A DNA stretch of 64,000 bases from positions 1 through 64,000 of the forward strand of contig CAVYSY010000058.1 of assembly GCA_963771175.1 (NCBI GenBank). Reading direction: 5' to 3'. Of this stretch, positions 1 to 64,000 are shown in pieces; positions within the stretch are counted from its first letter, which is position 1, and every line of letters starts with the position of its first letter. The notes under the pieces are model-generated. The model was given only the letters and a program-made list of their open reading frames with translations. It was not told the DNA's origin and did no database searches. This DNA is from an uncultured delta proteobacterium (GTDB taxonomy: Bacteria; Myxococcota; Myxococcia; Myxococcales; Myxococcaceae). The translations under genes were made by a program, and so were the position numbers.

Positions 1-24
1 ATCCGCTCAGAGTCAGACCGCGAT

Positions 25-572
25 TCAGCCCGTCTCCAGCGCGCTGACCACGGATGCCAGGCAGTGCGGACAGGCAGTGCGTCCCGCCACCACGGACCTG
101 CCACACCCCGTGCACCGCACCATGCGGGGGAGACGGCAGGCCCCGTCCTCTGGGGCGCACTTCGGGGCCTCGGGAGCCCGACCCGCACGAATTCCCGCCG
201 CACCGCCTCGTCCTCCAGGTTCAGCCAGTCGGACAGCCGCCGACGGTTGCTGGAGAGCAGCTCGAAGGCATTGCGCGCGAGCGGCATCAGTGAGGGCCGG
301 GACAAGCGCTGTGCCCAGGGCCGGTACTCCGCCAGCGCCCACAGCACCATCAACCACGCCTGGGTGTCGCGGTAGACGTCCCCCTCATCGTCCACCACCA
401 CCAACTCCTCCTCTGTTTCCCGAGCGGCGCAGCTCGGGGAATCGCCGCGCCGCCGTCTGGCCTCCGGCCGCGAGGCACTTGAGTCCACCAGCGTGCGCTG
501 CTGCCGCAACCACCGGGCACAGCTCACGCAGAAGCCACACGTCTCGTCATACAGCACGCTGAGGGCACGCAT
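25..572 (-). CDS. DCC1-like thiol-disulfide oxidoreductase (DUF393) with C-terminal CxxC..CxxC tail; frameshifted
   Basis: ATG at 572 gives MRALSVLYDETCGFCVSCARWL (YDxxCxxC motif). Later frames give ELVVVDDEGDVYRDTQAWLMVLWAL and RCTGCG..ACPHC. Several frame changes are needed. Confidence 0.7.
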
Positions 573-575
573 GGC

Positions 576-1034
576 TCACCTCAGTCCCTCGGCCACCGGG
601 GCCGACGGCGACACCCGGGTGAACTCGCGCGGCAGCACCGGCGGCGGCTGATTGCGGAGCTGGCCCGTGCGGCGGATGCGGTTGAAGACGTAGAGGTTGA
701 AGAAGTGCATGCCACCCAGCACCACCATCACCCAGCCCACCTTGGTGCAGACCAGCTCGATGACCTCCTGCACCGACCAGATGGTGCGATGCTCCTTCAG
801 CGACAGGGCCACGTACCCGATGTTCATCAGGTAGAAGCCCACCACCAGCAGATGGTTCACCGACTCCGCCAAGCGCTCCTTGCCCAGGAACGCATCGTGG
901 AGGAAGTGCGCCCCATTGCGTTGCAGCGTCCTGGCCACCCACACCGTCAGCCCGATGCTCACGAGCAGGTAGAGCAGGTACGCGGCCACCATGAAGCTGC
1001 TCGACTCGGGGTACACCGGGGTCGTCGGATCCAT
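576..1034 (-). CDS. Integral membrane protein (3 predicted TM helices)
   Basis: MDPTTPVYPESS... has three hydrophobic segments (YLLYLLVSIGLTVWVA, HLLVVGFYLMNIGYVAL, VGWVMVVLGGMHFFN) and lies directly upstream of the DUF393 gene. Confidence 0.75.
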   Translation of the reverse strand: MDPTTPVYPESSSFMVAAYLLYLLVSIGLTVWVARTLQRNGAHFLHDAFLGKERLAESVNHLLVVGFYLMNIGYVALSLKEHRTIWSVQEVIELVCTKVGWVMVVLGGMHFFNLYVFNRIRRTGQLRNQPPPVLPREFTRVSPSAPVAEGLR

Positions 1035-1186
1035 GACACATTCTCCCTCGGGGAGCGCGGTCGCCCGGGGCTCCAGTGCCCTCGGTGGTGACGCCGCCCT
1101 CCCCTTCTGCGGAGAAATACCGGAAGGAAAATTCGCGGTTGCGGGGCGCCCGCACATTCACGGCTCGGACGTGGGCAGGGTATCCG

Positions 1187-1857
1187 TTACGTGCTGGCGG
1201 CCCGGAGCTTCGCGATCCACGCCCGGACTTCCTCGTTGACCCTCCGAGCCTCGACGCCCTCCTGGAACATCAGGAAGTCGAAGCGACCTTCCACGATCAT
1301 GCCCATCAGCGTCCGATCCGTGGCGATGATCTCCGGTACCTCCCAGGGAAAGACGGGCCATGTACCGCGATCCCCACTGAAATCGGGCATCTCGTAGATG
1401 AACTCCAGGTAGCGGGCGTAGGTGTCGAAGAAGCGGTCCACGTTGGAGGCAATGGGAAGTGCGTAGAAGTCCTCATAGGGGTCGACTTTGACGACCGGTT
1501 GGAAGCCCTGTGCATCAGCCAGGCTCGGCACCGTGGCATGGCGATAGGCCGACGCCTCCTCGCCCCCGAAGATGAGGAGGGAGCGGAACGGCTCGGGCCA
1601 GTCAGACTCTTGCTCGTTTGCCCTGAGAATGCCATTCACCTGCCCATCACAGGGCGCCACATAGAGATTAAGATAGAGCAGAAGCCCGCCCAGCCGTGAA
1701 TAGAAAGCGGCCAGCATCGGGTCGAGAGGCCGGCCCAGCACCAGCGAGCCCGCGGTCGGCGCCCCCTCCCAGGGATTTCGCATTCCTCGGCTCGGACGGG
1801 GTACTTCTCGCAGGCCAACAGCAACCGCTCGAGGCCGGGCAGGGGAATGTCTTTCAT
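1187..1857 (-). CDS. Myxobacterial immunity-like hypothetical protein (SMI1/KNR4-like); frameshift near N-terminus
   Basis: The start MKDIPLPGLERLL (1857) joins the frame carrying LDPMLAAFYSR...QPVVKVDPYE..PIASNVDRFFDTYARYLE. It lies downstream of a toxin/immunity pair. Confidence 0.55.
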
Positions 1858-1937
1858 CACGCATTTCTCCTCATCACCTTGCAGCACCTGAAGAAGAAAG
1901 CGGCGGAAGCGCGCCACTGCCGGAGAAGCCTCTCGGC

Positions 1938-2376
1938 TCAGGCCTCGTACAGACTGGCCATGAAGTCGCTAAAGCTGCCAGCGACGGGGTGAACGAGCAT
2001 TCCCACGGAGACGAGAACGACTGCCGCGTGTTCAGGAGAGGCGCGGTAATCAAAACAGAGGAACTCGCCCCCCGAGGTGAGCGCGAAGGGGAAGATGCCC
2101 GCGGGGACGTGAGGCTCGAGGATGCCGTATACACGGCGGAGGGAGTATTCGTCCCGCTCTTCGTCGATGCTGACCGTCAACAGGACACAAAAGACGTCCC
2201 TGCCCGAGCCGACATTGAAAGCAGAGGGCTCGGGACTCATGCCCTGGTGCGCCACGACGAGACGCCTGTAGTCGGAGGGAAGCCTCACTCCCCACTGCCG
2301 CTCAAGGAGCTCAAGCTCATGCGGGGTCCGCAGGATGAGATGCATCCCAGACATAGGGCTCCCAGCACACGGCCAT
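1938..2376 (-). CDS. SMI1/KNR4 family immunity protein
   Basis: Motifs LERQWGVRLPSDYRRL, IFPFALTSGGEFLCFDYR and VAGSFSDFM. Probable start MAVCWEPYVW at 2376, right after the toxin stop, with one frameshift. Confidence 0.85.
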
Positions 2377-2378
2377 GG

Positions 2379-4210
2379 CTACGTGCCTCCTCCCCAGATA
2401 GCCATTCCTCCTGTGTGAGGAGCGGCGAGCTGGTGGGCTCTTGTCGTGATGAGCTGCATCCTGCCGACATCCTGGTGGTGATGCCATGAATAGCCAGTGG
2501 GCGGCTTCGTGGAGGTTGGCAGTTTGTCGATGGCTTCCGGGCTCAGTCCGAGCGCGCGCCCCAGCGAGGGGTCTTCACGAATGGATTTGAACAGCTTCTG
2601 GTTGGCCGCCTTGTAGTGCGCGAGGCGATCCCTGCTTCCGATGTGCACGTCATCCAAGAGGGTTTCAAAGCTCGTGTCGAACTCAGGAAAGCCATCCTTG
2701 TCGAACCCGATGGTGGTCTTTCCATCCGAGATCCTCTGCCCGGAACGATTGCGCCCCAGATTCACGATGGGTTCGGGTGGGTTCCTCGTATTCTTGTACG
2801 GGATGATCCTGCCGTCGGAGGTGAGCTGAGGCTTGCGCCACGGCTCGATGAATTGCAGCCGGTATCTGCCCGGCGAGGAACGTGGGCTCCCCCCGGAATG
2901 GGGGAGGGAGTTGGCACTCCCGTTACCGCCCGCCCCCCGTGCTCCGGTGTTGGCCATGTGCAGCACATAGGTGGCACTGAGGGCGGGAGCCGCGGCGCTG
3001 ACGACGCCACCCACGGGCACGGCCACCAACCGCACCGCCATCAGGCCGTCGCCCGAGAGGGAGAGAAGGGGAATGGAGACATTGCCCAGCCTTCCGCCCC
3101 AGGAGGCCGCCTTCGCGGCGCCCGCACCCGAGGTGCCCACCAGCAGCACCACTCCAGTGGCGAGGCGTGACATGGTGCGCACCCTCTCCGCATGGGGCTT
3201 GTGGCGAAACTCCTCCCAGTGCTGGGGCGCATTCTCGTACAGCGCTCGCACCACTCCCGGCAGCTGCGTCAGGCCCTCCAGCGTCTCTCCCGGGTGGAAG
3301 ACGAGCCGGTAGAGGCCCTCCACCGTGTCCACCACGGCCAGCACGGCCCCCTCCGCCACTGGCAGCAACACCCCGTTGTCTGGCGCGTAGAGGCCCACCG
3401 GGAGCGACCCGTGCGGCACCCGCAGGGTGTTGTCCACCGGGAAAAGGTACCCGCCGTCGATGGCGTAGAAGGGGCCCACCTCGAAGCGGTCGACGCGCAG
3501 GGTGCCGTCCTGCGCCAGCACCACCTCGCCCGCCTTCTGCACGGCCACACCCGTGGCGGGCTTCACCAGGTAGCCATCCGGGCGCACCACCAGCAGCCGG
3601 GCGAAGCGGCGCATGCGCGCGTGCAGCTCGTCGCGCGACACCGGGACGCCGCCCGTGGCCACCTCCAGCAGCAGGTGCGCCGCCATGCGCCGCGGGCCAA
3701 AGTTGCCCAGCGTCACCGGCGTGGCCAGCAGGTGCGGCAGCAGCTCCATTGCCTGCGTGGGGGAGAGCGTGCGTCGTCCTCGGGGAGTGCGCTCGTGGGC
3801 ACCCCAGCCTCCACGAGAAAGCCCTGAAACCAGTCCAAGCTCATGGATACGGCGTAGGGGCGACCGTCACCCACCCCATCCGGCCAGCCGAGTCTCTCCG
3901 CTCCCCAATCATCCAGCGGGTCCACCTCGGCAGGGTTGGACGTCGGGCGGCGGGCGAGCGTGCGGGCCCCCTCGTTCTCCGCCGTGCGACCATCCCAGTC
4001 TACTCGGGCGGTACGCGTTCCTCTGCGGGCGTGTCCAGGCGCTCAGGCGGGGTGAGGGACCAGTGGGCATTGGCCGATGAGCCCCCTGGGGGAGGCATCA
4101 GCGGCCCTCGGCACGCACCCGGACAGCAGCACCAGAGCCACCCCTGTCGTCAGCACACTGGCCAGGGACCGCCACCGCTGCGTCCCCGTGTCGAACGATG
4201 GCAGGAGCAT
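2379..4210 (-). CDS. Lipoprotein polymorphic toxin with C-terminal WHH/HNH nuclease; frameshifted in N-terminal part
   Basis: C-terminus GYSWHHHQDVGRMQLI..AH..PHTGGMAIWGGG is a WHH nuclease signature. N-terminal lipobox VLLSGC is in the frame starting at 4210. Main ORF is 2379-3749. Confidence 0.8.
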
Positions 4211-4505
4211 CGTGCCTCTCAAGTCCCGGTGGCCTGAATGGAGGCGGCACGATGGCCTCGCCGCAGGAAGTGGTGTGGCGGCAGCGGTCATCCTGCGGCC
4301 TCGCGTCGATTCAGCCACTCGGTCAGCAGCACGCTCGTCCAGCACGCCCAGGACATCCTCCCGCCCGAGCACTGTCTCGTGGCGTCCCCACTCCTCTCGG
4401 AAGTCGATGCTCTCGCTCGCCATGTGCGCCCGTCATGCTACCAGGGCGCAAACGATCGTTAACGAAGTGGTACGGGTGGTGGACCGACCTTGGGGTCACG
4501 ACATT

Positions 4506-5952
4506 TCAGGGCCGCCAGCGCCACAGGTACATGCCGAACTCGAGCACCGGCGGTGTCAGCATCAGGACGAGCCCGGCCCACATCACCGGCTCGCGGGAGA
4601 GCGGCCGCTGGCGCCGCCAGGCCTCCAGGGTGGAGACGCACAGGAGGTAGAGCGCGGACAGCTCGAGCAGGCCCCCCACCAGCGGCATGAAGGGAGGCAT
4701 GGAGATGCCCACCAGCCCCTCCAGCACGCCGCTCAGTGCGAACAGGCCCGAGCACGCCACCGTCACGCCCAGGAAGGTGCGGGCCTCGCGCAACGGCACC
4801 TCGGGAGCCGGCGCGTCCAGCCCCTCGTGGCGCCAGTGCCTCCGCAGCAGGCCGTACGCCGCGAGCGCCACCGCGAGCCCCGCCACCGCGCCGAGGATGG
4901 GGCCCGTCTCGAAGCGCGCCCGCGTCACCCACCGGCCATCGGCGAGCTGGGCCGCGGGCTGCATGGTGAGCGGATCCAACTCGCTCGACGCCAGCACCCG
5001 CGGCGTCACCGACACGACGAGCGCCCACAGCACCAGGGCACAGGCCACCGCCTGCAGCACCGCCACCGCGCGCATCCAGATGGCCTCGTCCGGAGGAAGG
5101 GACGCCTCCGCCGCTCCATCCGCGAGCCGTCGCAGGTCCAGGCCGAGCGCCTGCGCGCTGGCGTAGCGCCGGGAGGGCTCGAGCATCACGGCCCGCCGCA
5201 CCACCGCCCCGAGCGCCCCCGTCAGCGAGGGCGAGCCCGCCACCGGAGGTCGGCCCGTCACCATTCTCATGCAGCAGCACGCCCACCGCGTACACGTCCA
5301 TCCGCGGGTCGGGCGGGGCGCCGACGAGCGCCTCGGGAGCCATGTACTCGGGGGTGCCCACCACGGTGTGCGCGGCGGTGAGGGTGTCGCGAGGCCCCTC
5401 CTGCCGCACGATGCGGGCAATCCCGAAGTCCGTCACCTTCACCCGGCCCGCGCCGTCCACGAGGATGTTGGCGGGCTTGATGTCCCGGTGCACCACCCCG
5501 CGCGCATGCGCGTAGGCCAGCGCGTCGCACACCTGGAGGGCCATGCGCACGGCCTCGGTCGGGGGCAGCGGCAGCAGCTCCGCGAGGGAGCGGCCCTCCA
5601 CCAGCTCCATCACCAGGAAGCGCTCGCCCTCCTCGTCCCCGAAGTCGTGAACCCGGACGATGTTCGGGTGGTCCAGCAGCGCCAGCGCCCGAGCCTCCCG
5701 GGCGAAGCGGGCCTGGGCCTCGGGACTGGAGGCGGCCTCTCCGGCGAGGAACTTCACCGCCACCGCACGGTCCAGCCGCACGTGGCGCGCGCGGAAGACG
5801 CGGCCCATGCCACCCCGGCCGATCTCCTCCTCCAACTCCAGGGCGCCGATGCGCCCCGGGTCGTCCATGTCCTCGCCCAGGAGACAGCCGGGACACACCG
5901 CCAGGCGCTCGGCGTCCACCGGAGTCCCACAGCGGGGGCAGCGGCCACTCAT
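4506..5952 (-). CDS. Membrane Ser/Thr protein kinase with N-terminal Cys pairs and C-terminal multi-TM domain; frameshift near 5265
   Basis: Kinase motifs GRGGMG, VAVK, HRDIKPAN, DFG, GTPEYMAPE. N-terminal CPRC..CPGC. TM helices in the 4506-5420 frame. ATGA overlap with the ECF stop. Confidence 0.9.
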
Positions 5953-6671
5953 CGCTTCAACACCCGGAGCAGCTCGGCCAGCTCGGCCTCCGCCTCCTCG
6001 GGCCCGCCCACCGTGTCCGCCACCTCCTCGCGCACCAACTCGCGGTAGCGCACCCGCGCGCGGTGGAGGAACGTCTTGAGCTGCGGCAACGACATGCCGT
6101 GCTCCGCCGCGGCGTCCCGGTAGCTCGGCGGCTCGCCGGGGCGGAAGAACTGGAGCACCAGGGCGAAGGGGCCCCTGCGCGCGCCGCTGTCGAACTCGGC
6201 CTTCAGCCGCTCCAGGGCGCGCTCCATGACACTCGCGGCCCACTCCCGCTCGAAGGCCTCGTCCGGGCCCTGCGCGTCGTCGGCCGCGAGCCGCTCCGCC
6301 AGGGCGAAGTCCAGCGGCATCGGAGCGATACCGCCCCCGCGCCGCGCCGCGCTCTCACGCTCGTGCCGGTGGATGAGGTGGTTGCGCGCGGCCGTCAGCA
6401 GGTAGCCGCGCAGCCGACCCTTCTCGGGGCTCAACCGGTCGAGGAAGTCGTGCTCCAGCAGCCGCACGAGCAGGTCCTGCACCGCGTCGCGCGCGGCCTC
6501 CTCCTCCAGCCCCTGGCGGCGCATGAAGACGTAGAGGGGACGCCAGTAGGTGCGCAGCAGCGACTCAATCGCCGCGCGGCGAGCCTCCGGAGAAGCCTGG
6601 GCCGAGCGGATGAGGGTCCAGCGCGTGGGTGGGAAGGTGCCCGGCCCCTCCTGTCGCGGATCTGCGCTCAT
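5949..6671 (-). CDS. ECF sigma factor, kinase-associated type
   Basis: FPPTRWTLI N-terminus, YWRPLYVF, ARDAVQD, FEREWA and LHRARVRY sigma2/sigma4 features. Coupled to the kinase gene. Confidence 0.85.
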   Translation of the reverse strand: MSADPRQEGPGTFPPTRWTLIRSAQASPEARRAAIESLLRTYWRPLYVFMRRQGLEEEAARDAVQDLLVRLLEHDFLDRLSPEKGRLRGYLLTAARNHLIHRHERESAARRGGGIAPMPLDFALAERLAADDAQGPDEAFEREWAASVMERALERLKAEFDSGARRGPFALVLQFFRPGEPPSYRDAAAEHGMSLPQLKTFLHRARVRYRELVREEVADTVGGPEEAEAELAELLRVLKR

Positions 6672-6909
6672 GGGTGGAGTTCTAGCCCAAATCCGGGAGG
6701 CGCTCCTCGGCGGTTCCCGCTCAGAAGTGCACATCTGCCCCCGGGCGCTGCACACTGCCGGACAGGAGCCTCCGCCCGCCGGAGCGAACCCTCCGTTTCA
6801 CTGGAGGAAAACACCCTCTCGCGTTTTCCAGGGGTCCTCGCCTCTCTACCTTCGCGCCCCGCGGTAACACCCCGAGTCACAGTCCATGCGGACCCACGAG
6901 GAGAGAACC

Positions 6910-7320
6910 ATGACCCCCGCCACCCAGATGAGCATGCCCATGCAGCCCGGAATGATGAACCCGATGATGGGCGGCATGATGCCGATGATGGGCATGAACC
7001 CGATGATGGGCGGCATGATGCCCATGAATCAGATGCCGATGATGGGCATGAACCCGATGATGGGCGGCATGATGGGCATGAACCCGATGATGGGCGGCAT
7101 GCCGATGATGATGCCCATGATGATGCGCATGCCGATGATGGCCCGGATGACCTGTGAGATGGGCAAGGACGGCATGGTGTGCCGGATGATGCCCATGGAT
7201 CAGAACCAGATGGAGATGATGAAGGACTGCTGCGACGCCATGAACTCCATGATGTCCATGGGGATGCCGGTGATGATGATGTGCAACGGCATGCCGATGA
7301 TGATGTGCACGGCGAAGTAG
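6910..7320 (+). CDS. Methionine-rich protein (about 60 Met and 6 Cys in 136 aa)
   Basis: GAGGAG RBS precedes ATG 6910. MNPMMGGM repeats are followed by a Cys-containing C-terminal part, and a hairpin terminator follows the gene. Confidence 0.75.
   Translation: MTPATQMSMPMQPGMMNPMMGGMMPMMGMNPMMGGMMPMNQMPMMGMNPMMGGMMGMNPMMGGMPMMMPMMMRMPMMARMTCEMGKDGMVCRMMPMDQNQMEMMKDCCDAMNSMMSMGMPVMMMCNGMPMMMCTAK
6955..7101 (+). repeat. Imperfect tandem repeat encoding MNPMMGGM (4 copies of atgaacccgatgatgggcggcatg)
   Basis: Four copies of the 24-nt unit with short variable spacers. Confidence 0.85.
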
Positions 7321-7347
7321 CACCCGGCCCGTGAGGGCCTGAAACGC

Positions 7348-7386
7348 GAGAGCCGGCGAGAGCGCCCGAGGGGCTCGCCGGCTCTC
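7348..7386. terminator. Hairpin between convergent genes (probable terminator)
   Basis: 13-bp inverted repeat gagagccggcgag / ctcgccggctctc. Confidence 0.7.
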
Positions 7387-7415
7387 CGTGTTTCCAGGGG
7401 ACGCGCGGGAGGGCC

Positions 7416-8162
7416 CTAGCCGACCGTCTCCGCGTACGTCATCACCAGGAACATCACCGCGTCCACGTTGCCCACGTTGCGGTAGACGTGCGCCACGTCC
7501 GCCTCGAACAGGATGGAGTCTCCCGCGGCCAGCACGTGACGCTCGTCCCCTCGGTCGATCTCCACCTGCCCCACCGTCACCACGAGGTTCTCCATCGTCC
7601 CCGGCGGGTGCGGCTCCGCGCGCTCCACCGCGCGCGCGGCCAGGTGCAGCTCATAGAACTCGACGCGCCTGGGCTCGTCGAACGGGAAGAGCGCGCGCGA
7701 CGTGAAGCTGCCGTCGTGCGAGGCGAGCACCTTCGCCTGCGTGGCGCGCATCAACCGCGTGCCGCTCTGGGCGGTAGTGCTGATCAACGCCGAGAACGGG
7801 ATGCCCAGCGACCGGGCGATCTTCCAGATGACGTTGATGGTGGGGGCGCTCTGCCCGAGCTCGATCTGCCCCAGCATGGCCCGGCTCACCCCGGACGCCT
7901 TGGCGAGCCGCTCCAGGGAGAGGCCACGATGGGTGCGCAGGCGGCGGAGGTTGCGACCGACGATGGGCGCCAGGTCAGCCGAGGACTCCCCGTGCGCGAC
8001 CTCGTAGGTCCACTCCTCCTCGGAGCTGGGGGGCACGGCAGGGGCCTGCTGGGGAGCAGCCGCCTTACCAGCCGGCTCCCGCTTCCGTCCTCGACCCTTG
8101 GGGGCCGAGGGAGTCTCTGCCTCCGGCTTCTGCGGAGGGGTGTTTTCCCGAACCGATTTCAC
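7416..8162 (-). CDS. XRE-family HTH plus cupin transcriptional regulator (SutR/PuuR-like architecture)
   Basis: HTH NLRRLRTHRGLSLERLAKASGVSRAMLGQIELGQSAPT. Cupin HPPGTME..GDSILFEADVAHVYRN. GTG start overlaps the stop of the upstream small ORF. Confidence 0.9.
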   Translation of the reverse strand: MKSVRENTPPQKPEAETPSAPKGRGRKREPAGKAAAPQQAPAVPPSSEEEWTYEVAHGESSADLAPIVGRNLRRLRTHRGLSLERLAKASGVSRAMLGQIELGQSAPTINVIWKIARSLGIPFSALISTTAQSGTRLMRATQAKVLASHDGSFTSRALFPFDEPRRVEFYELHLAARAVERAEPHPPGTMENLVVTVGQVEIDRGDERHVLAAGDSILFEADVAHVYRNVGNVDAVMFLVMTYAETVG

Positions 8163-8296
8163 GTAGGCCAGACCATGACCCACACCCATACCGGCGTCCA
8201 GAGAGTCATGGGGGCGGGCGACCGGGTAGACGAAGGCCTGGGCTCACGTCGCTTCCGGAACTCGTCGAGGTTGATGATTTCGGCGACCTGGCTCAT
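8159..8296 (-). CDS. Putative 45-aa microprotein
   Basis: MSQVAEIINLDEFRKRREPRPSSTRSPAPMTLWTPVWVWVMVWPT, with a GGAG RBS upstream and a GTGA overlap with the regulator. Confidence 0.55.
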   Translation of the reverse strand: MSQVAEIINLDEFRKRREPRPSSTRSPAPMTLWTPVWVWVMVWPT

Positions 8297-8455
8297 GGCG
8301 GATGGTTTCTCCGATGGCGGAAGCATGTCCGTCGAAGCGGACGAACGCAATATCCGTTTTAACGGATGACCTGTCAATCCCGCCCCGGGAGCAGGCGGGA
8401 GGACAGGCGCACGGTGCCCGCTCGCCGGGTAGGCTGCGGGGCCTCGAGGCGACCC

Positions 8456-8824
8456 ATGACGAAGCCGAAGGACAAGGACACCCTCAACCACAACCCGTTC
8501 GCCCGACTCCAGGGACTGCGCGACACGCTGCCCTCCACGAAGCCCCAGGTGCGCAAGGAGGACTTCCCGGACACGCCGCCGCCCCAGGGACCCGAGCGCG
8601 CCATGGTGCGGCTCGAGGCCGGACGCGGCGGCGAGGAGGTGACGGTGGTGGAGGGCCTGGGCCTGCCCACGACGGAGCTGGAGGCGTGGCTCCACGCGCT
8701 CCAGCGGGGCCTCGCCTGCACGGGCTCGGTGGACGGAGAGCGGCTGGTGCTGCGGGGTGACCACCGCTTCAAGCTGCCCGACCTGCTGCTGCGCCGGGGC
8801 GTCAAGCGCGTGGTCCACGGCTGA
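8456..8824 (+). CDS. SUI1/YciH-like translation initiation factor
   Basis: GRGGEEVTVVEGL..LQRGLACTGSV..LVLRGDHR pattern, plus N-terminal HNPFA. Confidence 0.8.
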   Translation: MTKPKDKDTLNHNPFARLQGLRDTLPSTKPQVRKEDFPDTPPPQGPERAMVRLEAGRGGEEVTVVEGLGLPTTELEAWLHALQRGLACTGSVDGERLVLRGDHRFKLPDLLLRRGVKRVVHG

Positions 8825-8840
8825 GCCGCCCCGGGACGCC

Positions 8841-9536
8841 TCAGGCGGCGGGAGCCTTCGGCTCGTCCTGGGGCTTCTGCTCGGCGGACTCCGCGACGGG
8901 CTCGGCCGGAGCCGGGGCCTGCTCCGGAGCGGGCAGGGACTGCACCGGGGCGCCCTGCCCCTCGAGGGTGCCGGCCTCGCGCTGGGCAATCTTCTCGCCC
9001 GCGCGCTCGGCGGCCTGGAGGAACTCGGCGTACTCGTCCTTCTTCGCGGCGGCCTGCTGCTGGGCCTGATCCGCCTGCGTCCCCGCGTCGGCCCGTCCGC
9101 GCACGATGGCCCGCTGGGTGAGCACCACGCCGGCGGCGAACACCGCCCAGTCCAACAGCGTGAGGAGCCAGCCCCGCTCCACCCAGCCGTCGACGCCTCC
9201 GCGCACGAAGTCGAGCGCGAGGAGGAAGCACTGGCCGGTGAAGGCGGCCCCGAGCGCGGTGGGCCATGGGCGCAGCTCGAGGATGCGGGCGGCGCCGTAG
9301 CACAGCATGGGCAGCACGGCGAGCACCCACAGCTTCGCGAGCGCCAGGCCGATGCCGACGCGGAGGAAGGCGAAGGGCAGCGCCTGGAGCCGCTCCATGA
9401 GGCGCAGGGTGAGGGCCACGCTCACCACGGAGCCCAGCACCAACGCCAGGAAGCCAATCCCCACGGTGAACTGGAGACGGCGGATGCGGACGCGCAGCGG
9501 ATCGAGGATGGCCTTGGCGGAGCTCACGGGGTCCAC
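8841..9536 (-). CDS. Hypothetical membrane protein (4 TM, charged tail)
   Basis: ORF with hydrophobic helices and high-GC codon usage, downstream of truA. Confidence 0.7.
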   Translation of the reverse strand: MDPVSSAKAILDPLRVRIRRLQFTVGIGFLALVLGSVVSVALTLRLMERLQALPFAFLRVGIGLALAKLWVLAVLPMLCYGAARILELRPWPTALGAAFTGQCFLLALDFVRGGVDGWVERGWLLTLLDWAVFAAGVVLTQRAIVRGRADAGTQADQAQQQAAAKKDEYAEFLQAAERAGEKIAQREAGTLEGQGAPVQSLPAPEQAPAPAEPVAESAEQKPQDEPKAPAA

Positions 9537-9576
9537 AGCCTAGCGCAAGCGAGGGCGCGGCACGCAGCGAGAGTCC

Positions 9577-10371
9577 TCACTCCTCGTCGTCCACGTCCGC
9601 CGTGCCGCCCGGGGCACGAGGAGGCGGGCCGTCTCCATAGAAGACCTCCTCCAGGACGAGCCCCTGGGGCGGCGCGGTGGGACCGGCGCGCTTGCGGTCT
9701 CGGGAGGCGAGCACCTCGGCCACCCAGGCCTCGGGACGGCGCCCCTTGCCCACCTCCACCAGGGTGCCCACGAGGTTGCGCACCATGTGCTTGAGGAAGG
9801 CGGTGCCCTCGACGGTGAAGGACACCTCGTCCCCGGAGGTGCCCTGGACGTCCACCCGGCGCACCTCGCGCAGGGCGTGGGCGGCCTGGCAGTCCGCGGC
9901 CCGGAAGGCGGAGAAGTCGTGCCGGCCCAACAGGTGCGTGGCGGCGCGTTGCATCGCCTCCACCTGGAGGGGGGCGAACACCTGCCAGTGGGTGAAGCGG
10001 CGCAGAGGCGAGCGCGAGGGCTTGTTGCTCACCCGGTAGCGGTAGCGCTTGCCGTGGGACCAGCGGCGCGGGTCGAACTCGGGAGGCACCTCCTCGGCGT
10101 GGACGACGGCGATGTCCTCCGGCAGGAAGCCGTTGAGCCCCCTCCAGTACGCCTTGAGCGGCAACGTGCGCTCCGTGTCGAAGCACACCACCTGCCCGGT
10201 GGCGTGGACGCCAGAGTCCGTGCGGCCGGCCACCTCCACGGAGACCCTCTCACCGAGCAACTGCTCCAATGCCTGCACCACTCGGGCCTGGATGGAGATG
10301 CCGTTGGGCTGCACCTGCCACCCGACGTAGTGGGTGCCGTCGTACTCGATTGTCAGCTTCAGTCGAGGCAT
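9577..10371 (-). CDS. truA: tRNA pseudouridine(38-40) synthase
   Basis: Motifs YDGTHYVGWQ, AGRTDSGVHA, FLKHMVRNLVG, TAPPQGLVL. Confidence 0.97.
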   Translation of the reverse strand: MPRLKLTIEYDGTHYVGWQVQPNGISIQARVVQALEQLLGERVSVEVAGRTDSGVHATGQVVCFDTERTLPLKAYWRGLNGFLPEDIAVVHAEEVPPEFDPRRWSHGKRYRYRVSNKPSRSPLRRFTHWQVFAPLQVEAMQRAATHLLGRHDFSAFRAADCQAAHALREVRRVDVQGTSGDEVSFTVEGTAFLKHMVRNLVGTLVEVGKGRRPEAWVAEVLASRDRKRAGPTAPPQGLVLEEVFYGDGPPPRAPGGTADVDDEE

Positions 10372-10372
10372 G

Positions 10373-11560
10373 TCAGCGGTACTTGAGCCAGGCCGCGAGG
10401 ATGTCCCCCACCATGCGCCCCATGGGGACACCATGCTTGCGGGCGAGCGCCTCCAGGGCCTCGTGCTGCGAGGCGGTGAGGGGCACCGGGAGGGTGCGCT
10501 CGGAGGAGGGCTCCTCGACGGGCGGGGCCGACTCCTCCATCTCCAGCATCGCCCCACCGAGGGGCGGCGTGGGCATGAGCACGGCCGGCGTGGGACGGAG
10601 CCGCAGGTGCTCCTCCTCCAATTCGTCGAGGAAGAGCTGCTTGAGGAAGTTGGAGAGGTGGAGGCTGGTGGGGGTGAACTCGTACGCGTTGAGGAAACGG
10701 TCGAGGTCCTGCTGGAAGTGCCAGGCCGTGGGGTAGCGCTTGTCGCGGTCGCGCTCCAGGGCCTTCATGAGGATGGCTTCCACGGACTCGGGGATGTCCG
10801 CGCGGAAGTACGAGGGCGCATACACCTTGCCCTCGACGATGCCGCGCATGACGGCCACGTCGGACTCGCCCGTGAAGAGCTTGAAGCCGGTGAGCCACTC
10901 GTAGAGGACGACGCCCAGGGAGAAGACGTCGCTGCGGTGATCCAACGGCTTGCCCAGACACTGCTCGGGACTGAGGTAGCTGAGCTTGCCGCGCAGCTCG
11001 CCGGCGCGCGTGTGCTCCGCCCGGTTGGCGGCCTTGGCGATGCCGAAGTCCAGCACCTTCACCGTGCCGTCGAAGCACACGAAGATGTTCTCCGGCGTCA
11101 CGTCCCGGTGGACGATGTTCAGCGGGGCGCCGTACAGGTCCACCTTCTGGTGCGCGTAGTGGAGGCCCTCGCACACGGACGAGGCGATCTTCAGCGCGTA
11201 CACCATGGGGAAGGGAATCCCCAGCGACTCGGCCTTGGGGACGACCCGTCGCATGTCCCGACCGAAGAGGTACTCCATACCGATGAAGTAGCTGTCGCCC
11301 ACCTTCCCCAGGTCGTGGATCTGCACGATGTTGGGGTGGTTGAGCTGGGCGGCCAGCCGCGCCTCGTTGAGGAACATGCGCACGAAGGCGGACTGCTGGG
11401 ACAGATGCGGCCGGATGCGCTTGATGACGACGGGCTTCTCGAAGCCGTCCGGGCCGGACTGATGGGCGAGGAACACCTCCGCCATTCCGCCCACGGCGAG
11501 GCGATCGATGAGCGTGTACTGGCCGAACGGCACGGGTGCGCGGGGGGCTGCTTGGGACAT
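10373..11560 (-). CDS. Cytoplasmic Ser/Thr protein kinase with C-terminal ribbon-helix-helix-like tail
   Basis: Motifs GGMAEV, HRDVTPEN, DFG, GKLSYLSPEQ. Tail TLPVPLTASQHEALEALARKHGVPMGRMVGDIL. Confidence 0.9.
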   Translation of the reverse strand: MSQAAPRAPVPFGQYTLIDRLAVGGMAEVFLAHQSGPDGFEKPVVIKRIRPHLSQQSAFVRMFLNEARLAAQLNHPNIVQIHDLGKVGDSYFIGMEYLFGRDMRRVVPKAESLGIPFPMVYALKIASSVCEGLHYAHQKVDLYGAPLNIVHRDVTPENIFVCFDGTVKVLDFGIAKAANRAEHTRAGELRGKLSYLSPEQCLGKPLDHRSDVFSLGVVLYEWLTGFKLFTGESDVAVMRGIVEGKVYAPSYFRADIPESVEAILMKALERDRDKRYPTAWHFQQDLDRFLNAYEFTPTSLHLSNFLKQLFLDELEEEHLRLRPTPAVLMPTPPLGGAMLEMEESAPPVEEPSSERTLPVPLTASQHEALEALARKHGVPMGRMVGDILAAWLKYR

Positions 11561-11723
11561 CGGGAGCGGCAGGATAGCGCCCCGGGGGCCCCGGCGGCCA
11601 AGGGAGTTACAGGACGCACGCCTCCCCTCCCCCGCGCGAGCCCTCTTGCACCGCTTCCGAGGGACATATAACTTATCCGCGTCAGGTCCTCGGAGCTTAT
11701 AAAAATAAGGTCTCTCGATTTCC

Positions 11724-12190
11724 ATGGATGAGCTCGACTCCCGCATTGTCGATCTGCTGCAGCGCGACGGCCGCGCCACGCAGCTGGAGATCTCCCGCAC
11801 GGTGGGGCTGTCCCAGCCGGCGGTGGCCGAGCGCATCCGCAAGCTCGAGGAGCACAGGGCGTCATCACCGGCTACACGGCGCGCGTGGACGCGGCGAAGC
11901 TGGGCAAGGACATCACCGCCTTCATCGGCGTGAGCATCGAGCACCCGAAGTACTTCGACGGCTTCGCCCGGAAGGTGCTCGCGATGCCCGAGGTGCTCGA
12001 GTGCCACCGCGTCGCCGGCCAGGACTCGTACCTGCTCAAGGTGAGGACGTCGAACACGCAGCACGCTCGACACGCTGCTCGTGGAGACGCTGCGGACCAT
12101 CCCCGGCGTCACCCGCACCCACACCACCATCGTGCTCTCCTCCATCAAGGAAGAGACGTACGTCTCGCCCGAAGTGCCGAAGGAGACTGA
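11724..12190 (+). CDS. Lrp/AsnC family regulator; frameshifted
   Basis: MDELDSRIVDLLQRDGR..VGLSQPAVAERIRKLEE, then PEVLECHRVAGQDSYLLKV in another frame. Confidence 0.9.
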
Positions 12191-12192
12191 CC

Positions 12193-13412
12193 ATGACCGC
12201 GGCCGTCAGCATTCCCGCGCCCCCTCCGTTCCGCCTGGCGCAGCGCATGTCGCGGCATGACGGCGTCCGCGGTGCGCGAGATCCTCAAGGTGGCCGAGCG
12301 GCCCGACGTGCTCTCCTTCGCCGGCGGGCTGCCCGCGCCCGAGCTCTTCCCGGTGGAGGCCATCGCCCAGGCGCACGCCGAGGTGCTTCGCGGAACGAGG
12401 GCCGCGCCGCGCTGCAGTACAGCACCACCGAGGGCTACGGGCCGCTGCGCGAGTGGATCAGCGCGCACCTGGCGCGAGCGCGGCATCTGCGCGTGGCGAC
12501 GGACCAGGTGCTCATCACCAACGGCTCGCAGCAGGGCATCGACCTGGTGGCGCAAGGTGCTGCTCGACCCCGGCGACCTGGTGCTGGTGGAGAACCCCAG
12601 CTACCTCGCCGCGCTGCAGACCTTCAGCGGGTACGAGGCGTCCTTCGCCGTGGTGGGCAGCGACGACGACGGCATGCGCGTGGACGAGCTGGAGGCGCAT
12701 GGTCGCCGAGCGCACGCCCAAGCTCATCTACCTGGTGCCCAACTTCCAGAACCCGAAGGGCACCACGCTGTCGCTGGAGCGCCGGCACGCACTGGTGCGC
12801 TTCGCCCAGCGGCACCGCATGCCCATCCTCGAGGACGACCCGTACGGCGAGCTGCGCTTCCGGGGCGAGCACCTGCCCTCGCTGGCCTCGCTCGACGACG
12901 AGGGCGTGGTCGTCAACCTCGGCACCTTCTCGAAGACGCTGGCGCCCGGGCTGCGCATCGGCTGGGCGGTGGGCCCGCGGCAGATCATCCGCGCCCTCAC
13001 GGTCGCCAAGCAGGCGGCGGACCTGCACACCGGCCACGCTCGCGCAGCGGGCCACGGCGCGGCTGCTGTCCCGGTTCGACTACGACGGCCACCTGGACGG
13101 ACTGCGCGTCGTCTACGGGGAGCGGTGCCAGGCGATGCTCGGCTCGCTGGAGCGGCACATGCCCGCGGGCACGCGGTGGACGCAGCCGGACGGCGGCATG
13201 TTCCTCTGGGTGGAGCTGCCCGCGCGGCATGAGCGCGGACGACCCTCTTCCCGCTGGCGCTCGACAAGCAGGTGGCCTTCGTGCCCGGCGCCCCCTTCTT
13301 CGCCTCCGAGCCGCGCAGCGAGTTCATGCGCCTGAACTACTCCAACCGCCCGCCCGAGCTGATCGAAGAGGGCATGCGCCGGCTCGGCGCGGTCATCGCC
13401 GCGCAGCAGTAG
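12193..13412 (+). CDS. PLP-dependent aminotransferase class I (LysN/ARO8-like); multiple frameshifts
   Basis: Motifs SFAGGLPAPELFP, ITNGSQQGIDL, PNFQNPKG, EDDPYGEL, GTFSKTLAPGLRIGW, GGMFLW spread over three frames. Confidence 0.9.
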
Positions 13413-13469
13413 AGTGGGCCTCTCCGGTTGATTCTCAAGTCGGGAGAACCGTGACAAGAGGAGATGCAC

Positions 13470-14073
13470 ATGATGGCAGTCCACCGGGCGTGGTGTGGAA
13501 TCGCGGCCCTATTCTTCGTTTCCGCCTGTGCGCATGACGTCCGTGCCCACCCCGAGAGGACGGAGCAGGCGGTGCTCGATGAAGAGCTGTACGCCGCTGC
13601 CGTCCGCGGGACCCTCGAGCATTTCGGAAGAGAGGACAAAGAACCGACGCTCTATTGCGTGATCCTCCCCGAGGGAGTCCCCAGCGATCGGATCCTGGCG
13701 CGCTTCGAGAACGACCCGTTCCTGGTCGCGGGTCCGGAGTCGTGCAAGTGGAAGGGCGGAAAGGTGGTGCCCACGACCAGCATGCCCGAGGTGCTCTCGA
13801 ACGGACGGCGCACCGGGGCTCAGGTCGCTCCCGCCAGCGCGATATTCCTCAATGTCGACAGCATCCGATTCAAATCGCCCGACCGCGTTCGAAGCCTACA
13901 CCTCCATTGTCTACGGCAATCTCGGCGCCGACGGGCTCACCGTGAAGCTGGAGCGCGAAGCCGGCCGGTGGAAGATGGTCGAGGCCGAGGACACGTGGCC
14001 TTGTTGCTCGTTCGAGCACCCGCACCTTGAGGGCGGCCGGGTGCTCGGGCGTGGCCGGGAAGTCCACCGGTGA
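13470..14073 (+). CDS. Hypothetical lipoprotein; frameshifted, 3' end disrupted
   Basis: Signal peptide with lipobox VSAC. The 3' end runs into the duplicated segment at 14012. Confidence 0.5.
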
Positions 14074-14142
14074 GGGGCCCAGGCTCTGCCCGCCCCTCCC
14101 CCTCCGCCCCGCTCGGGCCCTCCTCCGTCACCAGGGCCTCGA
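14012..14142. repeat. Degenerate direct copy of 16243-16375 (3' end of the rRNA methyltransferase gene)
   Basis: tcgagcacccgcaccttgagggc..gggtgctcgggcgtggccgggaagtccaccgg..ctccgtcacca occurs at both sites. Both encode SPVDFPATPEHPAALKVRVLE on the minus strand. Confidence 0.9.
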
Positions 14143-14207
14143 CATCCGAGGCCCAGGCACACAGTGGCCAGTGATTCAAAAAGCAGGGCAGGCTCGCGCT
14201 GCCCTGC

Positions 14208-15464
14208 TCAAGCGTGCGTCTCGCGCATCCGCAGGGCCGCGAGGCCACCCGAGGCGATGGTGAGGAGCGCCACCAGCCACACGGCCCAGGTGAGCCCCAG
14301 CGCGTCCGCGGTGGCCCCAGCCAACAGCGCCCCCACGGCATAGCCGAGGTCACGCCAGAGCCGGTATGCCCCCACGGCGGAGGAGCGCCAGGAGGGGTGG
14401 GCGACATCTCCGATGGCCGCCAGCAGCGTGGGGTACACCATGGCGGTGCCCACCCCCAGGAGGACGGCGGCCAGCGCGAAGACGGACATGCCGCTGCCCA
14501 TCGCCATGAGGACGAGCCCTGCCCCTTGCGTCCACATCCCCCAGACGATGAGCCCCTTGCGCCCCCAGCGGTCCGACAGGGTCCCGGTGAGGAGCTGCCC
14601 CAAGCCCCACACCGCCGGGTACAAGCCGGCGAGCAGTCCCACCTCGGAGAGCGACAGGCCGTGCGCCGCGTACAGGAGTGGGAAGAGGCCCCAGGCCATG
14701 CCGTCATTGAGGTTGTTCACCAGGCCCGCCTGCGTGACGGAGGACAGATTCCTGTCCGTGAAGCTCGTCCGCAGAAACACCTCGCGTGCCGAGGGAGCTT
14801 CGCCCGCCGGCGACGGTCCGAGCCGCCCCTCCGCCTCCGCATGAGCCCGCGTCTCCCGGACGGTGAAGGCGGAGAGCAGCAAGCCCAGCACGGCGAAGGC
14901 CACGCCCAGCAGGAACGGATAGGGCCGTAGACCCCAGCGCTCCGCGATGGCCCCCGTGGCCCATGCGCTGAGCGCCACGGCGAAATAGCCCGCCGCCTCG
15001 TTGAGCCCCATGGCAAACCCCCGCCGCCGGGGCCCGGCGAGATCTATCTTCATGATGACGGTGGTGGACCAGGTGAGCCCCTGGCTGATGCCGAGGAAGG
15101 CGTTGGCCACGAGGACCCACCCCCAGGAGGGTGCCCACAAGAGCAGCAGGGGCACGGGCAGCGCGAACAGCCAGCCGGCGACCAGCACGCCCTTGCGCCC
15201 CAGGCGCTCCGACAGACGCCCGGCGAAGTAGTTCGTCGCCGCCTTGGTGAGACCGAAGACGACGATAAAGGAGAGGATGGCCGAGTGTGCCACCAGACCA
15301 AAGCCCTCCTCGGCGAGGACGGGCAGGATGCTGCGCTCCAACCCCACCATCGCCCCCACGAAGGCATTGACGAGAACCAGAAGGGAGAACTGGCCCAGGT
15401 TCTCCCTGATGCCAAGGCGCACCTCCGGCCCCTGGACGCCCTCCGCGGTTGCCGTGGCACTCAC
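14208..15464 (-). CDS. MFS transporter
   Basis: About 12 TM helices, motif A GRLSERLGRK and GTLSDRWGRK. GTG start overlaps the ArsR stop. Confidence 0.92.
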   Translation of the reverse strand: MSATATAEGVQGPEVRLGIRENLGQFSLLVLVNAFVGAMVGLERSILPVLAEEGFGLVAHSAILSFIVVFGLTKAATNYFAGRLSERLGRKGVLVAGWLFALPVPLLLLWAPSWGWVLVANAFLGISQGLTWSTTVIMKIDLAGPRRRGFAMGLNEAAGYFAVALSAWATGAIAERWGLRPYPFLLGVAFAVLGLLLSAFTVRETRAHAEAEGRLGPSPAGEAPSAREVFLRTSFTDRNLSSVTQAGLVNNLNDGMAWGLFPLLYAAHGLSLSEVGLLAGLYPAVWGLGQLLTGTLSDRWGRKGLIVWGMWTQGAGLVLMAMGSGMSVFALAAVLLGVGTAMVYPTLLAAIGDVAHPSWRSSAVGAYRLWRDLGYAVGALLAGATADALGLTWAVWLVALLTIASGGLAALRMRETHA

Positions 15465-16147
15465 GAGCGCTCCTCCTGGCGGGCAGGACCGACCGCGGTG
15501 GGCAGGCCCGCCGCCTGCCACTCGGGGAAACCGTCGGTGAGCCGGCGTGCCTTGCGGCCGCGAGCCCTTAGCAGCCGCACCGCCTCGTCGGCGTAGACGC
15601 AGTAGGGACCGCGGCAGTAGGCCACCACCTCGTGGGCACGAGGCACCTCCTTCAGGCGCTCCTCCAGCTCGGCCACGGGCAGGGAGAGGGCACCGGCGAT
15701 ATGACCCTGGCGGTACTCCTCGGCGGGACGCACGTCGAGCACGGTCACACGCCCCTCGCGTAAGCGGGCCAGCAGCTCCTCGCGCGCCACCGCTTCCAGA
15801 CTGTCCCTGTCCTTGAGGTAGGTGGCCACCAATCGGTCCACCTCCGCGAGGTGGGCTTCCGCGAGCTGCCGAATGCCCCGAACCACCGCGGACACTTCCG
15901 GGGAGGAGAGCCGGTAGAAGACGTACAGCCCCTCCTTGCGAGCCTCCACCAGGTGGGCCTCACGCAGAACCTGAAGGTGGCGTGAGGCGTTGGCCAGCGT
16001 CAGTTCGCACTCGCGAGCTAGCGCCTCCACCGTGCGCTCGCCCTGCGCGAGCAGCTCGACCAGCTCCAGCCGGTGAGGACTGCCCAGCGCCTTCCCGATG
16101 CGGCCAAACTGCTCGTACAGCGCGTTCTTGAATTGGCGGCTGCCCAT
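15461..16147 (-). CDS. ArsR/SmtB regulator fused to a rhodanese domain
   Basis: ArsR part KALGSPHRLELVELLAQGERTVEALA..ASRHLQVLR. Rhodanese part LDVRPAEEYRQGHIAGA..AYCRGPYC. Confidence 0.93.
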   Translation of the reverse strand: MGSRQFKNALYEQFGRIGKALGSPHRLELVELLAQGERTVEALARECELTLANASRHLQVLREAHLVEARKEGLYVFYRLSSPEVSAVVRGIRQLAEAHLAEVDRLVATYLKDRDSLEAVAREELLARLREGRVTVLDVRPAEEYRQGHIAGALSLPVAELEERLKEVPRAHEVVAYCRGPYCVYADEAVRLLRARGRKARRLTDGFPEWQAAGLPTAVGPARQEERS

Positions 16148-16152
16148 GTGTC

Positions 16153-16180
16153 ACTCAATTACTTCGTTGATTAGTTGAGT
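16153..16180. promoter_or_regulatory. Candidate ArsR operator (AT-rich inverted repeat)
   Basis: actcaatta..tagttgagt lies immediately upstream of the ArsR start codon. Confidence 0.55.
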
Positions 16181-16232
16181 AACAGGCATCACGGCCGCTG
16201 GCAATACCGGCCCCGCCCGGTTGTGAGCAGCA

Positions 16233-17213
16233 TCAAGGAAGCTCGAGCACCCGCACCTTGAGGGCAGCCGGGTGCTCGGGCGTGGCCGGGAAGTCCACCG
16301 GCGAGGGGCCCAGGCTCAGCGAGCCCCTCCCCTTCCGACCCGCTCGGGACACGCCCTCCGTCACCATCGCCTCGAAGCGCCGGGACGCCAGCGTGGCGAG
16401 GTTGCAGCACGCGACCAGTCGTCCCCCAGGCACCACCACCCGGGCGGCGGCCTCGGCCAGGTTGGCGTAGTCCCTCGCGGCGGAGAAGCGGCTGGTGCGC
16501 GTGGTCGCGAAGGACGGAGGGTCCGCCACCACGACGTCGAAGGTCTCTCCCTTCTTCGCCAGACGGCCGAGCCACTCGAAGACATCCCCCGCCACGTAGT
16601 CGTACCGGTCCACCGGCTGGCCATTGAGGCGGGCGTTCTCCTCGCCCCAGTCCAGCACGCGGCGGCTCGCGTCGATGTTGAGGACGCGCCTGGCCCCGCC
16701 CGCCGTGGCCGCCACGCCGAAGCCACAGGTGTACGAGAAGAGGTTGAGCACCGTGAGGCCTCGCACCTCCCCGGCCAGCCACGCCCGCGTGTCGCGCATG
16801 TCCAGGTAGAGGCCCACCGAGAGGCCCTGCCCGGGGCGGATCAGGAAGCGCAGCCCATTCTCCAGCGCCACCAGCGACTCCACCGACTCGCCGCGCGCGG
16901 CCACCTCGGGAGCGAGCTGCTCCTTCGCCACGTTGGCCAGGTGGCGCGCCTCCTTCGGCCTCCGCTTGAGGTACAGGCTCCGAGGCGCCCAGGCGGCCTC
17001 CGCCGCATCGAGCAGCGCCTGCTCCTGCACCGGGGAGAAGTCACTGTAGAGGCTCACCACGTGGACGTACTCGAACACGTCCACCGTCACGTCGGGGACA
17101 CCATCGGCCTCCCCGTTGACGAGCCGGTACGCGGTGCTGCGCGGGTCCTCCCGCAGGGGCACGCGCCGCTCCCAGGCCCGACGAAGGAGCTCCTCGAGCG
17201 AGTGAGCGCTCAT
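16233..17213 (-). CDS. Class I SAM-dependent rRNA methyltransferase (RlmI-like)
   Basis: Motifs YRLVNGEADG, GLYLDMR, VLNLFSYTCGF, DPPSF. Confidence 0.9.
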   Translation of the reverse strand: MSAHSLEELLRRAWERRVPLREDPRSTAYRLVNGEADGVPDVTVDVFEYVHVVSLYSDFSPVQEQALLDAAEAAWAPRSLYLKRRPKEARHLANVAKEQLAPEVAARGESVESLVALENGLRFLIRPGQGLSVGLYLDMRDTRAWLAGEVRGLTVLNLFSYTCGFGVAATAGGARRVLNIDASRRVLDWGEENARLNGQPVDRYDYVAGDVFEWLGRLAKKGETFDVVVADPPSFATTRTSRFSAARDYANLAEAAARVVVPGGRLVACCNLATLASRRFEAMVTEGVSRAGRKGRGSLSLGPSPVDFPATPEHPAALKVRVLELP

Positions 17214-18571
17214 CCGCCGCGCACCGGGTCTTCGAGCTCCTCCGCCTCCGGGACACGGGCGCGCGCCCACACGTCGGAGAGGACCTGGGCGGCCTCGCGT
17301 GCCAGCACCACCTCGTCCACGCCAAGGAGCTGCCCCTCGCGCACGGTGACGCGACCGTCCACGATGTTCCACGCCACCTGCGAGCGCCCCATATACGACA
17401 GGAGATGCGGGGCCTGCCCGCTGCCCGCCTCCAGCGCCGGCACATAGTCGAACACCACCAGGTCCGCGAGGCGCCCCTCCTCCACCGCGCCCGAGGGCAC
17501 GCCGAAGAGGCGCGAGCACAGCTCGGCCGGGCCATCCGCGAAGAGCTGCACCAGCACCCCGTCCGGGTCCACCAGGCGAGAGCCCCGCGCGGCCCCCACC
17601 ACCGTGACGAGGGCGGCGGACAGCGCGCTCCAGAGGTTGCCGTGCCCGCCACTGCCGAGCCCCATCAGGTTCTGCCGCCCGAGCAGCGTCTCCAGGGCCC
17701 GGCCGCTGGGCTCGACGAGGAGCGCCGACCCGGGGCCGAGCGCCACGCAGGTGCCAGACTGAGCCAGGAGCTGGGACTCGAGGTCATCCACGGAGCGCGC
17801 GTACGCGGCCACCGAGAGCGGCCCGAGCAACCCGAAGCCCTCCAGCCGCGTCACCACCCGCTGGCCGTTCTGCTGCCAGGTGCTGGCCAGGTCATGGTCC
17901 CCCTCGTAGAGGTGGAAGACGATGGGCGCACCGGAGGACTCGCGCAGCCGGCCGAGCTTCCCCAGCAGGGCGTCTCCGCTCGTCCACGAGGCATGGAAGC
18001 CAAGCGCGCCACGCACGAGCCGGTGCGAGCCCCGGCGCCGCACGAAGTCGGCATTGGCCTCGGCCTGGGCTTCGGCCCGCGGGGCCCCGTCGAGGCTGTC
18101 GGTGGCATGGCTCGCCACCAGCCGCAGGCCGAGCAGCTCCGCCGCACGCGCCTGGGCATCCAGGCCACCGGCCACGTCTCCCGGGCACGACAGGTGCTCC
18201 ACCACGAGCGAGACGCCCGCGCGCAGCGCTCGGGCCATCGCATAGCGGGAGAGCACCTCCACATCCGTGGCGGTGAGGTGCGACGCCAGACGCCGCTCGT
18301 GCTCCAACCGGACCTGGGGCGCGTGCAGCAGGAGCTCGCCGGAGGGAGGCACCAGCAGATCGCCCACCAGGTGGGCATGGCAGTCCACCAGCCCCGGAGT
18401 CACCAGCCGCCCGCGGCAGGAGACCTCCCAGTCCCCGGGGAGCACGGGCACCTCGGCATCGGGAGCGACCCGGCGGATGAGACCATCCTCGACGACGATG
18501 GCCATGCCGGGACGCCCTCGGCCGTCCGCGCGGAAGATGGAGCAGTTCTTGAGGACCAGGCGGCCTTCCAT
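17210..18571 (-). CDS. Amidohydrolase superfamily protein (SsnA-like)
   Basis: Motifs VTPGLVDCHAHL, GFHASWT, FHLYE, GRLADLVVFDY. Confidence 0.85.
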   Translation of the reverse strand: MEGRLVLKNCSIFRADGRGRPGMAIVVEDGLIRRVAPDAEVPVLPGDWEVSCRGRLVTPGLVDCHAHLVGDLLVPPSGELLLHAPQVRLEHERRLASHLTATDVEVLSRYAMARALRAGVSLVVEHLSCPGDVAGGLDAQARAAELLGLRLVASHATDSLDGAPRAEAQAEANADFVRRRGSHRLVRGALGFHASWTSGDALLGKLGRLRESSGAPIVFHLYEGDHDLASTWQQNGQRVVTRLEGFGLLGPLSVAAYARSVDDLESQLLAQSGTCVALGPGSALLVEPSGRALETLLGRQNLMGLGSGGHGNLWSALSAALVTVVGAARGSRLVDPDGVLVQLFADGPAELCSRLFGVPSGAVEEGRLADLVVFDYVPALEAGSGQAPHLLSYMGRSQVAWNIVDGRVTVREGQLLGVDEVVLAREAAQVLSDVWARARVPEAEELEDPVRGG

Positions 18572-18630
18572 GGGGCCGCGAGTATACGCATGGAGCCACC
18601 GCCTGGATCGCGGGAGTGTCTCCCGGATGC

Positions 18631-19053
18631 TCAGAACAGGCTCATCTGGGACTTGTCTTCCTCTTCCTTGCTCGTGCCGCGAGCGGGCAGCGGGGTGAAG
18701 CCGTGCTTCGCCGCCCATTCCGGAGCCGGTCCGGCCCAGCGGAAGCGGTCCATGAGCACCTTGCCCTTCGGGTCGAACTCGACGCCCTCGGCCACCAGCA
18801 ACTCCCGCTGGTTGTACCCCTGCGTGCTGATGCCTCCCGAGCGGTTGATGATGCGCTGCCAGGGCACCTGGGCGGCTCGCGGCCCCAGGTCCCCCATCGC
18901 GAGGCCCACGATCCGGGCATCGCACCCTCCTCCCACGATGAGCGCGATGTCGCCGTAGGTCGACACCTGACCTCGCGGCACCTGCTCGACGACCTGGTAG
19001 ATGCGCTCGAAGAACCTTCGCTCGTGCATGGTGATGGTGATCGTTGTGGACAT
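18631..19053 (-). CDS. Alkyltransferase-like protein (MGMT family, Atl/YbaZ-type)
   Basis: VPRGQVSTYGDIA..ARIVG..VPWQRIINRSG..LLVAEGV, with Trp in place of the catalytic Cys. Confidence 0.9.
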   Translation of the reverse strand: MSTTITITMHERRFFERIYQVVEQVPRGQVSTYGDIALIVGGGCDARIVGLAMGDLGPRAAQVPWQRIINRSGGISTQGYNQRELLVAEGVEFDPKGKVLMDRFRWAGPAPEWAAKHGFTPLPARGTSKEEEDKSQMSLF

Positions 19054-19229
19054 GTCCTCTCCAGTCAGATTCCGCCTACTACCTCGGAGGACAGGTGAGA
19101 GGGAAGTTTGTACTACGTCCTACGTCACGCACCCAACCCGACAGGCGCGGAAGTGGAGGTGCTGGCCAGGAGAGGGAGGCGCTAGGGAGCTCCGCCTCGG
19201 CGAGCAACCCGCCAGCACCGGCGTGACGT

Positions 19230-19699
19230 TCAGACTTCCTCGTCGGGCAGGAGCGTGAGTAGCAGCTCGTCGTCGGGACCGCGCGGGAGCCAACCGGGCG
19301 GCGGGGGCGTAGCGAGGAGTGCATCGCCGGCCTTGTCGGCGCGCTCCTTATGGGTTTCTGGGGTGAAGGCTACCCACGTGCCGAGCGCAACGGCAACCTT
19401 GAGGCGGTTTGCGTCGTCCAGCACGGCCGGCCAGCCGTTGGGGAGTACGCCCACAGTTCGCGCACGAGCTGGCCGCGCACTAGCCGCGTGACCTGATTGC
19501 TCCGCTCCGCTTCGGCCAGCAGTCCACTGAACACCTGCACTCCGGCGATGTCGTCCGGACCAAGCTCCTCGGCCAGCGCCACCAGCGACGCGGTCGGGCG
19601 CGCCTCGGCGAAGGCGGTGAGCGAGTCGTAACCTCGCTCGCGGACCCGCTCATACAGGCGCGCTTTGATGTTGCCCTCCCAAGCACGTCCGTCGCTCAT
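19230..19699 (-). CDS. Myxobacterial immunity-type protein (often auto-annotated as NUDIX hydrolase); frameshift near 19455
   Basis: MSDGRAWEGNIKARLYERVRERGYDSLTAFAEARPTASL continues in a second frame as LPNGWP..PPPGWLPRGPDDELL. The family is recalled as the neighbour of DUF2380 lipoproteins. Confidence 0.65.
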
Positions 19700-19885
19700 C
19701 TCCCACCACAGCGGATGAAGTTCATCGGGATCTCTGTACAACTTCATGCGCTCCGCGACGATCTGGGTGTAGCGCAGGCTCCGCCCCGGGCCAGGCGGTG
19801 GCTTCAGCGACACACAGGCGTTGGACAGGAGGGCCAGGGCAAGCAGCAGCCCCGTCCCCCTCGCCCCTGGCGAGTCAGCGCGCAT
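19700..19885 (-). pseudogene. Internally deleted lipoprotein toxin remnant (DUF2380-like)
   Basis: The lipoprotein leader MRADSPGARGTGLLLALALLSNACVSL..LRYT joins directly to a C-terminal-like IVAERMKLY. Only about 60 codons remain. Confidence 0.55.
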
Positions 19886-19933
19886 TGTCCACCCCAAAGG
19901 ATTCCAGGCGCGTGAGGTAGCGCCATGGCCGGC

Positions 19934-20920
19934 TCAGAGCTTCAGCCCGTTGCCGAGCCGTTTGCGCAATGGCTCCAACGCCCGCGTGGAGAGTCCCATC
20001 TCCCGGAGGGAGAGCTGGCGCAGCGCGGGTAGCGCCTTTGGCGAGCGGAAGGCCAGCGCGCCGTCCTCGCTCAGCTCGTTCCGATCCAGCTCCAGGCGCC
20101 GCAGGTTCGTCAGCACCTTGCTGGCCGCGAGCGCCTCGGCGCCTTCGTCGGAGAGGGAATCGCGGTTGAGGGCGAGCAGCTCCAACGACTGGAGAGGCTT
20201 CGCGCGGGCCAGCACGGCGGCGCCCTCGTCGGAGAGCCCCGTCGCCGTCAGGTAGAGCCGCACCAGGGAGGGCCGGAGCCCCGCGAGCGCCTCGGCGCCC
20301 TCGTCCCCGAGCTCCTCGTTGCCCGTCAGGCTGAGCGAGCGCAGGCCCGACAGGGCCTCGCTCCGGGCCAGTGAGGACACCCCCTCCAGGTCCGCCGAGG
20401 AAAGCACCAACCCCTCCAGCCGGCCGACGTGCGCGCCCGAGGCCAGCGCCTCGACAGCCGCGTTCACCCCACCGCCCGACAGCTTCAACCAGCGGACCTG
20501 CTCGAACCACGGCTGCGCCACGGCCCGGGCCAGCTCCTTCCCCTTCCCCTTCCGGACCTCCAGGTTCAGCCGGTGGATGGGCTCGAGCGCGAAGAGCGAA
20601 GCCCCATGCTCGGCGAGGTTCTCCTCGGAGAGGGACACCTCCTCGACGAAGCCGCGGCTGAAGTGGAAGTCGGACGCGCCCAGCTCCTTCAGTCCGGCCA
20701 TCCACGCCTTGCCGTGCTCCCGCAGCAGCGTATCCACCCGCTTGCGCAGGTAGAGCCGCCGCGCCGGATCCATCCCCCGACCAGCGAGCGCCACCTGCGC
20801 CCGGATGAGCTCGGCGCGTGGAGCATCGTCCTCGCGGAAGGCCTCCGCGCAGGCCAGACGGGCCTCCAGTTCCTCCGGGTGGGCGGCCACTCGAGCCACC
20901 AGCGCGCTATCAGGCTTCAT
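19934..20920 (-). CDS. TIGR02996-like N-terminal domain plus leucine-rich repeats (328 aa); retron-associated gene
   Basis: N-terminal LVARVAAHPEELEARLACAEAFRE.D.PRAELIRAQ, then FSRGFVE, then repeats LRSLSLTGNEELGDEGAEALA, LVRLYLTATGLSDEGAAVLA and LRRLELDRNELSEDGALA. ATG 20918-20920 overlaps the RT stop 20917-20919. Confidence 0.85.
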   Translation of the reverse strand: MKPDSALVARVAAHPEELEARLACAEAFREDDAPRAELIRAQVALAGRGMDPARRLYLRKRVDTLLREHGKAWMAGLKELGASDFHFSRGFVEEVSLSEENLAEHGASLFALEPIHRLNLEVRKGKGKELARAVAQPWFEQVRWLKLSGGGVNAAVEALASGAHVGRLEGLVLSSADLEGVSSLARSEALSGLRSLSLTGNEELGDEGAEALAGLRPSLVRLYLTATGLSDEGAAVLARAKPLQSLELLALNRDSLSDEGAEALAASKVLTNLRRLELDRNELSEDGALAFRSPKALPALRQLSLREMGLSTRALEPLRKRLGNGLKL

Positions 20921-22345
20921 CGTCCGAGCAGCTCCTTCACCTCGCGCTGCCAGCGCGCGCCCAGCTCCGGGTGCACCATCCGCACATAGGCCGCGTAGCC
21001 CTCCAGCCAGCGCTCGAAGTCCGGCCGGCCCCTCGCCTGCGAGGCCACCCCGTGCCTGCGGCAGTTGGCGAGGATGGCCTTGAAGCGGCGCCGCTCCTCG
21101 CGCGGGATGGAGACCTTCTGGTTCACCGTGAGGCCCGTCACCCGCTGGCGCGAGCCCTGGCGCATCACCCTCCGCTTCTTGCCGTTCTCGGCGAAGCCCT
21201 CCTGCTGGAGGATGGCGTTGACCCACCACAGGAAGCGGCCCAGGCGCTCGGGGGGCTCGCGGAAGGAGAAGGACAGGTCATCCGCGTAGCGCGTGTAGGT
21301 GGCGCCGAACCTCCCGGCCAGCGCGGTGAGGCGCGCGTCCATGCGCCGGCAGACGAGGTTGGCGATCGCCGGGGACGTGGGCGCTCCCTGCGGCAGCATG
21401 CCCGGCCACACCACCGTCCCGTCCGGCAGCTTCGGACGGTGCGTGGCGAGCCCGGCGAGCACTCCGGCCACCTCCTCGCCATAGCCGTGCGCCAGGAACA
21501 GGCCCTTCACCCGGCGGTAGTGCACCGTGGGGAAGAAGTCCTCGAGGTCCACCCGCACCACCGCCGTGGCCCCCACGTGCGGCTCGGCGTTGCTCACCGT
21601 GGAGCGCCCCTCGATGAAGCCGTGCGCGGCCGGGTGCGGCGGCATGTGCGAGAGCACCTTGTCGAGGAGTGCCCGCTGCACCTCCTTGAGCCTCTGGCGC
21701 GGCGCCGAGATGCGGCGCACCCCGCCCGAGCGCTTGGGCACCTCGAACTCCACGTAGCCCGAACCGGCCGCCGTGCCCGGACGCATCAGCGCGTCCAGCT
21801 CGGAGTCGTCCACGCCCACCAACTCCGCCACATCGGCCCGGGTGTGCAGCGCGGGCAGCTTGCCCGAGACGGGCGGCGGGCGCCTCGCGGCTCCTGGAGA
21901 AGCCGTGAATCTCGTTCCGGAAGAGGCCGAAGTGCCAGCCGGTCGGGTTCCACCCGCCCACGGACCTGCTGTGGGGATGGCGAGGCGGCCGGGCCCGGCG
22001 ATCCGGTGGCGCCACGTCCGCGAGCCCCAACCGGCGCACCGAGGCCCGAGCGGCATGGGCGACGCGCGAGTCCGGGTCCTTCACGCGCTGGCGGAGCCAC
22101 CGGGCCGCCATCACGCCGGAGAACAGGAGCGGGAGGTGCCGCACGCCCTGGAGCCGCTCGCGAGGGTCCACGCTGCGCAACCTGCGCTCGACGGGTGCCA
22201 GCCACGAGCGGCTCACGTAGAAGCGCGCCACCTCGTACTCGGCGAGTCCCTGGTGACGCTCCAGCAGTTCGGTGATGCGCTCGTAGTTCGCATCCGGGTC
22301 CGCCAGCAGGGGCTTGAGTTCGAGGAGGAGGCTGGCGAGGTTCAT
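20917..22345 (-). CDS. Retron-type reverse transcriptase with N-terminal HEAT-like helical domain (about 475 aa; one frameshift near 21865-21915)
   Basis: Motifs PKRSGGVRRISAP, region X SNAEPH (NAxxH), DLEDFFPTV, LPQGAPTSP, YTRYADD, and region Y QRVTGLTVN (VTG). The N-terminal part is in ORF 21278-22345 (MNLASLL..VKDPDSRVAHAAR..GWNPTGWHFGLF). Confidence 0.93.
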
Positions 22346-22376
22346 GCCGTGTACCCAGAGTGGCCGAGGATGAAAC

Positions 22377-22539
22377 CGGTGCTCCTGGAGCCGCCGCCAC
22401 CTGCACGGCAGAGGCAGACGAGGTCAGGGTAGCCCGCCAGGCGGACCTCGTACTGCATCGTTCTTCAATGGGTAACGTCAGCAGCCGCGACGTGACATCG
22501 CGGACGGAAGGCTGGCTGCACGCGACCCCAGGAGCACCG
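22377..22539 (-). ncRNA. Retron msr-msd non-coding RNA
   Basis: Perfect 12-bp inverted repeat cggtgctcctgg (22377-22388) / ccaggagcaccg (22528-22539). G residues lie just inside the 5' arm on the transcribed strand. msr-like stems gcagcc/ggctgc and ccgcga/tcgcgg (22481-22519). msd-like stem gcagacgaggtc/gacctcgtactgc (22414-22456). The region ends about 30 bp upstream of the RT start. Confidence 0.8.
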
Positions 22540-22621
22540 TCGACAAGCTCACCACAACCCGGGGCCGAGTGGGAAGGCCATCCGCGGCCCTTGCCCTGCA
22601 TCGGTGTGGTAGGAGAAACGC

Positions 22622-23857
22622 ATGGCGGACTTTGGTATCGACGTCGACCCATGTGAGGTCGGCCTGGACGCGCGGCGGCTGCGGCGCATCGACACGCATT
22701 TCAGCCGGTATGTTGATGACGGGCGGCTCGCGGGCTGGCAGGTGATGGTCTCGCGCCATGGCAAGGTCGCGCACCTGACGTCGTACGGGCTCGCCGACAA
22801 GGAGGCCGGCCGCAAGGTCGAGACGGACACCCTCTGGCGCATCTACTCGATGACGAAGCCGATCACCTCGGTGGCGGCGATGATGCTGTGGGAAGAGGGA
22901 GCATTCGAGCTCTCCGATCCCGTCAGCCGGTGGCTGCCCGAGTTCGCGGAGCCGCGCGTCTACGTCGGAGGGTCGGCGAGCAAACCCGTCACCGTGCCCG
23001 CGATCGAACCCATCCGCGTGTGGCACCTGCTCACGCACACCGCGGGGTTGACGTACGGCTTCCTCCGGGTGCACGTCACCGATGAGCTCCACCGGCTCCG
23101 AGGCTTCGAGCTCGGCGCGCCGGACGGCTTCGACCTCGCCGCGTGCGTCCGCGCGTGGGCGGAGCTCCCGCTCTCCTTCCAGCCCGGTGCGGAGTGGAAC
23201 TACTCGGTGGCGACGGATGTGCTCGGTCGGCTCGTCGAGGTCGTGTCCGGACAGTCACTCGACACCTTCTTCGCGGAGCGCATCTTCGGCCCGCTCGGGA
23301 TGAAGGACACCGCGTTCTGGTGCCCCGAGGACCGCCAGCATCGCCTCGCCGCGCTGTATGCGATGGCTCCCGGGCGCACCGGGCCGGTCCGCGCCGAATC
23401 GGCCGGAAAGCGCATCACGCAGCCTCCGTCCTGGCTGTCGGGCGGCGGCGGGCTGGTGTCGACGACGCGCGACTACACGCGCTTCACCTGGATGCTCCTG
23501 AACGGCGGCGAGCTCGAAGGCACGCGGCTGCTCTCCCCGCGAACGGTCGAGTACATGACCCGGAACCACCTGCCCGGAGGGGCGGACCTCACCTCCTTCG
23601 GTCGGCCGCTGTTCGCCGAGACGCGGTTCGACGGAGTCGGATTCGGGCTCGGCTTCGGCGTGGTCATCGACCCGGTCGCCTACCGCACGCTGTCGAGCGA
23701 GGGCGAGTACCACTGGGGCGGCATGGCGAGCACCGCGTTCTGGGTCGATCCGGCCGAGGACCTGACCGTCGTATTCATGACCCAGCTCCTCCCGTCGAGC
23801 ACCTACCCCATCCGCACACAGCTCCGCCAGCTCGTCTACCAGGCGATCGTCGACTGA
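22622..23857 (+). CDS. Serine hydrolase, beta-lactamase/esterase family
   Basis: SMTK (SxxK), LLTHTAG, WNYS and WGG motifs, with an AGGAG RBS. Confidence 0.93.
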   Translation: MADFGIDVDPCEVGLDARRLRRIDTHFSRYVDDGRLAGWQVMVSRHGKVAHLTSYGLADKEAGRKVETDTLWRIYSMTKPITSVAAMMLWEEGAFELSDPVSRWLPEFAEPRVYVGGSASKPVTVPAIEPIRVWHLLTHTAGLTYGFLRVHVTDELHRLRGFELGAPDGFDLAACVRAWAELPLSFQPGAEWNYSVATDVLGRLVEVVSGQSLDTFFAERIFGPLGMKDTAFWCPEDRQHRLAALYAMAPGRTGPVRAESAGKRITQPPSWLSGGGGLVSTTRDYTRFTWMLLNGGELEGTRLLSPRTVEYMTRNHLPGGADLTSFGRPLFAETRFDGVGFGLGFGVVIDPVAYRTLSSEGEYHWGGMASTAFWVDPAEDLTVVFMTQLLPSSTYPIRTQLRQLVYQAIVD

Positions 23858-23863
23858 GACCTG

Positions 23864-26740
23864 TCAGCCCCCCGCCTCCGGCCCGGGCTCGTCCTCGTCG
23901 AGGAGCGCCAGGAGGGTGTCGCGCGTGCCTCCCGGGGCCTGCCGCACGAGGGTGTTGAAGCGCTGGTTGCTCGCCCGCACCCGCTCGCCGTGCGCCCGCA
24001 TCGTCGCCAGCACGTCCGGCACCATCCACGGCCGGGAGAGCACCTCCAGGTTCTGCGCCAGCTCGCGGTGGTTGCGCGGCGCGGTGAGGCAGGCGGACAC
24101 CCCGGGCTGCGACAGCGAGTAGCGGTAGCAGTCCACCGCGCTCGGGAGCAGCGTGTCCTGGGGCGCTCCCGGCGCGGGCCGCAGGAGGCGCCCATAGCAG
24201 GTGGAGGTGAAGGTCAGCATCCCCGTCCCGCGCGAGAGGGCCTCGGGGAAGAGGGCCGCCTCCGCGCCTGGATGCGCGGCGCTGTGGCGTGTCATCACCA
24301 CCGGCCACGGGTGCTGGCGCAGGGCCTCCAGTGCGATGTCCCGGTGGTGGGTGGAGAAGCCAAAGGCGCGGACCTTGCCCTCGGCGCGCAGGGCCTCGAG
24401 TGCCTCGAAGTTCTCCGCGTCCAGCCGCTCGCGCGAGCGCACCCAGAACAGCAGGAAGACGTCCAGCCGGTCCGTGCGCAGCAGACGCAGCGCGGACTGC
24501 ACGTCCCGCCGAAGCGCCGCGGCTCCCGAATGGTACGTGCCGGCCACCACCACGAGCCCGTCTCGTGCGGTGCGGCCGGAGCGCAGGAAGCGCGTGAGCT
24601 GCGTGTAGCGCGGCTCCCAGAAGAAGGCGTTCACACCGGCCTCACGGGCCTCGGCCAGCGAGCCGACCGACAAGCCGTGGGCCCCCGAGAGCACGAGCGG
24701 CGAGAGGCTCAACCCCGTGCGGCCCAGGGGGCGCCAGGAGCCGTGCAGCGGAGACTCGGGCGGTGGGCGCGCGGGGCTCGCCTTCGCCCGCTGGGAGCGT
24801 GTGGGCCGCCTCTGCTCGATATCGGGGGCGGCCGCGAAGACCTCGTCGGGGAAGACGAGCGTCATGGCCTCCAGATGCGAGACCACCCGCGCCGGCTCGG
24901 AGGGATCGCGCAGCGCGGCGCACAGGCGCTCGAAGGCGGGGCCATCCGCATGGCGCAACAGCCACGTATAGGCGGAGGCACGGACCTCCGCGTCCGGCTC
25001 GGGGACGGGCCCGTACAGCAGTCCGGCCAGGCGCTCGTCGAGGGTTTCACATCCCTCCAGCACCGAGGCCGCCGCGACCCGGGACATGGGCGAGGTATCG
25101 AGCGACAAGCGCAACAGCGCGCTCAGCTCCTCCCGCTCGCCCTCCGCCTGGAGCAACTCGGCCGCGCGTGCGCGAATCCACGGGTCCGGAGACCGCGCAC
25201 CCGCGAGCCCGGCGGAGCGCAACTCCGTGGATGGCACTTCATGTCGGCACGAGACGAGGCGTGCCATCGCCGCACGGCGCACCGATAGGTCCGGGTCGCT
25301 CGTGCAGGCCACCCGCGCGGAATCCGTATCCAGCACGGCGGCGCGGATCCACGGGTCCTCGCTCTCGGCCGCCGCGCGAATCTCCTCGGGGGAGAGTCCC
25401 TCCCGAGCCACGAGCCCGGCCAGCACCACCGCTCGGACCGAAGGGTCCACGTCCTTCGCGGTCCGAGCAAGAAGGGTCTCGTCCTCCGAGAAGACCGCCG
25501 CCTCCGCCACCGCGCGACGCTCGCGAGGAGAACGGGCCCTGGGCGCGAAGGCCACCAGCGCACGCGCATACGCCGCGATGGCCTCCGGAGCCACTGGCCG
25601 CTGCTCCCATGCGGCGATGACGACCTCGCGCACCAACTCATCCGGGTCATCGAACGCGGCCAGCACCTCCGCGCGGCTCTCCGGGTCATGAACGAGTCCC
25701 GAGAGCGCCGCGCGCCGCACGGCCGGCTCGGGGTGTCGGGCCAGGAGGCGGACGCGCTCCAACAGTCCAGCATGGGCCCTGCGCGCGGCCACCCACGCCG
25801 CCCAGCCCACCGCCCCCGGCCGGGGTGGTTCGTCGAGAATCCGCGAGGCGAGGGCCACGTCGTCCACATCGAGGCGTTCGAGCAGCGCACGGACCTCGTC
25901 CGCGGCATGGGGGACGCGCGGCTCATCCAGCCAGCGCATCGCGAGCCGGAGCGCCTCCGGGTCACGCCGCTCGCGCAGGCGGCGCCGTGCGAGGAACCGT
26001 AGCGGCTCGTGGGGGTCGCCGAGCCACTTCACCAGCTCGGACACGGGGATCTCCGAGGCGGGCATCCGTTCGAGCCGCGCCGTCACCACCGCTGGGTCCT
26101 CGTTGTCGAGGGCCCCTGGAGCCACCGGGAGCGGCGCGGGCACGGGAGGAGTCATGGAAGACGAGGTCGCCCCACCCCACACGCCTTCGAGGTACAGGGA
26201 GGCAGCTCTCACCGCTCGGTGTCGGAACGTCTCCGCCACGGCGTGCACCCGCCGCCGGACGAGAGGGTCCACCTCTCCGAACCAGGCCAGCGCCTGCACC
26301 GCCGCGTTGCGCACGCGCCAGAAGGGGTCCTCCAGCGCTTCCATCAGAAGGTCCAGTGCACCCGTCCCCGCCACCGAGGCCGCGGCCCGGATGGCGGCGC
26401 GGCGCACCCACCAGACCGGCTCCTCGTGGAGGGCTCGCGACGCCTGCGGCAACGACTCTTCCACCCCCAGCCGCGCCAGTGCACGCCAGGCCCGGTCTCG
26501 GACGCTGGGCATCGGATCGCGCAGGGCCTCCAACAGGGCCGGAGCGAAGCCACCATCCCGAGCCTCACCGAGCCGGCGCGCGGCGGAGGCTCGGACCTCG
26601 GCGTCCTCGTCCGTCAGCAGCGCCTGCCGCAGGGAATACCGGCCCGGGGGCACCGAGAGCTCCACGGCATCCACCGCCTCGCGCCGCACCTCGGCGTTCT
26701 CGTCGAGCAGCCGCACGGCGGCGGGGTCCAGGAGGGTCAT
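23864..26740 (-). CDS. HEAT-repeat protein fused to a C-terminal aldo/keto reductase-like domain (958 aa)
   Basis: Many DxxxxVRxxA repeats over about 640 aa, then WRPLGRTGLSLSPL..SALRLLRTDRLDVFLL..EGKVRAFGFSTH..YRYSLSQPGV. Confidence 0.8.
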   Translation of the reverse strand: MTLLDPAAVRLLDENAEVRREAVDAVELSVPPGRYSLRQALLTDEDAEVRASAARRLGEARDGGFAPALLEALRDPMPSVRDRAWRALARLGVEESLPQASRALHEEPVWWVRRAAIRAAASVAGTGALDLLMEALEDPFWRVRNAAVQALAWFGEVDPLVRRRVHAVAETFRHRAVRAASLYLEGVWGGATSSSMTPPVPAPLPVAPGALDNEDPAVVTARLERMPASEIPVSELVKWLGDPHEPLRFLARRRLRERRDPEALRLAMRWLDEPRVPHAADEVRALLERLDVDDVALASRILDEPPRPGAVGWAAWVAARRAHAGLLERVRLLARHPEPAVRRAALSGLVHDPESRAEVLAAFDDPDELVREVVIAAWEQRPVAPEAIAAYARALVAFAPRARSPRERRAVAEAAVFSEDETLLARTAKDVDPSVRAVVLAGLVAREGLSPEEIRAAAESEDPWIRAAVLDTDSARVACTSDPDLSVRRAAMARLVSCRHEVPSTELRSAGLAGARSPDPWIRARAAELLQAEGEREELSALLRLSLDTSPMSRVAAASVLEGCETLDERLAGLLYGPVPEPDAEVRASAYTWLLRHADGPAFERLCAALRDPSEPARVVSHLEAMTLVFPDEVFAAAPDIEQRRPTRSQRAKASPARPPPESPLHGSWRPLGRTGLSLSPLVLSGAHGLSVGSLAEAREAGVNAFFWEPRYTQLTRFLRSGRTARDGLVVVAGTYHSGAAALRRDVQSALRLLRTDRLDVFLLFWVRSRERLDAENFEALEALRAEGKVRAFGFSTHHRDIALEALRQHPWPVVMTRHSAAHPGAEAALFPEALSRGTGMLTFTSTCYGRLLRPAPGAPQDTLLPSAVDCYRYSLSQPGVSACLTAPRNHRELAQNLEVLSRPWMVPDVLATMRAHGERVRASNQRFNTLVRQAPGGTRDTLLALLDEDEPGPEAGG

Positions 26741-26777
26741 TGCACGCGGACTCTATGCGCCCTGATAAAGTGAGGAC

Positions 26778-27428
26778 ATGCCCGACATGCTGGCCATCAT
26801 CAGCAAGGCCGTGTTCGAGAAGGAGGCGGCCGGCCGTGCCCCTGGCGAGGTGCTCCCCATCGACCGGTACCGAAGCGCCAGCAAGCACCTGGAGCCGCTG
26901 CGCTCTGGAGGGCGGCTCTTCCTCGTCACGGTGCGGCCGCCGACGGAGGCGCTCTGGCTGGTGGCGGTGCTCGACGGGCTGAAGTTCGAGGAGGGCGAGT
27001 GGCACGCCCAGCCCAACCACGTGCCCATCACCGACATCACCGCCCTCATCCCCCGCCTCCGCTTCGAATCGGGCAAGGGCATCCAGGCCGCGAAGGGGGC
27101 CCTGGGCATGTCGCTGCAGACGCCTCGAGCGCTGGCGTCCGGAGACGTGGAGCTGCTGTTGGGAGCGGGAGGGGGCTCGGTGGAGGAGCGCCTCGTCAAC
27201 CTCACCGCTCACGACGCGAGCGGGCCGCTGCCGTGCCTGTGCCGCCGCTGCCTGCCCGGGAGTGGTGAGCGCGCCGAGGCGGGAGGCATGTCGTTCACCC
27301 GCGCCCAGGTGGAGACCGAGGGCCGGGTGCTCCACTATTGGTTGCCCGACGAGCTGCGGCCCGACACCCGTCAGGTGGAGGAGGCGGTCCGGGGCGCGCT
27401 CACGTCACGCCTCCGCCCGCTCCGCTGA
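26778..27428 (+). CDS. Hypothetical protein with PCLCRRC motif
   Basis: GAGG RBS and coding-like codon usage. Divergent from the HEAT-AKR gene with only 37 bp between the starts. Confidence 0.7.
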   Translation: MPDMLAIISKAVFEKEAAGRAPGEVLPIDRYRSASKHLEPLRSGGRLFLVTVRPPTEALWLVAVLDGLKFEEGEWHAQPNHVPITDITALIPRLRFESGKGIQAAKGALGMSLQTPRALASGDVELLLGAGGGSVEERLVNLTAHDASGPLPCLCRRCLPGSGERAEAGGMSFTRAQVETEGRVLHYWLPDELRPDTRQVEEAVRGALTSRLRPLR

Positions 27429-27440
27429 GCTCGCACTGCG

Positions 27441-28284
27441 TCAGTAGGGCCGGCCCGGCGCCTTGCTGAAGTCGCTCCGAGCGCTCCCTCCCTGGCGCAC
27501 GAGCCAGCGCATGGCACCCGGCGACGAAATCGAAGAGGAGGTACATGGAGCCCAGTGAGCGCGGCATGTCCAGGACGAGTGTCCGGCGCTCGAGGCCCTC
27601 GACGATGGCCTGGGCGAGCTCCTCGGGAGCGAGCGGCGGGACGAAGTCCGCCATCCGCGGCATGCGCGCGGAGGGCACGTGCTTGCCGAAGAAGTCCGTG
27701 CCCGCCACCGTCCCGGGACGGACGAGCATGACGTGCACGGGCGTGTGGGCCAGCTCCGCCTGCAGCGTCTGCGTGTAGCCGCCCACCGCCGCCTTCATCG
27801 CCGAGTACGCCGCGGACGAGCTCCCCACGAAGATGCGCCCCACGGAGGAGCCCATGTTGACGATGTGGCCGGACCCGCGCGCCAGCATGGAGGGCAGCAC
27901 GGCCTTGGTGGTGTAGACGATGGCGTTGAAGCCCACCGACATCGTCCGCTCCACGTCCTCCACGGACATGTCGACCACGTCCTGCCACCGCACGAAGGCG
28001 GCGTTGTTGACGAGCACGTCGATGCGGCCCGCCTCCTTCAGGATGCCCGCGCACCACGCCTCCACCTGACCCCGGTCCGAGACGTCACAGCGGGTGAAGC
28101 GGAAGCGCTCGGCCCCGGGGAGCCGCGCGGCCTGCTCGCGAGCCGTCCGCAGGTGCTCCTCGGAGATGTCGCACACGTGGACCGTGCCACCGGCCTCGGC
28201 GAGTCGACGCGCCGTCGCCCAGCCGATGCCCTGGGCCCCACCCGTCACCAGGCACACCGCATCCTTCAAGAAGTCCTTCGACAT
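27441..28284 (-). CDS. Short-chain dehydrogenase/reductase; frameshift near 3' end
   Basis: TGGAQGIG, LVNNA and YSAMK (YxxxK). The alternative frame ends AMRWLVRQGG..GRPY* at 27441. Confidence 0.9.
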
Positions 28285-28297
28285 GGAGAGTCCTCTC

Positions 28298-29974
28298 TCA
28301 GAGGCCTGGGGGGAGCGCGGCATGTTCCGCCGAGGCGCCCCGCTGCCGCAGCCCGGCCTCCGCGACGTAGGCCCGCTCGAGCGCGAGGGCATTGTCGAGG
28401 CGCGCACTCTCGCCCAGGAGCTGGATGAACTGGACCTCCAGTCCGGCATCGCCCAGGGCACGGGCCCGATTCAGGCCGCGCAGGGCCCGCTCGCGCGCCT
28501 CGGCCGGCTTCTTCTCCGCGAGGGAGACGCGGCTCAACAGCGCCTCCATCTCGGCACAGCGCGAGTCGAGCCGCTGCTGCTCACACCCGGGCAGCGCCGC
28601 CAGCAGCGTGGCCCTGGCCTCGGCGAGCTGTCCCGAGGCGAGCTGTCCCCGAGCACGATGAAGCTCCGCGTTCGCCACGAACCAGGAGTCGCCCACCTCG
28701 CGCGCGGCGGCCTCGTACTCCGGCAGTCGCGTGGGGAGCCAGGTCATCAGGGGCAGCGCGCCCAGGAGCATGTCCTGCTGGCCCGTGGCCTGGAGCTGCC
28801 GGAACCATGCCTCGGCCTCGGACGGAGCGAGCTGCCCCGCGAGCACCTTGGCGAAGGTGGTGGCCAGGGGACCTCGCGTCCGGAAGTCGCGCCGCGCCGT
28901 GTCCTCGACGTACTTCTGGAGCACCCCATTGCCCTGGAGGGCATCCAGCTCGCGTGCCACCGGGAGCAGCGCGCGCACCCGCTCGGCGGTGGGCGCGGAC
29001 CAGGCGGCCAGGTACAGGTACCCGCGCACGAGCGACGGCGCATCGCGCACCGTGCCCTCGGGAAGCGGCGTCCCCTGCTCCACCAGCGCCCTGCCCGCGC
29101 GCCCCGCGGCCTCCCAGCGGCTGCCGCGCTCCCGCACCTGCCGCTCGATGGCGTCGGCCCGCTCCCGGGCCTCCTCGCTCCAGCCGGGCTCACCGAGGGC
29201 CGCCACCTCGCGGAAGCTGTCCGCCGCGAGCGACTCCAGCCCCAGCTCCCGCAGCACGAGGCCCCGGTTCCACAGCGCCTGCGGGTGCTTCGGCGTCTTC
29301 TCCAGCACCCCGTCGAGAATCGAGAGCGCCTGCTCCAGCTCTCCCCTCGAGAAGGCCAGCACCGCGCGATCGCACTCCACGTCCGGCGAGCCGTTCGCCT
29401 GTTGGAAGTAGGAGGCGGCCTGATCGCGGTCGCCGCCCAGCAGCGCGCCGATGGCGAGGCCGTGGAAGTCACCCGCCTCCTCCATGCGCGTCAGCGTCTT
29501 GAGGGGCACGGTCTCGCGGGGGTGCTCGCTGCCGGAGCGCATCACGCCATAGGGGCGATAACCGGCCGCGCCCTCGTAACTGAGCCGGGCCTCCAGCGAG
29601 CGGTTGGGCGCGAGCGCCAGCGCCTCGGAGGACACCGTCCCGGGCATGTCCTTCCCGGGCCCGGACAGCACGGCGAGGGTGAGGACCGCGGCGAGCGAGC
29701 CGCCCAGCGCCACGGCCAGTCCCACGCGGCGCCGGCTCCAGGCCGGGCGGAAGGCGCGCGGAGGCGGAGCGGCGGGCTCCACGGGGCGTATGGGGAGGGC
29801 AGCGCCCTGCTCGGACAGTTGGGAACCGAGCGCCTGGAGTTGGAGGATGTCGTCCAGCTCCGCCTGGCAACGCTCGCAGGTGCCCAGGTGGTCGCGGAAG
29901 GCCTCGGCCTCGGAGGGCTCCAGCTCGCCGTCCGCGAAGGCATGCACGCTGTCATGGATGTCGGTGCCGCTCAT
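28298..29974 (-). CDS. Anti-sigma factor-like protein: zf-HC2, TM helix, TPR-like region
   Basis: FADGEL..FRDHLGTCERC, one TM helix, then PQALWNRGLVLRELGL. Coupled to the ECF sigma. Confidence 0.85.
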   Translation of the reverse strand: MSGTDIHDSVHAFADGELEPSEAEAFRDHLGTCERCQAELDDILQLQALGSQLSEQGAALPIRPVEPAAPPPRAFRPAWSRRRVGLAVALGGSLAAVLTLAVLSGPGKDMPGTVSSEALALAPNRSLEARLSYEGAAGYRPYGVMRSGSEHPRETVPLKTLTRMEEAGDFHGLAIGALLGGDRDQAASYFQQANGSPDVECDRAVLAFSRGELEQALSILDGVLEKTPKHPQALWNRGLVLRELGLESLAADSFREVAALGEPGWSEEARERADAIERQVRERGSRWEAAGRAGRALVEQGTPLPEGTVRDAPSLVRGYLYLAAWSAPTAERVRALLPVARELDALQGNGVLQKYVEDTARRDFRTRGPLATTFAKVLAGQLAPSEAEAWFRQLQATGQQDMLLGALPLMTWLPTRLPEYEAAAREVGDSWFVANAELHRARGQLASGQLAEARATLLAALPGCEQQRLDSRCAEMEALLSRVSLAEKKPAEARERALRGLNRARALGDAGLEVQFIQLLGESARLDNALALERAYVAEAGLRQRGASAEHAALPPGL

Positions 29975-30597
29975 GCTTCGGCCTCCTGCTGGGTGGGCAT
30001 CAGCAGCTCACGCAGCTTGCGGCGGGCCCGGATGAGGCGAGTCCCCACGGTGGCCTTGGGGATGCCGAGCCGCTCGGCGATCTCGTTGTAGGAGCGGCCC
30101 TCGATGGCGTGGAGCTGGTACACCACGCGGAACTCCTCGGGGATGCGCGCCAGCGCGGTCCGGAGTTGCTCGGGACCGATGGCGGCCCAGGCCGGGGCGT
30201 CATCCTCCACGGGGGCGGCGACACGCTCCTGCACGTCCTCGACGGTGACGTCGGCGCGGCGCTCGCGGGTCCGGGAGCGGCAGCGGTCGATGAAGAGGTG
30301 GTGGAGGATGGTGAAGAGCCACGCCTGGGCGTTGGTCCCCTCGCGAAACCGGTCCAGCTTGAGCAGCGCGCGCTCGAAGGTGTCCTGCACCAGGTCGCGA
30401 GCATCGGTGGGGTTGCCGCACAGGTGCAGCGCCTTGGCCTGCAGGACGGCCTCGTATTGCCGCACGAAAGCGGCGAACGCCTGGCTGTCGGGGGTGGAGG
30501 CAGAGGCCACGCGGGCAGCCTGGACCGACCCGTCCCAGCCCGTCAAGGCAAGCGGCGGGGGAGGCGCGGCGCGGCGCGGGAGGGCGAGGGCATTCAT
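29971..30597 (-). CDS. ECF sigma-70 factor
   Basis: Motifs DARDLVQDTFERA, AWLFTILHHLFIDRCR, SYNEIAERLGIPKATVGTRLIRAR. Confidence 0.93.
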   Translation of the reverse strand: MNALALPRRAAPPPPLALTGWDGSVQAARVASASTPDSQAFAAFVRQYEAVLQAKALHLCGNPTDARDLVQDTFERALLKLDRFREGTNAQAWLFTILHHLFIDRCRSRTRERRADVTVEDVQERVAAPVEDDAPAWAAIGPEQLRTALARIPEEFRVVYQLHAIEGRSYNEIAERLGIPKATVGTRLIRARRKLRELLMPTQQEAEA

Positions 30598-30689
30598 TCT
30601 GAGTGAGAAACGGCAGGGCCGGTGGATCTTCCCGGCGGGAAACCACCGCCTCCATGCCGATGACCGAGAAGCGCTAGACTCCCGCGGCG

Positions 30690-31856
30690 ATGATGCCGCA
30701 GAGCCCCACCGCCGCGCTGACTCCGCCCTCCGACACCCCAGCGGGCCCCCTCTCCTTCCGGGGGCTCTGGCTCTTCTCGCCCCGGATGGATGGCCTGCTG
30801 CTCCTGGTGCCGCTGGCCCTCACGGTGCTGGCCTGGGCGCTGAGCACCGTGTTCGCCGAGCCCGTGTCCGGGAACGTCAACCGGATGGCCATCTGGACGG
30901 CCCAGTACATCCTGGGCAACGGCACCCACGTGGTGCTCACCTTCCTACTCTTCGCGGTGCACCGGGACGTGCTCACCGCCGAGCCGCGCCAGCCGCGCCT
31001 CGTGCTGCTCGGGAGCCTCGGCATGTTGGCGGTGGGAGGGCTGCTGCTCTCCCTCTATTACGTGGACGCCAAGGGCCATGCCTACGTGGTGGCCGTCCTC
31101 TTCAACGTCTTCGGGCTGCACCACACCTTCTCGCAGAACAGGGGCTTCTGGTCGCTGCACATGCTGCGCGGACACCAGGCGGGACTCTCCGCGCCCGCCC
31201 CGCTCGAGCGGCGGCTGCAGCAGCTGTTCGTCCCGCTGATGCTCACGCTGGTGCTGGTGCGCTTCTTCTTCGTCGCGGAGACTCCTCGCCCCGGCGACAC
31301 GCCCTACCTGGACATCCGCCAGGGGACTCCCCTGCCCCATGGCGCGCTGGCGGTGCTGCTGCTGGTGTGGCTCGGCTACTTCCTGCTGCTGTTCCGCACC
31401 GTGCTGCGCTCCGGGACGGCCAGCGGCCCCAAGGTGCTCTACCTCTTCACCGTGGCCCTGGGCACCGGACTCACCCTGGTGACCCCCGCCTGGGGCAACG
31501 TGATGCTGCCCGCCCTGCACGGCCTCGAGTACTACCTGCTCACCGCCCGGATGATGGAGCCGCGCGAGGGGGACGCTCCGTCCCGCGTGGGGCGCGCGTG
31601 GATCTGGCCGGTGATGGTGCTGTCCATGCTGCCGCTGGTGACGCTCGGCGTGGTGCACCTGCTCATCTCCGGGCCCGCCCAGGGCATGGTGAGCGCCGCG
31701 GCCGCGGACCTGAAGTCCCATGTGGTGCTGCGCGTGCTCACCACGGTGAGCTTCTCCGTGGTGCTCGCCCACTACTTCGCCGACGCCCTCATCTACCGCT
31801 TCCGCATCCCGAGCATCCGCCGCGTCATGCTGCGCCGGCTGGGCTTCGGGAGCTGA
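30690..31856 (+). CDS. Polytopic membrane protein with several His-containing motifs
   Basis: About 10 hydrophobic segments with NGTHVV, GLHHT, LHGLEY and AHYFAD. Confidence 0.75.
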   Translation: MMPQSPTAALTPPSDTPAGPLSFRGLWLFSPRMDGLLLLVPLALTVLAWALSTVFAEPVSGNVNRMAIWTAQYILGNGTHVVLTFLLFAVHRDVLTAEPRQPRLVLLGSLGMLAVGGLLLSLYYVDAKGHAYVVAVLFNVFGLHHTFSQNRGFWSLHMLRGHQAGLSAPAPLERRLQQLFVPLMLTLVLVRFFFVAETPRPGDTPYLDIRQGTPLPHGALAVLLLVWLGYFLLLFRTVLRSGTASGPKVLYLFTVALGTGLTLVTPAWGNVMLPALHGLEYYLLTARMMEPREGDAPSRVGRAWIWPVMVLSMLPLVTLGVVHLLISGPAQGMVSAAAADLKSHVVLRVLTTVSFSVVLAHYFADALIYRFRIPSIRRVMLRRLGFGS

Positions 31857-31871
31857 AGCCCGCAAAGACGA

Positions 31872-31897
31872 AGGGCGGCCCCTCTCGGGACCGCCCT
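31872..31897. terminator. Hairpin between convergent genes
   Basis: Imperfect stem agggcggccc / gggaccgccct. Confidence 0.5.
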
Positions 31898-31924
31898 CGG
31901 GCGCGACCGGGGTCGCGATGCGGA

Positions 31925-32188
31925 CTACTCCTCCGCGTTGTTCTGACCGAAGGTCTTCAGGTCCTTCGCCTTCAGGTTGTCGTTCGCCGTCTTGGCGCCG
32001 CTGGTCACGGAGGTCTCACCGGCGAGCGCGTCGGCCGAGGCGCCGAACAGGCGGCGGATGTTGTTGCCGAACAGGGTGATGACGCCGATCGCCGCGATGG
32101 CGATCAGGGCCACGATGATGATGTACTCGGTCATACCCTGACCACGGCGCTGCTTGCGGAGCTGCTTCTTCAGGTTCTTGGCGGTCAT
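31925..32188 (-). CDS. Flp/type IVb-like pilin
   Basis: Basic leader KQRRG followed by QGMTEYIIIVALIAIAAIGVITLFG (cleavage Gly, E+5 followed by Y). AGGAG RBS. Confidence 0.85.
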   Translation of the reverse strand: MTAKNLKKQLRKQRRGQGMTEYIIIVALIAIAAIGVITLFGNNIRRLFGASADALAGETSVTSGAKTANDNLKAKDLKTFGQNNAEE

Positions 32189-32491
32189 GGACATCTCCTG
32201 GGTGAGCGGGTGGAGGGGGTGCCCACCACCGACGATGTGCAAACTACCTGTCTCCCCGCCCGCCCTCCATCCGTCATCGGGAGGATGATCGTACTTCCCT
32301 CGAATTTCGAGGACTTGCGCGCTGGCGGGCTTCCAAACCCGGAAAACCCGACTGTTACCTGGCGGACAGACGGGCGTCAGCCAGGGCCGCGATCAGGGGG
32401 GAAGGGCGCCAAGTGTCGGATTCTCCAGGGGAACCACCTCGCATGTCGGGGGACAGGCGGGGTGCTGTCTCGTTATGTTTCGCACCTGCCC

Positions 32492-33471
32492 ATGAACCTC
32501 CACCTGCTCCAAGCCGTCCAGATTTCATGGTCTCCCAGCCTGCGAGTGACTCGGGTGGAGGGAGACTGTGAGACCGTGCTGCACCGTCCGGCGTCGGAGT
32601 TGAAGGACCGGCCCCTCCATGTGGTGCTGGGGACCAGTGCCGAGCGCGCGCGCGAGCTGGACGCCCTGGCCCGGAGCGAGGGCCAGAAGAAGGTGGAGTT
32701 CTTCTATGGAGCGATCGGCTCGGGGGACCCGGTGCCGCTGCGGCTGGCGCTCGGCCTGGACGAGGGCGAGGCCACCGCCGCGGTGGTGGACCTGCGCACC
32801 CTCCTGGAGGGGGCGCCGCCGGTGCAGCTCTCCGGACTCGCCTCGCAGCTCAGCCACGAGCTGCGCAACCCGCTCAGCTCCGTGAAGATGGCGGTGCAGA
32901 CGCTGGCCCGGAACACGGGCCTGTCCGAGCGGGATCAGCGCCGGCTGACCATCGCCAACCGGGAGATCCGCACCCTGGAGCGGATGCTCTGGCTGCTGTC
33001 CGAGTACGGCCGGGGCACCTCGCCCGTGCTGGAGCAGCACCCGCCGCGCACGCTGGTGCAGGAGGCCATGGCCATGGTGGCGCCGGAGCTGGCCGAGCGC
33101 CGCGTGGAGGTGCGCGTGGACGAGGCGCCGGACGTGCCCCGGGTGAAGGTGGACGCGGGGCGGCTGCGGCCGGTGCTCGCCCAGCTGCTGCTCAACGTGG
33201 CCATGGGGCTGACCGAGGGCGGCAACGTGGAGGTGTCCATCCGCGCGGATCCCGCAGGGCCGGGTGCAGCTCGTGCTGAAGGATCCGTCCGGTCGAGCTG
33301 ACCGAGGAGGAGCGTGCCACGCTCTTCGAACCCTTCGAGTGCCGCCTGGCACGCGGGGCGGGGCTGTCCCTGGCGGCCCTGCGCCGCGTGCTGCTCCACC
33401 AGGGCGGAGACGTCTCCATCGAGTCCGGACCCGAGACCGGAATGGTGTTCACGCTCACGTTTGCCGCCTGA
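32492..33471 (+). CDS. mrpA: Histidine kinase MrpA; frameshift near 33260
   Basis: H-box SHELRNPLSS, and position directly upstream of a sigma54 activator and mrpC. Confidence 0.8.
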
Positions 33472-33480
33472 CGACGACCC

Positions 33481-34969
<1,489 letters not shown>

Positions 34970-34973
<4 letters not shown>

Positions 34974-34986
34974 ACGAATCGTTCAA
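34970..34986. promoter_or_regulatory. Palindromic candidate regulator site upstream of the mrpC promoter
   Basis: ttgaacga-a-tcgttcaa (8-1-8), about 125 bp upstream of the -24 element. Confidence 0.5.
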
Positions 34987-35110
34987 CTTGATCAGACTGT
35001 TTGAACGTTCTGTTTCAGGTTTCGGACATTCGGAAGGAGAGAAAGGGAGCCTGTAGCGCCAAGTAGCCGTCATTCCAGGGTTTTTCGCGTCTTGGGAAAA
35101 GCGTTCGGGT

Positions 35111-35125
35111 TGGCACAAAGCTTGG
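35111..35125 (+). promoter_or_regulatory. Sigma54 -24/-12 promoter of mrpC
   Basis: TGGCAC-N5-TTGG upstream of mrpC and downstream of a sigma54 activator gene. Confidence 0.7.
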
Positions 35126-35187
35126 AAAGGGACTGTTCGTCCGCAGCCCAGGAAGTCACCTTTCAACCGCCTGCAGGAGTGCCCGCC

Positions 35188-35934
35188 ATGCACGGTTTCA
35201 ATCGTCCCCTCGGTCCCATCGGCTCCAACGTCGTTGCCCCCATCCAGACCACGTCCTCCGGAATGCTGGTCACGGCGAACAAGCTGGTCCCCGGCCAGGA
35301 AGCGATCGACTTCAAGGGCTACTTCAAGGTCGAGTCCTTCCCGCACAACTCGGTCATCTACCGCCCGGGCGACACGACGGACCGCGTGTACCTGCTCAAG
35401 ACGGGCCGCGTGCGCCTGATGCGGCTGGGCAAGAACAGCTCGCGCTCGGTGGTGAGCATCCTCCGCCCGGGCGACCTCTTCGGTGAGCTCTTCCGCCCCG
35501 AGGGCACGCCCGTCGAGGAGATGGCCATCGCCTCCGGTGAGGCCGAGGTGTGGAGCATCGAGGGCCGCGACTTCCGCGCGCAGCTCGAGGCCCGTCCGGC
35601 CCTGGCGGTGGACGTGGTCCGCGCCTACGCCGAGCGCGTGCGCGCCCTGCGCAAGCGCGTGCTGGGCCTGACCTTCAAGGAAGTGCCGGCCCGTCTGGCC
35701 GACACCCTCCTCACCCTGGCCGAGGCCCACGGCGAGCGCTGCCCGCACGGCGGCGAGACCGACCTGCGCGGGATCACGCAGCAGGACCTGGCGGACCTGG
35801 TGGGCGCCTCCCGCTCGTTCGTGTCCACGCTCATCAACGAGATGAAGCGCGACGGCGTGCTGGGCAACGTGGGCCGCATCCTCTGCATCCGCGACCAGAA
35901 GGCCCTGCGCAAGCTCGCCTCGAAGGAGAAGTGA
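35188..35934 (+). CDS. mrpC: CRP/Fnr family developmental regulator MrpC (248 aa)
   Basis: MHGFNRPLGPIGSNVV N-terminus, cNMP-like domain, HTH ITQQDLADLVGASRSFVSTL. Confidence 0.95.
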   Translation: MHGFNRPLGPIGSNVVAPIQTTSSGMLVTANKLVPGQEAIDFKGYFKVESFPHNSVIYRPGDTTDRVYLLKTGRVRLMRLGKNSSRSVVSILRPGDLFGELFRPEGTPVEEMAIASGEAEVWSIEGRDFRAQLEARPALAVDVVRAYAERVRALRKRVLGLTFKEVPARLADTLLTLAEAHGERCPHGGETDLRGITQQDLADLVGASRSFVSTLINEMKRDGVLGNVGRILCIRDQKALRKLASKEK

Positions 35935-36099
35935 GCGCCTCCACGCCGTGACGCCAGGCAGTCCCCGGCCTCTCCCCCCTGGGTGAAGAGGCCTCGAGAG
36001 CCCCGGTTGCCGCCCCTCCCCTGGGACTGGCGCCGGGGTTCAGCATTTCGAGCAGCGCGTGCGTCTCCGGGCTTGCCCTGTCCGCCCGGCCGACCCAGC

Positions 36100-37957
36100 A
36101 TGCGCGCGCCAGTGACTACTCCGCGCCCCGAGTCCTCCTCTCCGCACTCCACGTACACCGAGCGCCGCGCCGCCGCCGAGGCGGAGCTGAAGCGGCTGGA
36201 TTCCGTCAGTGCCCGCTACGCCAACCTGAGAGCCCTCGTGTTCATCGCGGGCGCCGGGGTGGCGGGCATGGTGCTGTTCAACCGGCTGCCGAAGACGTGG
36301 TGGTGGGCGGCCGGGGCGGCGCTGGGGGTGTACGGGGTGCTCGCGGTGCTGCACCACCAGGTGTTCCTGCGCGAGGCGCGGCAGCGGCTGTACGTCTCGC
36401 TCAACGAGCGGGGCCTGGCGCGGCTGACGCGGAGTTGGCACGACTTCGCCGAGCGGGGGGAGCGCTTCCTCACGGGCTCGCACCTGTACGCGGCGGACCT
36501 GGACGTCTTCGGACAGGGCAGCGTCTTCCAGCTCATGAACGAGACGGCGACGCGGGCAGGCGAGGAGCGGCTCGCGGCGTGGCTGTCCTGGCCGGCGCGG
36601 GCGGAGGAGGTGGCGGCGAGGCAAGGCGCGGCGCGCGAGCTGGCGCCCCGCGTGGGCTTCCGTCAGGACATGTGTGTGGAGGCGCGCACGGTGTCCAAGG
36701 AGAAGGCGGACCCGGGCCTCTTCATCCAGTGGGCGGAGAGCGGGCCCTCGCTCGCCGCCATCCGGTGGGCGCGGCCGGTGGCGGTGGTGCTGCCGCTGGT
36801 GACGCTGACGCTCTTCGTGCTGGGCAGCTTCGAGGTGGTGCCGCAGCGGCTGTGGTACGCGGGGCTGCTGGCGCAGCTCGCGGTGGTGTGGGCGACGCGG
36901 CTCCCGCTGCGGCAGATGGAGGAGCGGATGAGCGCGGGCGAGCGTGGCTTCGTGCGCTACGCGCCCGTCTTCGAGCGGGTGGAGGGGGAACGCTTCGAGC
37001 ACCCGGAGCTGCGGCGGCTCCAGTCGGGCCTGCAGCAAGAGGGCGAACCGCCAGTGTCGTCACACCTGAAGCGCTTCAGCCGGCTGTACTCGTTCGTGGA
37101 GTTCAAGCGGCATCAGTTCCACCCGGTGGTGCACCTGTTCACGCTGTGGGACATCCACGCGCTGTTCGCGCTGGAGCGGTGGCGGGAGAAGCATGGGGCG
37201 CGGGTGCGCGGCTGGTTCGAGGCGCTGGCGCGAGCTGGAGGCGCTCTCGTGCGTGGCGGGGCTGGCGTTCGACCGGCCGAGCTTCCTCTGGCCCACGGTG
37301 GAGGGGAGCGGGCCGAGGGTGAAGGCCGAGGGCGTGGGACACCCGCTGCTGGACGCGCCGGTGCTCAACGACGTGGAGCTGCCGGGGCCGGGCTGCGCGC
37401 TGCTGCTCACGGGCTCCAACATGTCGGGGAAGACGACGCTGCTGCGCGCGCTGGGGCTGAACGCGGTGCTGGCACTCGCGGGCGCGCCGGTGTGCGCGCG
37501 GGCCTTCTCGCTGACCCCGCTGCAGGTGCTGACGAGCATGCGGGTGAAGGACTCGCTGGAGCGGGGCGTCTCGTACTTCTACGCGGAGGTGCAGCGCATC
37601 AAGGCCGTGCTGGACGCGGCGGCGGCGGCGAAGGGCCAGGCGATGTTCCTGCTGGACGAAATCCTCCTCGGGACGAACACGCGGGAGCGGCAGATCGCCT
37701 CGCGCGAGGTGCTGCGGCTGCTGCTGACCACGGGGGCGATCGGCGGGGTGACGACGCACGACCTCTCCCTGGCGAACCTCGCGGACGAGTACGGCGGGAA
37801 GGTGGTGAACATGCACTTCCGCGATCACCTGGAGGACGGAAAGATGGTGTTCGACTACCGGCTGCGCCCGGGAGTGGTGGACACCACCAACGCGCTGCGG
37901 GTGCTGCGAATGGCGGGAGTCCCGGTGGAGGACTCGGAGAAGCCCCTCGCCCAATAA
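36100..37957 (+). CDS. Membrane-anchored MutS-related ATPase (domain V); frameshift near 37230, start uncertain
   Basis: TM helices, YAADLDVFG, TGSNMSGKTT, DSLERGVSYFYAE, LLDEILLGTN, TTHD. Confidence 0.88.
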
Positions 37958-38049
37958 CCCAGGGCGACCGCAGCCCCGCCCAGGAACACGACGGCCCTCC
38001 CTGGAATGCCAGGAAGGGCCGCGTGAGGTGCGAAGCTGGGGGGCGGTGA

Positions 38050-39224
<1,175 letters not shown>

Positions 39225-39310
39225 CTGTCTGTCTCCTCGCCCGGGGAGCGACCCGGGCTTCAAAATCTCGAATCACTGGATGACTTGGGAACTCGCCTAA
39301 CGCCGTCGCC

Positions 39311-41706
39311 TCAGTTGCGCAGCGGCTTGCCCTTCTCGAGCATGAACATCATGCGGTCCTGGGTCTTCTCCTCGCCGATCAGGCACAGGAAGGCCTCCAG
39401 CTCCAGCTCCAGCAGCCGCTCCTCGGTGAGCAGCACGGAGGGGCTGGTGTCGCCGCCGGTGAGCACCCGCGCGAGCTTCTGGCCGATCTTCCGGTCGTGC
39501 GCGGAGACCTGCTCGTTGAGCTCCATGTCGTAGAGCATCATGTCGATGGTGGCGGAGCCGCTGGGCCCGGGCAGGCGGAAGCGCGTGGGGCGCGGAGGCC
39601 GGAAGCCCGCGCGGGCCATGCCCAGCACGCGCTCCTTGGCGTCCGAGAGCAGGAAGTCGCGGTTGGCGCTGATGCCGTCCTGCGCCGACAGGAAGCCCAG
39701 CTCGCGCGCCTCCTCGGCGCTGGTGGCCACCTTCGCGGTGCCGATGGTCAGGAACACCTTCTTGAGGAAGGGGAACGCGTCGAAGTCCTTGTCCGCCGCG
39801 TAGGCGCCGTACACGTTGCGCAGCAGCTGCATGGAGCCGCCGCCGCCGGGGATGAGGCCCACGCCCACCTCGACCAGGCCCATGTACAGCTCGGCCGAGG
39901 CCTGGATGGCGTTGCCGCCCATGGCCATCTCGGCGCCGCCGCCGAGGGTCAGGTTGAAGGGCGCCGTCACCACCGGCACCGGGCTGTAGCGCATGCGCTG
40001 GTTGGCCGCCTGGAAGGCCGACGCCATCTTGCGGATGGCCTCGAAGTCGCTCGCTCTTGGTCGCCATCAGCATGGCCATGATGTTGGCGCCGGCGGAGAA
40101 GTTCGACCCGTCGTTGCCGATGACGAGCGCCGTGGAAGTTCTTCTCCGTCTCGTCCAGCGCCGTGTTCATCATCGCGATGATGCCATCGTCGATGGAGTT
40201 CATCTTCGAGTGGAACTCGAGCAGCGTCGCGCCGTCGCCCATGTCCCACAGCGTGGCGCTGTCGTTGCCGGTGATCTTCTTGTTGCCGCGCTGCAGGTAC
40301 TCCACGCGCAGGGTGCGCGCGTTCTCCGGCACCACCTTCTCGGACTTGCTGGGGATGTCCCAGTAGGTGTCGCTGCCCGCCGGCCACGCCGTAGAAGGAC
40401 GTGCGGCCCGCGGCGAGCATCTGCTCCACCCAGGCGGCGGGCTTGAGGCCCAGCTCCTTCATGCGCTCCAGGCCCTTCTTCACGCCGTAGGCATCCCAGG
40501 TCTCGAAGGGGCCGAGGTCCCAGCCGAAGCCCCAGCGCATGGCGCGGTCGACGTTGACCACGTCGTCGGCGATCTCCGGAATGCGGCGGCTGGCGTAGGC
40601 GAGCACGTCGAGCGTAATCCGCTCGGCGAACTTCGCGGCCTTGTCCTGGCCGCTCATCACGCGTGGCCACGCGCTCGCGCACGTTCTCGACGTCCTTGGC
40701 GGCGCCCAGCGACTCGTAGCGCACCTTCTCCTGCGGCCGGTACTCGAGCGTCTTCAGGTCGAGCGCGAGGATGTCCTTGCCGCCGCTCGCTCCTGTCCTT
40801 CTTGTAGAAGCCGCCGCCGCTCTTGTCGCCGAGCATGCCCTTCTCGACCATCTTCTGAGGAAGTCGGGGGCGGCGAAGACCTCGCGCTCCTCGTCCTGGG
40901 TGAGCGTGTCGTAGCAGTTCTTCGCCACGTGGATGAAGGTGTCCAGGCCCACGATGTCCGCGGTGCGGAACACGGCGGACTTGGGGCGGCCCATGGCGGG
41001 GCCGAAGATCTTGTCCACCTCCTCGATGGACAGCTCGGCCTTCTGCATCTCCGCGATGGTCCGCATCATCCCGTAGATGCCGACGCGGTTGGCGATGAAG
41101 TTGGTGGTGTCCTTGCCGTAGACGATGCCCTTGCCGAGCACCTCCTCGCCGAAGCGGTGGACGCGCTTGCACCACCTCGGGGTCCGTCTCCGTGCCCGCC
41201 ACGAGCTCCAGCAGCTTCATGTAGCGCACGGGGTTGAAGAAGTGCGTGACGAGGAAGTTCTTGCGGAAGTCGGCGCCGCGGCCCTCGAGCATGCCCTCGA
41301 TGGACAGGCCCGAGGTGTTGGAGCTGATGATGGTGCCCGGCGCGCGGTGCTGCTCGACCTTGGCGAAGATGGCCTGCTTGACGGCCAGGTCCTCCTTCAC
41401 CACCTCGATGACCCAGTCGCACTCGGCGAGGCGGGCCAGGTCGTCCTCGAAGTTGCCGACCTCGATGAAGGGGAGCGCCTGCTCGGACACGATGGGGCTG
41501 GGCTTCTGCTTGCGCAGGTTGGCCAGCGCCCCGAGCGCGAACTTGTTGCGGAAGGACTTGGAGGCGGTGTCCTCACCGGGTGCCGCCTTGGGCGGCACGA
41601 TGTCCAGCAGGAGCGCGCGCACGCCGGCGTTGGCCAGGTGCGCGGCGATGCCGCTGCCCATCACGCCCGCGCCCAGCACTGCCACTTTGCGGATCCGCGT
41701 CGTCAT
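39311..41706 (-). CDS. 3-hydroxyacyl-CoA dehydrogenase/enoyl-CoA hydratase (FadN-like); multiple frameshifts
   Basis: Motifs [47 protein letters not shown]. Confidence 0.93.
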
Positions 41707-41822
41707 CGAAAGAGGCTCCCTACGTGAAAAGGATGGCGGGAGACATTGCGCCGGTTGATTCAAAAGTCAACCGGCTCTTGGGCCCCCCATGTCTCCCGGT
41801 GGAGGGTAAGGTGCGTGCCCCC

Positions 41823-43579
41823 ATGGCCCGACTCGATCCGCACTCGTACAACGACGACACCCAACCCGAGACCGAGAGCCTCACCTGGAAGGCGCGCGTG
41901 GACTTCCATACACGCCGCCTGCATGCCGAGGCCACCCTCACCCTCAAGGAGGCCTCCGCCGGACCTCTGGATCTGGACACTCGCGAGCTGGACATCCGCG
42001 CGGTGGTGGACGAACAGGGCAGGCCCCTGCCCTTCCTGGTGTCTCCGCCCGAGCCGATCCTCGGCAGCCGCCTGCGGGTGGAGCTGAGCCCGGGAACGAA
42101 GCAGCTCACCGTGCGCTACCGGACGTCCCCGCAGGCCAGCGCCCTGCAGTGGCTGACGCCGGCACAGACGGCGGGGGGCCAGTACCCCTACCTCTTCAGC
42201 CAGTGCCAGGCCATCCACGCACGCTCGGTGGTACCGCTCCAGGACACGCCGCGAATCCGCATCCGCTACCGCGCGGAGCTCACGGTGCCCAAGGCGCTCA
42301 AGGCCGTGATGGCGAGCGGGCTTCGCCGGCCGCGAGGAGCAGGGCGTGGAGGCGGTGGAGCGCTACGAGATGCCGCAGCCCATTCCCCCCTACCTGCTGG
42401 CCTTCGCGGTGGGGCGGCTGGCGGCGAAGGAGCTGGGGCCGCGCTCGCGCGTGTGGGCCGAGCCCGAGGTGCTGGAGGCCGCCGCCGAGGAGTTCGAGGA
42501 CGTGGACGCCATGCTGCGCGCGGCGGAGACGCTCTTCGGGCCCTATGACTGGGAGCGGTTCGATCTGCTCGACCATGCCCCCGTCCTTCCCGTATGGAGG
42601 CATGGAGAACCCGCGCCTCACCTTCCTCACGCCCAGCCTGCTGGCGGGGGACAAGAGCCTGGTGAGCGTGGTGGCGCACGAGCTGGCGCACTCGTGGACG
42701 GGCAACCTCGTCACCAACGCGTCGGCCGAGCACTTCTGGCTGAACGAGGGCTTCACCGTCTTCGCCGAGCGGCGCATCGTCGAGGCGCTCTACGGAGAGG
42801 AAGTGGCCCAGCTGCACGCGGCGCTGGGCCGGCGCGCGCTGGAGGAGGCCATCCACCACTTCCGCGAGCACCCGCAGCTCACCCGGCTGCGCACGAACCT
42901 GGCGGGGGTGGATCCGGACGAGGCCTTCTCCCAGGTGCCCTACGAGAAGGGCTACCTCTTCCTGCGCGCGATCGAGGATGCGGTGGGCCGGCCCGCCTTC
43001 GACGCCTTCCTGCGGCGCTACCTCGAGTCCCACCGCTTCCAGGCGCTCACCACCGAGACGTTCGTCGCCTTCGTGGACAAGCACCTGCCGGGAGCGATGG
43101 AGAAGGTGGACGCGGACGCGTACCTGAACAAGCCGGGCATCCCCGCGGGAGCGCCGGTGCCGCGCTCGGAGCGGCTGGAGCGGATTGCCCGGATGAAGGG
43201 CAAGGTGCCCACGGCGGAGGACGTGAAGGACTGGACCCCGACCGAGTGGCAGCTCTACATCGAGTGGCTGCCGCAGGGGACGTCGCGCGACGTCTTCCGG
43301 CAGCTCGACGAGCGCTTCCAGCTCACGAAGAGCCACAACTCGGAGGTGCTGGTGGCGTGGCTGGCGGCGGCGCTCAAGGCGGGCTGGGAGCCGGCGCAGG
43401 GCCGCACCGAGGCCTTCCTGGGTGAGGTGGGGCGCATGAAGTACCTCAAGCCGCTGTATGGGGCGCTGGCGGCCTCCGCACAGGGCAAGGTGCTCGCACG
43501 CAGCCTCTTCAAGCGCTACGCCGAGCGCTACCACCCCATCGCCCAGGCCGCCGTCGAGGCCATCCTCAACCGCGCGTAG
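41823..43579 (+). CDS. M1 aminopeptidase (leukotriene A4 hydrolase-like); frameshifted
   Basis: Motifs SQCQAIHARS, GGMEN, HELAH..WLNEG, PYEKG, GRMKY. Confidence 0.95.
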
Positions 43580-43607
43580 GCCCTACATGGTCAAGCGGCG
43601 CCGGGCC

Positions 43608-44366
43608 TCACGGGGCCGAGCGCCCGCCGATCTCCGGGAAGCGCTCATAAGCCCGCTTGAGTGCGTCGAGATGCGCGGGGTTGTCGAGATCAAGCGGCGC
43701 ATCCGTGAGCCGCACGACCCACCCACCCGTCTCAGTGCGCCGCGCCCGTGCGAGCAGCTCCGCGTCGCGGGCGGGGTCCGGGAACCCGATGGCCCGTGCG
43801 GCAGCAGCCGACCAGTAGTTCAGCCACCCGAGGCGACGCGGAATCTCAGGCGAGCGGATGTGCTCTGGGAACCTGAGCGCGGGCAGGCCCCGTGGCGGAA
43901 CTCCTGGCTTACGCACCGGATCGACCGTCTGCCGCGAAATTTCCACGGTCGCGTTGAATGGCGTGGCGTGACCCCAGTACGCGCATGCGCCTTCCCCAAT
44001 GGCCGTTAGCACATCCGCTGCCGCCGCCATACCATTTGCGTCGAGCGGCAGTTGCGCATGAGCTTCAAGATGCGGCGCGCCATCCGCGGCAAGACCGTTC
44101 GGGTTTTCCCACCCGGAAATCGTCACCAGGTGGTCATCGTCATCGTTGCAAAGGAATGGAAACCCTCCGTCTGTCCTGTTGGAGGCGACCCACTCATCGC
44201 GGTGAGATAGCGGTATGAGGTCTTCCTTCTCCGAAGTCGTCCACCCCAGGCGCAATCCAGGAAGCGCACGCTCCATTCCATGAACGATGGCGAGCGGGCG
44301 CCCATCGTCGCCCGTAAGCGCAGGGGCGTACACACTGATGGTAATCTCATTTCGACCAAACGCCAT
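43608..44366 (-). CDS. Putative immunity protein (DUF5953-like)
   Basis: YWGHATP and LGWLNYWS..GWVVRLTDAPLDLDNPAH. Starts 1 nt after the toxin stop. Family name is from recall. Confidence 0.7.
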   Translation of the reverse strand: MAFGRNEITISVYAPALTGDDGRPLAIVHGMERALPGLRLGWTTSEKEDLIPLSHRDEWVASNRTDGGFPFLCNDDDDHLVTISGWENPNGLAADGAPHLEAHAQLPLDANGMAAAADVLTAIGEGACAYWGHATPFNATVEISRQTVDPVRKPGVPPRGLPALRFPEHIRSPEIPRRLGWLNYWSAAAARAIGFPDPARDAELLARARRTETGGWVVRLTDAPLDLDNPAHLDALKRAYERFPEIGGRSAP

Positions 44367-44367
44367 A

Positions 44368-45372
44368 TCAGCACCAATCCATGACGACGACGGTGAGAGT
44401 GTCATCCAAACTCTCTAGCACCGCCTTGTGCACGGCGCTTTTGACGCCAACGACAAAGCTATAGCCACACGCCTCTGCGAGCCTTTTCTCGCGCTGTATT
44501 TCCGGCAGCTTTGCCCTGGCAAGGAAGTTCTGAGAGCGGGGCGGTTGCTTCTCAAAGTCATCCGTCTTGACGTCCCACAGCGTGCGCGTGGCCAGTTGCA
44601 GCGCGTCGAAGTTCTTGCCATTGACGAACACATCCCAGCCGGGGAAGCTGTTGTACGGAATTCTGTCGGCGCACTCGTTGTGCGGGTCATTACCGCCACG
44701 GTGCGGCACTGGGATGGGCTTGCATTTCGGGTCGTCTTCCTCCGAGAGGGCGGATGCGGGCTGCTTCTGCGGCGAGAGCTCCCGGGCTGCGGCTTTCGCC
44801 GGACGAGGCTGGGCTTCAAGCTCCGCCATGAGCTGCCGCGAGGACTCCGAGACGTCCCGCAGCCGATCCTCGAACTCCAGTTGCTCGTCGAGCCAGGGCG
44901 GGCGTCTGTCAACCTCCGGTCCGACGGTGCTGGAGGGCCAGAGCATGACGAGGGCCACGAGCACCGGGCCCACCCTGGAGAGCGCTAAAGGGGCCTCGCT
45001 TGCGCGCCTAGCCTGGGCGAGGCCCTCGACTCCCCTCGCCACTTCAGCGGCATTCCCGCTCTTACTCACGGCGCGGGAGAAGCGCTCGAAGGCCCGTTCC
45101 GCCTCGGCGAGCTTGCGGTCCAACTGTTGCCATTGACGAGGCTCCAGGTTCTCGCGCGCCTGAGAGAGCAGTGCCCTGGCCTTGTCCAGGTCCGCCTTTC
45201 CAATCCGCGACTGTCCCGGCATCGACTCCATCGGCGCGGAAACGAGCCGGATGCGCGGGCCCGAAGTGGGAGCCGACGCGTAGCTGTGGGACCGTGGCAT
45301 CGACCGCGGGGCGGGCGCGCTGGCGCAGGCGGTGAGCAGCAACAGGAGAGCGCTCCCGGCTCGGAAGCACAT
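44368..45372 (-). CDS. Lipoprotein with C-terminal PD-(D/E)xK-like toxin domain (DUF6310-like)
   Basis: Lipobox LLTAC and C-terminal VNGKNFDAL..LWDVKT..LAEACGY. Confidence 0.7.
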   Translation of the reverse strand: MCFRAGSALLLLLTACASAPAPRSMPRSHSYASAPTSGPRIRLVSAPMESMPGQSRIGKADLDKARALLSQARENLEPRQWQQLDRKLAEAERAFERFSRAVSKSGNAAEVARGVEGLAQARRASEAPLALSRVGPVLVALVMLWPSSTVGPEVDRRPPWLDEQLEFEDRLRDVSESSRQLMAELEAQPRPAKAAARELSPQKQPASALSEEDDPKCKPIPVPHRGGNDPHNECADRIPYNSFPGWDVFVNGKNFDALQLATRTLWDVKTDDFEKQPPRSQNFLARAKLPEIQREKRLAEACGYSFVVGVKSAVHKAVLESLDDTLTVVVMDWC

Positions 45373-45535
45373 CGTCACGTCCTTTCGTCAAGCGTGGGTG
45401 CCGCGGGGCTGGCCTGACCTCCGTTGGAGTGCCAGCACGCTCCGACAGCGATGATGCTCGGCGGCTGCGCACAACCGGCAAGCGCCAGGGGGCCCGCATC
45501 CAGGCTGGGAGCGTCAGCAGGCGAGAACGAGCGCG

Positions 45536-46027
45536 CTACCGGAAGGCATCGACGATGTAGGCCGCTGCAACGGAGCCGTCGAGAATGGCCATCCCTGGCT
45601 TTGACTCGGGCAGCTTCCGCATCTGGTCCCGGCTGAGCCGGGCCACCGCGCAGATGGGAACCTTGTCACTGTCCGGCGGGTGGGCCTCGTACCAGCGGAT
45701 GACAACCTGCGGCCCGCTTGTCCAGACCTGCCCGTACAAACGGGTCGTCGCCTCAAGCGTGCCGAGGTCGTCCTTGAGAATGCTCTCGATGGGCCCGTCG
45801 TAAAGCGAGATGCGCCTCGCGTCGATCTGGTTCGCATCGAGGTCCACCCAGGCGGCATCCCCAACGCGCAGCCTCAGATACCGCATGACTTCGAGCGCCT
45901 TCGCCGAGCATTCCTGCGGACCTGGAGTGCCGTCCGGGCGCAGTGCCACGCCTCCAGACGTGGTGCAGCCAGAAGACGTGGCAAGCAGGACGATGGAGCT
46001 GAGCCGCAGAGCCTTGGTCATGGACAT
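45536..46027 (-). CDS. Small lipoprotein of the myxobacterial DUF2381-associated family
   Basis: LATSSGC leader, then PQECSAKALEVM..DGPIES..TRLYGQVWT..VPICAVA. Confidence 0.6.
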   Translation of the reverse strand: MSMTKALRLSSIVLLATSSGCTTSGGVALRPDGTPGPQECSAKALEVMRYLRLRVGDAAWVDLDANQIDARRISLYDGPIESILKDDLGTLEATTRLYGQVWTSGPQVVIRWYEAHPPDSDKVPICAVARLSRDQMRKLPESKPGMAILDGSVAAAYIVDAFR

Positions 46028-46038
46028 GAACGGCACTT

Positions 46039-46970
46039 CTACTGCCGAATCAGTGTGCGATCCATCGCAACGGCCACCTGGAGGAGACCGTCCCCACGGA
46101 AGATCTGGAGGGCCAGGTCGGCGAGCTGCCCACCCTCCGTCTCGAAGGCGCTCTTGTCCACAACGACCGCGATCTTACCCGACTGGCCGGGAACTATCTC
46201 GGGTCGGTCCATACGAAGCGCGAAGGGTCGAGAGTGGAGCTGGTGAAGTCGCGGGTCAGGTAGGCACCATCGAGTTTCCAGGGCTCGCCGTAGTAGGTGT
46301 TCGTCAAGTGAATCACGACCGCAGCCTTCCCGGGACCCTCGAAGACCTCGACCCGCGTGTCCATATCCTCGTTTTTCGAGCGCCAGAACTTCGCGCGCCG
46401 AAACGGCGTCTTCTTCACCTGCCCGTTCGCGAGAAGCGTCGCGTAGGCGTGATCGACCGAGTTCTCTTCCTCCTTGAACCGCTCGTTCTCCCCGCGCAGA
46501 TGGCGCTCTCTGTTGAGCGAGTCGTAGAGGGACGAGAGCACCGCGTTGTAGCTATCGTGTTCCTTGAACACGTTGACCTGATAGTCGATCCATCCCCAGT
46601 CCTCGCGGCTCTTGGGCTTCACAAGGAACGTGAACTCCGTCCCGTCAACGAGCGTCACGAGCAGGGGCAGCGCCTCGCCGTTGTCGAGGTCACGCAGCGG
46701 CTCTAGAACCACCTTCTTACCGCCTACAAGCGGGGTCTCGAAACGCCCCTCCCACGCCAAGAACTTCGTCTTCGCCGGATCGACCTCTTTCTCGAAGCGG
46801 AGCGCCGTCACCACCTGCCAGGAAACGTAGATGGCCGGTGCCTCCTGGCCTGGATGGGCCGGCACCTTGAGGGTCCGAATCGTGAGCTTTTCTTCCTCGT
46901 CCCTGGCCAGAGCCGGGGAAGCCATCAGGACGAGAAGCAGGCCATACCTGAAAAGTGGGAGAGCGCGCAT
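46039..46970 (-). CDS. DUF2381 family protein; frameshift near 46235
   Basis: Signal peptide ASPALA and LEPLRDL..LLVTLVDG..YQVNV. A second frame continues PFALRMDRPEIVPGQSGKIAVVVD. Confidence 0.75.
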
Positions 46971-47207
46971 GATGGGGCCAACGTAACAGGAGGGGTCTGG
47001 AGCATCCATTGACACCTTCGCCGGAAGCCGGACGAAAGGCAGCCACGTTGGTGGGACCACCAGTAGAGGACGCATTCCCCACGCAGGAGTCCTTTGACAC
47101 CGTCCCCGCCGCCCACTGCGCGACAGAGACCCACGTCCGGGGTCGCATGGGGATGGGAGGGAGGAGGGAGCTAACTTCTGGGGTTTCCGATCGGAAGAGG
47201 AGCTCGC

Positions 47208-47759
47208 ATGTCCGATGTGACGCCCCAGGCGCCGCCCGCCTTCCACCTGCTGGCCAAGCCGACCGGAGCGGTGTGCAACCTCGACTGCAAGTACTGCTTC
47301 TTCCTGTCCAAGGACAGGCTCTACCCGGGCAGCGACTTCCGCATGAGCGACGAGGGGCTGGAGCGGTACATCCAGCAGCTCCTCGAGAGCCACCGCACGC
47401 CCGAGGTCACCGTCGCCTGGCAGGGTGGTGAGCCCACCCTGATGGGGCTGGACTGGACTTCTTCGAGCGCTCCATCGATTACGTGGAGAAGTACCGCAAG
47501 CCCGGCCAGCAGGTGACGTACACCCTGCAGACGAACGGCACGCGGCTGGACGACGCGTGGTGCGCGTTCTTCAAGAAGCACGGTTTCCTGGTGGTGAGCG
47601 CCCGCTGTACACCCAGGCGGGGAACACGGTCACGGACCGCTCCGTGAAGCCGGAGCAGTATGGGCGTTTCCTGATTTCGGAGAGGCGGGCCGCAACGACC
47701 CGTGCCCTTGTGGCAGTGGGAGCAAGTTCAAGCGCTGCCACGGCGCGAGGGGCACGTGA
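47208..47759 (+). pseudogene. Anaerobic sulfatase maturase (radical SAM) remnant with large internal deletions
   Basis: [43 protein letters not shown] and [18 protein letters not shown] are squeezed into about 550 bp. Confidence 0.8.
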
Positions 47760-47899
47760 ACCGGCGCTCCCGCCGCAAGGGACAGGCATGCTCGGTGCGC
47801 TCCTGGATGGGGCTCTCCTGGGAGCATTCTTCCCGGCGTGGAAGCTGAACGGGGTGCCCTGCCCCGGCTGGCCCCGGCCCATAGACCCTGCTCCTTGAA

Positions 47900-47916
47900 A
47901 TGCAATCGAGTTGCAT
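47900..47916. promoter_or_regulatory. Candidate Zur/Fur-family operator
   Basis: Palindrome atgcaa-tcgag-ttgcat, 33 bp upstream of a Zn-starvation-type operon. Confidence 0.6.
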
Positions 47917-47949
47917 CAGCGCGGGCGCGGCGCTACAAGGAGTTCCACC

Positions 47950-48114
47950 ATGCCCAGAGGCAACCGAACCATCATCTTCCTGGTGTCCACCGAGGGCACC
48001 GGCCACTACTACACGACGACGAAGAACAAGCGCTCCACCCAGGAGAAGCTGGAGAAGAAGAAGTACGACCCTCGCGTGCGCAAGCATGTGCTGTATCGGG
48101 AGGGCAAGCCGTGA
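47950..48114 (+). CDS. rpmG: 50S ribosomal protein L33, Cys-free (Zn-independent) form
   Basis: [43 protein letters not shown], with an AAGGAG RBS and no Cys. Confidence 0.95.
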
Positions 48115-49347
48115 GGGAGGGACGCCTGCCCGTCACCGTGCTGTCGGGCTTCCTGGGCGCGGGGAAGACGACGCTCCTCAATCACGTGCTCAACAACCGG
48201 GAAGGCCGCCGGGTCGCCGTCATCGTCAATGACATGAGCGAGGTGAACATCGATGCCCGGCTGGTGAAGGGCGGGGCCTCGCTGTCGCGCGTGGACGAGA
48301 AGTTGGTGGAGATGAGCAACGGCTGCATCTGCTGCACGCTGCGCGAGGATCTACTGCTGGAGGTGGGCCGGCTGGCGCGCGAGGGCCGCTTCGATCTCCT
48401 GCTCATCGAGTCCACCGGTATCGCCGAGCCCATGCCGGTGGCGGAGACGTTCACCTTCGCGGACGAGCAGGGCCGCAGTCTGACTGACGTGGCCCGACTG
48501 GACACCCTGGTCACGGTGGTGGATGCCTTCAACTTCCTGAAGGACTGGGAGGACACCGAGGAGCTTCGGGCGCGGGGACTCGCCGCGGGCGAGGAGGACG
48601 AGCGAACGGTGGTGGACCTGCTGGTGGAGCAGGTGGAGTTCGCGGACGTGCTGGTGCTGAACAAGACGGACCTGGTGTCGCCCGAGCAGTTGGGGGAACT
48701 GGAGTCCATCCTCCGCCAACTCAATCCGGGCGCGCGGCTCGTGCGTGCCCAGCACGGCCGGGTTCCGCTATCCGAGGTGCTGGAGACCGGGACTCTTCGA
48801 CATGGAGAAGGCCCAGCGCGCCCCCGGCTGGCTGCGGACGCTGCGCGGCGAGGCCGTTCCCGAGACCGAGGAGTATGGAATCGAGAGCTTCGTCTTCCGC
48901 GCCCGCCGTCCCTTCCACCCCGGGCGCCTCTGGGAGTTCATCCACGGGAGCTGGAAGGGCGTGCTGCGCTCCAAGGGTTTCTTCTGGCTGGCCACGCGCA
49001 TGGAGGTGACGGGCGTGTGGGCCCAGGCGGGCGGGGCCTGCTCCTTCGAGCCCGCGGGGCTGTGGTGGGACGCCGTGCCCCGGGAGCAGTGGCCCGAGGA
49101 GCCCGAGGCCCGCGCCGAGCTCGAGCAGGACATGCAGGCGCCCTGGGGAGACAGGCGCCAGGAGCTCGTCTTCATCACCCGCCAGGTGGACCAGACGCTG
49201 CTGCGCGAGGCGCTCGAGGAGTGTCTGCTCACCGACGAGGAGCTCGCCCCGGGCCCACCGGGCTGGAGCCAGCTCGAGGACCCCCTCCCGCCCTGGGTGA
49301 TGGTGCGCGAGGGAGAGGATGAACCGTCCGCCGAGGAGGCGGCCTGA
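48111..49347 (+). CDS. COG0523/CobW-family Zn metallochaperone GTPase; frameshift near 48795
   Basis: Motifs [47 protein letters not shown] overlaps the rpmG stop. Confidence 0.93.
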
Positions 49348-49502
49348 GCCGCTGATAGGAACCGTCATACCCGCGGCTTCGAGAAGCACGTCAACCTCTG
49401 CGTCTGGGAGCGACAGGAGGACGCGGAGCTGGCCTCCTGGCCGCGGGGGGTGTGTGCCACGCGGGACGTGCATCGTCGAGTTGACGCTCCTCGATGCGTC
49501 GC

Positions 49503-50345
49503 TCAGGCGCTGATCTTGATGGCCTTCCACGCGAGGAGCGCGCCATCGCTCTGCTTCTGCGTCGACATGACCACTTCACTCAGCGTCATCGAGGACTCGG
49601 TGACCACCTTGTCGGTGGCGTTCACCTGGTAGCCTTGGCCGCTCGTCGCTTTGTAGTTGGGTTGCGTGTTGTAGAGCTCGGTCTTGAGGCTCTCGTCGAA
49701 GAAGACCTGCGACGTGAGGTACGTTTTCGAACCGACCGTCACCTTGAAGTGAATGTGGGTGGCTCTGCTTGCGTACCAGCCGGGGAAGTTGGTGTCGAAG
49801 GTCACTCGACCATCCGATCCAGTCGTTTGGATGCCGCGGTACCACAGCGCTGCCGCGGCCTTCGCATCGCCGCCGGTGCACATCGCGTCATTGCTTCCGT
49901 CGATGTCGCCCGAATAGACACCAAACGTGTCGCAATGCCAGATCTCCAATGTGGCATTGGGAACCGGATTGCAGTTGCTGTCGACGATCAGGAACTCGAG
50001 TCGCGTCGGGAGACCCGCATAGCCCTCGCTGATGTCCTTGCGGACCAATTTGTCACTCGTGGCGTGGCAGGGCCCCCCGGTCGCCGACCTGTACACGATG
50101 CACGTCGAACCGACACCTGATGCGAATGGATTGCCGTAGTCCCTACCGTTGAGGACGGAGGTCCCCTCGGTCGCCCAGCTTCCGCTCGTCCCGCCGTCAG
50201 TGCCGCTCGTCCCGCCGTCAGTGCTTGTGGTTCCGTCGTCTGAGCCAGTGGAATTGTCGCCACAGTGGGCGAGCAACGCTGCAGCTCCCAATCCCCCCAC
50301 AATCTTGAGTACGTCACGTCGCGTTGTTTTCTTGCCGTTCGACAT
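49503..50345 (-). CDS. Intradiol ring-cleavage dioxygenase-like exported lipoprotein
   Basis: Tat-like TTRRDVLK plus LAHC lipobox. Motifs EIWHCD..GVYS, RGIQTT, FPGWYASRATHIHFKV. Confidence 0.85.
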   Translation of the reverse strand: MSNGKKTTRRDVLKIVGGLGAAALLAHCGDNSTGSDDGTTSTDGGTSGTDGGTSGSWATEGTSVLNGRDYGNPFASGVGSTCIVYRSATGGPCHATSDKLVRKDISEGYAGLPTRLEFLIVDSNCNPVPNATLEIWHCDTFGVYSGDIDGSNDAMCTGGDAKAAAALWYRGIQTTGSDGRVTFDTNFPGWYASRATHIHFKVTVGSKTYLTSQVFFDESLKTELYNTQPNYKATSGQGYQVNATDKVVTESSMTLSEVVMSTQKQSDGALLAWKAIKISA

Positions 50346-50460
50346 GTTCGGACATTCCTTGCCACTCGGGGCGTTCCGTGCCCGGGGTTCGAGGATCATC
50401 CTGAGGGAGGAATCTTACGAATTCCTTAAGAGCTCGTTTGCTCCAAGCGCCAAGCGAGTG

Positions 50461-50645
50461 TCAAAGATTTCGAGCGATGCGAGCCGGCACGACACGCGGC
50501 GGGAAGGAAAAGAGAGGGAAGCTCGCCGAGAAATCCCCCCGCCTCCACCGAGCTACCGCCTCTCGGAATGCCGCGACGAAGGCACGGTACTGCTCGCGTA
50601 ACTCCCGCAGCGCTTGTCGCGTGAAGGCCTGCCCATTCCCGGAAG
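50461..50645 (-). mobile_element. Transposase C-terminal remnant
   Basis: RQALRELREQYRAFVAAFREAVARWRRGDFSASFPLFSFPP resembles the tail of a common myxobacterial transposase (recall only). No full ORF is present. Confidence 0.45.
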
Positions 50646-51059
50646 GAGCAAGGGACGAGCCCCCGGACACTCGCTCCTGGTGTAGATGAGGCAGGCACTC
50701 TGCGGGTGTTGGAGCACTTGGGGCTGGCCTCGGCCCCTCCGTCGTGCAGAAGTTCCGTGAAGCAGCATGGAGGCCACATCACGGCCTGGAATCGCCGGTG
50801 CGGCCCTCCAAAGAAAGGACGGCGTGGGCCGTGCGAAGGGACCAGGTTCCTTGGAGTGGGGATGGATGGGGCGTCTATGCCCCCCGGCAGGAGGCCGAGC
50901 GATTCCTTGCCAGGCTGGCGAGACTCCGGGCCGCGCGGGTGCCGCTCACGCGAGGTCCTGGAAGTCGAGGTCCTGGTGGAGAAGTGCCTCCGGCATCGGG
51001 ATGACATGGTTGGCGCGATCCCCCCGGAAAGAGGTTGAAGTGGGTTCGGGGGGAATGCG

Positions 51060-52754
51060 ATGAAGCACCCTGTGATGCAGGTGGTATTGAGGTGGCAATA
51101 CTGGCTGCAAGTACTGGTGCTGGCGTTGATCTACGCGGCGGTGGCGTGGGCAGGGTTCAGGCTCGCACCAGCCTATGCGCACGTCACGTCGATCTGGTTT
51201 CCAGCGGGCATCGGGCTTGCCGCGCTGCTGATTTTTGGCATCAAGCTGTGGCCCGGCACCCTCCTGGGACCCATCCTGTTCACCCAGGCGCTCGGCGTAC
51301 CCTGGCTGCCATCGCTCATCGGTGGCGTGGGCGACATGCTCAGTTCCCTGGCGGGCGCGCTGGCCCTGAGGCACCTTTGTCATTTTGACGACCGGCTCGC
51401 CACCTTCCGGGACGCCATCGCACTGATCGTCTTTGGTGCGTTTCTGCCCACGCTATTCGGCGGAACGATTGGCGCCATCTCGCTGTACCTCGGTGGCAGC
51501 ATACCGCTGTCGATATTTGGCGAGGTGCTCGGGGTGTGGTGGCTGGCCGACATGGCTGGCGCGCTGACGCTGGCGCCCTTCCTGTTGTCCTTTGTCAACC
51601 GTCCGAAGCCCAGGATGTCTCGGCTACACTGGCTCGAGGGCGCAGCACTCCTGGGCCTGCTTCTGCTGACTTGCTGGATGGTGTTCGGGCGCGGTCTTCA
51701 GGTGTTTCTCGGCAATCTGCTGCCATCCTATGTCGTATTGCCATTCGTTGTCTGGGCAGCGCTGCGTTTCGACATTCGCATGACCTCATCCGTGGTGATG
51801 TTGTCCAGCATCGCGGCGATCGGGGGGACCGTCGGTCCTCTGGTTACGGCGAATGTGACGCGCAGCATCCAGATTCTGTACCTCCAGATCTTCATGAGCT
51901 CGATGTCCGCCATCGGCCTCCTGCTTTCCGCGGCGACCCAGCAACAGAGGGACATTGCTCAAGCCCTTCGCGACGATGTGGAGCGGCGCAAACGCCTCGA
52001 GGAGCAACTGAGTCTTTCCCTCATCAAGGAAAGGGAAGCCCGTATCGAGGCCGAGAAGTCCATCCAGGTGAGAGATGACTTCCTGGCCGTTGCCTCGCAT
52101 GAGCTCAGAACTCCCATTACTCCCATCAAGATATATCTTCAGCTCTTGAGGCGACACATACAAGAGCTACCTCCGGACGTTCTCCCGAAGGCCAGGATCC
52201 TATCGAGTGGCTTCAAGAGTGCAGACAGGCAACTCGATCGCCTCTCCAGACTCATCGACGACCTTCTCGATGTTTCGAGGATCACCGCGGGCCGGCTGAT
52301 TCTCAATCGTGAGGAATTCGATCTCTCCGAATTAATGGGTGAAATCGTGGAGCGGTTCAGACCAGAGAGCCTGATTGCGAAATGCGATTTGGGTTTGAGC
52401 GCCCAGCCCCGGGTGAAGGGGTTCTGGGATCGCTCTCGAATCGAGCAGGTTGCCGCGAATCTTCTCACCAACGCCATGAAGTATGGTGCCGGAAATCCGA
52501 TTGAAATCACTGTTGCGTCGGAGGGGAATGTGGCCAGACTCGTGGTCCGCGATCACGGAATTGGCATTGCGGAAGAAGAGCAGGAGAAGATTTTCGAGCG
52601 CTTCGAGAGGGCGGCTCCAGTCAGACATTATGGGGGCCTGGGGCTCGGCCTCTATATTACGCGCGAGATTGTTTCGGCACATGGCGGGACGATACGTGTG
52701 GAGAGCTGCCTCGGGCAGGGCTCTCGCTTCACCGTCGAGCTCCCTCTGACGTGA
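51060..52754 (+). CDS. MASE1-domain sensor histidine kinase
   Basis: MASE1 motifs IWFPAGIGLA, WWLADMAG and VWAALRF. Kinase motifs SHELRTP, NLLTNAMKY, DHGIG and GGLGLGL. Confidence 0.92.
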   Translation: MKHPVMQVVLRWQYWLQVLVLALIYAAVAWAGFRLAPAYAHVTSIWFPAGIGLAALLIFGIKLWPGTLLGPILFTQALGVPWLPSLIGGVGDMLSSLAGALALRHLCHFDDRLATFRDAIALIVFGAFLPTLFGGTIGAISLYLGGSIPLSIFGEVLGVWWLADMAGALTLAPFLLSFVNRPKPRMSRLHWLEGAALLGLLLLTCWMVFGRGLQVFLGNLLPSYVVLPFVVWAALRFDIRMTSSVVMLSSIAAIGGTVGPLVTANVTRSIQILYLQIFMSSMSAIGLLLSAATQQQRDIAQALRDDVERRKRLEEQLSLSLIKEREARIEAEKSIQVRDDFLAVASHELRTPITPIKIYLQLLRRHIQELPPDVLPKARILSSGFKSADRQLDRLSRLIDDLLDVSRITAGRLILNREEFDLSELMGEIVERFRPESLIAKCDLGLSAQPRVKGFWDRSRIEQVAANLLTNAMKYGAGNPIEITVASEGNVARLVVRDHGIGIAEEEQEKIFERFERAAPVRHYGGLGLGLYITREIVSAHGGTIRVESCLGQGSRFTVELPLT

Positions 52755-52922
52755 GTGTCCACAATGTCCCCACCACACCTCCAGATGGAGCGCAGCGGCG
52801 AGTGGCTCGCCCCGCCCCAGTTCCACCACAAGGCTCCGCACGACGCAGAACAGTTTCACCAGGTTCACGAACGGTACGAGCCAGCTCTACACCGGCCCGG
52901 CGCACAGCCCGGGTGGCACTCG

Positions 52923-54571
52923 TCAGCGAGCGGCGGGGGGCGCCGACGGTGGAGCCGGCTCGGCGGGTGGCGGCGGCGCGGGCGTTGGTGGCGGCGCGGG
53001 CTCGGCGGGGCGGCGGCGCGGCGTTGGTGGCGGCGCGGGCGTTGGTGGCGGCGCGGGCTCGGCGGGTGGCGGCGGCGCGGGCGTTGGTGGCGGCGCGGGT
53101 CGGCGGGTGGCGACGCGGGCTCGGCGGGTGGTGGCGACGCGGGCGTTGGAGTCGGCCCGGGCTCGGCGGGTGGCGGCGGCGCGGGCGTTGGTGGCGGCGC
53201 AGGCTCGGCGGGTGGGGGCGACGCAGGCGTTGGAGTCGGCGCGGGCGTGGGAGTCGGCGCGGGCTCGGCGGGTGGCGGTCGGGGGGCTGGCGTCGGAGCG
53301 GGCTCGGAAGGAGGAGGCAGCGCGGGAGTTGGAGGCGGCGCGGGCTCTGAAGTGGGATGGGGCGTCGACGGCAGGGCGGGCTCTGAAGCCGGCGGAGGCG
53401 CGGCTTCAGGGCGCGGCGGCGTCATGAGCGAAGGCGAAGGAGTGGGCTCGGAAGGTGGAGGCGGCGCAATGGGCGCAGGAGGCGGCGCCGATGGAACCGA
53501 CGGAGGCTCCGTCCCCATGGGCGGAGGCTCGGTCGGCAGCGGCGGCGGCGCTGAGGGTTGAGGAGACGACGCTGTCGACGGGGGCGGCGGCTCCGGGAAC
53601 TCGGGAAACGGCTCCGTCCCCGTGGACGGAGGTGCCGGAGACTCGGAAGGAGGCGCCGTTGGCTGGGGAGGCGGCTCCGTCGGTATCGGCGACGGTTCGG
53701 GGGGCTGCTGGGACGCATCGGAGGGCCGAGGCGGCGGCTCCGTTACTCCAGGCGGTGGCTCCGAAGGCTCTGGAGCCGGGGCCCCTGGCTCTGGGGATGG
53801 CGCTGGCGACTTGGGCTCTGGCACCGGCGGCACCGCCTGGGGCTGGATGTCGGCCCGAACCACCCGCCCTGGTGGCGGCGGCTGGACCTTCGCTTCCGGC
53901 ACCGGTTGCCCCGCGTCCTGCGCGACCTGCTTGGGGTCTGGTCCGGTGACGAACTGCTGCCCCTCCTTTACAACGGGCCGATCCACGGGCCGCGTCTCTC
54001 TCTGCAGGTGCTCGACCTCGGCCCCCTTTGCCCGATGCCTCTCGTAGCGGCCATGGGGGAAGCGCCGGACCGGCACGAAGCACCATCGGTGGGGGGACCT
54101 CCCCACTGGCCACCCTCCGTAGCTGGACGGCGGCAGGGGCGCCCAACCGATGAAGCCCCCTCCGTACCGCCACTCCACCCAGCCCGGCCCCCACGTCGTC
54201 CCGGGCGTCCACAGCCACCCCCAGTTCGGGTGAAGGAACCAGCGCCCGTAATGGAACGGCGCCCACCCCCACGGGAAGGAGCTGACGAACACCCAGCCGT
54301 AGCCGCTGCTCGCCCAGTAGCCGTCACTCACGTACGGCATGAAACCCGGCCCCACCACCGCCACCGCGGGCCTCCACACCCGCCCGTAGGGCGACACGTC
54401 CACCCAGTCCCCGTACGGCGATAGCGTCCGCTCGAAGTCCGCGTACACGCCCATCGACACCGGGCTCGTCAGCGGCACCGGTTGGACCGCCACGCACCCG
54501 CCCGAGCCGCTCAGCGCGACAACTCCGCTCCATGCCAGCACGAGCAACCGTCTGAGGCCCAGCCTCGCCAT
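52923..54571 (-). CDS. Secreted/lipoprotein with W/Y/G-rich N-domain (DUF6600-like) and long Pro-rich repeat tail; indels in tail
   Basis: LSPYGDWV..WRP..PYVSDGYW..WGWAPFHYGRW..WGPGWVEWR..IGWAPLPP, followed by PPAEPAPPPTPAP repeats. Confidence 0.75.
52950..53345. repeat. Tandem Pro-rich coding repeats (PPTPAP / PPAEPA units)
   Basis: Recurrent gcgggcgttggtggcggc and gcgggctcggcgggtggc units. Confidence 0.85.
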
Positions 54572-54743
54572 CCCCGTCTCCCGAGACGCGCGCGCTCCCC
54601 TCCCGGATGCCGCTATCCATCTGCCTCCAACCTGGGCAGCGGCGCACAAGATGGCCGCACCGCCTCGCCCCCCTGGTCGCCCTCCAGTGGAGCCTCATCA
54701 CACGACCTTCGCGGCCTTCTGGCCCGCCTTCGCGCCCTGGCGC

Positions 54744-55208
54744 TCACGCGCTCACGCGCTTGATTACCTCCAAGGCCTCGGTGATGTGCCGTTTGGCGTT
54801 CAGCTGGGAGTTGAACACGTGCTGGACGATCCCGTTCGCGTCAATCACATAGGTGACCCGGCCCGGCATCAGTCCGAACAGCGAGCGCGGTACTCCATAG
54901 CTCTCGCGCAGTGAACCGTTCTCGTCGCTCACCAGGGTGAACGGCAGCCGGTGATGCGAGGCGAAGGACTCATGGGACGCGGCCGAGTCCGCGCTCACGC
55001 CGATCACCTCGGCACCCGCCTGGGTGAAGGATTCGTAGCTGTCGCGGAAGGAGCAGGCCTGGGCCGTGCACCCCGGCGTCTCGTCCTTTGGATAGAAGTA
55101 GAGGACAACCGCCTTCTTCTTCCGCAGCAGTTCCTGGAGGCTGGTCTGCGTGCCGTCCTTCTGGGGAAAATCGAAATTCGGGGCTGTGTCACCGACCTGG
55201 ATGGCCAT
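54744..55208 (-). CDS. bcp: Peroxiredoxin, BCP/PrxQ type
   Basis: LYFYPKDETPGCTAQACSFRD..GRVTYVID. Confidence 0.9.
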   Translation of the reverse strand: MAIQVGDTAPNFDFPQKDGTQTSLQELLRKKKAVVLYFYPKDETPGCTAQACSFRDSYESFTQAGAEVIGVSADSAASHESFASHHRLPFTLVSDENGSLRESYGVPRSLFGLMPGRVTYVIDANGIVQHVFNSQLNAKRHITEALEVIKRVSA

Positions 55209-55348
55209 GGGGCTCCTGGGGACGCGGGAAATCGCGCCTCCAGATAACGGCCGGCGTCAGCGCATTCAATCCTCATCTGGAGATGAGGGCCCTTGAACCC
55301 GCCGCCGTGGGGCCGGAACCCCACGGCGCGTCTTCACGCGGGAGCTGG

Positions 55349-57128
55349 CTACTCCTCCTCGGGTGGGGCCTCCATGTACTCGGGGGCGTTGATGCCCAGC
55401 AGCGCGAAGGCACTCCGCAGCGTCTGCTTCAGCGCCGCCACCATCGCGAGCCGGCCCTGCGTCTTCTCCGCGTCGCCGCTGATGATCGGGTCCGTCTTGT
55501 ACTTCGTGTAGTAGCTGTGGAAGTCCGTGATCAGCTCCTGGCAGAAGTACAGCACGTGGTGCGGCTCGAGCCGCTCGGCCGCGCTGGCCACCACGTCCGG
55601 GAGCTGGCTCATCTTCTTCAGCATCGCCAGCTCCTCGGGCAGCGTGAGCCGGGCCAGGTGTGCCGGGGTGAGCCCCTCCACCCCCACGAACGGCTGCCCC
55701 TTCTCCACCGCCTTCTTCAGGATGCTCGCGCACCGCGCGTGGCCATACTGGAAGTAGAAGACCGGGTTGTCCTTCGACTGCTTCTGCACCAGGTCCAGGT
55801 CGAAGTCGAAGCGCGCGTTCGCCGTCTTCATCAGGAAGAGGAACCGGCACACGTCCGGACCCACCTCCTGGATGAGATCCTCCAGCTCGAAGACCGTGCC
55901 CTTGCGCTTGCTGACCTTCACCTCCTCGCCGCCGCGAGTGATCCGCACGATCTGCACCAGCAGGAACTCGAGCCGCTTCGGATCCAACCCGAGCAGGATG
56001 GTCCCCGCCCTGATGCGCGGCGTGTGCCCGGCATGGTCCGCGCCCAGCACGTCGATGATGCGGTCGAAGCCCCGGTCGTACTTCTCCTTGTGGTACGCCG
56101 AGATCCGCCGTCAGGTACACCGGCGTCCCGTCCTGCCGGAGAATCACACGGTCCTCGTCGTCCCCGTGCTGGCTCGTCATCAGGAACGTGCCGCCCCGCT
56201 GCCGATCCGTGTACTGGGCCGCCTTGCTGTCCTCGCTCCGGACCTTCTCCGTCTCGCGCCGAGCCTCCGCGGCCTCGTACGTCGCGCCGCGCTTCTTGTA
56301 CTCCTCGGCGACCGCCGCCACCTTGCCCGCCGCGTGCAGCGAAGCCTCGCTGAAGAACACGTCGTGCCGGATGTTCGCCTGCTCCAGCGACGCCTTGATG
56401 GCCTTCAGGTTCTCGCGGACTCCCACCGCGATCGCCGCGGGCAGCCACTCGGACTCCGGCGCCGTCAAGTACCCCTCGCCCACCTCCTCCTTCCACGTCT
56501 TGGCGATGTCGATGACGTACTCGGCCGGGTACTCCCCCTCGCCGAGTTGGATCTGCTCGCCGAAGAGCTGCCGGTAGCGCTTGTAGACCGTCCGGCCCAG
56601 CGTCTCCACCTGCTTGCCGTAGTCGTTGATGTAGAACTCGCGCGTCACGTCGTGCCCGGCTGCCTCCAGCAGCCGCGACACCGCGTCTCCCATGAAGGCC
56701 CCGCGCGCGTGGCCGATGTGCACCGGGCCCGTCGGGTTCGCCGAGACGAACTCCACCATGACGCGCTTGCCCGTCGACTTCGGCGCCTGCCGCCCGAACG
56801 TCTCCCCGGCCCGCAGCACCTCGGCCGCCACCTGCTGGATGACCTGCTGCTTCAGCGTGAAGTTGAGGAAGCCCGGGCCCGCCACCTCCACCTTTTCGAT
56901 GATGCCCGCCGTGTCCACCAGCCCCTTCACGATGGCGTTCGCGATGTCCCGGGGCGGCTTGCCCTCGGGCTTCGTGAGCAGCATCGCCACGTTGACCGCC
57001 CAGTCACCGTGGGCCACGTTCTTCGGAGGCTCCACCGTGTAGCCCGGAACCTGCTCCAGCTTGAGCGTGCCCGCGGCCTTCAGCGCCGCGAGCGTTTCAT
57101 TGATGAGAGCGAAAACCTTCTGCCGCAT
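55349..57128 (-). CDS. argS: Arginine--tRNA ligase; frameshift near 56100
   Basis: EFVSANPTGPVHIGHARGA, EFYINDYG, LGADH, SKRKG, NPVFYFQY.HAR and the anticodon-binding domain. Confidence 0.97.
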
Positions 57129-57194
57129 GGTGACGTCTTTTCTCCGAGTAACGGGCTTTGGGGCCGCGCAATATAGGCAGAACCGCCGAGGGTT

Positions 57195-58775
57195 TCACTG
57201 CTCGCGCAGGACGAGCAACCCGCGCAGGGTGTCCACCGCGTAGATGAACCCATCACCGGGGACGCGGATGCCGATGGCTCCAGAGAAGTAGTAGCCCGGC
57301 TCACCGGCGCTCTCCCTCCAGGTGTTGTAGTAGGCCACCTGCGTGGGCTGGGTGGGGTTGGAGACGTCCAGCACGCGCACGCCCTCCTGGTACCAGGCGA
57401 TGTAGAGCTTCTTGCCCACCAGCACCAGGTTGTGAATGGAGATTTCGGGGCGGAGCTGGAACTCGCCGATCTTCACGATCTTCGCCGGGTCCGTGACATC
57501 GAGCACGCGCAGGTGCTCTCCCGAGCCCTCGCCACCCTCGAAGGCGATGGTGCGGCCGCCGAAGGTGCCCACGGCGTTGTGGTGGGCGTACTGCAGGGGA
57601 TAAGTGAAGCTGCCGAGCGTGCGGATGGCGTTCGGGTCGCTCACGTCGGCCACCACGAGGCCATCGAAGCTGGAGCTGATGTAGAGCCGGTCGCCCGTGG
57701 CGAACATGTCGTGAGGGAACCCCCCGATGCGGTTGAGCTCGACGGGCTGAGTGGGCGTGGTGACGTCGAAGAGGATGACCCCCATGACGTCCGCGGCGTA
57801 GAGGCGGTTGCCCTCGACGAAGACGGTGTGGACGTTGCTGTTGCCGCCGGGCAGGGCGCTCAGCAGTAGCGGCTCGGCCGGATTGCTGATGTCGAAGACG
57901 AGCACGCCCCTGTTGGCACTGGCGACATAGAGCGCGTCCCCCTTGGCCCACACGCCGTTCCAGTAGGTGTCGTTCTCCATCTGGATCGTCTTCACCTTCA
58001 CGGGCGCGTCCTTGTTGCTCACATCGAAGACGGTGAGGCCGCCCTTCTTCTCCAGCCTGTTGATGGACACCACATAGGCATGGCCCTTGGTGACGTAGAC
58101 GTCCACCGGGGTGCCGAGCTCCACGGCGTTCTCGGAGACGAGCGCCAGGCCCGAGGCCTCGGACTCACCGTCGCGCCACTTCATCCGCTCGGCCTTGAAG
58201 GTCTGCTGCGAGGACACCTTCCCGTTGCGGCAGATGGCCATGCAGCCGGTGAACCCGGGAGCCTGGGGCGCCTCGCAGGTGGCGAGCATCGTGAGGACGC
58301 TACTGCCACTCACGGTGGTGAAGACGGTGGAATAGAAGCGGGCGTTTCCATCGCTCGCCAGCCCGGTGATGGGCCGGCTACTGAGGTACTGGGTGCCGCC
58401 GTCACTGCGGAGGTCGAGGGTGGCGGCACTGAAGGAGGGGGTGCTCCGGTTGGTGCGGGTGGTCAGCAGGTGCGAGCCCTCGGTGCCCGCGTTCGCGAGC
58501 GACGCGCGGTCGCAGGCCGAGAGGTCGAAGATGCTGAAGTCGGTGCAGGGGGCTCCGGCGGTGGCGGTGAAGGTGCAGGAGGAGAAGGGGCCCGTGTCCG
58601 TCCATGTGTTGCCCTTCTCCTCGAGCACAACGTAGCCACCATCCCACTCGTAGCCGGTGCTGGCATCGGGGGTGGAGGCATCCGGGGAGTCCGTGGGCTC
58701 CGCTGGCGGAGGGCAGCCGAGGAAGGAGAGAGCGCAGGCGAACAACGTGGTCCAGGAGAGGCGAGTCCAGGTCAT
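57195..58775 (-). CDS. LVIVD-repeat lipoprotein
   Basis: Lipobox FLGC and repeats such as GLTVFDVSN, GVLVFDISNP, GLVVADVSDP, GVRVLDVSNP. Confidence 0.88.
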   Translation of the reverse strand: MTWTRLSWTTLFACALSFLGCPPPAEPTDSPDASTPDASTGYEWDGGYVVLEEKGNTWTDTGPFSSCTFTATAGAPCTDFSIFDLSACDRASLANAGTEGSHLLTTRTNRSTPSFSAATLDLRSDGGTQYLSSRPITGLASDGNARFYSTVFTTVSGSSVLTMLATCEAPQAPGFTGCMAICRNGKVSSQQTFKAERMKWRDGESEASGLALVSENAVELGTPVDVYVTKGHAYVVSINRLEKKGGLTVFDVSNKDAPVKVKTIQMENDTYWNGVWAKGDALYVASANRGVLVFDISNPAEPLLLSALPGGNSNVHTVFVEGNRLYAADVMGVILFDVTTPTQPVELNRIGGFPHDMFATGDRLYISSSFDGLVVADVSDPNAIRTLGSFTYPLQYAHHNAVGTFGGRTIAFEGGEGSGEHLRVLDVTDPAKIVKIGEFQLRPEISIHNLVLVGKKLYIAWYQEGVRVLDVSNPTQPTQVAYYNTWRESAGEPGYYFSGAIGIRVPGDGFIYAVDTLRGLLVLREQ

Positions 58776-58880
58776 GAGAGGCGTTTCCCGTGAAAGAAGG
58801 GGCACGCATCGTTCCTGAGGGAGCGCTGCCGGTACAAAGCAGGGCTCCAATCGGCAAGTGTCAACCCGGGCGTTTTGAAT

Positions 58881-60482
58881 TCAGTCGAGGATGCGCAGCT
58901 CGAGCTCGGAGAGCGACCTCGACACCGGTGGGCCCCAGAGTTCCTCGGACAGCTCGAGCCCATCACGCGCGAACACCAGCATGTTCGTGCCATTGAAGAG
59001 CGGAATGGAGGAGCGCAGCGTGTATCCACCCCGCTCCCGGATTGAGCTCAACGCCCCCGCCTCGGCGGACTGGATGTGGAGGACGTGGGTGCGGGGGTCG
59101 CGCACGTCGTCGAGCGAGCTGGCGATGACGAGCGCGGGGGCACGCTGCCGGAAGTAGCGCTCGTCCCACTCCTTGCGCAGGTGGACGCCTCGCTGCCGGG
59201 CGATGTGTGCGTCGGTGAGGCCGACGAGGTCCAGCACGGAGCCCCTGAAGTGCCAACCAAAGCGGCCGATGTCCATCAGCGCCACCGTCTCGACGCCCGC
59301 TGTCTCATTGGCGACCTGACCGAGCTCCGCCCAGGCCAGCGTGGGGTACTGCGCGGCATCGTTGCGCTCCAACCGCGCGGCCACGTGGGCCCCGAGCACG
59401 CCCGCGACACCGACCCCCGCCAACCACCTCCAGCGTCCCTTCGCCAGGGCGAAGCCCGTCCCGGCCAGCACCGCGAAGGCCACCATCGTGAGGCTGAAGC
59501 GGCGATAGCCCGGCATCCAGTCCCCTCCGCTCCAGACGGTGGCGATGCCCAGCAGGAGCCCCAGGAGCAGGAGGATTCGAGTGGCCGCGACCGAACGGCG
59601 CAGGGCGGGGACGATGGCCAGAGGGCCCACCACGCCCAGCCCGAAGCCGAAGAAGTAGGACAGATAGCGAAGCCCCTTGGCCGCGTCCGGGGGCTTCGCC
59701 TGGTAGGTGTTGGGAACGAGCGCGCCGTAGTAGCTCCAGCGGAAGGCCTCGGTCGCGGCCAGGATGAGGGCAAACGGCACCAACATCCGGAGCGCCTGCT
59801 GGCGCGTGGAGCGCTGGAGCAGCAGCAGCCCACACAGCAGCAGCCCGGCGAGCACTCCCTCGGGACGGGTCATGCCGAGGAGCCCCAGGAGGATACCGCC
59901 CAGGACGGCCGTCCCGCGGCGCCCCTCCTCGAGCCGAGCGGCTTGCGAGAGGCTCCACACGAAGAGCAGCGTGAAGAGCGGCGTCTCGAGGCCGGAGAGC
60001 GCGTGGAAGGCCATGGAGCCCGAGAGCGCGAGAGCCGCTCCGGTGACGGCGGCGGCCACCCGCCCATCCCCACCGGCAGCGCTCGCGAGGCTCCCGGCGA
60101 GGCGGGCCCCGAGGGCGATCGTCGCCAGGTGGCAGACCGCACCCAGGACGCGTGCGCCAAAGATGGGATCCAACCCGGGGAGCAGCGCGATCCACGACGC
60201 CGAGAGCAGCGTCCACAGCAGGTTGGTCATGCCCTCGACCGGCGGCTGCGTGACATCGAAGGTGAGCGCCCCGTGCTCGAGCCAGTTCCGGGCGATCCGG
60301 AACGAGATCCACGCGTCGTCGATCGCGAAGTGTGGCGATGCGTAATCCACCATGCGCACGACGCCGAGGAGGAGCACCCCGAGGACCACGGTCCTCAGCC
60401 CAGGGGAGTCGGCCTCGGGCGCCGGGGACCCCCGAGGAGCCGCTGGTGGATCACCCGGGCTGAGCTGTGCGCTTCGAGTCAT
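58881..60482 (-). CDS. Polytopic membrane protein, GT-C glycosyltransferase-like
   Basis: Motifs IDDAWISFRIARN, VEGMTNLLW, SGLET, TRPEG, PNTYQAK, GGDWM..RF, DLVGLTD. Confidence 0.75.
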   Translation of the reverse strand: MTRSAQLSPGDPPAAPRGSPAPEADSPGLRTVVLGVLLLGVVRMVDYASPHFAIDDAWISFRIARNWLEHGALTFDVTQPPVEGMTNLLWTLLSASWIALLPGLDPIFGARVLGAVCHLATIALGARLAGSLASAAGGDGRVAAAVTGAALALSGSMAFHALSGLETPLFTLLFVWSLSQAARLEEGRRGTAVLGGILLGLLGMTRPEGVLAGLLLCGLLLLQRSTRQQALRMLVPFALILAATEAFRWSYYGALVPNTYQAKPPDAAKGLRYLSYFFGFGLGVVGPLAIVPALRRSVAATRILLLLGLLLGIATVWSGGDWMPGYRRFSLTMVAFAVLAGTGFALAKGRWRWLAGVGVAGVLGAHVAARLERNDAAQYPTLAWAELGQVANETAGVETVALMDIGRFGWHFRGSVLDLVGLTDAHIARQRGVHLRKEWDERYFRQRAPALVIASSLDDVRDPRTHVLHIQSAEAGALSSIRERGGYTLRSSIPLFNGTNMLVFARDGLELSEELWGPPVSRSLSELELRILD

Positions 60483-60601
60483 GGAGCCGAGCACGATGAC
60501 ACGTCGTCAAACCGGCGCTCAATGAACAACCCAATGGCACCGGTCGGACGGGCAACGGAGCCAGGGGCCGCACGCGACTCATGCGCCGCCTCGCGGCCGG
60601 C

Positions 60602-62422
60602 TCATTTGGCGCGCGGGGGCATCCCCTGAGCCGAGACCTGGACTTCCTGCCAGTCATAGCCTCTCACGAAGTCCGACACCTTGTCGGAGACGCTGCTCAC
60701 GAGCGACAGCGCATCCTCGGAGGCCCTGAGCCGCCGCAGCGTCTGATCCATCGCCTGGGACACTTCATTGATGGACTTGAAGATTTCCTCGATGCCCGTG
60801 TTCTGCTGGGACACTGCGGAAGAGATCTGCCGCACGGAGGAGCCACTCTCTCGCACCATGCTGGAGAGCTGGCGCACGCTGTTGCCGAACTCGCGCACCT
60901 GCGCGAGCCCCTCGTTGACGCGCTCGCCGCCGCGCTCGGAGATGATGACCGTCTCATTGATGGCGGTGCCGATATCCTCGAGGATGTTGCGGACATTGTC
61001 GGTCGCACGAATGGACTGGTTAGCCAGCGTGCGGATTTCGCGCGCGACCACGCCGAAGCCCTTGCCCTGCTCGCCGGAGCGCACGGCCTCGATGGCGGCA
61101 TTGAGGGCGAGCATGTTGGACTGGTCCGCCAGCCCCTTCACCGTGTCGGTGATGCCAGCGATCTGCCGGGCCTTGTCCCGGAGCTCCTGGATGTGATGGG
61201 CCATCTGCTGCACGTGCTCGCGGATGTCCTGGAGGCTGTTCACGCTGCGCTCGATGGCGTCCTCCGCGATGCGGCTGATGGCATCGGCCTGTTCCGTCTG
61301 GCGCATGACGGACTCCGCCTTTTGCGAGGCCAGCATCGAGGTCTGCTTGATTTCCTGCGCGGTGACCTGCGTCTCCTGGATGGCCGCGGCCTGACGGACG
61401 AGCACCTCGTTCTGCTCGAGCGTGGACGTCCCCAGCGCCTGGGCCGAGCCCGCCAGCGAACGGGCCGATTCACCCAGCGAGACGGAGAACCTCTTGAGGT
61501 GAATGAAGACCCTGGCCGTCGCCATCGCCAGGTCCCCCACCTCGTCCGTGCCCACCCAGTCCGGCAGCCGCGGGGAGCCAGAGGCCAGCGCCGCGACGGC
61601 CTGCTGCACGGAGAGCGCCCCCTCCGACTGGTAGCTCGCCAACCTCCAGGCGGACGCTCCCGCCGTCACCACCAGGAAGAGCCCGAGCAGCGCCAGCGGG
61701 GTCTCCACCCGATCCCACATGTTGCCCGCCAGCGTCCGCAGCGCCGGCTCGTACTGGGCGGGCGAGAGCTGGCCCGCGGTCGCCATCAGCTCGGAGATGG
61801 CGCTGTCGGCGCCCCTCACGAAGATGGTCGCCAGGATGGCACCGGTACAGACGACATACATCCCGATGAGGTAGGGCAGGTACCACTTCTGGCGGGGCCA
61901 GAAGAATCCACTCCCCTCGAGCTCGAAGCGCTGGAGCTGGTGGAACTGGGCCACCACGTAGGGACGCAGCGTCTTCTCCATGGTCAGCCGGATGTCCACC
62001 CACATGATCTGCGTCAGAAGGATGACCAGCAGGGCAGCCCAAGGACCCGTCCAGATGCTCTTCCCGTAATAGAGGCTGGGCAGCGTTGTGTAGAGGAGCG
62101 AGGCGAACGCGCCAGCCACCACGAGATTCAGCTCGATGGCCCGCGGTGCCCTCAACAGGTAGTACAATCGCCGCTCCGCCCCGTGCGCGGTCTCGTTGAA
62201 GGCGGGACGCAGCGCGGAGCGGATGCTCAGGTAGGGCACCAACAGGCCCACGGGGATGAACAGCAGGGGGAGCAGGTACGCGAGCGTGGTGCGCTGCTGC
62301 GCCTTCTCCAGGTCCATGACCAGCGCCACCATATAGGCCACGGCGGGCACGGCCGGCGTGTTGCGCACCTGGTACTGGAGGAAGAGTCTGTTGATCAGCC
62401 TGTTGAAGTCGGAAGCAGTCAT
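60602..62422 (-). CDS. Methyl-accepting chemotaxis protein with multi-TM N-terminus
   Basis: Hairpin tip [37 protein letters not shown] and HAMP-like TDEVGDLA. Confidence 0.95.
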
Positions 62423-62510
62423 GAGCGTGTGGAGAGCGCGAAGCTTGGGTTCGGCACTGCCCTGGGCCCGCTTATCGAATCCAACATCACCGCCCCCAAG
62501 GCGCGTGAGC

Positions 62511-63411
62511 CTAGAGGAGAATCAGTGCACTTGCCAGCAGGGCGCAGTACCAGTACGTGAGCAGCAGGTAGGTGCGGTGATCCTGGGTGGACGAGTGCAG
62601 CCACACCACCCGGACGGCGATGAGCAGCGACAAGAGCGTCAGTCCCGCATCGCACATCCACACCAGCGGCCGAGCGCTGAGTGGCCGCATCAGGACGAAG
62701 TGGATGGCGACGGGCAGCACGCCGAAGAAGACGCCGAGGAACCGACGCGTGAATCGCTCGCCATATCTCTGAGGGAACGTGCACCGCCCGGCCAGGGCAT
62801 CTCCCCGCCATGTCCCGCAGATCCTGTAGGGACACCAGCGGCAGGATGACCACGGCCGGGAAGAGAATCCACCTCCACGCCTCCTCCGTCAGAGGCGTGA
62901 TGAGCTGCCAGGCGGCACCGAGCTGCACGATGATTCCCACCGACATGCAGGAATTCTTCACCACCCAGTGGCGGGACAGGTTGGCGAGGTTGTGCACCAC
63001 GATGACGAGCAGCCACAGGGCCGCGTACACGAGCACACCAAGTCCGGCACCTACCAGCAGGAACAGCGCCATCGTCACGTACAGCCGCAGGCGGGCCGCC
63101 TCGGGCGTCACCATCCCCGTCACCAGCGGGCGGTGCGGCTTGTTCGTCCTGTCCTCCTCTATCCCCGCCAGCTGGTTGGCCAGGCAGAAGGTATAGATGT
63201 AGAGCCAGAAGTAGAGCAGGCTCCTCGCCAGCACCGCGGGCAGGTGCCCCCAGACGGCGCCGTCCACCTTCCACGCCACCAGCGAGAACAGCAGGGGTGG
63301 GACCACAGCGGAGGAGAGGTCTCCCGCGATGAAGGCCCAGCTCAACCTCAGCTCGTACACCAGGGGATTCGCCGGGAACCCACGCGAATTCATGGCGGCA
63401 TGTGCGTCCAT
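62511..63411 (-). CDS. UbiA-superfamily membrane prenyltransferase/terpene-cyclase-like protein; frameshift near 62800
   Basis: Motifs [18 protein letters not shown] and QDLRDMAG. The C-terminal TM frame ends at 62511. Confidence 0.8.
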
Positions 63412-63558
63412 GATTGTTCAGCTTACCACGAAGGCCCGGAATAATGGCTTCGGGAGCAAGCCCTGACAGCCCGGCCCGAAGAGGCATCCGGGCGGGCATC
63501 GCCCCCCACCCCCTCCGGCTGGAATAATTCGAAGGTGGCGAGCCGTTGCGCCTGCCGC

Positions 63559-64000
63559 ATGCGCCCTGCACGCTCCCGCCTTCCGTTGCTGCTCGCCCTC
63601 CTGCTCCCCCTGGGAGCGAGCGCATTCTCGGTCCCCGATCACGAGACGATGACCCGGGCGTCCGTCGCTGCCGCGCTCAGGTCGGGCGTCCTGCCCCAGC
63701 TCGCGGCGCACCAGTCGACCGTGGTGGAGGGGAGCCGGGCGGAGGACCTGAACCTCCCCGTCAAGTGGACCGGCTATCACCACTTCTTCCACCCGGGCAC
63801 GTCGCTCGACTCCACCTTCCGCAAGGACTCCGGGGCCCGCGTCCGCGCGCTGTGGGCAGAGGCCGAGGAGGCCGCGAGCAACGGCGACCTCGCGCGGGCC
63901 TTCGACCGCGTCGGCCACCTGGTGCACCACATCCAGGACATGGCGGTGCCCATGCACGTGGTGCCGGTGATGCATGGGCTCTCGGACCGCTTCGAGCAGC
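63559..64000 (+). CDS. Secreted Zn-dependent phospholipase C/P1 nuclease-fold protein (partial, runs off window; not in ORF track)
   Basis: Own translation: MRPARSRLPLLLALLLPLGASAFSVPDHETMTR..ED..HHFF..GHLVHHIQDMAVPMHV. Confidence 0.75.
   Translation, partial: MRPARSRLPLLLALLLPLGASAFSVPDHETMTRASVAAALRSGVLPQLAAHQSTVVEGSRAEDLNLPVKWTGYHHFFHPGTSLDSTFRKDSGARVRALWAEAEEAASNGDLARAFDRVGHLVHHIQDMAVPMHVVPVMHGLSDRFEQ

Follow-up and report, generated by a model that had tools for sequence, protein, structure and literature searches.

Most characterised retrons are, according to the abstracts that report them, defence systems of ncRNA, reverse transcriptase (RT) and effector. Type XIII is RT clade 10, including Mx162, Mx65, Sa163 and Ne144, with a SWIM zinc-finger/DEDE protein (cluster 114_1) as partner and WGR or HEAT/ARM proteins (clusters 216, 259, 1688 and 3262) as accessories; clade 11 and outgroup RTs are described as stand-alone msr-msd-RT cassettes (both from the main text of Mestre et al. 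2020, PMC7736814, as far as available). The retron lineage reported here was found in a 64,000-nt stretch of myxobacterial DNA, referred to as the window. In common with type XIII, it has an N-terminally extended RT, a HEAT/ARM-type partner, myxobacterial and planctomycete hosts and largely vertical inheritance. It differs in its partners, having HEAT repeats fused to an aldo-keto-reductase (AKR) barrel instead of SWIM/WGR proteins.

On its sequence features the locus is a bacterial retron. An earlier note on this DNA had described it as three-part: ncRNA, RT and a leucine-rich-repeat (LRR) protein. All features named there are present in the window, on the minus strand, but two further genes of the system lie outside the span then considered, and five parts make up the system: ncRNA, RT, LRR protein, HEAT-AKR fusion and a divergent gene, here called gene X (Table 1).

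Table 1. Features of the retron locus; coordinates are those of the window.
Feature	Position	Strand	Basis or remark
Gene X, 216 aa	26778..27428	+	Divergent from operon; EVE/YTH (PUA-like) fold N-domain and C-terminal domain
Gene X, N-terminal EVE/YTH (PUA-like) fold domain	26778-27161	+	Predicted structure
HEAT-repeat/aldo-keto-reductase-fold fusion	23864..26740	-	Pfam HEAT_2, HEAT, Aldo_ket_red
HEAT-repeat part	~24761-26740	-	Pfam HEAT_2, HEAT
Aldo-keto-reductase-fold barrel	~23864-24736	-	Pfam Aldo_ket_red; predicted structure
Serine hydrolase (beta-lactamase-fold)	22622..23857	+	Pfam Beta-lactamase; between HEAT-AKR and ncRNA
msr/msd ncRNA, 163 nt	22377..22539	-	Fold and covariation
a1/a2 arms	22522-22539 and 22377-22394	-	Inverted repeat with G-U pairs
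Candidate branching G	22512 (alternative 22516)	-	Inferred
Conserved msr hairpin	22485-22503	-	ncRNA alignment
Predicted msd template	~22400-22469	-	~70-nt msDNA; ends predicted
Retron RT, ~473 aa, with 150-aa helical (HEAT-like) N-terminal extension	20917..22345	-	Frameshifted in assembly
TIGR02996-domain and RI-like LRR protein, 328 aa	19934..20920	-	Start overlaps RT stop

Of all loci tested, the window's own is the sole one with the serine hydrolase in this position, and the gene is regarded as a passenger. It was rejected as a part of the system together with an alkyltransferase-like gene and a lipoprotein fragment (19370-19897); none of the three is conserved beside the RT outside the genus. 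Insertions of 1.5-29 kb separate HEAT-AKR from the ncRNA in all nine genomes of the window's genus. A scan for sigma-70 promoters and terminators gave no match. Several genes elsewhere in the window are broken: arginyl-tRNA synthetase is frameshifted, and thiolase and hydroxyacyl-CoA dehydrogenase are split.

The ncRNA is bounded by a perfect 12-bp inverted repeat (22528-22539 and 22377-22388, minus strand), present twice in the window against 0.03 occurrences expected from shuffles. With G-U pairs the repeat reaches 18 bp; its end lies 31 nt 5' of the RT start codon (ATG at 22345), in agreement with the terminal repeat about 30 bp upstream of the RT claimed earlier. The region folds at z = -3.46. 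Compensatory change is found in 24 of the 40 predicted pairs in an unfitted alignment of 26 copies, which bears out the proposed structured RNA and its common fold in homologous loci. In an alignment of 90 distinct copies, fitted to the model and hence biased towards its own structure, the share of cells that pair is 92.8%; shuffles reach 71.7% and slid controls 33-47%. The a1/a2 stem runs on to an invariant AGC (22513-22511). Its G, G22512, is unpaired; we infer that the branch point lies there and that ~70 nt is the length of the msDNA. The locus thereby has the features of a retron: an msr/msd ncRNA adjacent to the RT, an a1/a2 repeat and a conserved G after the stem. Rfam gave no match to the ncRNA. 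The model built for the ncRNA gives 171 bits in the window; it does not match the genome's two type XIII loci, where the region directly 5' of the RT reaches no more than 13 bits. The window's genome has one ncRNA copy. Tandem copies occur in 24 of 62 RNA-bearing loci: two copies in 21 loci, three in 2 and four in 1. Every copy has separate arms and a separate msd, and the copies differ from one another. Genomes G408 and G409 have 5 and 7 copies dispersed over several contigs, and in both RT and LRR form a pair that has lost its linkage to HEAT-AKR. In planctomycetes, 5 of 12 regions have weaker homologues beside the AKR gene, partly as arrays.

NAEPH, YADD (21277-21288) and VTG (21133-21141) are found in the RT core, as the earlier note had read them (NAxxH as SNAEPH). 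The family keeps all three motifs intact, with ITG or ICG standing in for VTG in a few relatives. Retron RT profiles make up the 25 best PADLOC matches, Pfam RVT_1 is also matched, and in trees composed only of retron-like RTs the protein groups among retron RTs, as had been proposed. Among named organisms Archangium and Vitiosangium come closest (90-91% RT identity), which makes the host a myxobacterium. The claim of a HEAT-extended RT stands in part: the 150-aa helical extension is real, but its assignment to HEAT is weak (HEAT_2 only, E 0.036). Extension and core lie in different frames in the window. They share one frame in 20/20 related loci having the extension and in 9/9 same-genus loci. 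The frameshift is one extra base near 21889, absent from contigs of 4/4 sequencing runs (2 studies); the single contig covering the whole 2.7 kb has 43 differences and one gap, at 21889. The frameshift is very probably an assembly error. A true frameshift, making the RT a pseudogene, is judged unlikely.

Among PADLOC RT profiles the window RT is best matched by RT_XIII (382 bits), followed by RT_other and RT_outgroup (337 and 320 bits), the profiles of clade 11/outgroup retron-like RTs. The N-terminal part of the RT_XIII profile is left unmatched. The two true type XIII RTs of the window's genome, which have SWIM neighbours, score 627 and 533 bits on RT_XIII, and a real clade 11/outgroup member (L071) scores 491/462 bits on RT_other/RT_outgroup and falls outside the window clade. 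In a FastTree phylogeny of 157 RT cores the lineage is a clade of 43 (support 0.994), sister to a SWIM/WGR and Mx162-like clade of 49 (0.896), with clade labels taken from PADLOC matches and neighbours, not from a published reference set. With IQ-TREE (53 of the 157 cores) the lineage again holds together (bootstrap 100) and stays apart from the type XIII clade (97), and its sister group is not resolved. A SWIM/WGR homologue is found in the locus of 0/43 lineage tips, against most tips of the type XIII clade; no scanned neighbour of a window-type RT matched the SWIM_XIII profile. The window HEAT protein matches one HEAT-ARM_XIII profile with 42 bits over 117 residues of 1972 positions, L015 and L021 do not match such profiles, and the true HEAT/ARM type XIII partner in the window's genome scores 1002 bits. 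The SWIM protein and the WGR or HEAT/ARM clusters that characterise type XIII are thus not those of the window system. RT phylogeny and PADLOC, the checks suggested beforehand, place the RT inside retrons, in its own clade outside the SWIM/WGR clade labelled here as type XIII.

HEAT-AKR is the most frequent upstream family in clustered neighbours of 28 related loci and the window, and is the steadiest RT partner. The barrel is predicted with a pLDDT of 92.6, and structural comparison assigns it to the AKR fold (best Z 26.8, with an rmsd of 2.3 over 222 residues). The catalytic tetrad of AKRs is Asp-Tyr-Lys-His. Aligned with canonical AKRs of the window's genome, the barrel family has F47 for Asp, S/T75 for Lys and F/Y105 for His (each 72/72 sequences) and keeps only Tyr (Y52, 67/72), so that the tetrad as such is absent. 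A different set of residues is invariant (W48, E49, W106, H138, R158, Y189), which suggests an altered but retained site; cofactor-site positions S136, F184, P228-R229 and N237 are kept. The barrel shares the (beta/alpha)8 fold with aldo-keto reductases and differs from them in the replaced Asp, Lys and His, the HEAT fusion and the linkage to a retron. Similarly altered stand-alone AKRs form a wider family without retrons. ESM Atlas returned only generic AKR clusters for the domain.

Gene X is predicted with a pLDDT of 90.7. The best structural matches of its N-domain are PH1033 (Z 10.1, rmsd 3.2 over 117 residues), YTHDC2 (8.7) and VcaM4I (8.5); the best 20 rows are mostly EVE, YTH, ASCH and McrB N-domains, which places it in the PUA-like fold. 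The best Foldseek E-value is 2e-3. A Pfam search of gene X gave no EVE match. The aromatics F13, Y31, W60, W75 and F96 are invariant. The fold is shared with EVE/YTH readers (VcaM4I, THYN1, McrB N-domains, YTH proteins), which differ in having <17% identity to X and in that X is tied to a retron rather than to a nuclease. Domains of the EVE type are readers of modified bases, and proteins with LRR or FGE-type folds act as scaffolds for recognition, as the titles of matched structures in part indicate. On its modelled fold, gene X is a likely reader of modified DNA. Its C-domain has an H-x7-CxCxxC motif (H145/C153/C155/C158, conserved in 45 of 47-49 rows) and is likely zinc-binding; no clear fold match to it was found (best Z 3.6, within the whole-X model). 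In L360 the N-domain forms a fusion with an HNH nuclease, and 7/10 non-retron loci opened have it joined to other TIGR02996 proteins. In ESM Atlas the domain falls into unnamed clusters, with a weak EVE lead at 0.89; a cluster named after T4 Gp59 (0.92) was rejected, being without support from fold searches.

Among 401 genomes of the phylum the AKR-like domain is present in 46 (upper score tier, >=312 bits; next score 217). The window-type RT is present in 50, including all 46, and gene X in 60, again including 46/46. These 46 system genomes are kin, mostly of one family, and are not independent, for which reason no Fisher test is drawn on. HEAT-AKR and RT are adjacent in 35/46, 205-399 bp apart with the ncRNA in the gap; 1.5-29 kb apart on the same contig and strand in 9/46, all of the window's genus; and on split contigs in 2/46. 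Gene X lies within ~6 kb of the AKR domain in 44 genomes (positions compared by eye). Presence is patchy and all-or-none (8/12 genomes in the window's genus, 0/21 in another genus of the family), and G007 carries a deletion remnant. Of 80 metagenome loci selected by AKR, 17 end too soon. Among the 63 informative ones, ncRNA and/or RT lies downstream in 55, RT sequence being present in 48 of these, and 8 show no retron over at least 1 kb; L165, L205 and L211 have a family-level AKR and at least 3 kb downstream with no retron. The retron half is inverted in L162 and L182 and still abuts the AKR gene, and in L152 the LRR gene is inverted with linkage kept. Loci of the Kofleriaceae type have gene X divided: its C-domain forms a gene of its own that overlaps the start of HEAT-AKR, and its N-domain is joined to the LRR protein. 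In the planctomycete order around G411 (151 genomes) the AKR domain is present in 15 and the RT in 16; a sister RT accompanies the domain in 15/15, and the two are adjacent in 12/15 (positions compared by eye). Among the matches listed on viral contigs, 0/78 loci belong to the clade (best identity 39%, none with the N-terminal extension). Plasmids yielded no close AKR relative and only 2 distant AKRs.

Comparison at the sequence level thus points to a covarying RNA, intact RT motifs and three protein partners that stay through inversions, fusions, splits and across two phyla. The preferred reading, which we believe and doubt in about equal measure, is an antiphage retron whose RT-msDNA would hold the HEAT/pseudo-reductase in check, while sensing would fall to the LRR and EVE-fold parts, which can be swapped. 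The RT would copy the msd into branched msDNA of ~70 nt primed at G22512. The RT-msDNA complex would bind and restrain HEAT/pseudo-AKR, probably through the helical extension of the RT, and HEAT/pseudo-AKR would be the core effector or an effector scaffold. Its rebuilt barrel site would most likely bind or consume a nucleotide cofactor (NAD(P)-type) and would not be that of a standard reductase; a toxic, cofactor-consuming activity is a tentative proposal, leaning to the improbable. The EVE/YTH-fold domain, as modified-base reader, and the LRR or FGE-type protein, as protein-recognition scaffold, would be exchangeable sensors. If a phage attacked the msDNA or one of the sensors, the effector would be set free, in a response of abortive-infection type. 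The defence reading is weakened by the surroundings (the locus, of genome-average GC, occupies a conserved site amid housekeeping genes and not a defence island), by the lack of clade members among the listed viral loci and by the lack of a toxic domain: profile searches recognised none in any partner, in line with the earlier remark that the LRR protein has no obvious effector motif.

A wider form of the antiphage reading is a multi-RNA immune system in which tandem arrays, or scattered copies acting in trans, would load one RT with several different msr/msd RNAs and so provide a set of msDNA baits. The RT would control a repurposed AKR barrel as a nucleotide-consuming effector, alongside a modified-base reader and swappable LRR or FGE-type sensors. 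It is considered possible but doubtful.

Equally doubtful is a domesticated, non-defence signalling module, in which msDNA-RT and a nucleotide-binding pseudo-AKR would act as an SmbA-like switch in the stress response or development of multicellular bacteria. The housekeeping context, conserved site and ameliorated GC agree with it, as does a suggestion made by Mestre et al. (2020; PMC7736814, available text), according to which retrons passed on by vertical descent may be domesticated ones. SmbA, a barrel reported to bind c-di-GMP and ppGpp (PMC9944927, as far as available), is a precedent for nucleotide-binding use of an AKR-type barrel and is among the Foldseek matches of the window barrel (rank 23, E 2.7e-14); however, it is absent from the best 50 structural rows, which are ordinary AKRs. 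A conflict system is a better match for the frequent loss of the whole system and the exchange of its recognition modules, and the pairing of the EVE-like domain with an HNH nuclease elsewhere also speaks against signalling.

Less probable still, and rated as unlikely, is a reading that makes the TIGR02996-LRR protein the cognate effector, or a partner the system must have, and leaves accessory roles to the other genes. The identity of the protein agrees with the earlier description: it scores above the TIGR02996 cut-off (29.8 against 29.05 bits), has LRR_6 repeats and, in a profile comparison of its family, matches LRR structures of the ribonuclease-inhibitor type. Its start overlaps the stop of the RT as ATGA (20920-20917), as was noted, and translational coupling holds in most loci. 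RT and LRR remain together where HEAT-AKR and ncRNA have moved away (L008, L014, L028). In G241, G325 and G326, three of the four remaining RT genomes, a divergent RT is followed by an LRR-type gene with no AKR match. Distance correlation over 25 loci is the same for RT-LRR and RT-AKR (0.67 each) and does not separate AKR from LRR as the closer RT partner. Nineteen free TIGR02996-LRR paralogues form a group separate from their retron-linked counterparts, with weak support (0.65). Complex prediction for RT and LRR protein scored 0.00 and is neutral as evidence for or against binding. The LRR gene is adjacent to the RT in 34/46 system genomes and follows 23/31 complete metagenome RTs with room for it, but it is missing in 12/46 and 8/31, in the former while RT, ncRNA, HEAT-AKR and X stay; its loss sometimes leaves a stub of 27-36 aa. 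In planctomycetes an FGE-sulfatase-like gene follows the RT in its place (12/13 loci with room). The LRR protein also evolves faster (mean distance 0.64 against 0.42). Since LRR is lost or replaced while HEAT-AKR stays, the slot after the RT is exchangeable. The earlier view of the LRR protein as cognate partner is supported as regards a recurrent, coupled neighbour and not as regards an obligatory one; by its distribution pattern, it is best described as an accessory, exchangeable partner.

That the retron stands alone and its neighbours are linked by inherited gene order only is very improbable: most counted genomes are of one family, and EVE-like, TIGR02996 and altered AKR domains occur without retrons too, but the link holds across orientations, domain arrangements, two phyla and unrelated flanks, and the system genes are lost together.

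In published descriptions the lineage is probably an undescribed retron type, as far as these are covered by searchable literature; no description of the system was found there, most subscription journals being outside that coverage. Where Mestre et al. 2020 (PMC7736814, available main text) define type XIII, they do so through its SWIM and WGR/HEAT partners, and LRR, TIGR02996 or reductase do not occur in that text; the accessible text of the 2026 SPIRE survey (PMC13712802) has no LRR, HEAT, aldo or tandem, and that of PMC12548924 names no type XIII-XVI. The arrangement matches no type in the descriptions covered, which upholds the candidacy as an uncharacterised type put forward earlier, and HEAT/pseudo-AKR, EVE-fold and LRR/FGE-type proteins are not among the retron effectors described there. 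RTs of the lineage may stand as unclassified in survey supplements. The retron ncRNA array reported in the literature covered is an engineered one.

A widespread, well-bounded lineage is thus added to the retrons, with HEAT/pseudo-AKR, an EVE-fold reader and an LRR or FGE-type module as partners. Such unusual partners point to a new effector chemistry or to a new, non-defence role of msDNA. Natural arrays and dispersed msr/msd copies suggest a single RT able to serve several RNAs, a point of relevance both to broader phage sensing by retrons and to multiplex editing tools. Two loci (L005, L006) are intact and contiguous in cultured myxobacteria, so that the role of msDNA in myxobacteria becomes directly testable.

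The gap between the ncRNA and the gene for HEAT-AKR, the HEAT-repeat/aldo-keto-reductase-like fusion, is an insertion hot spot within the genus of the window. Inserts are 1.5–29 kb long and differ in gene content. A gene pair lies immediately past the LRR gene at a related locus, L003 (Table). Two further retron RTs, both of type XIII, are encoded in the window's genome, on contigs C30 (L299) and C54 (L300); one is accompanied by WGR and SWIM genes, and the other, an Mx162-like RT, lies some 4.6 kb from a SWIM gene. Elsewhere in the window, the N-terminal part of the polymorphic-toxin-like gene matches PADLOC PDC-M17A. Three genes are frameshifted or split (Table); the assembly is indel-prone.

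Table. Coordinates of features around and outside the retron
Feature	Location	Remark
Polymorphic-toxin-like gene with WHH nuclease tip, then SUKH immunity gene	window 1938-3749	
HEAT-AKR/ncRNA gap	window 22590-23860	
Thiolase, hydroxyacyl-CoA dehydrogenase and arginyl-tRNA synthetase genes	window 38050-41763 and 55266-57128	frameshifted or split
MoxR-type AAA ATPase and vWA-type gene pair	L003:6972-9825	named by eye from sequence

Relatives of the partner domains occur outside the retron. Stand-alone AKR-like proteins form a wide family (L312-L314, L212 and about 90 weaker-scoring, lower-tier matches among 401 genomes of the phylum) in which catalytic Asp, Lys and His are likewise missing; in some cases these proteins occur as tandem pairs. 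The EVE-like domain of gene X stands at the N-terminus of long proteins that contain TIGR02996 and of one HNH nuclease (L353-L362), in genomes or at loci devoid of the retron under study.

Msr/msd RNAs occur in natural tandem arrays of 2–4 (L008, L012, L015, L020, L161, L388, L389 and others), weakly of up to 6; arms and msd differ between copies within an array. Dispersed copies are present in two compared genomes, 5 in G408 and 7 in G409, over several contigs (L014, L028, L315-L322), some at corresponding sites in both. Each genome has a single RT-LRR pair, unlinked from these copies, which are possibly trans-acting retron RNAs.

Follow-up and report, generated by a model that had tools for sequence, protein, structure and literature searches.

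Retrons are studied as phage defense systems and as genome-editing tools, and to our knowledge each new type of retron partner has brought a new mechanism to light. The locus described here lies at positions 19934-22539 of a 64,000-nucleotide stretch (the window) of contig CAVYSY010000058.1 (assembly GCA_963771175.1) from an uncultured delta proteobacterium of the Myxococcaceae. It raises the question of whether this is one more copy of a known myxobacterial retron or a member of a lineage with partners of its own. An initial annotation had read it as a three-part retron of an uncharacterized type, composed of a noncoding RNA (ncRNA), a reverse transcriptase (RT) with a HEAT-type extension, and a leucine-rich repeat (LRR) protein. 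We compared it with 80 related loci, i.e., 63 with a HEAT-extended RT (HEAT-RT loci) and 17 canonical type XIII loci. The window probably holds a copy of a mostly myxococcotal retron lineage, seemingly inherited vertically, that is a sister of yet distinct from type XIII, and the mechanism proposed below forms part of this reading. All genes of the locus lie on the minus strand, along which the structured ncRNA, the retron-type RT with its helical HEAT-like N-terminal domain, and the LRR gene follow each other from 5' to 3':

19934..20920, minus strand: TIGR02996/ribonuclease inhibitor (RNI)-like LRR protein, 328 aa, whose start overlaps the RT stop (ATGA)
20917..21894, minus strand: catalytic part of the RT gene in frame 2, containing NAxxH, YADD, and VTG and ending with the stop codon at 20917-20919
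21880..21900, minus strand: RT frameshift (+1), one extra base compared with loci L001 and L002, in a disordered linker
21896..22345, minus strand: RT gene, N-terminal part (frame 1) found by tblastn, helical HEAT-like domain and start of the linker
22377..22539, minus strand: retron-type msr-msd ncRNA with a2 arm (22522-22539) and a1 arm (22377-22394)
22400..22475, plus strand: predicted msd with hairpin 22414-22456; the msDNA would have the sense of the plus strand
22485..22503, minus strand: msr hairpin of 8 bp and near-invariant sequence, 100% of cells paired in 76 copies
22511..22513, minus strand: AGC, each base invariant in 76 of 76 ncRNA copies
22540..22577, minus strand: block CTTCCC ... 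GTG.T just upstream of the ncRNA, conserved in an alignment of 15 relatives
23864..26740, minus strand: HEAT-repeat/aldo-keto reductase-like protein (HEAT-AKR), 958 aa, identified with Pfam

A retron-type reverse transcriptase in two reading frames

The motifs SNAEPH (NAxxH), YADD, and VTG, on which the initial annotation had based the retron assignment, are all present in the translation of 22056-20920. VTG is a marker of retron RTs, and the available text of Simon 2019 describes NAxxH as another. The translation matches Pfam RVT_1 (1e-20), and its best PADLOC RT model is RT_XIII (1.1e-114, 382 bits, versus 337 bits for RT_other); the best 25 of 56 matching PADLOC families are retron RT models throughout, and the group II intron model, whose cutoff is 300, scores just 47 bits. 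When the profile of the RT family was compared with the PDB, 14 of the 16 matches listed (down to 4.6e-16) were chains named as retron RTs, headed by Ec67 (7e-47) and followed by Ec86, Ec78, Kva2, Ec83, and Eco8, and the last two listed were a group II intron RT (GsI-IIC, 6.5e-11) and a chain named "retron-type reverse transcriptase." The RT_XIII match and the PDB matches thus support the identity as a retron-type RT.

Homologs of this RT are single intact open reading frames of 470 to 474 aa. With the 474-aa Archangium homolog P0001 as the tblastn query, residues 1-165 align in frame 1 at 74% identity, residues 1-148 being read from 22345 to about 21900, and residues 150-474 are 91% identical to the catalytic part (21894-20920). 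Since the HEAT part and the RT domain sit in different reading frames, separated by one extra base, the remark in the initial annotation that the locus needs frameshift correction was justified. The HEAT-type extension itself is borne out, albeit in the other frame: the model of P0001 contains six helices in residues 1-106, followed by a linker (109-152) with pLDDT values below 50, one canonical HEAT-type motif is found in the N-terminal domain, and the precomputed annotation of 10 of the 120 RT homologs listed includes Pfam HEAT_2. The N-terminal open reading frame of the window had no Pfam match. For homology of this domain with the repeats of HEAT-AKR, no support was obtained past one generic HEAT motif (hhalign probability of 5%). 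At the 3' end of the gene, the stop codon TGA (20919-20917) overlaps the ATG (20920-20918) of the LRR gene, and the ATGA at 20917-20920 is as originally reported.

Structure and conservation of the noncoding RNA

The arms of the inverted repeat (18 nt, 89% complementary) enclose an ncRNA that measures 163 nt from the outer end of a1 to that of a2, and 31 nt separate the end of the arm from the ATG of the RT gene at 22345. Their outer 12 bp pair perfectly, and when the 276-nt intergenic region was shuffled 1,000 times with dinucleotides preserved, no perfect inverted repeat of at least 12 arose, which upholds the earlier observation of a perfect 12-bp terminal repeat about 30 bp ahead of the RT. 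A covariance model built from relatives matches 22370-22543 on the minus strand (165.6 bits, E = 1.8e-34) and nowhere else in the window, and this score ranks third among 76 copies. Of these 76 matches, 75 are found in 52 of the 80 loci, the one in L053 being weak and on the wrong strand, and none in L062 to L080; the 17 canonical type XIII loci are without a match as well. Within the lineage the ncRNA is found in 51 to 52 of 60 loci.

Pairing is kept in 97.5% of cells across the 76 copies, compared with 36 to 52% when the partners are slid, and 253 double-change cells contrast with 63 in shuffles; these counts were taken from an alignment fitted to the model and hence favor the structure. An independent MAFFT alignment still shows compensatory change in 9 of 44 pairs. 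The msr/msd-like element proposed beside the RT is therefore a genuine, covarying ncRNA. No Rfam family matched positions 19000-24000 in E-value mode.

In 50 of the 76 copies the base 5' of the invariant AGC is U, in 21 it is C, and the context in the window is CAGC. By analogy with the retron paradigm, as given in the available text of Simon 2019, G22512 is the candidate guanosine for 2'-OH branching, i.e., priming. The 4-bp helix directly 5' of AGC is paired in 97% of cells, 23 of which are compensatory C-G/U-A cells, whereas an alternative msr helix (GCAG/CUGC) is paired in 61% and was rejected. It is because of the helix adjoining AGC that the start of the msDNA is predicted at 22400; its 3' end would lie at roughly 22465-22480. 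The msr hairpin is presumably the recognition element of the RT, and an 18-nt anchor within it can be recovered with at most three mismatches in many distant loci. The msd hairpin shows compensatory changes at pairs 134/167, 137/164, and 140/161 among 15 close relatives. Some relatives carry up to nine ncRNA copies in tandem, between which the msd is the most variable region (identity of 0.21 to 0.68 for the msd hairpins versus 0.78 to 1.0 for the msr core). When Myxococcia and Polyangia are compared, some stretches of the ncRNA do not vary at all.

In its layout, the element resembles the canonical retron ncRNA, e.g., of Retron-Eco1/Ec86 (available text of Simon 2019), in which the a1/a2 duplex likewise ends beside a conserved G in (U/C)AGC, an msr hairpin precedes an msd hairpin, and the RT gene begins no more than about 30 nt further on. 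It differs in its unusually strong sequence conservation across classes, in the arrays of up to nine copies found in relatives, and in the missing Rfam match. A terminator scan of 19800-22700 detected no terminator-like site from the ncRNA through to the 3' end of the LRR gene. A sigma-70 consensus scan of the same interval found no promoter, so that a promoter role of the conserved block at 22540-22577 is only a guess.

Partner genes and the relation to type XIII retrons

The domain composition assigned to the LRR protein, a TIGR02996-like N-terminal domain followed by ribonuclease inhibitor-like LRRs, has held. NCBIfam TIGR02996 is matched over aa 5-46 by a narrow margin (29.8 bits, cutoff of 29.05), the source annotation of orthologs reads "TIGR02996 domain-containing protein," and LRR_6/LRR_4 are matched as well. 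The AlphaFold model (pLDDT of 95.5) resembles the ribonuclease inhibitor and the LRRs of NOD2/NLRP3 (Foldseek E of about 4e-09, TM of 0.5 to 0.58), and the protein's profile matches PDB entries at 2e-32 to 1e-24. The horseshoe fold and the profile are thus shared with RNI-like and NLR-type LRRs, including GALA-type proteins. The window protein differs from these in having no NACHT/ATPase, F-box, or other effector domain, in its TIGR02996 helical N-terminal domain and small beta domain, in its length of 328 aa, and in being cotranslated with an RT. No enzymatic or toxin-like domain was found with Pfam, PADLOC, NCBIfam, or structure search, in agreement with the initial annotation, which had seen no obvious nuclease, ATPase, TIR, or membrane-pore motif, and no PADLOC model matched the protein.

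TIGR02996-LRR proteins form a large paralogous family of "repeat-companion" proteins in Myxococcota and Gemmataceae. The window protein reaches the model cutoff as they do; the RT-linked members are set apart as a tight subfamily (48 to 73% identity over about 325 aa) from the longer proteins of the general family (27 to 35%). The RT-linked LRR proteins come in two architectures, one of about 325 aa and one of about 470 aa. The extra N-terminal domain of the longer form had no Pfam or PADLOC match and falls into unnamed clusters in the Atlas, the EVE lead (0.89) being below the threshold. The 778-aa protein P0241, an apparent RT-LRR fusion, was not counted as a Rosetta stone case because its junction looks like frameshift read-through. 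Among the 120 matches listed for the RT and the 120 listed for the LRR protein there is no Myxococcus xanthus entry.

Directly downstream of the RT and on the same strand, the LRR gene is found in 31 of 62 assessable loci, at an offset of 0 to 40 nt and down to about 50% RT identity. It is thus nonrandomly linked to the RT lineage, as expected for the cognate partner that the initial annotation had inferred. The gene is missing from the other 31 loci, including the closest relative L001 as well as L003, L005, L009, and L010, and for this reason cannot be essential. The LRR protein is a real but facultative partner. The ncRNA, RT, and LRR parts of the three-part retron are all present, and what was missed is the most constant partner, HEAT-AKR, because a divergent, inserted gene of the beta-lactamase family separates it from the ncRNA in the window. 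Of the 63 HEAT-RT loci, 48 have a HEAT-AKR homolog upstream on the same strand; among the 45 that offer at least 3,500 nt of upstream sequence, the number is 39. HEAT-AKR is not the adjacent gene in the window or in L001, L002, and L015. An unbiased clustering of 655 predicted neighbor proteins returned two recurrent families, namely, HEAT-AKR (43 loci, upstream in all of them, median gap of 274 nt) and LRR (37 loci), followed by one family in 12 loci at mixed positions and others in at most 6. The open reading frame at 19373-19897, downstream of the LRR gene, is conserved near no related RT and was rejected as a member of the locus.

HEAT-AKR matches Pfam HEAT_2 in five stretches, HEAT, and Aldo_ket_red (35.6 bits, cutoff of 24), and neither Pfam nor PADLOC revealed a toxin-like domain. 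The suggestion that an LRR partner is new to retrons still stands. Neither the LRR nor the HEAT-AKR partner occurs in a PADLOC model or a searched paper, although the supplementary cluster lists of Mestre 2020 may differ; "LRR," "leucine," and "TIGR02996" each occur zero times in its main text, and TIGR02996 is mentioned nowhere in the literature searched.

The standing of the locus as a type of its own is addressed in part by the RT tree. In a maximum likelihood tree of 78 rows, midpoint-rooted and without an outgroup from other retron types, 61 rows (the window and 60 loci, mostly Myxococcota) form a clade that is a sister of the 17 canonical type XIII rows (SH-aLRT of 100 on both sides). 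The proposal of an uncharacterized type thus gains a separate clade and new partners, but the lineage appears as a sister of type XIII and not as a wholly separate type. The tree broadly groups the loci by family (Myxococcaceae/Archangiaceae, Polyangium, and Kofleriaceae), and the lineage appears to be inherited vertically. According to the available text of Mestre 2020, type XIII corresponds to RT clade 10 with Retron-Mxa1/Mx162, Sau1/Sa163, Nex2/Ne144, and Mxa2/Mx65.

That the window contains just an ordinary retron of this described type, of the Mx162 or Mx65 family and with nothing new to it, is improbable in our view. The likeness is considerable: RT_XIII is the best model, the RT has an N-terminal extension, which is common to myxococcal retron RTs (Simon 2019, available text), the ncRNA precedes the RT, and the hosts are myxobacteria. 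An upstream HEAT/ARM-type repeat protein on the same strand and apparently vertical inheritance are also shared (Mestre 2020, available text). The resemblance of HEAT-AKR to PADLOC PDLC02919 (HEAT-ARM_XIII) is weak, a 42-bit match that spans about 117 residues in generic HEAT repeats, and the AKR-like domain and the downstream LRR partner are points of difference from type XIII. The WH-SWIM gene (cluster 114_1/SWIM_XIII) has a homolog in 16 of the 17 canonical loci, and tblastn found none in the window or in any of the 63 HEAT-RT loci; PADLOC on 49 of the 54 predicted open reading frames of the window found no SWIM, and the other 5 were covered by six-frame tblastn. The canonical loci have WGR/ARM genes alongside SWIM, and their WGR/ARM proteins as tblastn queries matched no HEAT-RT locus. 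The intact RTs of P0001, L002, and L022 score 375 to 392 bits with RT_XIII, compared with 514 to 547 bits for canonical loci, and leave the N-terminal 100 positions of the profile unmatched. The two clades also have different ncRNA families, as is evident from the lack of covariance model matches in the canonical loci. Judged by published features (Simon 2019, available text), orthology with Mx162/Sa163 was rejected in view of the 163-nt ncRNA, compared with a transcript of about 241 nt and an msDNA of 162 to 163 nt in Mx162/Sa163, and of the missing SWIM gene, even though CAGC is shared. Mx65, whose RT lacks the N of NAxxH and whose priming context is GAGC, was likewise rejected as an ortholog, the window having SNAEPH and CAGC.

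Proposed mechanism and alternative readings

The lineage core would consist of an upstream HEAT-AKR protein, at least one copy of the approximately 165-nt ncRNA, and an RT whose N-terminal domain is HEAT-like; roughly half of the lineages would add the LRR protein, translated from the RT's own message directly after the RT. What the comparison established is the set of parts, how far each is conserved, the fold of the ncRNA, and the linkage of the genes, and the steps that follow are proposed on this basis. On folding, the a1 and a2 ends of the ncRNA would pair, and the RT would bind the near-invariant msr hairpin, prime on the 2'-OH of G22512, and copy the msd from 22400 upward (plus strand) into a hairpin msDNA of about 65 to 80 nt. 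Synthesis of msDNA by intact copies is quite likely. The LRR and HEAT-AKR proteins may serve as scaffolds or sensors and as such bind to the RT-msDNA particle, probably via the HEAT-like domain of the RT, and the chances that they physically associate with the RT complex seem to us evenly balanced. Abortive infection-type phage defense is a tentative proposal for the output, and a domesticated, nondefense role is nearly as likely. In the available portions of Mestre 2020, Simon 2019, and the 2026 SPIRE survey, a mechanism or defense test for type XIII and its relatives is not described.

Whether the copy in the window can work at all depends on the frameshift, for which a real mutation and an assembly error are both compatible with the sequence. 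With a real frameshift there would be no full-length RT, and the locus would be an inert, decaying pseudogene. This is possible but somewhat doubtful. The extra base and the gene inserted between HEAT-AKR and the ncRNA point toward decay. Against it, both RT halves are free of stops and well conserved (91% and 74% identity), the break falls into a predicted disordered linker, and the ncRNA is among the best-scoring copies of all. Furthermore, a possible second frame break near 19455, 2.4 kb from the first, hints at assembly indels, and frame-broken RTs occur in 3 of the 80 related loci, all of them metagenome-assembled genomes. If the extra base does not stem from the assembly, the window copy may be inactive. 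A second question concerns the LRR gene, which could be a dispensable passenger of a functional unit of HEAT-AKR, ncRNA, and HEAT-RT. Its absence from half of the loci, including the closest relative, the far greater constancy of the other two elements, and the size of the paralogous TIGR02996-LRR family speak for this. We nevertheless consider it unlikely: the start/stop overlap or very short gap is kept in both deep branches of the RT tree and in both LRR architectures, the LRR family is one of only two recurrent neighbors, and RT-LRR pairs persist in L030, L032, and L058 with neither a detectable ncRNA (filters off) nor HEAT-AKR within 8 kb.

Domestication for a cellular role, e.g., in regulation or nucleic acid metabolism, rather than against phages is a similarly unlikely reading of the lineage as a whole. 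The family-wise grouping of the RT tree and the very conserved ncRNA, with stretches invariant across two classes, are unusual for defense systems, and a conserved AKR-like protein is constantly linked to the RT. Of the four scanned open reading frames of the locus, none except the RT had a defense-type PADLOC match, HEAT-AKR had just the one weak match to HEAT-ARM_XIII, and the same idea has been raised for vertically inherited type XIII retrons (Mestre 2020, available text). On the other hand, the LRR gene comes and goes, the msd hairpins of tandem copies have diverged, and, in the same loci, identity is lower for the LRR protein (49 to 67% to the window protein) than for the RT (74 to 88% to P0001), all of which fit an arms race.

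Returning to the retron lineage that is a sister of type XIII, a bolder version of this reading can be offered as a speculative possibility. The lineage would be a separate, phylum-wide retron type in which the RT and its msDNA are combined with NLR-like LRR and HEAT/AKR-like repeat proteins and no toxin, as a sensor platform presenting msDNA or as a domesticated ribonucleoprotein, with some arrays of up to nine ncRNAs that share the msr and differ in the msd. The lineage would add two partner families without a toxin domain, TIGR02996/RNI-like LRR and HEAT-repeat/AKR-like proteins, and an ncRNA whose sequence is conserved across bacterial classes. It is also a test case for the question, dating from the myxobacterial msDNA work of the 1990s, of whether vertically inherited retrons have been domesticated. 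The natural arrays of multiple ncRNAs served by one RT have a bearing on multiplexed retron editing.

Layout of the window locus and reading frame of its RT

The retron feature lies on the minus strand of the window, whose G+C content is 68.9%.

Features of the window locus (RT, reverse transcriptase; LRR, leucine-rich repeat; HEAT-AKR, HEAT-repeat/aldo-keto-reductase-like protein)
23864-26740, minus strand: HEAT-AKR gene, 958 aa, with five HEAT_2 stretches, one HEAT match, and an AKR-like C-domain
22622-23857, plus strand: divergent beta-lactamase-family gene (PF00144, 9.8e-74) between HEAT-AKR and the ncRNA
22621-22346, minus strand: 276-nt intergenic region upstream of the RT ORF
from 22345, minus strand: N-terminal part of the RT ORF, the first ~150 residues being real protein
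~21894 to 20920, minus strand: RT domain, in a second frame
20920-19937, stop to 19934, minus strand: LRR gene, 328 aa, its ATG overlapping the RT stop as ATGA
within 19230-19897, minus strand: lipoprotein-like 175-aa ORF downstream of the LRR gene, by eye with a signal-like N-terminus ending in Cys

Everything seen in the initial annotation, i.e., the ncRNA repeat, the RT motifs, the ATGA overlap, and the TIGR02996-like LRR gene, is present in the window, since RT motifs, domain matches, overlap, and inverted repeat were each recovered. The RT translation contains SNAEPH, YADD, and VTG, matches Pfam RVT_1 (1e-20), and has RT_XIII as its top PADLOC model (1.1e-114, 382 bits; RT_other, 337 bits).

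Residues 1-165 of P0001, a 474-aa Archangium RT homolog, correspond to 22345-21851 in one frame (74% identity), and residues 150-474 to 21894-20920 in the other (91% identity). The homologs are mostly single proteins of 468-475 aa (120 best matches listed), and the frame-break stretch carries one surplus base in comparison with the DNA of the closest loci. Cultured carriers whose locus is intact include Vitiosangium sp. GDMCC 1.1324 (L002), Myxococcus fulvus, M. stipitatus, and Archangium violaceum. In the P0001 model (pLDDT 72.7), six helices in residues 1-106 are followed by a low-confidence linker (residues 109-152), within which the frame break of the window falls; the N-domain has one canonical HEAT-type motif, and a precomputed Pfam HEAT_2 match exists for 10 of the 120 homologs listed. 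The reading frame of the window copy thus reads as broken, and a real mutation and an assembly error would both fit the sequence. Frame-broken RTs also occur in three of the 80 related loci analyzed (L053, L058, and L059, all MAGs). A possible second break lies two genes downstream of the RT, near 19455: the 175-aa ORF, for which no conservation near related RTs was found, seemingly runs on from there in the other frame into a 74-aa ORF (19230-19454), and this may be a second frameshift near that of the RT.

A retron lineage next to type XIII

An alignment of 16 RT homologs was scanned against one genome per species; 597 stretches matched, 548 of them encoded a relative, and the best 80 of these 548 (L001 to L080) were analyzed. 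In a midpoint-rooted maximum likelihood tree of 78 rows, which excluded three frame-broken loci and comprised the window's clade and type XIII but no other retron types, one branch (SH-aLRT 100) separates the window and 60 loci from L064 to L080, i.e., 17 canonical type XIII loci from several phyla. PADLOC recovered HEAT-ARM/WGR_XIII, SWIM_XIII, and RT_XIII (514-547 bits) in the four of these canonical loci that it scanned, and tblastn with the SWIM protein matched 16 of the 17; the same search found no homolog in the window or in any of the 63 loci of the window's kind (HEAT-RT loci), which belong to Myxococcota save for three planctomycete loci. On RT_XIII, the intact RTs of this clade reach 375-392 bits and leave the first ~100 profile positions unmatched. 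Among the 16 PDB matches listed for the RT family profile, 14 (down to 4.6e-16) are chains named retron RTs; below these rank one group II intron RT and one 'retron-type' RT. Taken together, the PDB and PADLOC matches, the split in the tree, and the absence of SWIM argue that the window encodes a retron RT that is nearest to type XIII but belongs to a clade of its own, whose gene set differs. The original assignment as a retron-type RT is borne out by RT_XIII, the PDB retron chains, and the motifs.

According to the accessible text of Mestre 2020, type XIII is defined by a SWIM protein together with WGR/HEAT-ARM accessory clusters, and vertical inheritance and possible domestication have been noted for it. 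The window lineage, nearest as it is to this type, is without the SWIM partner that defines it, and its ncRNA forms a separate family. Identity with two myxobacterial retrons was weighed by comparing the accessible descriptions and, on those published features, rejected: the transcript of Mx162 is 241 nt long (Simon 2019) and its partners are SWIM/ARM, and in the Mx65 RT the Asn of NAxxH is missing and the context is GAGC (Simon 2019), whereas the window has an ncRNA of 163 nt, SNAEPH, and CAGC. The main text of Mestre 2020 contains none of the terms 'LRR', 'leucine', and 'TIGR02996', and the accessible part of the 2026 SPIRE survey makes no mention of LRR, HEAT, aldo-keto, or Myxococcota. Searches of the openly accessible literature returned nothing relevant for retron with leucine-rich repeat and myxobacteria and nothing at all for TIGR02996; the matches listed for retrons in combination with aldo-keto reductases, HEAT repeats, or SWIM, or with type XIV or Myxococc* from 2021 onwards, included nothing relevant. 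The element is therefore a retron of a lineage undescribed in accessible classifications. The proposal of an uncharacterized retron type holds to this extent, with the qualification that type XIII is its nearest neighbor. The biological role may be either defence or a domesticated function.

The ncRNA and its tandem copies

The inverted repeat (22377-22394 and 22522-22539) spans 18 nt with 89% complementarity, its outer 12 bp are perfect, and it ends 31 nt before the RT ATG; a perfect 12-bp inverted repeat appeared in 0 of 1,000 dinucleotide shuffles. From Archangium through Polyangium, the sequences show striking similarity over the 300 nt preceding the RT, and RNAalifold on a MAFFT alignment of 15 of them gave 44 pairs, of which 9, located in the terminal stem and the msd hairpin, have compensatory changes. 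A covariance model built from 29 copies produced 76 matches, a single one in the window (22370-22543, 165.6 bits) and 75 across 52 loci; among the latter, a low-scoring one, in L053, lies on the wrong strand. In the model-fitted alignment, which is biased toward the model's own structure, 97.5% of cells pair, compared with 36-52% after shifting the partners by 1-3 columns, and double-change cells number 253 against a shuffled mean of 63. Covariance, compensatory changes, and shuffles thus agree with the structured ncRNA first proposed upstream of the RT. The expectation of the same fold beside RT homologs was confirmed for 51-52 loci, depending on how the L053 match is counted, but not for L022, L023, L030, L032, L058, L062, and L063; the model had no match anywhere in L062 to L080.

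All 76 copies carry an invariant AGC, with U as the preceding base in 50 and C in 21. A 4-bp helix terminates directly 5' of this AGC, with 97% of its cells paired and 23 compensatory ones, and a competing msr helix, paired in only 61%, was rejected. As described in the accessible text of Simon 2019, the a1/a2 stem of retrons ends beside the priming G, usually in TAGC and, in Mx162 and Sa163, in CAGC. The window ncRNA agrees with this layout in having a stem helix that ends beside the conserved AGC, and G22512 is accordingly proposed as the putative branching G. We infer an msDNA of roughly 65-80 nt that would begin at plus-strand position 22400 and include the hairpin at 22414-22456.

More than one ncRNA copy precedes the RT in 14 loci, with nine copies in L034 (6115-7913), three each in L027 and L036, and two each in L013, L015, L020, L025, L028, L038, L039, L055, L059, L060, and L061. 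Within the arrays, identity is 0.78-1.0 for the msr core and 0.21-0.68 for the msd hairpin, and the a1/a2 arms vary together. Retrons are not otherwise known to have such arrays upstream of one RT.

Protein partners and other genes of the window

HEAT-AKR, absent from the initial annotation, is a more constant partner than the LRR protein. Homologs lie upstream on the RT strand in 48 of the 63 HEAT-RT loci (39 of the 45 with at least 3,500 nt of upstream sequence), and 41 homologs show good conservation of the AKR-like domain, including FFWEPxY and GKxRAFGFSTH. The beta-lactamase-family gene looks like an insertion into the locus, since only 40-300 nt separate HEAT-AKR and ncRNA in most relatives; in L001 and L015, other genes lie between the two.

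The LRR protein matches TIGR02996 (29.8 bits; cutoff, 29.05) as well as LRR_6/LRR_4. In its model (pLDDT 95.5), a helical N-domain and a small beta domain accompany an RNI-like horseshoe, and the best Foldseek matches are ribonuclease inhibitor and the LRRs of NOD2 and NLRP3. The remark that it shows no obvious effector motif stands: no PADLOC model matched it, and no effector activity is evident.

A survey by tblastn with the window LRR protein and inspection of the first downstream ORF found LRR genes on the RT strand, 0-40 nt after the RT, in 31 of the 62 loci whose downstream sequence extends for 400 nt or more. They occur in three forms, of ~325 aa (ortholog, 9 loci), ~470 aa with an extra N-domain (15 loci), and ~330 aa (7 loci), which align over the TIGR02996 domain, the small beta domain, and the LRRs. 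L001 (the window's nearest relative), L003, L005, L009, L010, all six Polyangium loci, and several other subclades lack the gene, which is therefore facultative. When the proteins predicted in the 63 loci (655 in all) were grouped by an unbiased single-linkage clustering, the RT was present in 60 loci, HEAT-AKR in 43 (always upstream, median gap 274 nt), and the LRR cluster, some other LRR paralogs included, in 37. The next family reached only 12 loci at mixed positions and all others at most 6; both associations are therefore specific rather than a matter of general synteny. The LRR protein is thus best read as a genuine but optional partner: the recurrent, specific linkage supports the claim that it is the cognate one, and its absence from half of the loci, the nearest relative among them, limits it.

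The RT-LRR pair is kept in L030, L032, and L058, where neither HEAT-AKR nor ncRNA was found within 8 kb with filters off; their ncRNA may have diverged or be sited elsewhere, or the subclade may work without one. In L062 and L063 (Planctomycetia and Frigoriglobus MAGs), an FGE-sulfatase-domain gene overlaps the RT end (e.g., L063:6555-7508), and LRR gene, HEAT-AKR gene, and ncRNA match are all absent.

The extra N-domain of the 470-aa form (L020-L056 group, e.g., L022:9448-9852) has ~135 aa, matches neither Pfam nor PADLOC, falls into Atlas groups with stand-alone hypothetical proteins of 131-142 aa (clusters of up to 546 members), and gave a sub-threshold EVE-domain lead (0.89). P0241, a 778-aa Kofleriaceae MAG protein, is annotated as HEAT-RT joined to a TIGR02996-LRR part; a fusion was rejected, because its junction looks as though a frameshifted RT C-terminus ran on into the next ORF. 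In two Polyangium loci, L013 (4806-5327) and L015 (ORF 59 nt after the RT), the LRR protein is replaced by one of 165-173 aa that contains a long hydrophobic stretch, matches no Pfam family, and may be an alternative membrane partner.

Further PADLOC matches in the window concern a Ser/Thr-kinase-type protein (10376-12148, minus strand; PD-T4-6 models, 250 bits), an HTH protein (7419-8189, minus strand; HTH_VI, 48.8 bits), and an RtcR/PspF-like AAA+ regulator (33708-34970, plus strand; 344.6 bits), which need not be defence genes because these broad families are common in myxobacteria. The ORF at 2382-3749 (minus strand) matches the candidate defence protein PDC-M17A with 530.6 bits over profile positions 178-461 of 591; since the match begins at ORF residue 1, the gene start may be mis-called or truncated.

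Follow-up and report, generated by a model that had tools for sequence, protein, structure and literature searches.

The locus analysed here raises the question of whether a structured segment of the minus strand, ending 31 nt before the ATG of a reverse transcriptase (RT) gene on the same strand, is the template RNA of a retron and, if so, from which guanosine it would be primed and which msDNA would result. The segment, 22377-22539, lies in a window (the whole stretch of DNA analysed) of 64,000 nucleotides. An earlier note had read it as an msr-msd giving a short msDNA, and all the elements that it listed were recovered on the minus strand where it had placed them. Judged by sequence comparison, 22377-22539 is the msr-msd non-coding RNA (ncRNA) of a type XIII retron of the myxobacterial Mx162/Mx65 clade; it is real and conserved, and probably expressed. 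The first retrons ever discovered, Mx162 and Mx65, fall in this type. The reading as a whole, a type XIII msr-msd RNA within a HEAT-ncRNA-RT-LRR module, primed from G22512 and giving an msDNA of ~56-72 nt from 22401, is regarded as probable. The coordinates of all features are detailed in Table 1.

The reverse transcriptase and the elements of the RNA

The RT domain frame matched Pfam RVT_1 (E 1e-20) and had RT_XIII as its best PADLOC match (E 1.1e-114), and the best 25 of its 56 PADLOC matches were all retron RT models. NCBIfam retron models gave 1e-62 to 1e-66, under their curated cut-offs. The retron motifs tested (NAXXH, YADD, VTG) were present in this frame as NAEPH, YADD and VTG. The N-terminal segment of 141 aa was conserved at 39 of the 41 loci examined; an N-terminal extension has been described for myxococcal retron RTs (Simon 2019). 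By its best profile match and its N-terminal extension, the enzyme can be placed in RT clade 10, type XIII, which bears out the earlier proposal that a retron msr-msd, encoded on the minus strand, immediately precedes a retron RT. Table 1 of Mestre 2020 lists Mx162, Mx65, Ne144 and Sa163 as type XIII, RT clade 10.

Table 1. Features of the retron locus, in window positions.
Feature	Position	Strand	Remarks
328-aa gene, TIGR02996 domain and leucine-rich repeats	19934..20920	-	Downstream of the RT
Retron RT gene	20917..22345	-	N-terminal extension (ATG 22345) and RT domain (frame 20917-22080)
a2, 3' arm of the terminal inverted repeat	22377..22394	-	Pairs with a1
G22400 and UGGC (22399-22396)	22396..22400	-	Faces the proposed priming G; 3' strand of the 4-bp helix
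Small hairpin CUGC-CGU-GCAG	22401..22411	-	Predicted first templated segment
msd stem-loop, 12 bp and one bulge	22414..22456	-	Inner 3-4 bp hairpin at 22443-22435
Single-stranded motif CAUUGAAGAACGA between msr and msd	22458..22470	-	Conserved in alignments A1 and A2
msr hairpin CCGCGA-UGUCACG-UCGCGG	22485..22503	-	Covariation, core conservation
Invariant AGC, with G22512 as proposed branching guanosine	22511..22513	-	Conservation and context described in Simon 2019
4-bp helix, 5' strand GCCA	22513..22516	-	Pairs with 22399-22396; ends at the proposed priming G
Internal loop GUGCA	22517..22521	-	Between a1 and the 4-bp helix
a1, 5' arm of the terminal inverted repeat	22522..22539	-	Perfect 12 nt at 22539-22528
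Conserved block (ccttcccac ... ccgggttgtggtgagctt)	22545..22580	-	Directly upstream of a1
HEAT-repeat protein, 958 aa	23864..26740	-	Pfam HEAT_2, 3.3e-34
Predicted msDNA	22401..22472	+	5' end 22401, 3' end between 22456 and ~22472; predicted from priming geometry

The arms 22539-22528 and 22388-22377 form a perfect 12-bp inverted repeat and, with two G-U pairs, the a1/a2 stem reaches 18 nt (22539-22522/22394-22377, 89% complementary), giving an a1-a2 span of 163 nt. The loop GUGCA, together with G22516, repeats the predicted first templated bases GUGCAG (22406-22401). The linker 22476-22457 and the ctgc/gcag hairpin at 22411-22401 are both present, as described previously. The same applies to the msd stem, with strands 22456-22444 and 22425-22414 and one bulged U; the inner ccgcc/ggcgg hairpin formerly drawn within it is sterically limited to 3-4 bp. 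No pairing partner was found for CAUUGAAGAACGA (22470-22458), which probably marks either the stop of reverse transcription or the overlap between the DNA and RNA 3' ends.

The RNA fold of 22370-22545 had an energy of -87.8 kcal/mol (z = -3.46), a value equalled by 1 of 200 shuffles. Since the genome is G+C-rich, this energy taken alone is modest evidence, and the covariation in homologues argues much more strongly against a chance structure. No Rfam family matched either strand of 21000-24000 at E values up to 10.

Directly upstream of a1, the block 22545-22580 was kept in 10 aligned same-genus sequences (the window and nine orthologues), farther upstream of which the sequences were unrelated. 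The block might be a promoter or a processing site. No sigma-70 consensus promoter was found in 22300-22700, and a scan of the same interval for intrinsic terminators was also negative.

Conservation, covariation and expression of the RNA

The structure, conservation and covariation of the RNA were demonstrated in homologues with a 47-pair model made up of the a1/a2 stem (18 bp), the 4-bp helix, the msr hairpin (6 bp), the msd stem (12 bp), the apical hairpin (3 bp) and the small hairpin (4 bp). In alignment A1 (MAFFT, 61 RNAs), 89.2% of the cells were paired, versus 35.6-49.0% with the partners slid, and compensatory changes were found in 33 of the 47 pairs; the covariation score was 0.271, versus at most 0.097 with slid partners, and was reached by none of 500 shuffles. 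A covariance model, R1, was built from the RNA seed and used to search loci and genomes. Alignment A2, whose 69 sequences were fitted to R1 and are hence biased towards the structure, had 91.8% of its cells paired (31.2-52.6% slid), compensatory changes in 38/47 pairs and a covariation score of 0.361 (at most 0.087 slid).

The earlier note had suggested folding and covariance analysis upstream of homologous RTs as a check. The arms proved to be conserved, with compensatory changes in all 18 pairs of a1/a2 and 87.6% of cells paired among the 69 sequences of A2, and the msr hairpin and the msd stem that it had proposed were likewise confirmed as real and conserved by covariation in homologues. 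The msd stem had compensatory changes in 12/12 pairs (92.9% of cells paired on A2) and the msr hairpin in 3/6, with 100% of cells paired. For the 4-bp helix the values were 3/4 pairs and 96.3% of cells, its second pair being a C-A or C-C mismatch in 10 of 67 distinct sequences, and for the small hairpin 22411-22401 they were 1/4 pairs and 92.3% (all on A2). Homologues with a longer msd carry the extra bases at the apex. A scan of 54 homologous copies found a1/a2 arms of differing sequence in 53; the arm search misassigned L054. The 17-nt core of the msr hairpin was exact at 48 of 51 orthologue loci; two others had 1-2 changes and one locus was cut off. This hairpin is probably the element recognised by the RT.

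R1 matched the window once (188.2 bits, E 1.2e-42). Members outside the seed were found at L078 (two copies), L079, L081 (two copies), L082 and L092, and there the 4-bp helix appeared as ACUA/UAGU, GGUA/UACC and GCGA/UCGC, and the msr hairpin in the compensated form CCGUGG/UCACGG. At the 19 paralogous RT loci L012-L030, R1 had no match and the 17-nt hairpin core was absent; those loci belong to different ncRNA families. The exclusive tie of the RNA to one RT lineage was also demonstrated: among 61 related genomes, R1 matched exactly the 11 that have an orthologous RT, once each and beside the RT. As these 11 sequences had contributed to the seed, it is the lack of matches elsewhere that is informative. 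Several relatives carry two or three tandem copies of the RNA ahead of a single RT.

Alternative pairings were also considered. The earlier note had nested two stems in the msr, of which the inner one, ccgcga (22503-22498)/tcgcgg (22490-22485), is the covarying msr hairpin. The outer one, gcagcc (22519-22514)/ggctgc (22486-22481), was not supported: 89.5% of cells are compatible with it, but a compensatory change occurs in only one of its six pairs (GC 40, UA 7). Both stems cannot form at full length, since they share G22485 and G22486, and the outer one, perhaps an alternative conformation, is disfavoured as a competitor of the 4-bp helix, which has the better support. With its register shifted so as to pair the G of AGC (columns 44-48/72-76), the outer stem had 90.7% of cells paired and no compensatory change, and this version was rejected. 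The helix GUUACC (22476-22471)/GGUGGC (22400-22395) of the minimum-energy fold was rejected as well, as it conflicts with the covarying 4-bp helix and its 5' strand varies (GATACC, GACTCC, GACACC) with the partner unchanged.

Expression was examined in the assembled contigs of four runs. A size-fractionated RNA-Seq run from a related organism (X18) contained one 154-nt contig (depth 14.5) corresponding exactly to 22377-22530 with 3 differences, and no contig of this run covered any other part of 21700-22700. Neither the strand nor the true ends can be read from such a contig, and carry-over of DNA into an RNA library is possible; within these limits it is consistent with a discrete small RNA whose end coincides with the final base of a2.

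Proposed priming site and predicted msDNA

The branching guanosine is more likely G22512, in the invariant AGC and facing the invariant G22400, than a base of the upstream stem. It was placed there because 22513-22511 is the only invariant AGC, a covarying helix precedes it and G22400 opposes it. In A1, columns A35, G36 and C37 (AGC) were invariant in 61/61 sequences, G148 and T149 (G22400 and the following U) were also invariant, and GCA-G-U at 22404-22399 was invariant save for one position; AGC together with the opposing G was present in 31/31 distinct patterns of the 69 sequences. Simon 2019 describes the priming G as part of a conserved AGC (CAGC for Mx162 and Sa163, GAGC for Mx65), with a stem that either contains it or stops just 5' of it; the legend to Figure 2 of Mestre 2020 mentions two opposing Gs. 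The candidate G22512 sits 9 nt past the contiguous 18-bp stem.

In Ec86, the first templated base is the base 5' of the opposing G. When this rule is applied to G22400 opposing G22512, the first templated base would be 22401. The msDNA should reach at least 22456 (56 nt), since it must hold both strands of the covarying stem, and its length is put at ~56-72 nt, the upper end being a guess that takes CAUUGAAGAACGA as the likely end zone. Palka 2022 shows that secondary structure does not fix the termination point, which depends instead on RNase H1 and tertiary structure, and for this reason the 3' end is not predictable from the fold. The earlier note had described the msDNA as short and equal to the plus strand, and both points agree with the present reading. 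The length that it gave, 65-80 nt, overlaps the present estimate, with the same reservation as to the 3' end. On the other hand, its start at about 22390 does not fit the G22512/G22400 geometry, and its branch G, sought in the G run from 22527, falls among Gs (22529-22526) that are base-paired inside a1/a2, a stem that extends 4-6 pairs beyond the run with compensatory changes. Both positions were probably off by 11-15 nt.

The proposed sequence of events is as follows. The RNA ends would pair, a1 (22539-22522) with a2 (22394-22377) and, past the internal loop, the helix 22516-22513/22399-22396 would set G22512 opposite G22400. The RT, probably docked on hairpin 22503-22485, would prime from the 2'-OH of G22512 and copy the RNA from G22401 towards its 5' end, through the small hairpin and then the msd stem-loop, stopping in or near CAUUGAAGAACGA. 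The product would be a branched msDNA of the length given above, with the plus-strand sequence from 22401 upward. Folded as DNA, 22401-22456 gave -15.2 kcal/mol (z = -2.94) and 22401-22472 gave -15.3 kcal/mol (z = -2.4). The predicted fold of 22401-22456 consists of a 4-bp 5' hairpin and a single 12-bp stem with a tiny apical hairpin, so that 'multi-hairpin', as the msDNA had been called, is an overstatement.

Two other placements of the branch were weighed. Classical priming would use G22521, the first base left unpaired past the 18-bp stem, opposite G22395, which would shift the msDNA start to 22396 and lengthen the product by ~5 nt. In paralogue L151 of this genome a G-G opposition likewise abuts the a1/a2 stem, and in most described retrons the priming G directly follows the stem (Simon 2019). 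However, G22521 is not conserved (C in L011, L086 and L087) and lies outside an AGC context, whereas the AGC 9 nt downstream and G22400 are invariant and the intervening helix covaries; classical priming is accordingly considered unlikely here. Even less credible, and indeed very improbable, is the arrangement of the earlier note, in which 12-bp arms would be followed by a branch G at 22527-22526, an msDNA from ~22389-22390 and two nested msr stems. It draws on the facts that the perfect repeat is 12 bp long and is followed by Gs, and that the outer gcagcc/ggctgc stem pairs in most cells, with its one covarying pair. Against it, the helix running on from the G run (helix 2) had 92.2% of its cells paired and double changes in 3/4 pairs on A1, the nested stems share two Gs, and the proposed base would lie inside a continuous helix and outside AGC, a misfit with the priming geometry described in Simon 2019. 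Priming from G22512 is therefore retained as the preferred placement.

The remaining alternatives concern the RNA as a whole. It may belong to a dead retron, conserved and perhaps transcribed, whose frameshifted RT makes no msDNA. The window RT is open for 387 aa only, versus 498-515 aa in one uninterrupted frame, likewise beginning MNLASLL, in nine same-genus orthologues (89-92% identical). An extra C in CC at 21889/21890, within a variable linker, splits the gene into an N-terminal and an RT-domain frame, and 11/11 aligned orthologues are in frame. The 355-aa frame that opens at ATG 22345 was rejected as the RT itself, having no Pfam or PADLOC match; its first ~140 residues are real and the remainder is out of frame. 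Nevertheless, the extra C was absent from near-identical contigs in three public runs (X1, depth 35.1/35.1; X2, 26.8/26.8; X3, 6.25/17.4), the X1 contig covering the full kilobase with 8 other differences, which leaves an error of assembly or a mutation private to the strain as the source of the frameshift. Furthermore, the RNA and both frames are otherwise free of decay, and ATG 22056 in the RT-domain frame could yield a protein with the whole RT domain. A dead retron at this locus is thus conceivable, although doubtful. Far more remote is the proposal that the RNA is not a retron template but a structured 5' leader, an attenuator or a small regulatory RNA of the RT operon. Its position 31 nt upstream of the RT start codon, the discrete small-RNA contig of X18 and the lack of an Rfam family match would suit such a role, but the sequence hallmarks of an msr-msd are all present (terminal repeats, AGC opposed by a G, msr hairpin, msd stem whose apex varies), the RNA is found exclusively alongside retron RTs of a single lineage, and the two or three tandem copies before one RT in several relatives would be left unexplained. 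A regulatory RNA of this kind is considered extremely unlikely, and a retron template remains the preferred reading.

Neighbouring genes, known retrons and distribution

The start codon of the 328-aa gene overlaps the stop of the RT (ATGA, 20920-20917). The TIGR02996 domain of its product scored 29.8 bits against a cut-off of 29.05, and a match to the leucine-rich repeat (LRR) part was found downstream at 29 of 41 related loci, with a query that carried 103 residues overlapping the RT out of frame and short matches to the query start not counted. The HEAT-repeat protein matched PADLOC HEAT-ARM_XIII weakly (4.8e-12). Its gene lies upstream on the same strand at 32 of the 41 related loci, mostly ending ~50 nt before the RNA, and directly upstream of the ncRNA in relatives outside the genus of the window. 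A gene of the beta-lactamase fold, on the opposite strand (22622-23857), stands between the HEAT gene and the RNA in the window; its insertion explains the unrelated same-genus sequence upstream of ~22580. Among the 9 frames scanned in 17210-26740, no SWIM protein or other type XIII accessory was found besides HEAT.

For type XIII, Mestre 2020 describes a distinct ncRNA structure specific to RT clade 10, signs of vertical inheritance and, as partners, a cluster 114 protein (DEDE motif, winged helix and C-terminal SWIM zinc finger) and HEAT/ARM proteins. The window differs from this description in the lack of an adjacent SWIM/DEDE (cluster 114) gene and in having an LRR gene coupled to the RT instead. 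As far as the published descriptions go, the locus resembles Retron-Mxa1 (Mx162, Myxococcus xanthus) and Retron-Sau1 (Sa163) in RT clade, N-terminal extension, CAGC context and HEAT/ARM protein; the 241-nt transcript of Mx162, with an msd of 162 nt, compared with the a1-a2 span of 163 nt here, indicates that the window retron is not an Mx162 orthologue. Like Retron-Mxa2 (Mx65, Myxococcus xanthus), it is myxobacterial, has an RT extended at the N-terminus and would give a short msDNA. Nor is it an orthologue of Mx65, given NAEPH and CAGC in the window as opposed to a substituted NAXXH asparagine and a GAGC context in the Mx65 descriptions. In Retron-Eco1 (Ec86), the priming G is found where the a1/a2 stem ends, and it faces a G; that retron has no internal loop between stem and G and differs in RT clade and effector.

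Going by the description of the type XIII ncRNA consensus in Mestre 2020, the RNA family of the window probably falls within it. Supplementary Figure S1 of that paper may already show the internal loop, the 4-bp helix and the tandem copies. In the main text of a 2026 retron survey, the terms 'LRR', 'leucine-rich' and 'tandem' are absent, and no LRR partner or tandem templates are given for type XIII. The accessible parts of Mestre 2020, Simon 2019 and that survey give no function for type XIII and describe no solved structure of a type XIII retron.

It is possible, although we hold it tentatively, that this lineage is a sub-type of type XIII with three undescribed traits, namely coupling to an LRR protein, arrays of several templates and a fold-back of the msDNA 5' end. 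If so, an LRR/TIGR02996 protein, its translation coupled to that of the RT, would replace the SWIM protein, and one RT would serve two or three tandem templates with different msd stems, giving several msDNAs. The first 5-9 templated bases would repeat the RNA just 5' of the priming helix, and once the template had been digested by RNase H the msDNA 5' end could fold back over the 2'-5' branch to meet the msr RNA, a structural lock that could set priming or termination.

For genome annotation the locus is of ordinary value, being one of three retron-type RT loci in the genome, with an RT that is possibly broken. As a compact system for biochemistry, on the other hand, this short and highly conserved type XIII template RNA comes with explicit predictions (branch at G22512, first templated base 22401, testable helices), the conserved HEAT-ncRNA-RT-LRR module indicates which proteins to co-express, and the tandem arrays point to retrons producing more than one msDNA. 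The two other RT paralogues of the genome are 47% and 43% identical to the RT studied here. Paralogue L151 has an Mx162-sized a1-a2 span of 230 nt; the second paralogue, L152, has candidate repeats, and its AGC geometry is not clear.

Of the 208 genomes of the family, 52, spread over 11 of its 51 genera, had an orthologous RT (E ≤ 1e-85), and the distribution in myxobacteria looks vertical. Among the named relatives with an orthologue are Vitiosangium, Archangium, Hyalangium and two Myxococcus species; at greater distance, orthologues occur in Kofleriaceae, in other myxobacterial MAGs and in a Fimbriiglobus MAG.

Template RNA and its flanks

The segment immediately 5′ of the 4-bp priming helix (22521-22516) duplicates the first templated bases (22406-22401), so that GUGCAG occurs twice in the window and the 5′ end of the predicted msDNA could pair with the msr RNA beside the branch. 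Equivalent repeats were found at the same places in other lineages (CCGAGC, CACGCA and GAAGCAG). A comparison of 11 representatives, picked by hand from the lineages, gave a mean longest shared word of 5.64 in matched versus 3.57 in unmatched pairs, and in a permutation test on these representatives the observed mean was reached by none of 100,000 permutations.

In X18, a size-fractionated RNA library from a related organism, a 154-nt contig was located on window positions 22377-22530, from the final base of a2, the 3′ arm of the terminal inverted repeat, to 9 nt inside a1, its 5′ arm, and was the sole contig across the kilobase 21700-22700. The conservation of the block adjoining a1 did not extend to the flank beyond it. 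This block is possibly a promoter or a processing site; scanning it for a sigma-70-like consensus found none.

Features of the retron locus and other retron-type RT loci of the same genome
Feature	Position	Strand	Remarks
Beta-lactamase-fold gene	22622-23857	plus	Pfam Beta-lactamase, 9.8e-74
Conserved 35-nt block	22545-22580	minus	Immediately upstream of a1; kept across the genus
TIGR02996 + leucine-rich-repeat (LRR) gene, 328 aa	19934-20920	minus	Start overlaps RT stop codon (ATGA)
L151, retron-type RT locus	G000 C30:114752-115711		47% identity to window RT
L152, retron-type RT locus	G000 C54:159768-160727		43% identity to window RT

Tandem templates and additional loci

Full-length template RNA copies were present in tandem, spaced 170-390 nt, ahead of one RT in several relatives, with two copies in each of loci L064-L067, L078, L081 and L090 and three in L085; every copy had arms of its own and a distinct msd stem. 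The L078 pair sat roughly 3.4 kb from the RT, on its upstream side. Concerning the two other loci of the genome of the window, the arms of L151 were 20 nt long and spanned 230 nt, which is the size of Mx162, and those of L152 were 15 nt long and spanned 283 nt, enclosing a perfect 25-bp hairpin.

RT gene and neighbouring genes

The RT frame was broken by a single additional C at 21889-21890, between the N-terminal extension and the RT domain. Near-identical contig sequences from three public runs (X1, X2 and X3) lacked this base, as did all 11 aligned RT orthologues. Of 41 related loci, 29 had, downstream of the RT, a match to the 328-aa protein that extended into its LRR part. As quoted from Mestre 2020, the accessory clusters of type XIII are SWIM/DEDE and HEAT/ARM, an LRR protein not being among them, and the search of PADLOC models with the 328-aa protein gave no match. 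On the upstream side, the beta-lactamase-fold gene separates the HEAT gene from the retron RNA; in other genera the spacing between these two is about 50 nt, and the content of the gap varies between genomes of the same genus.
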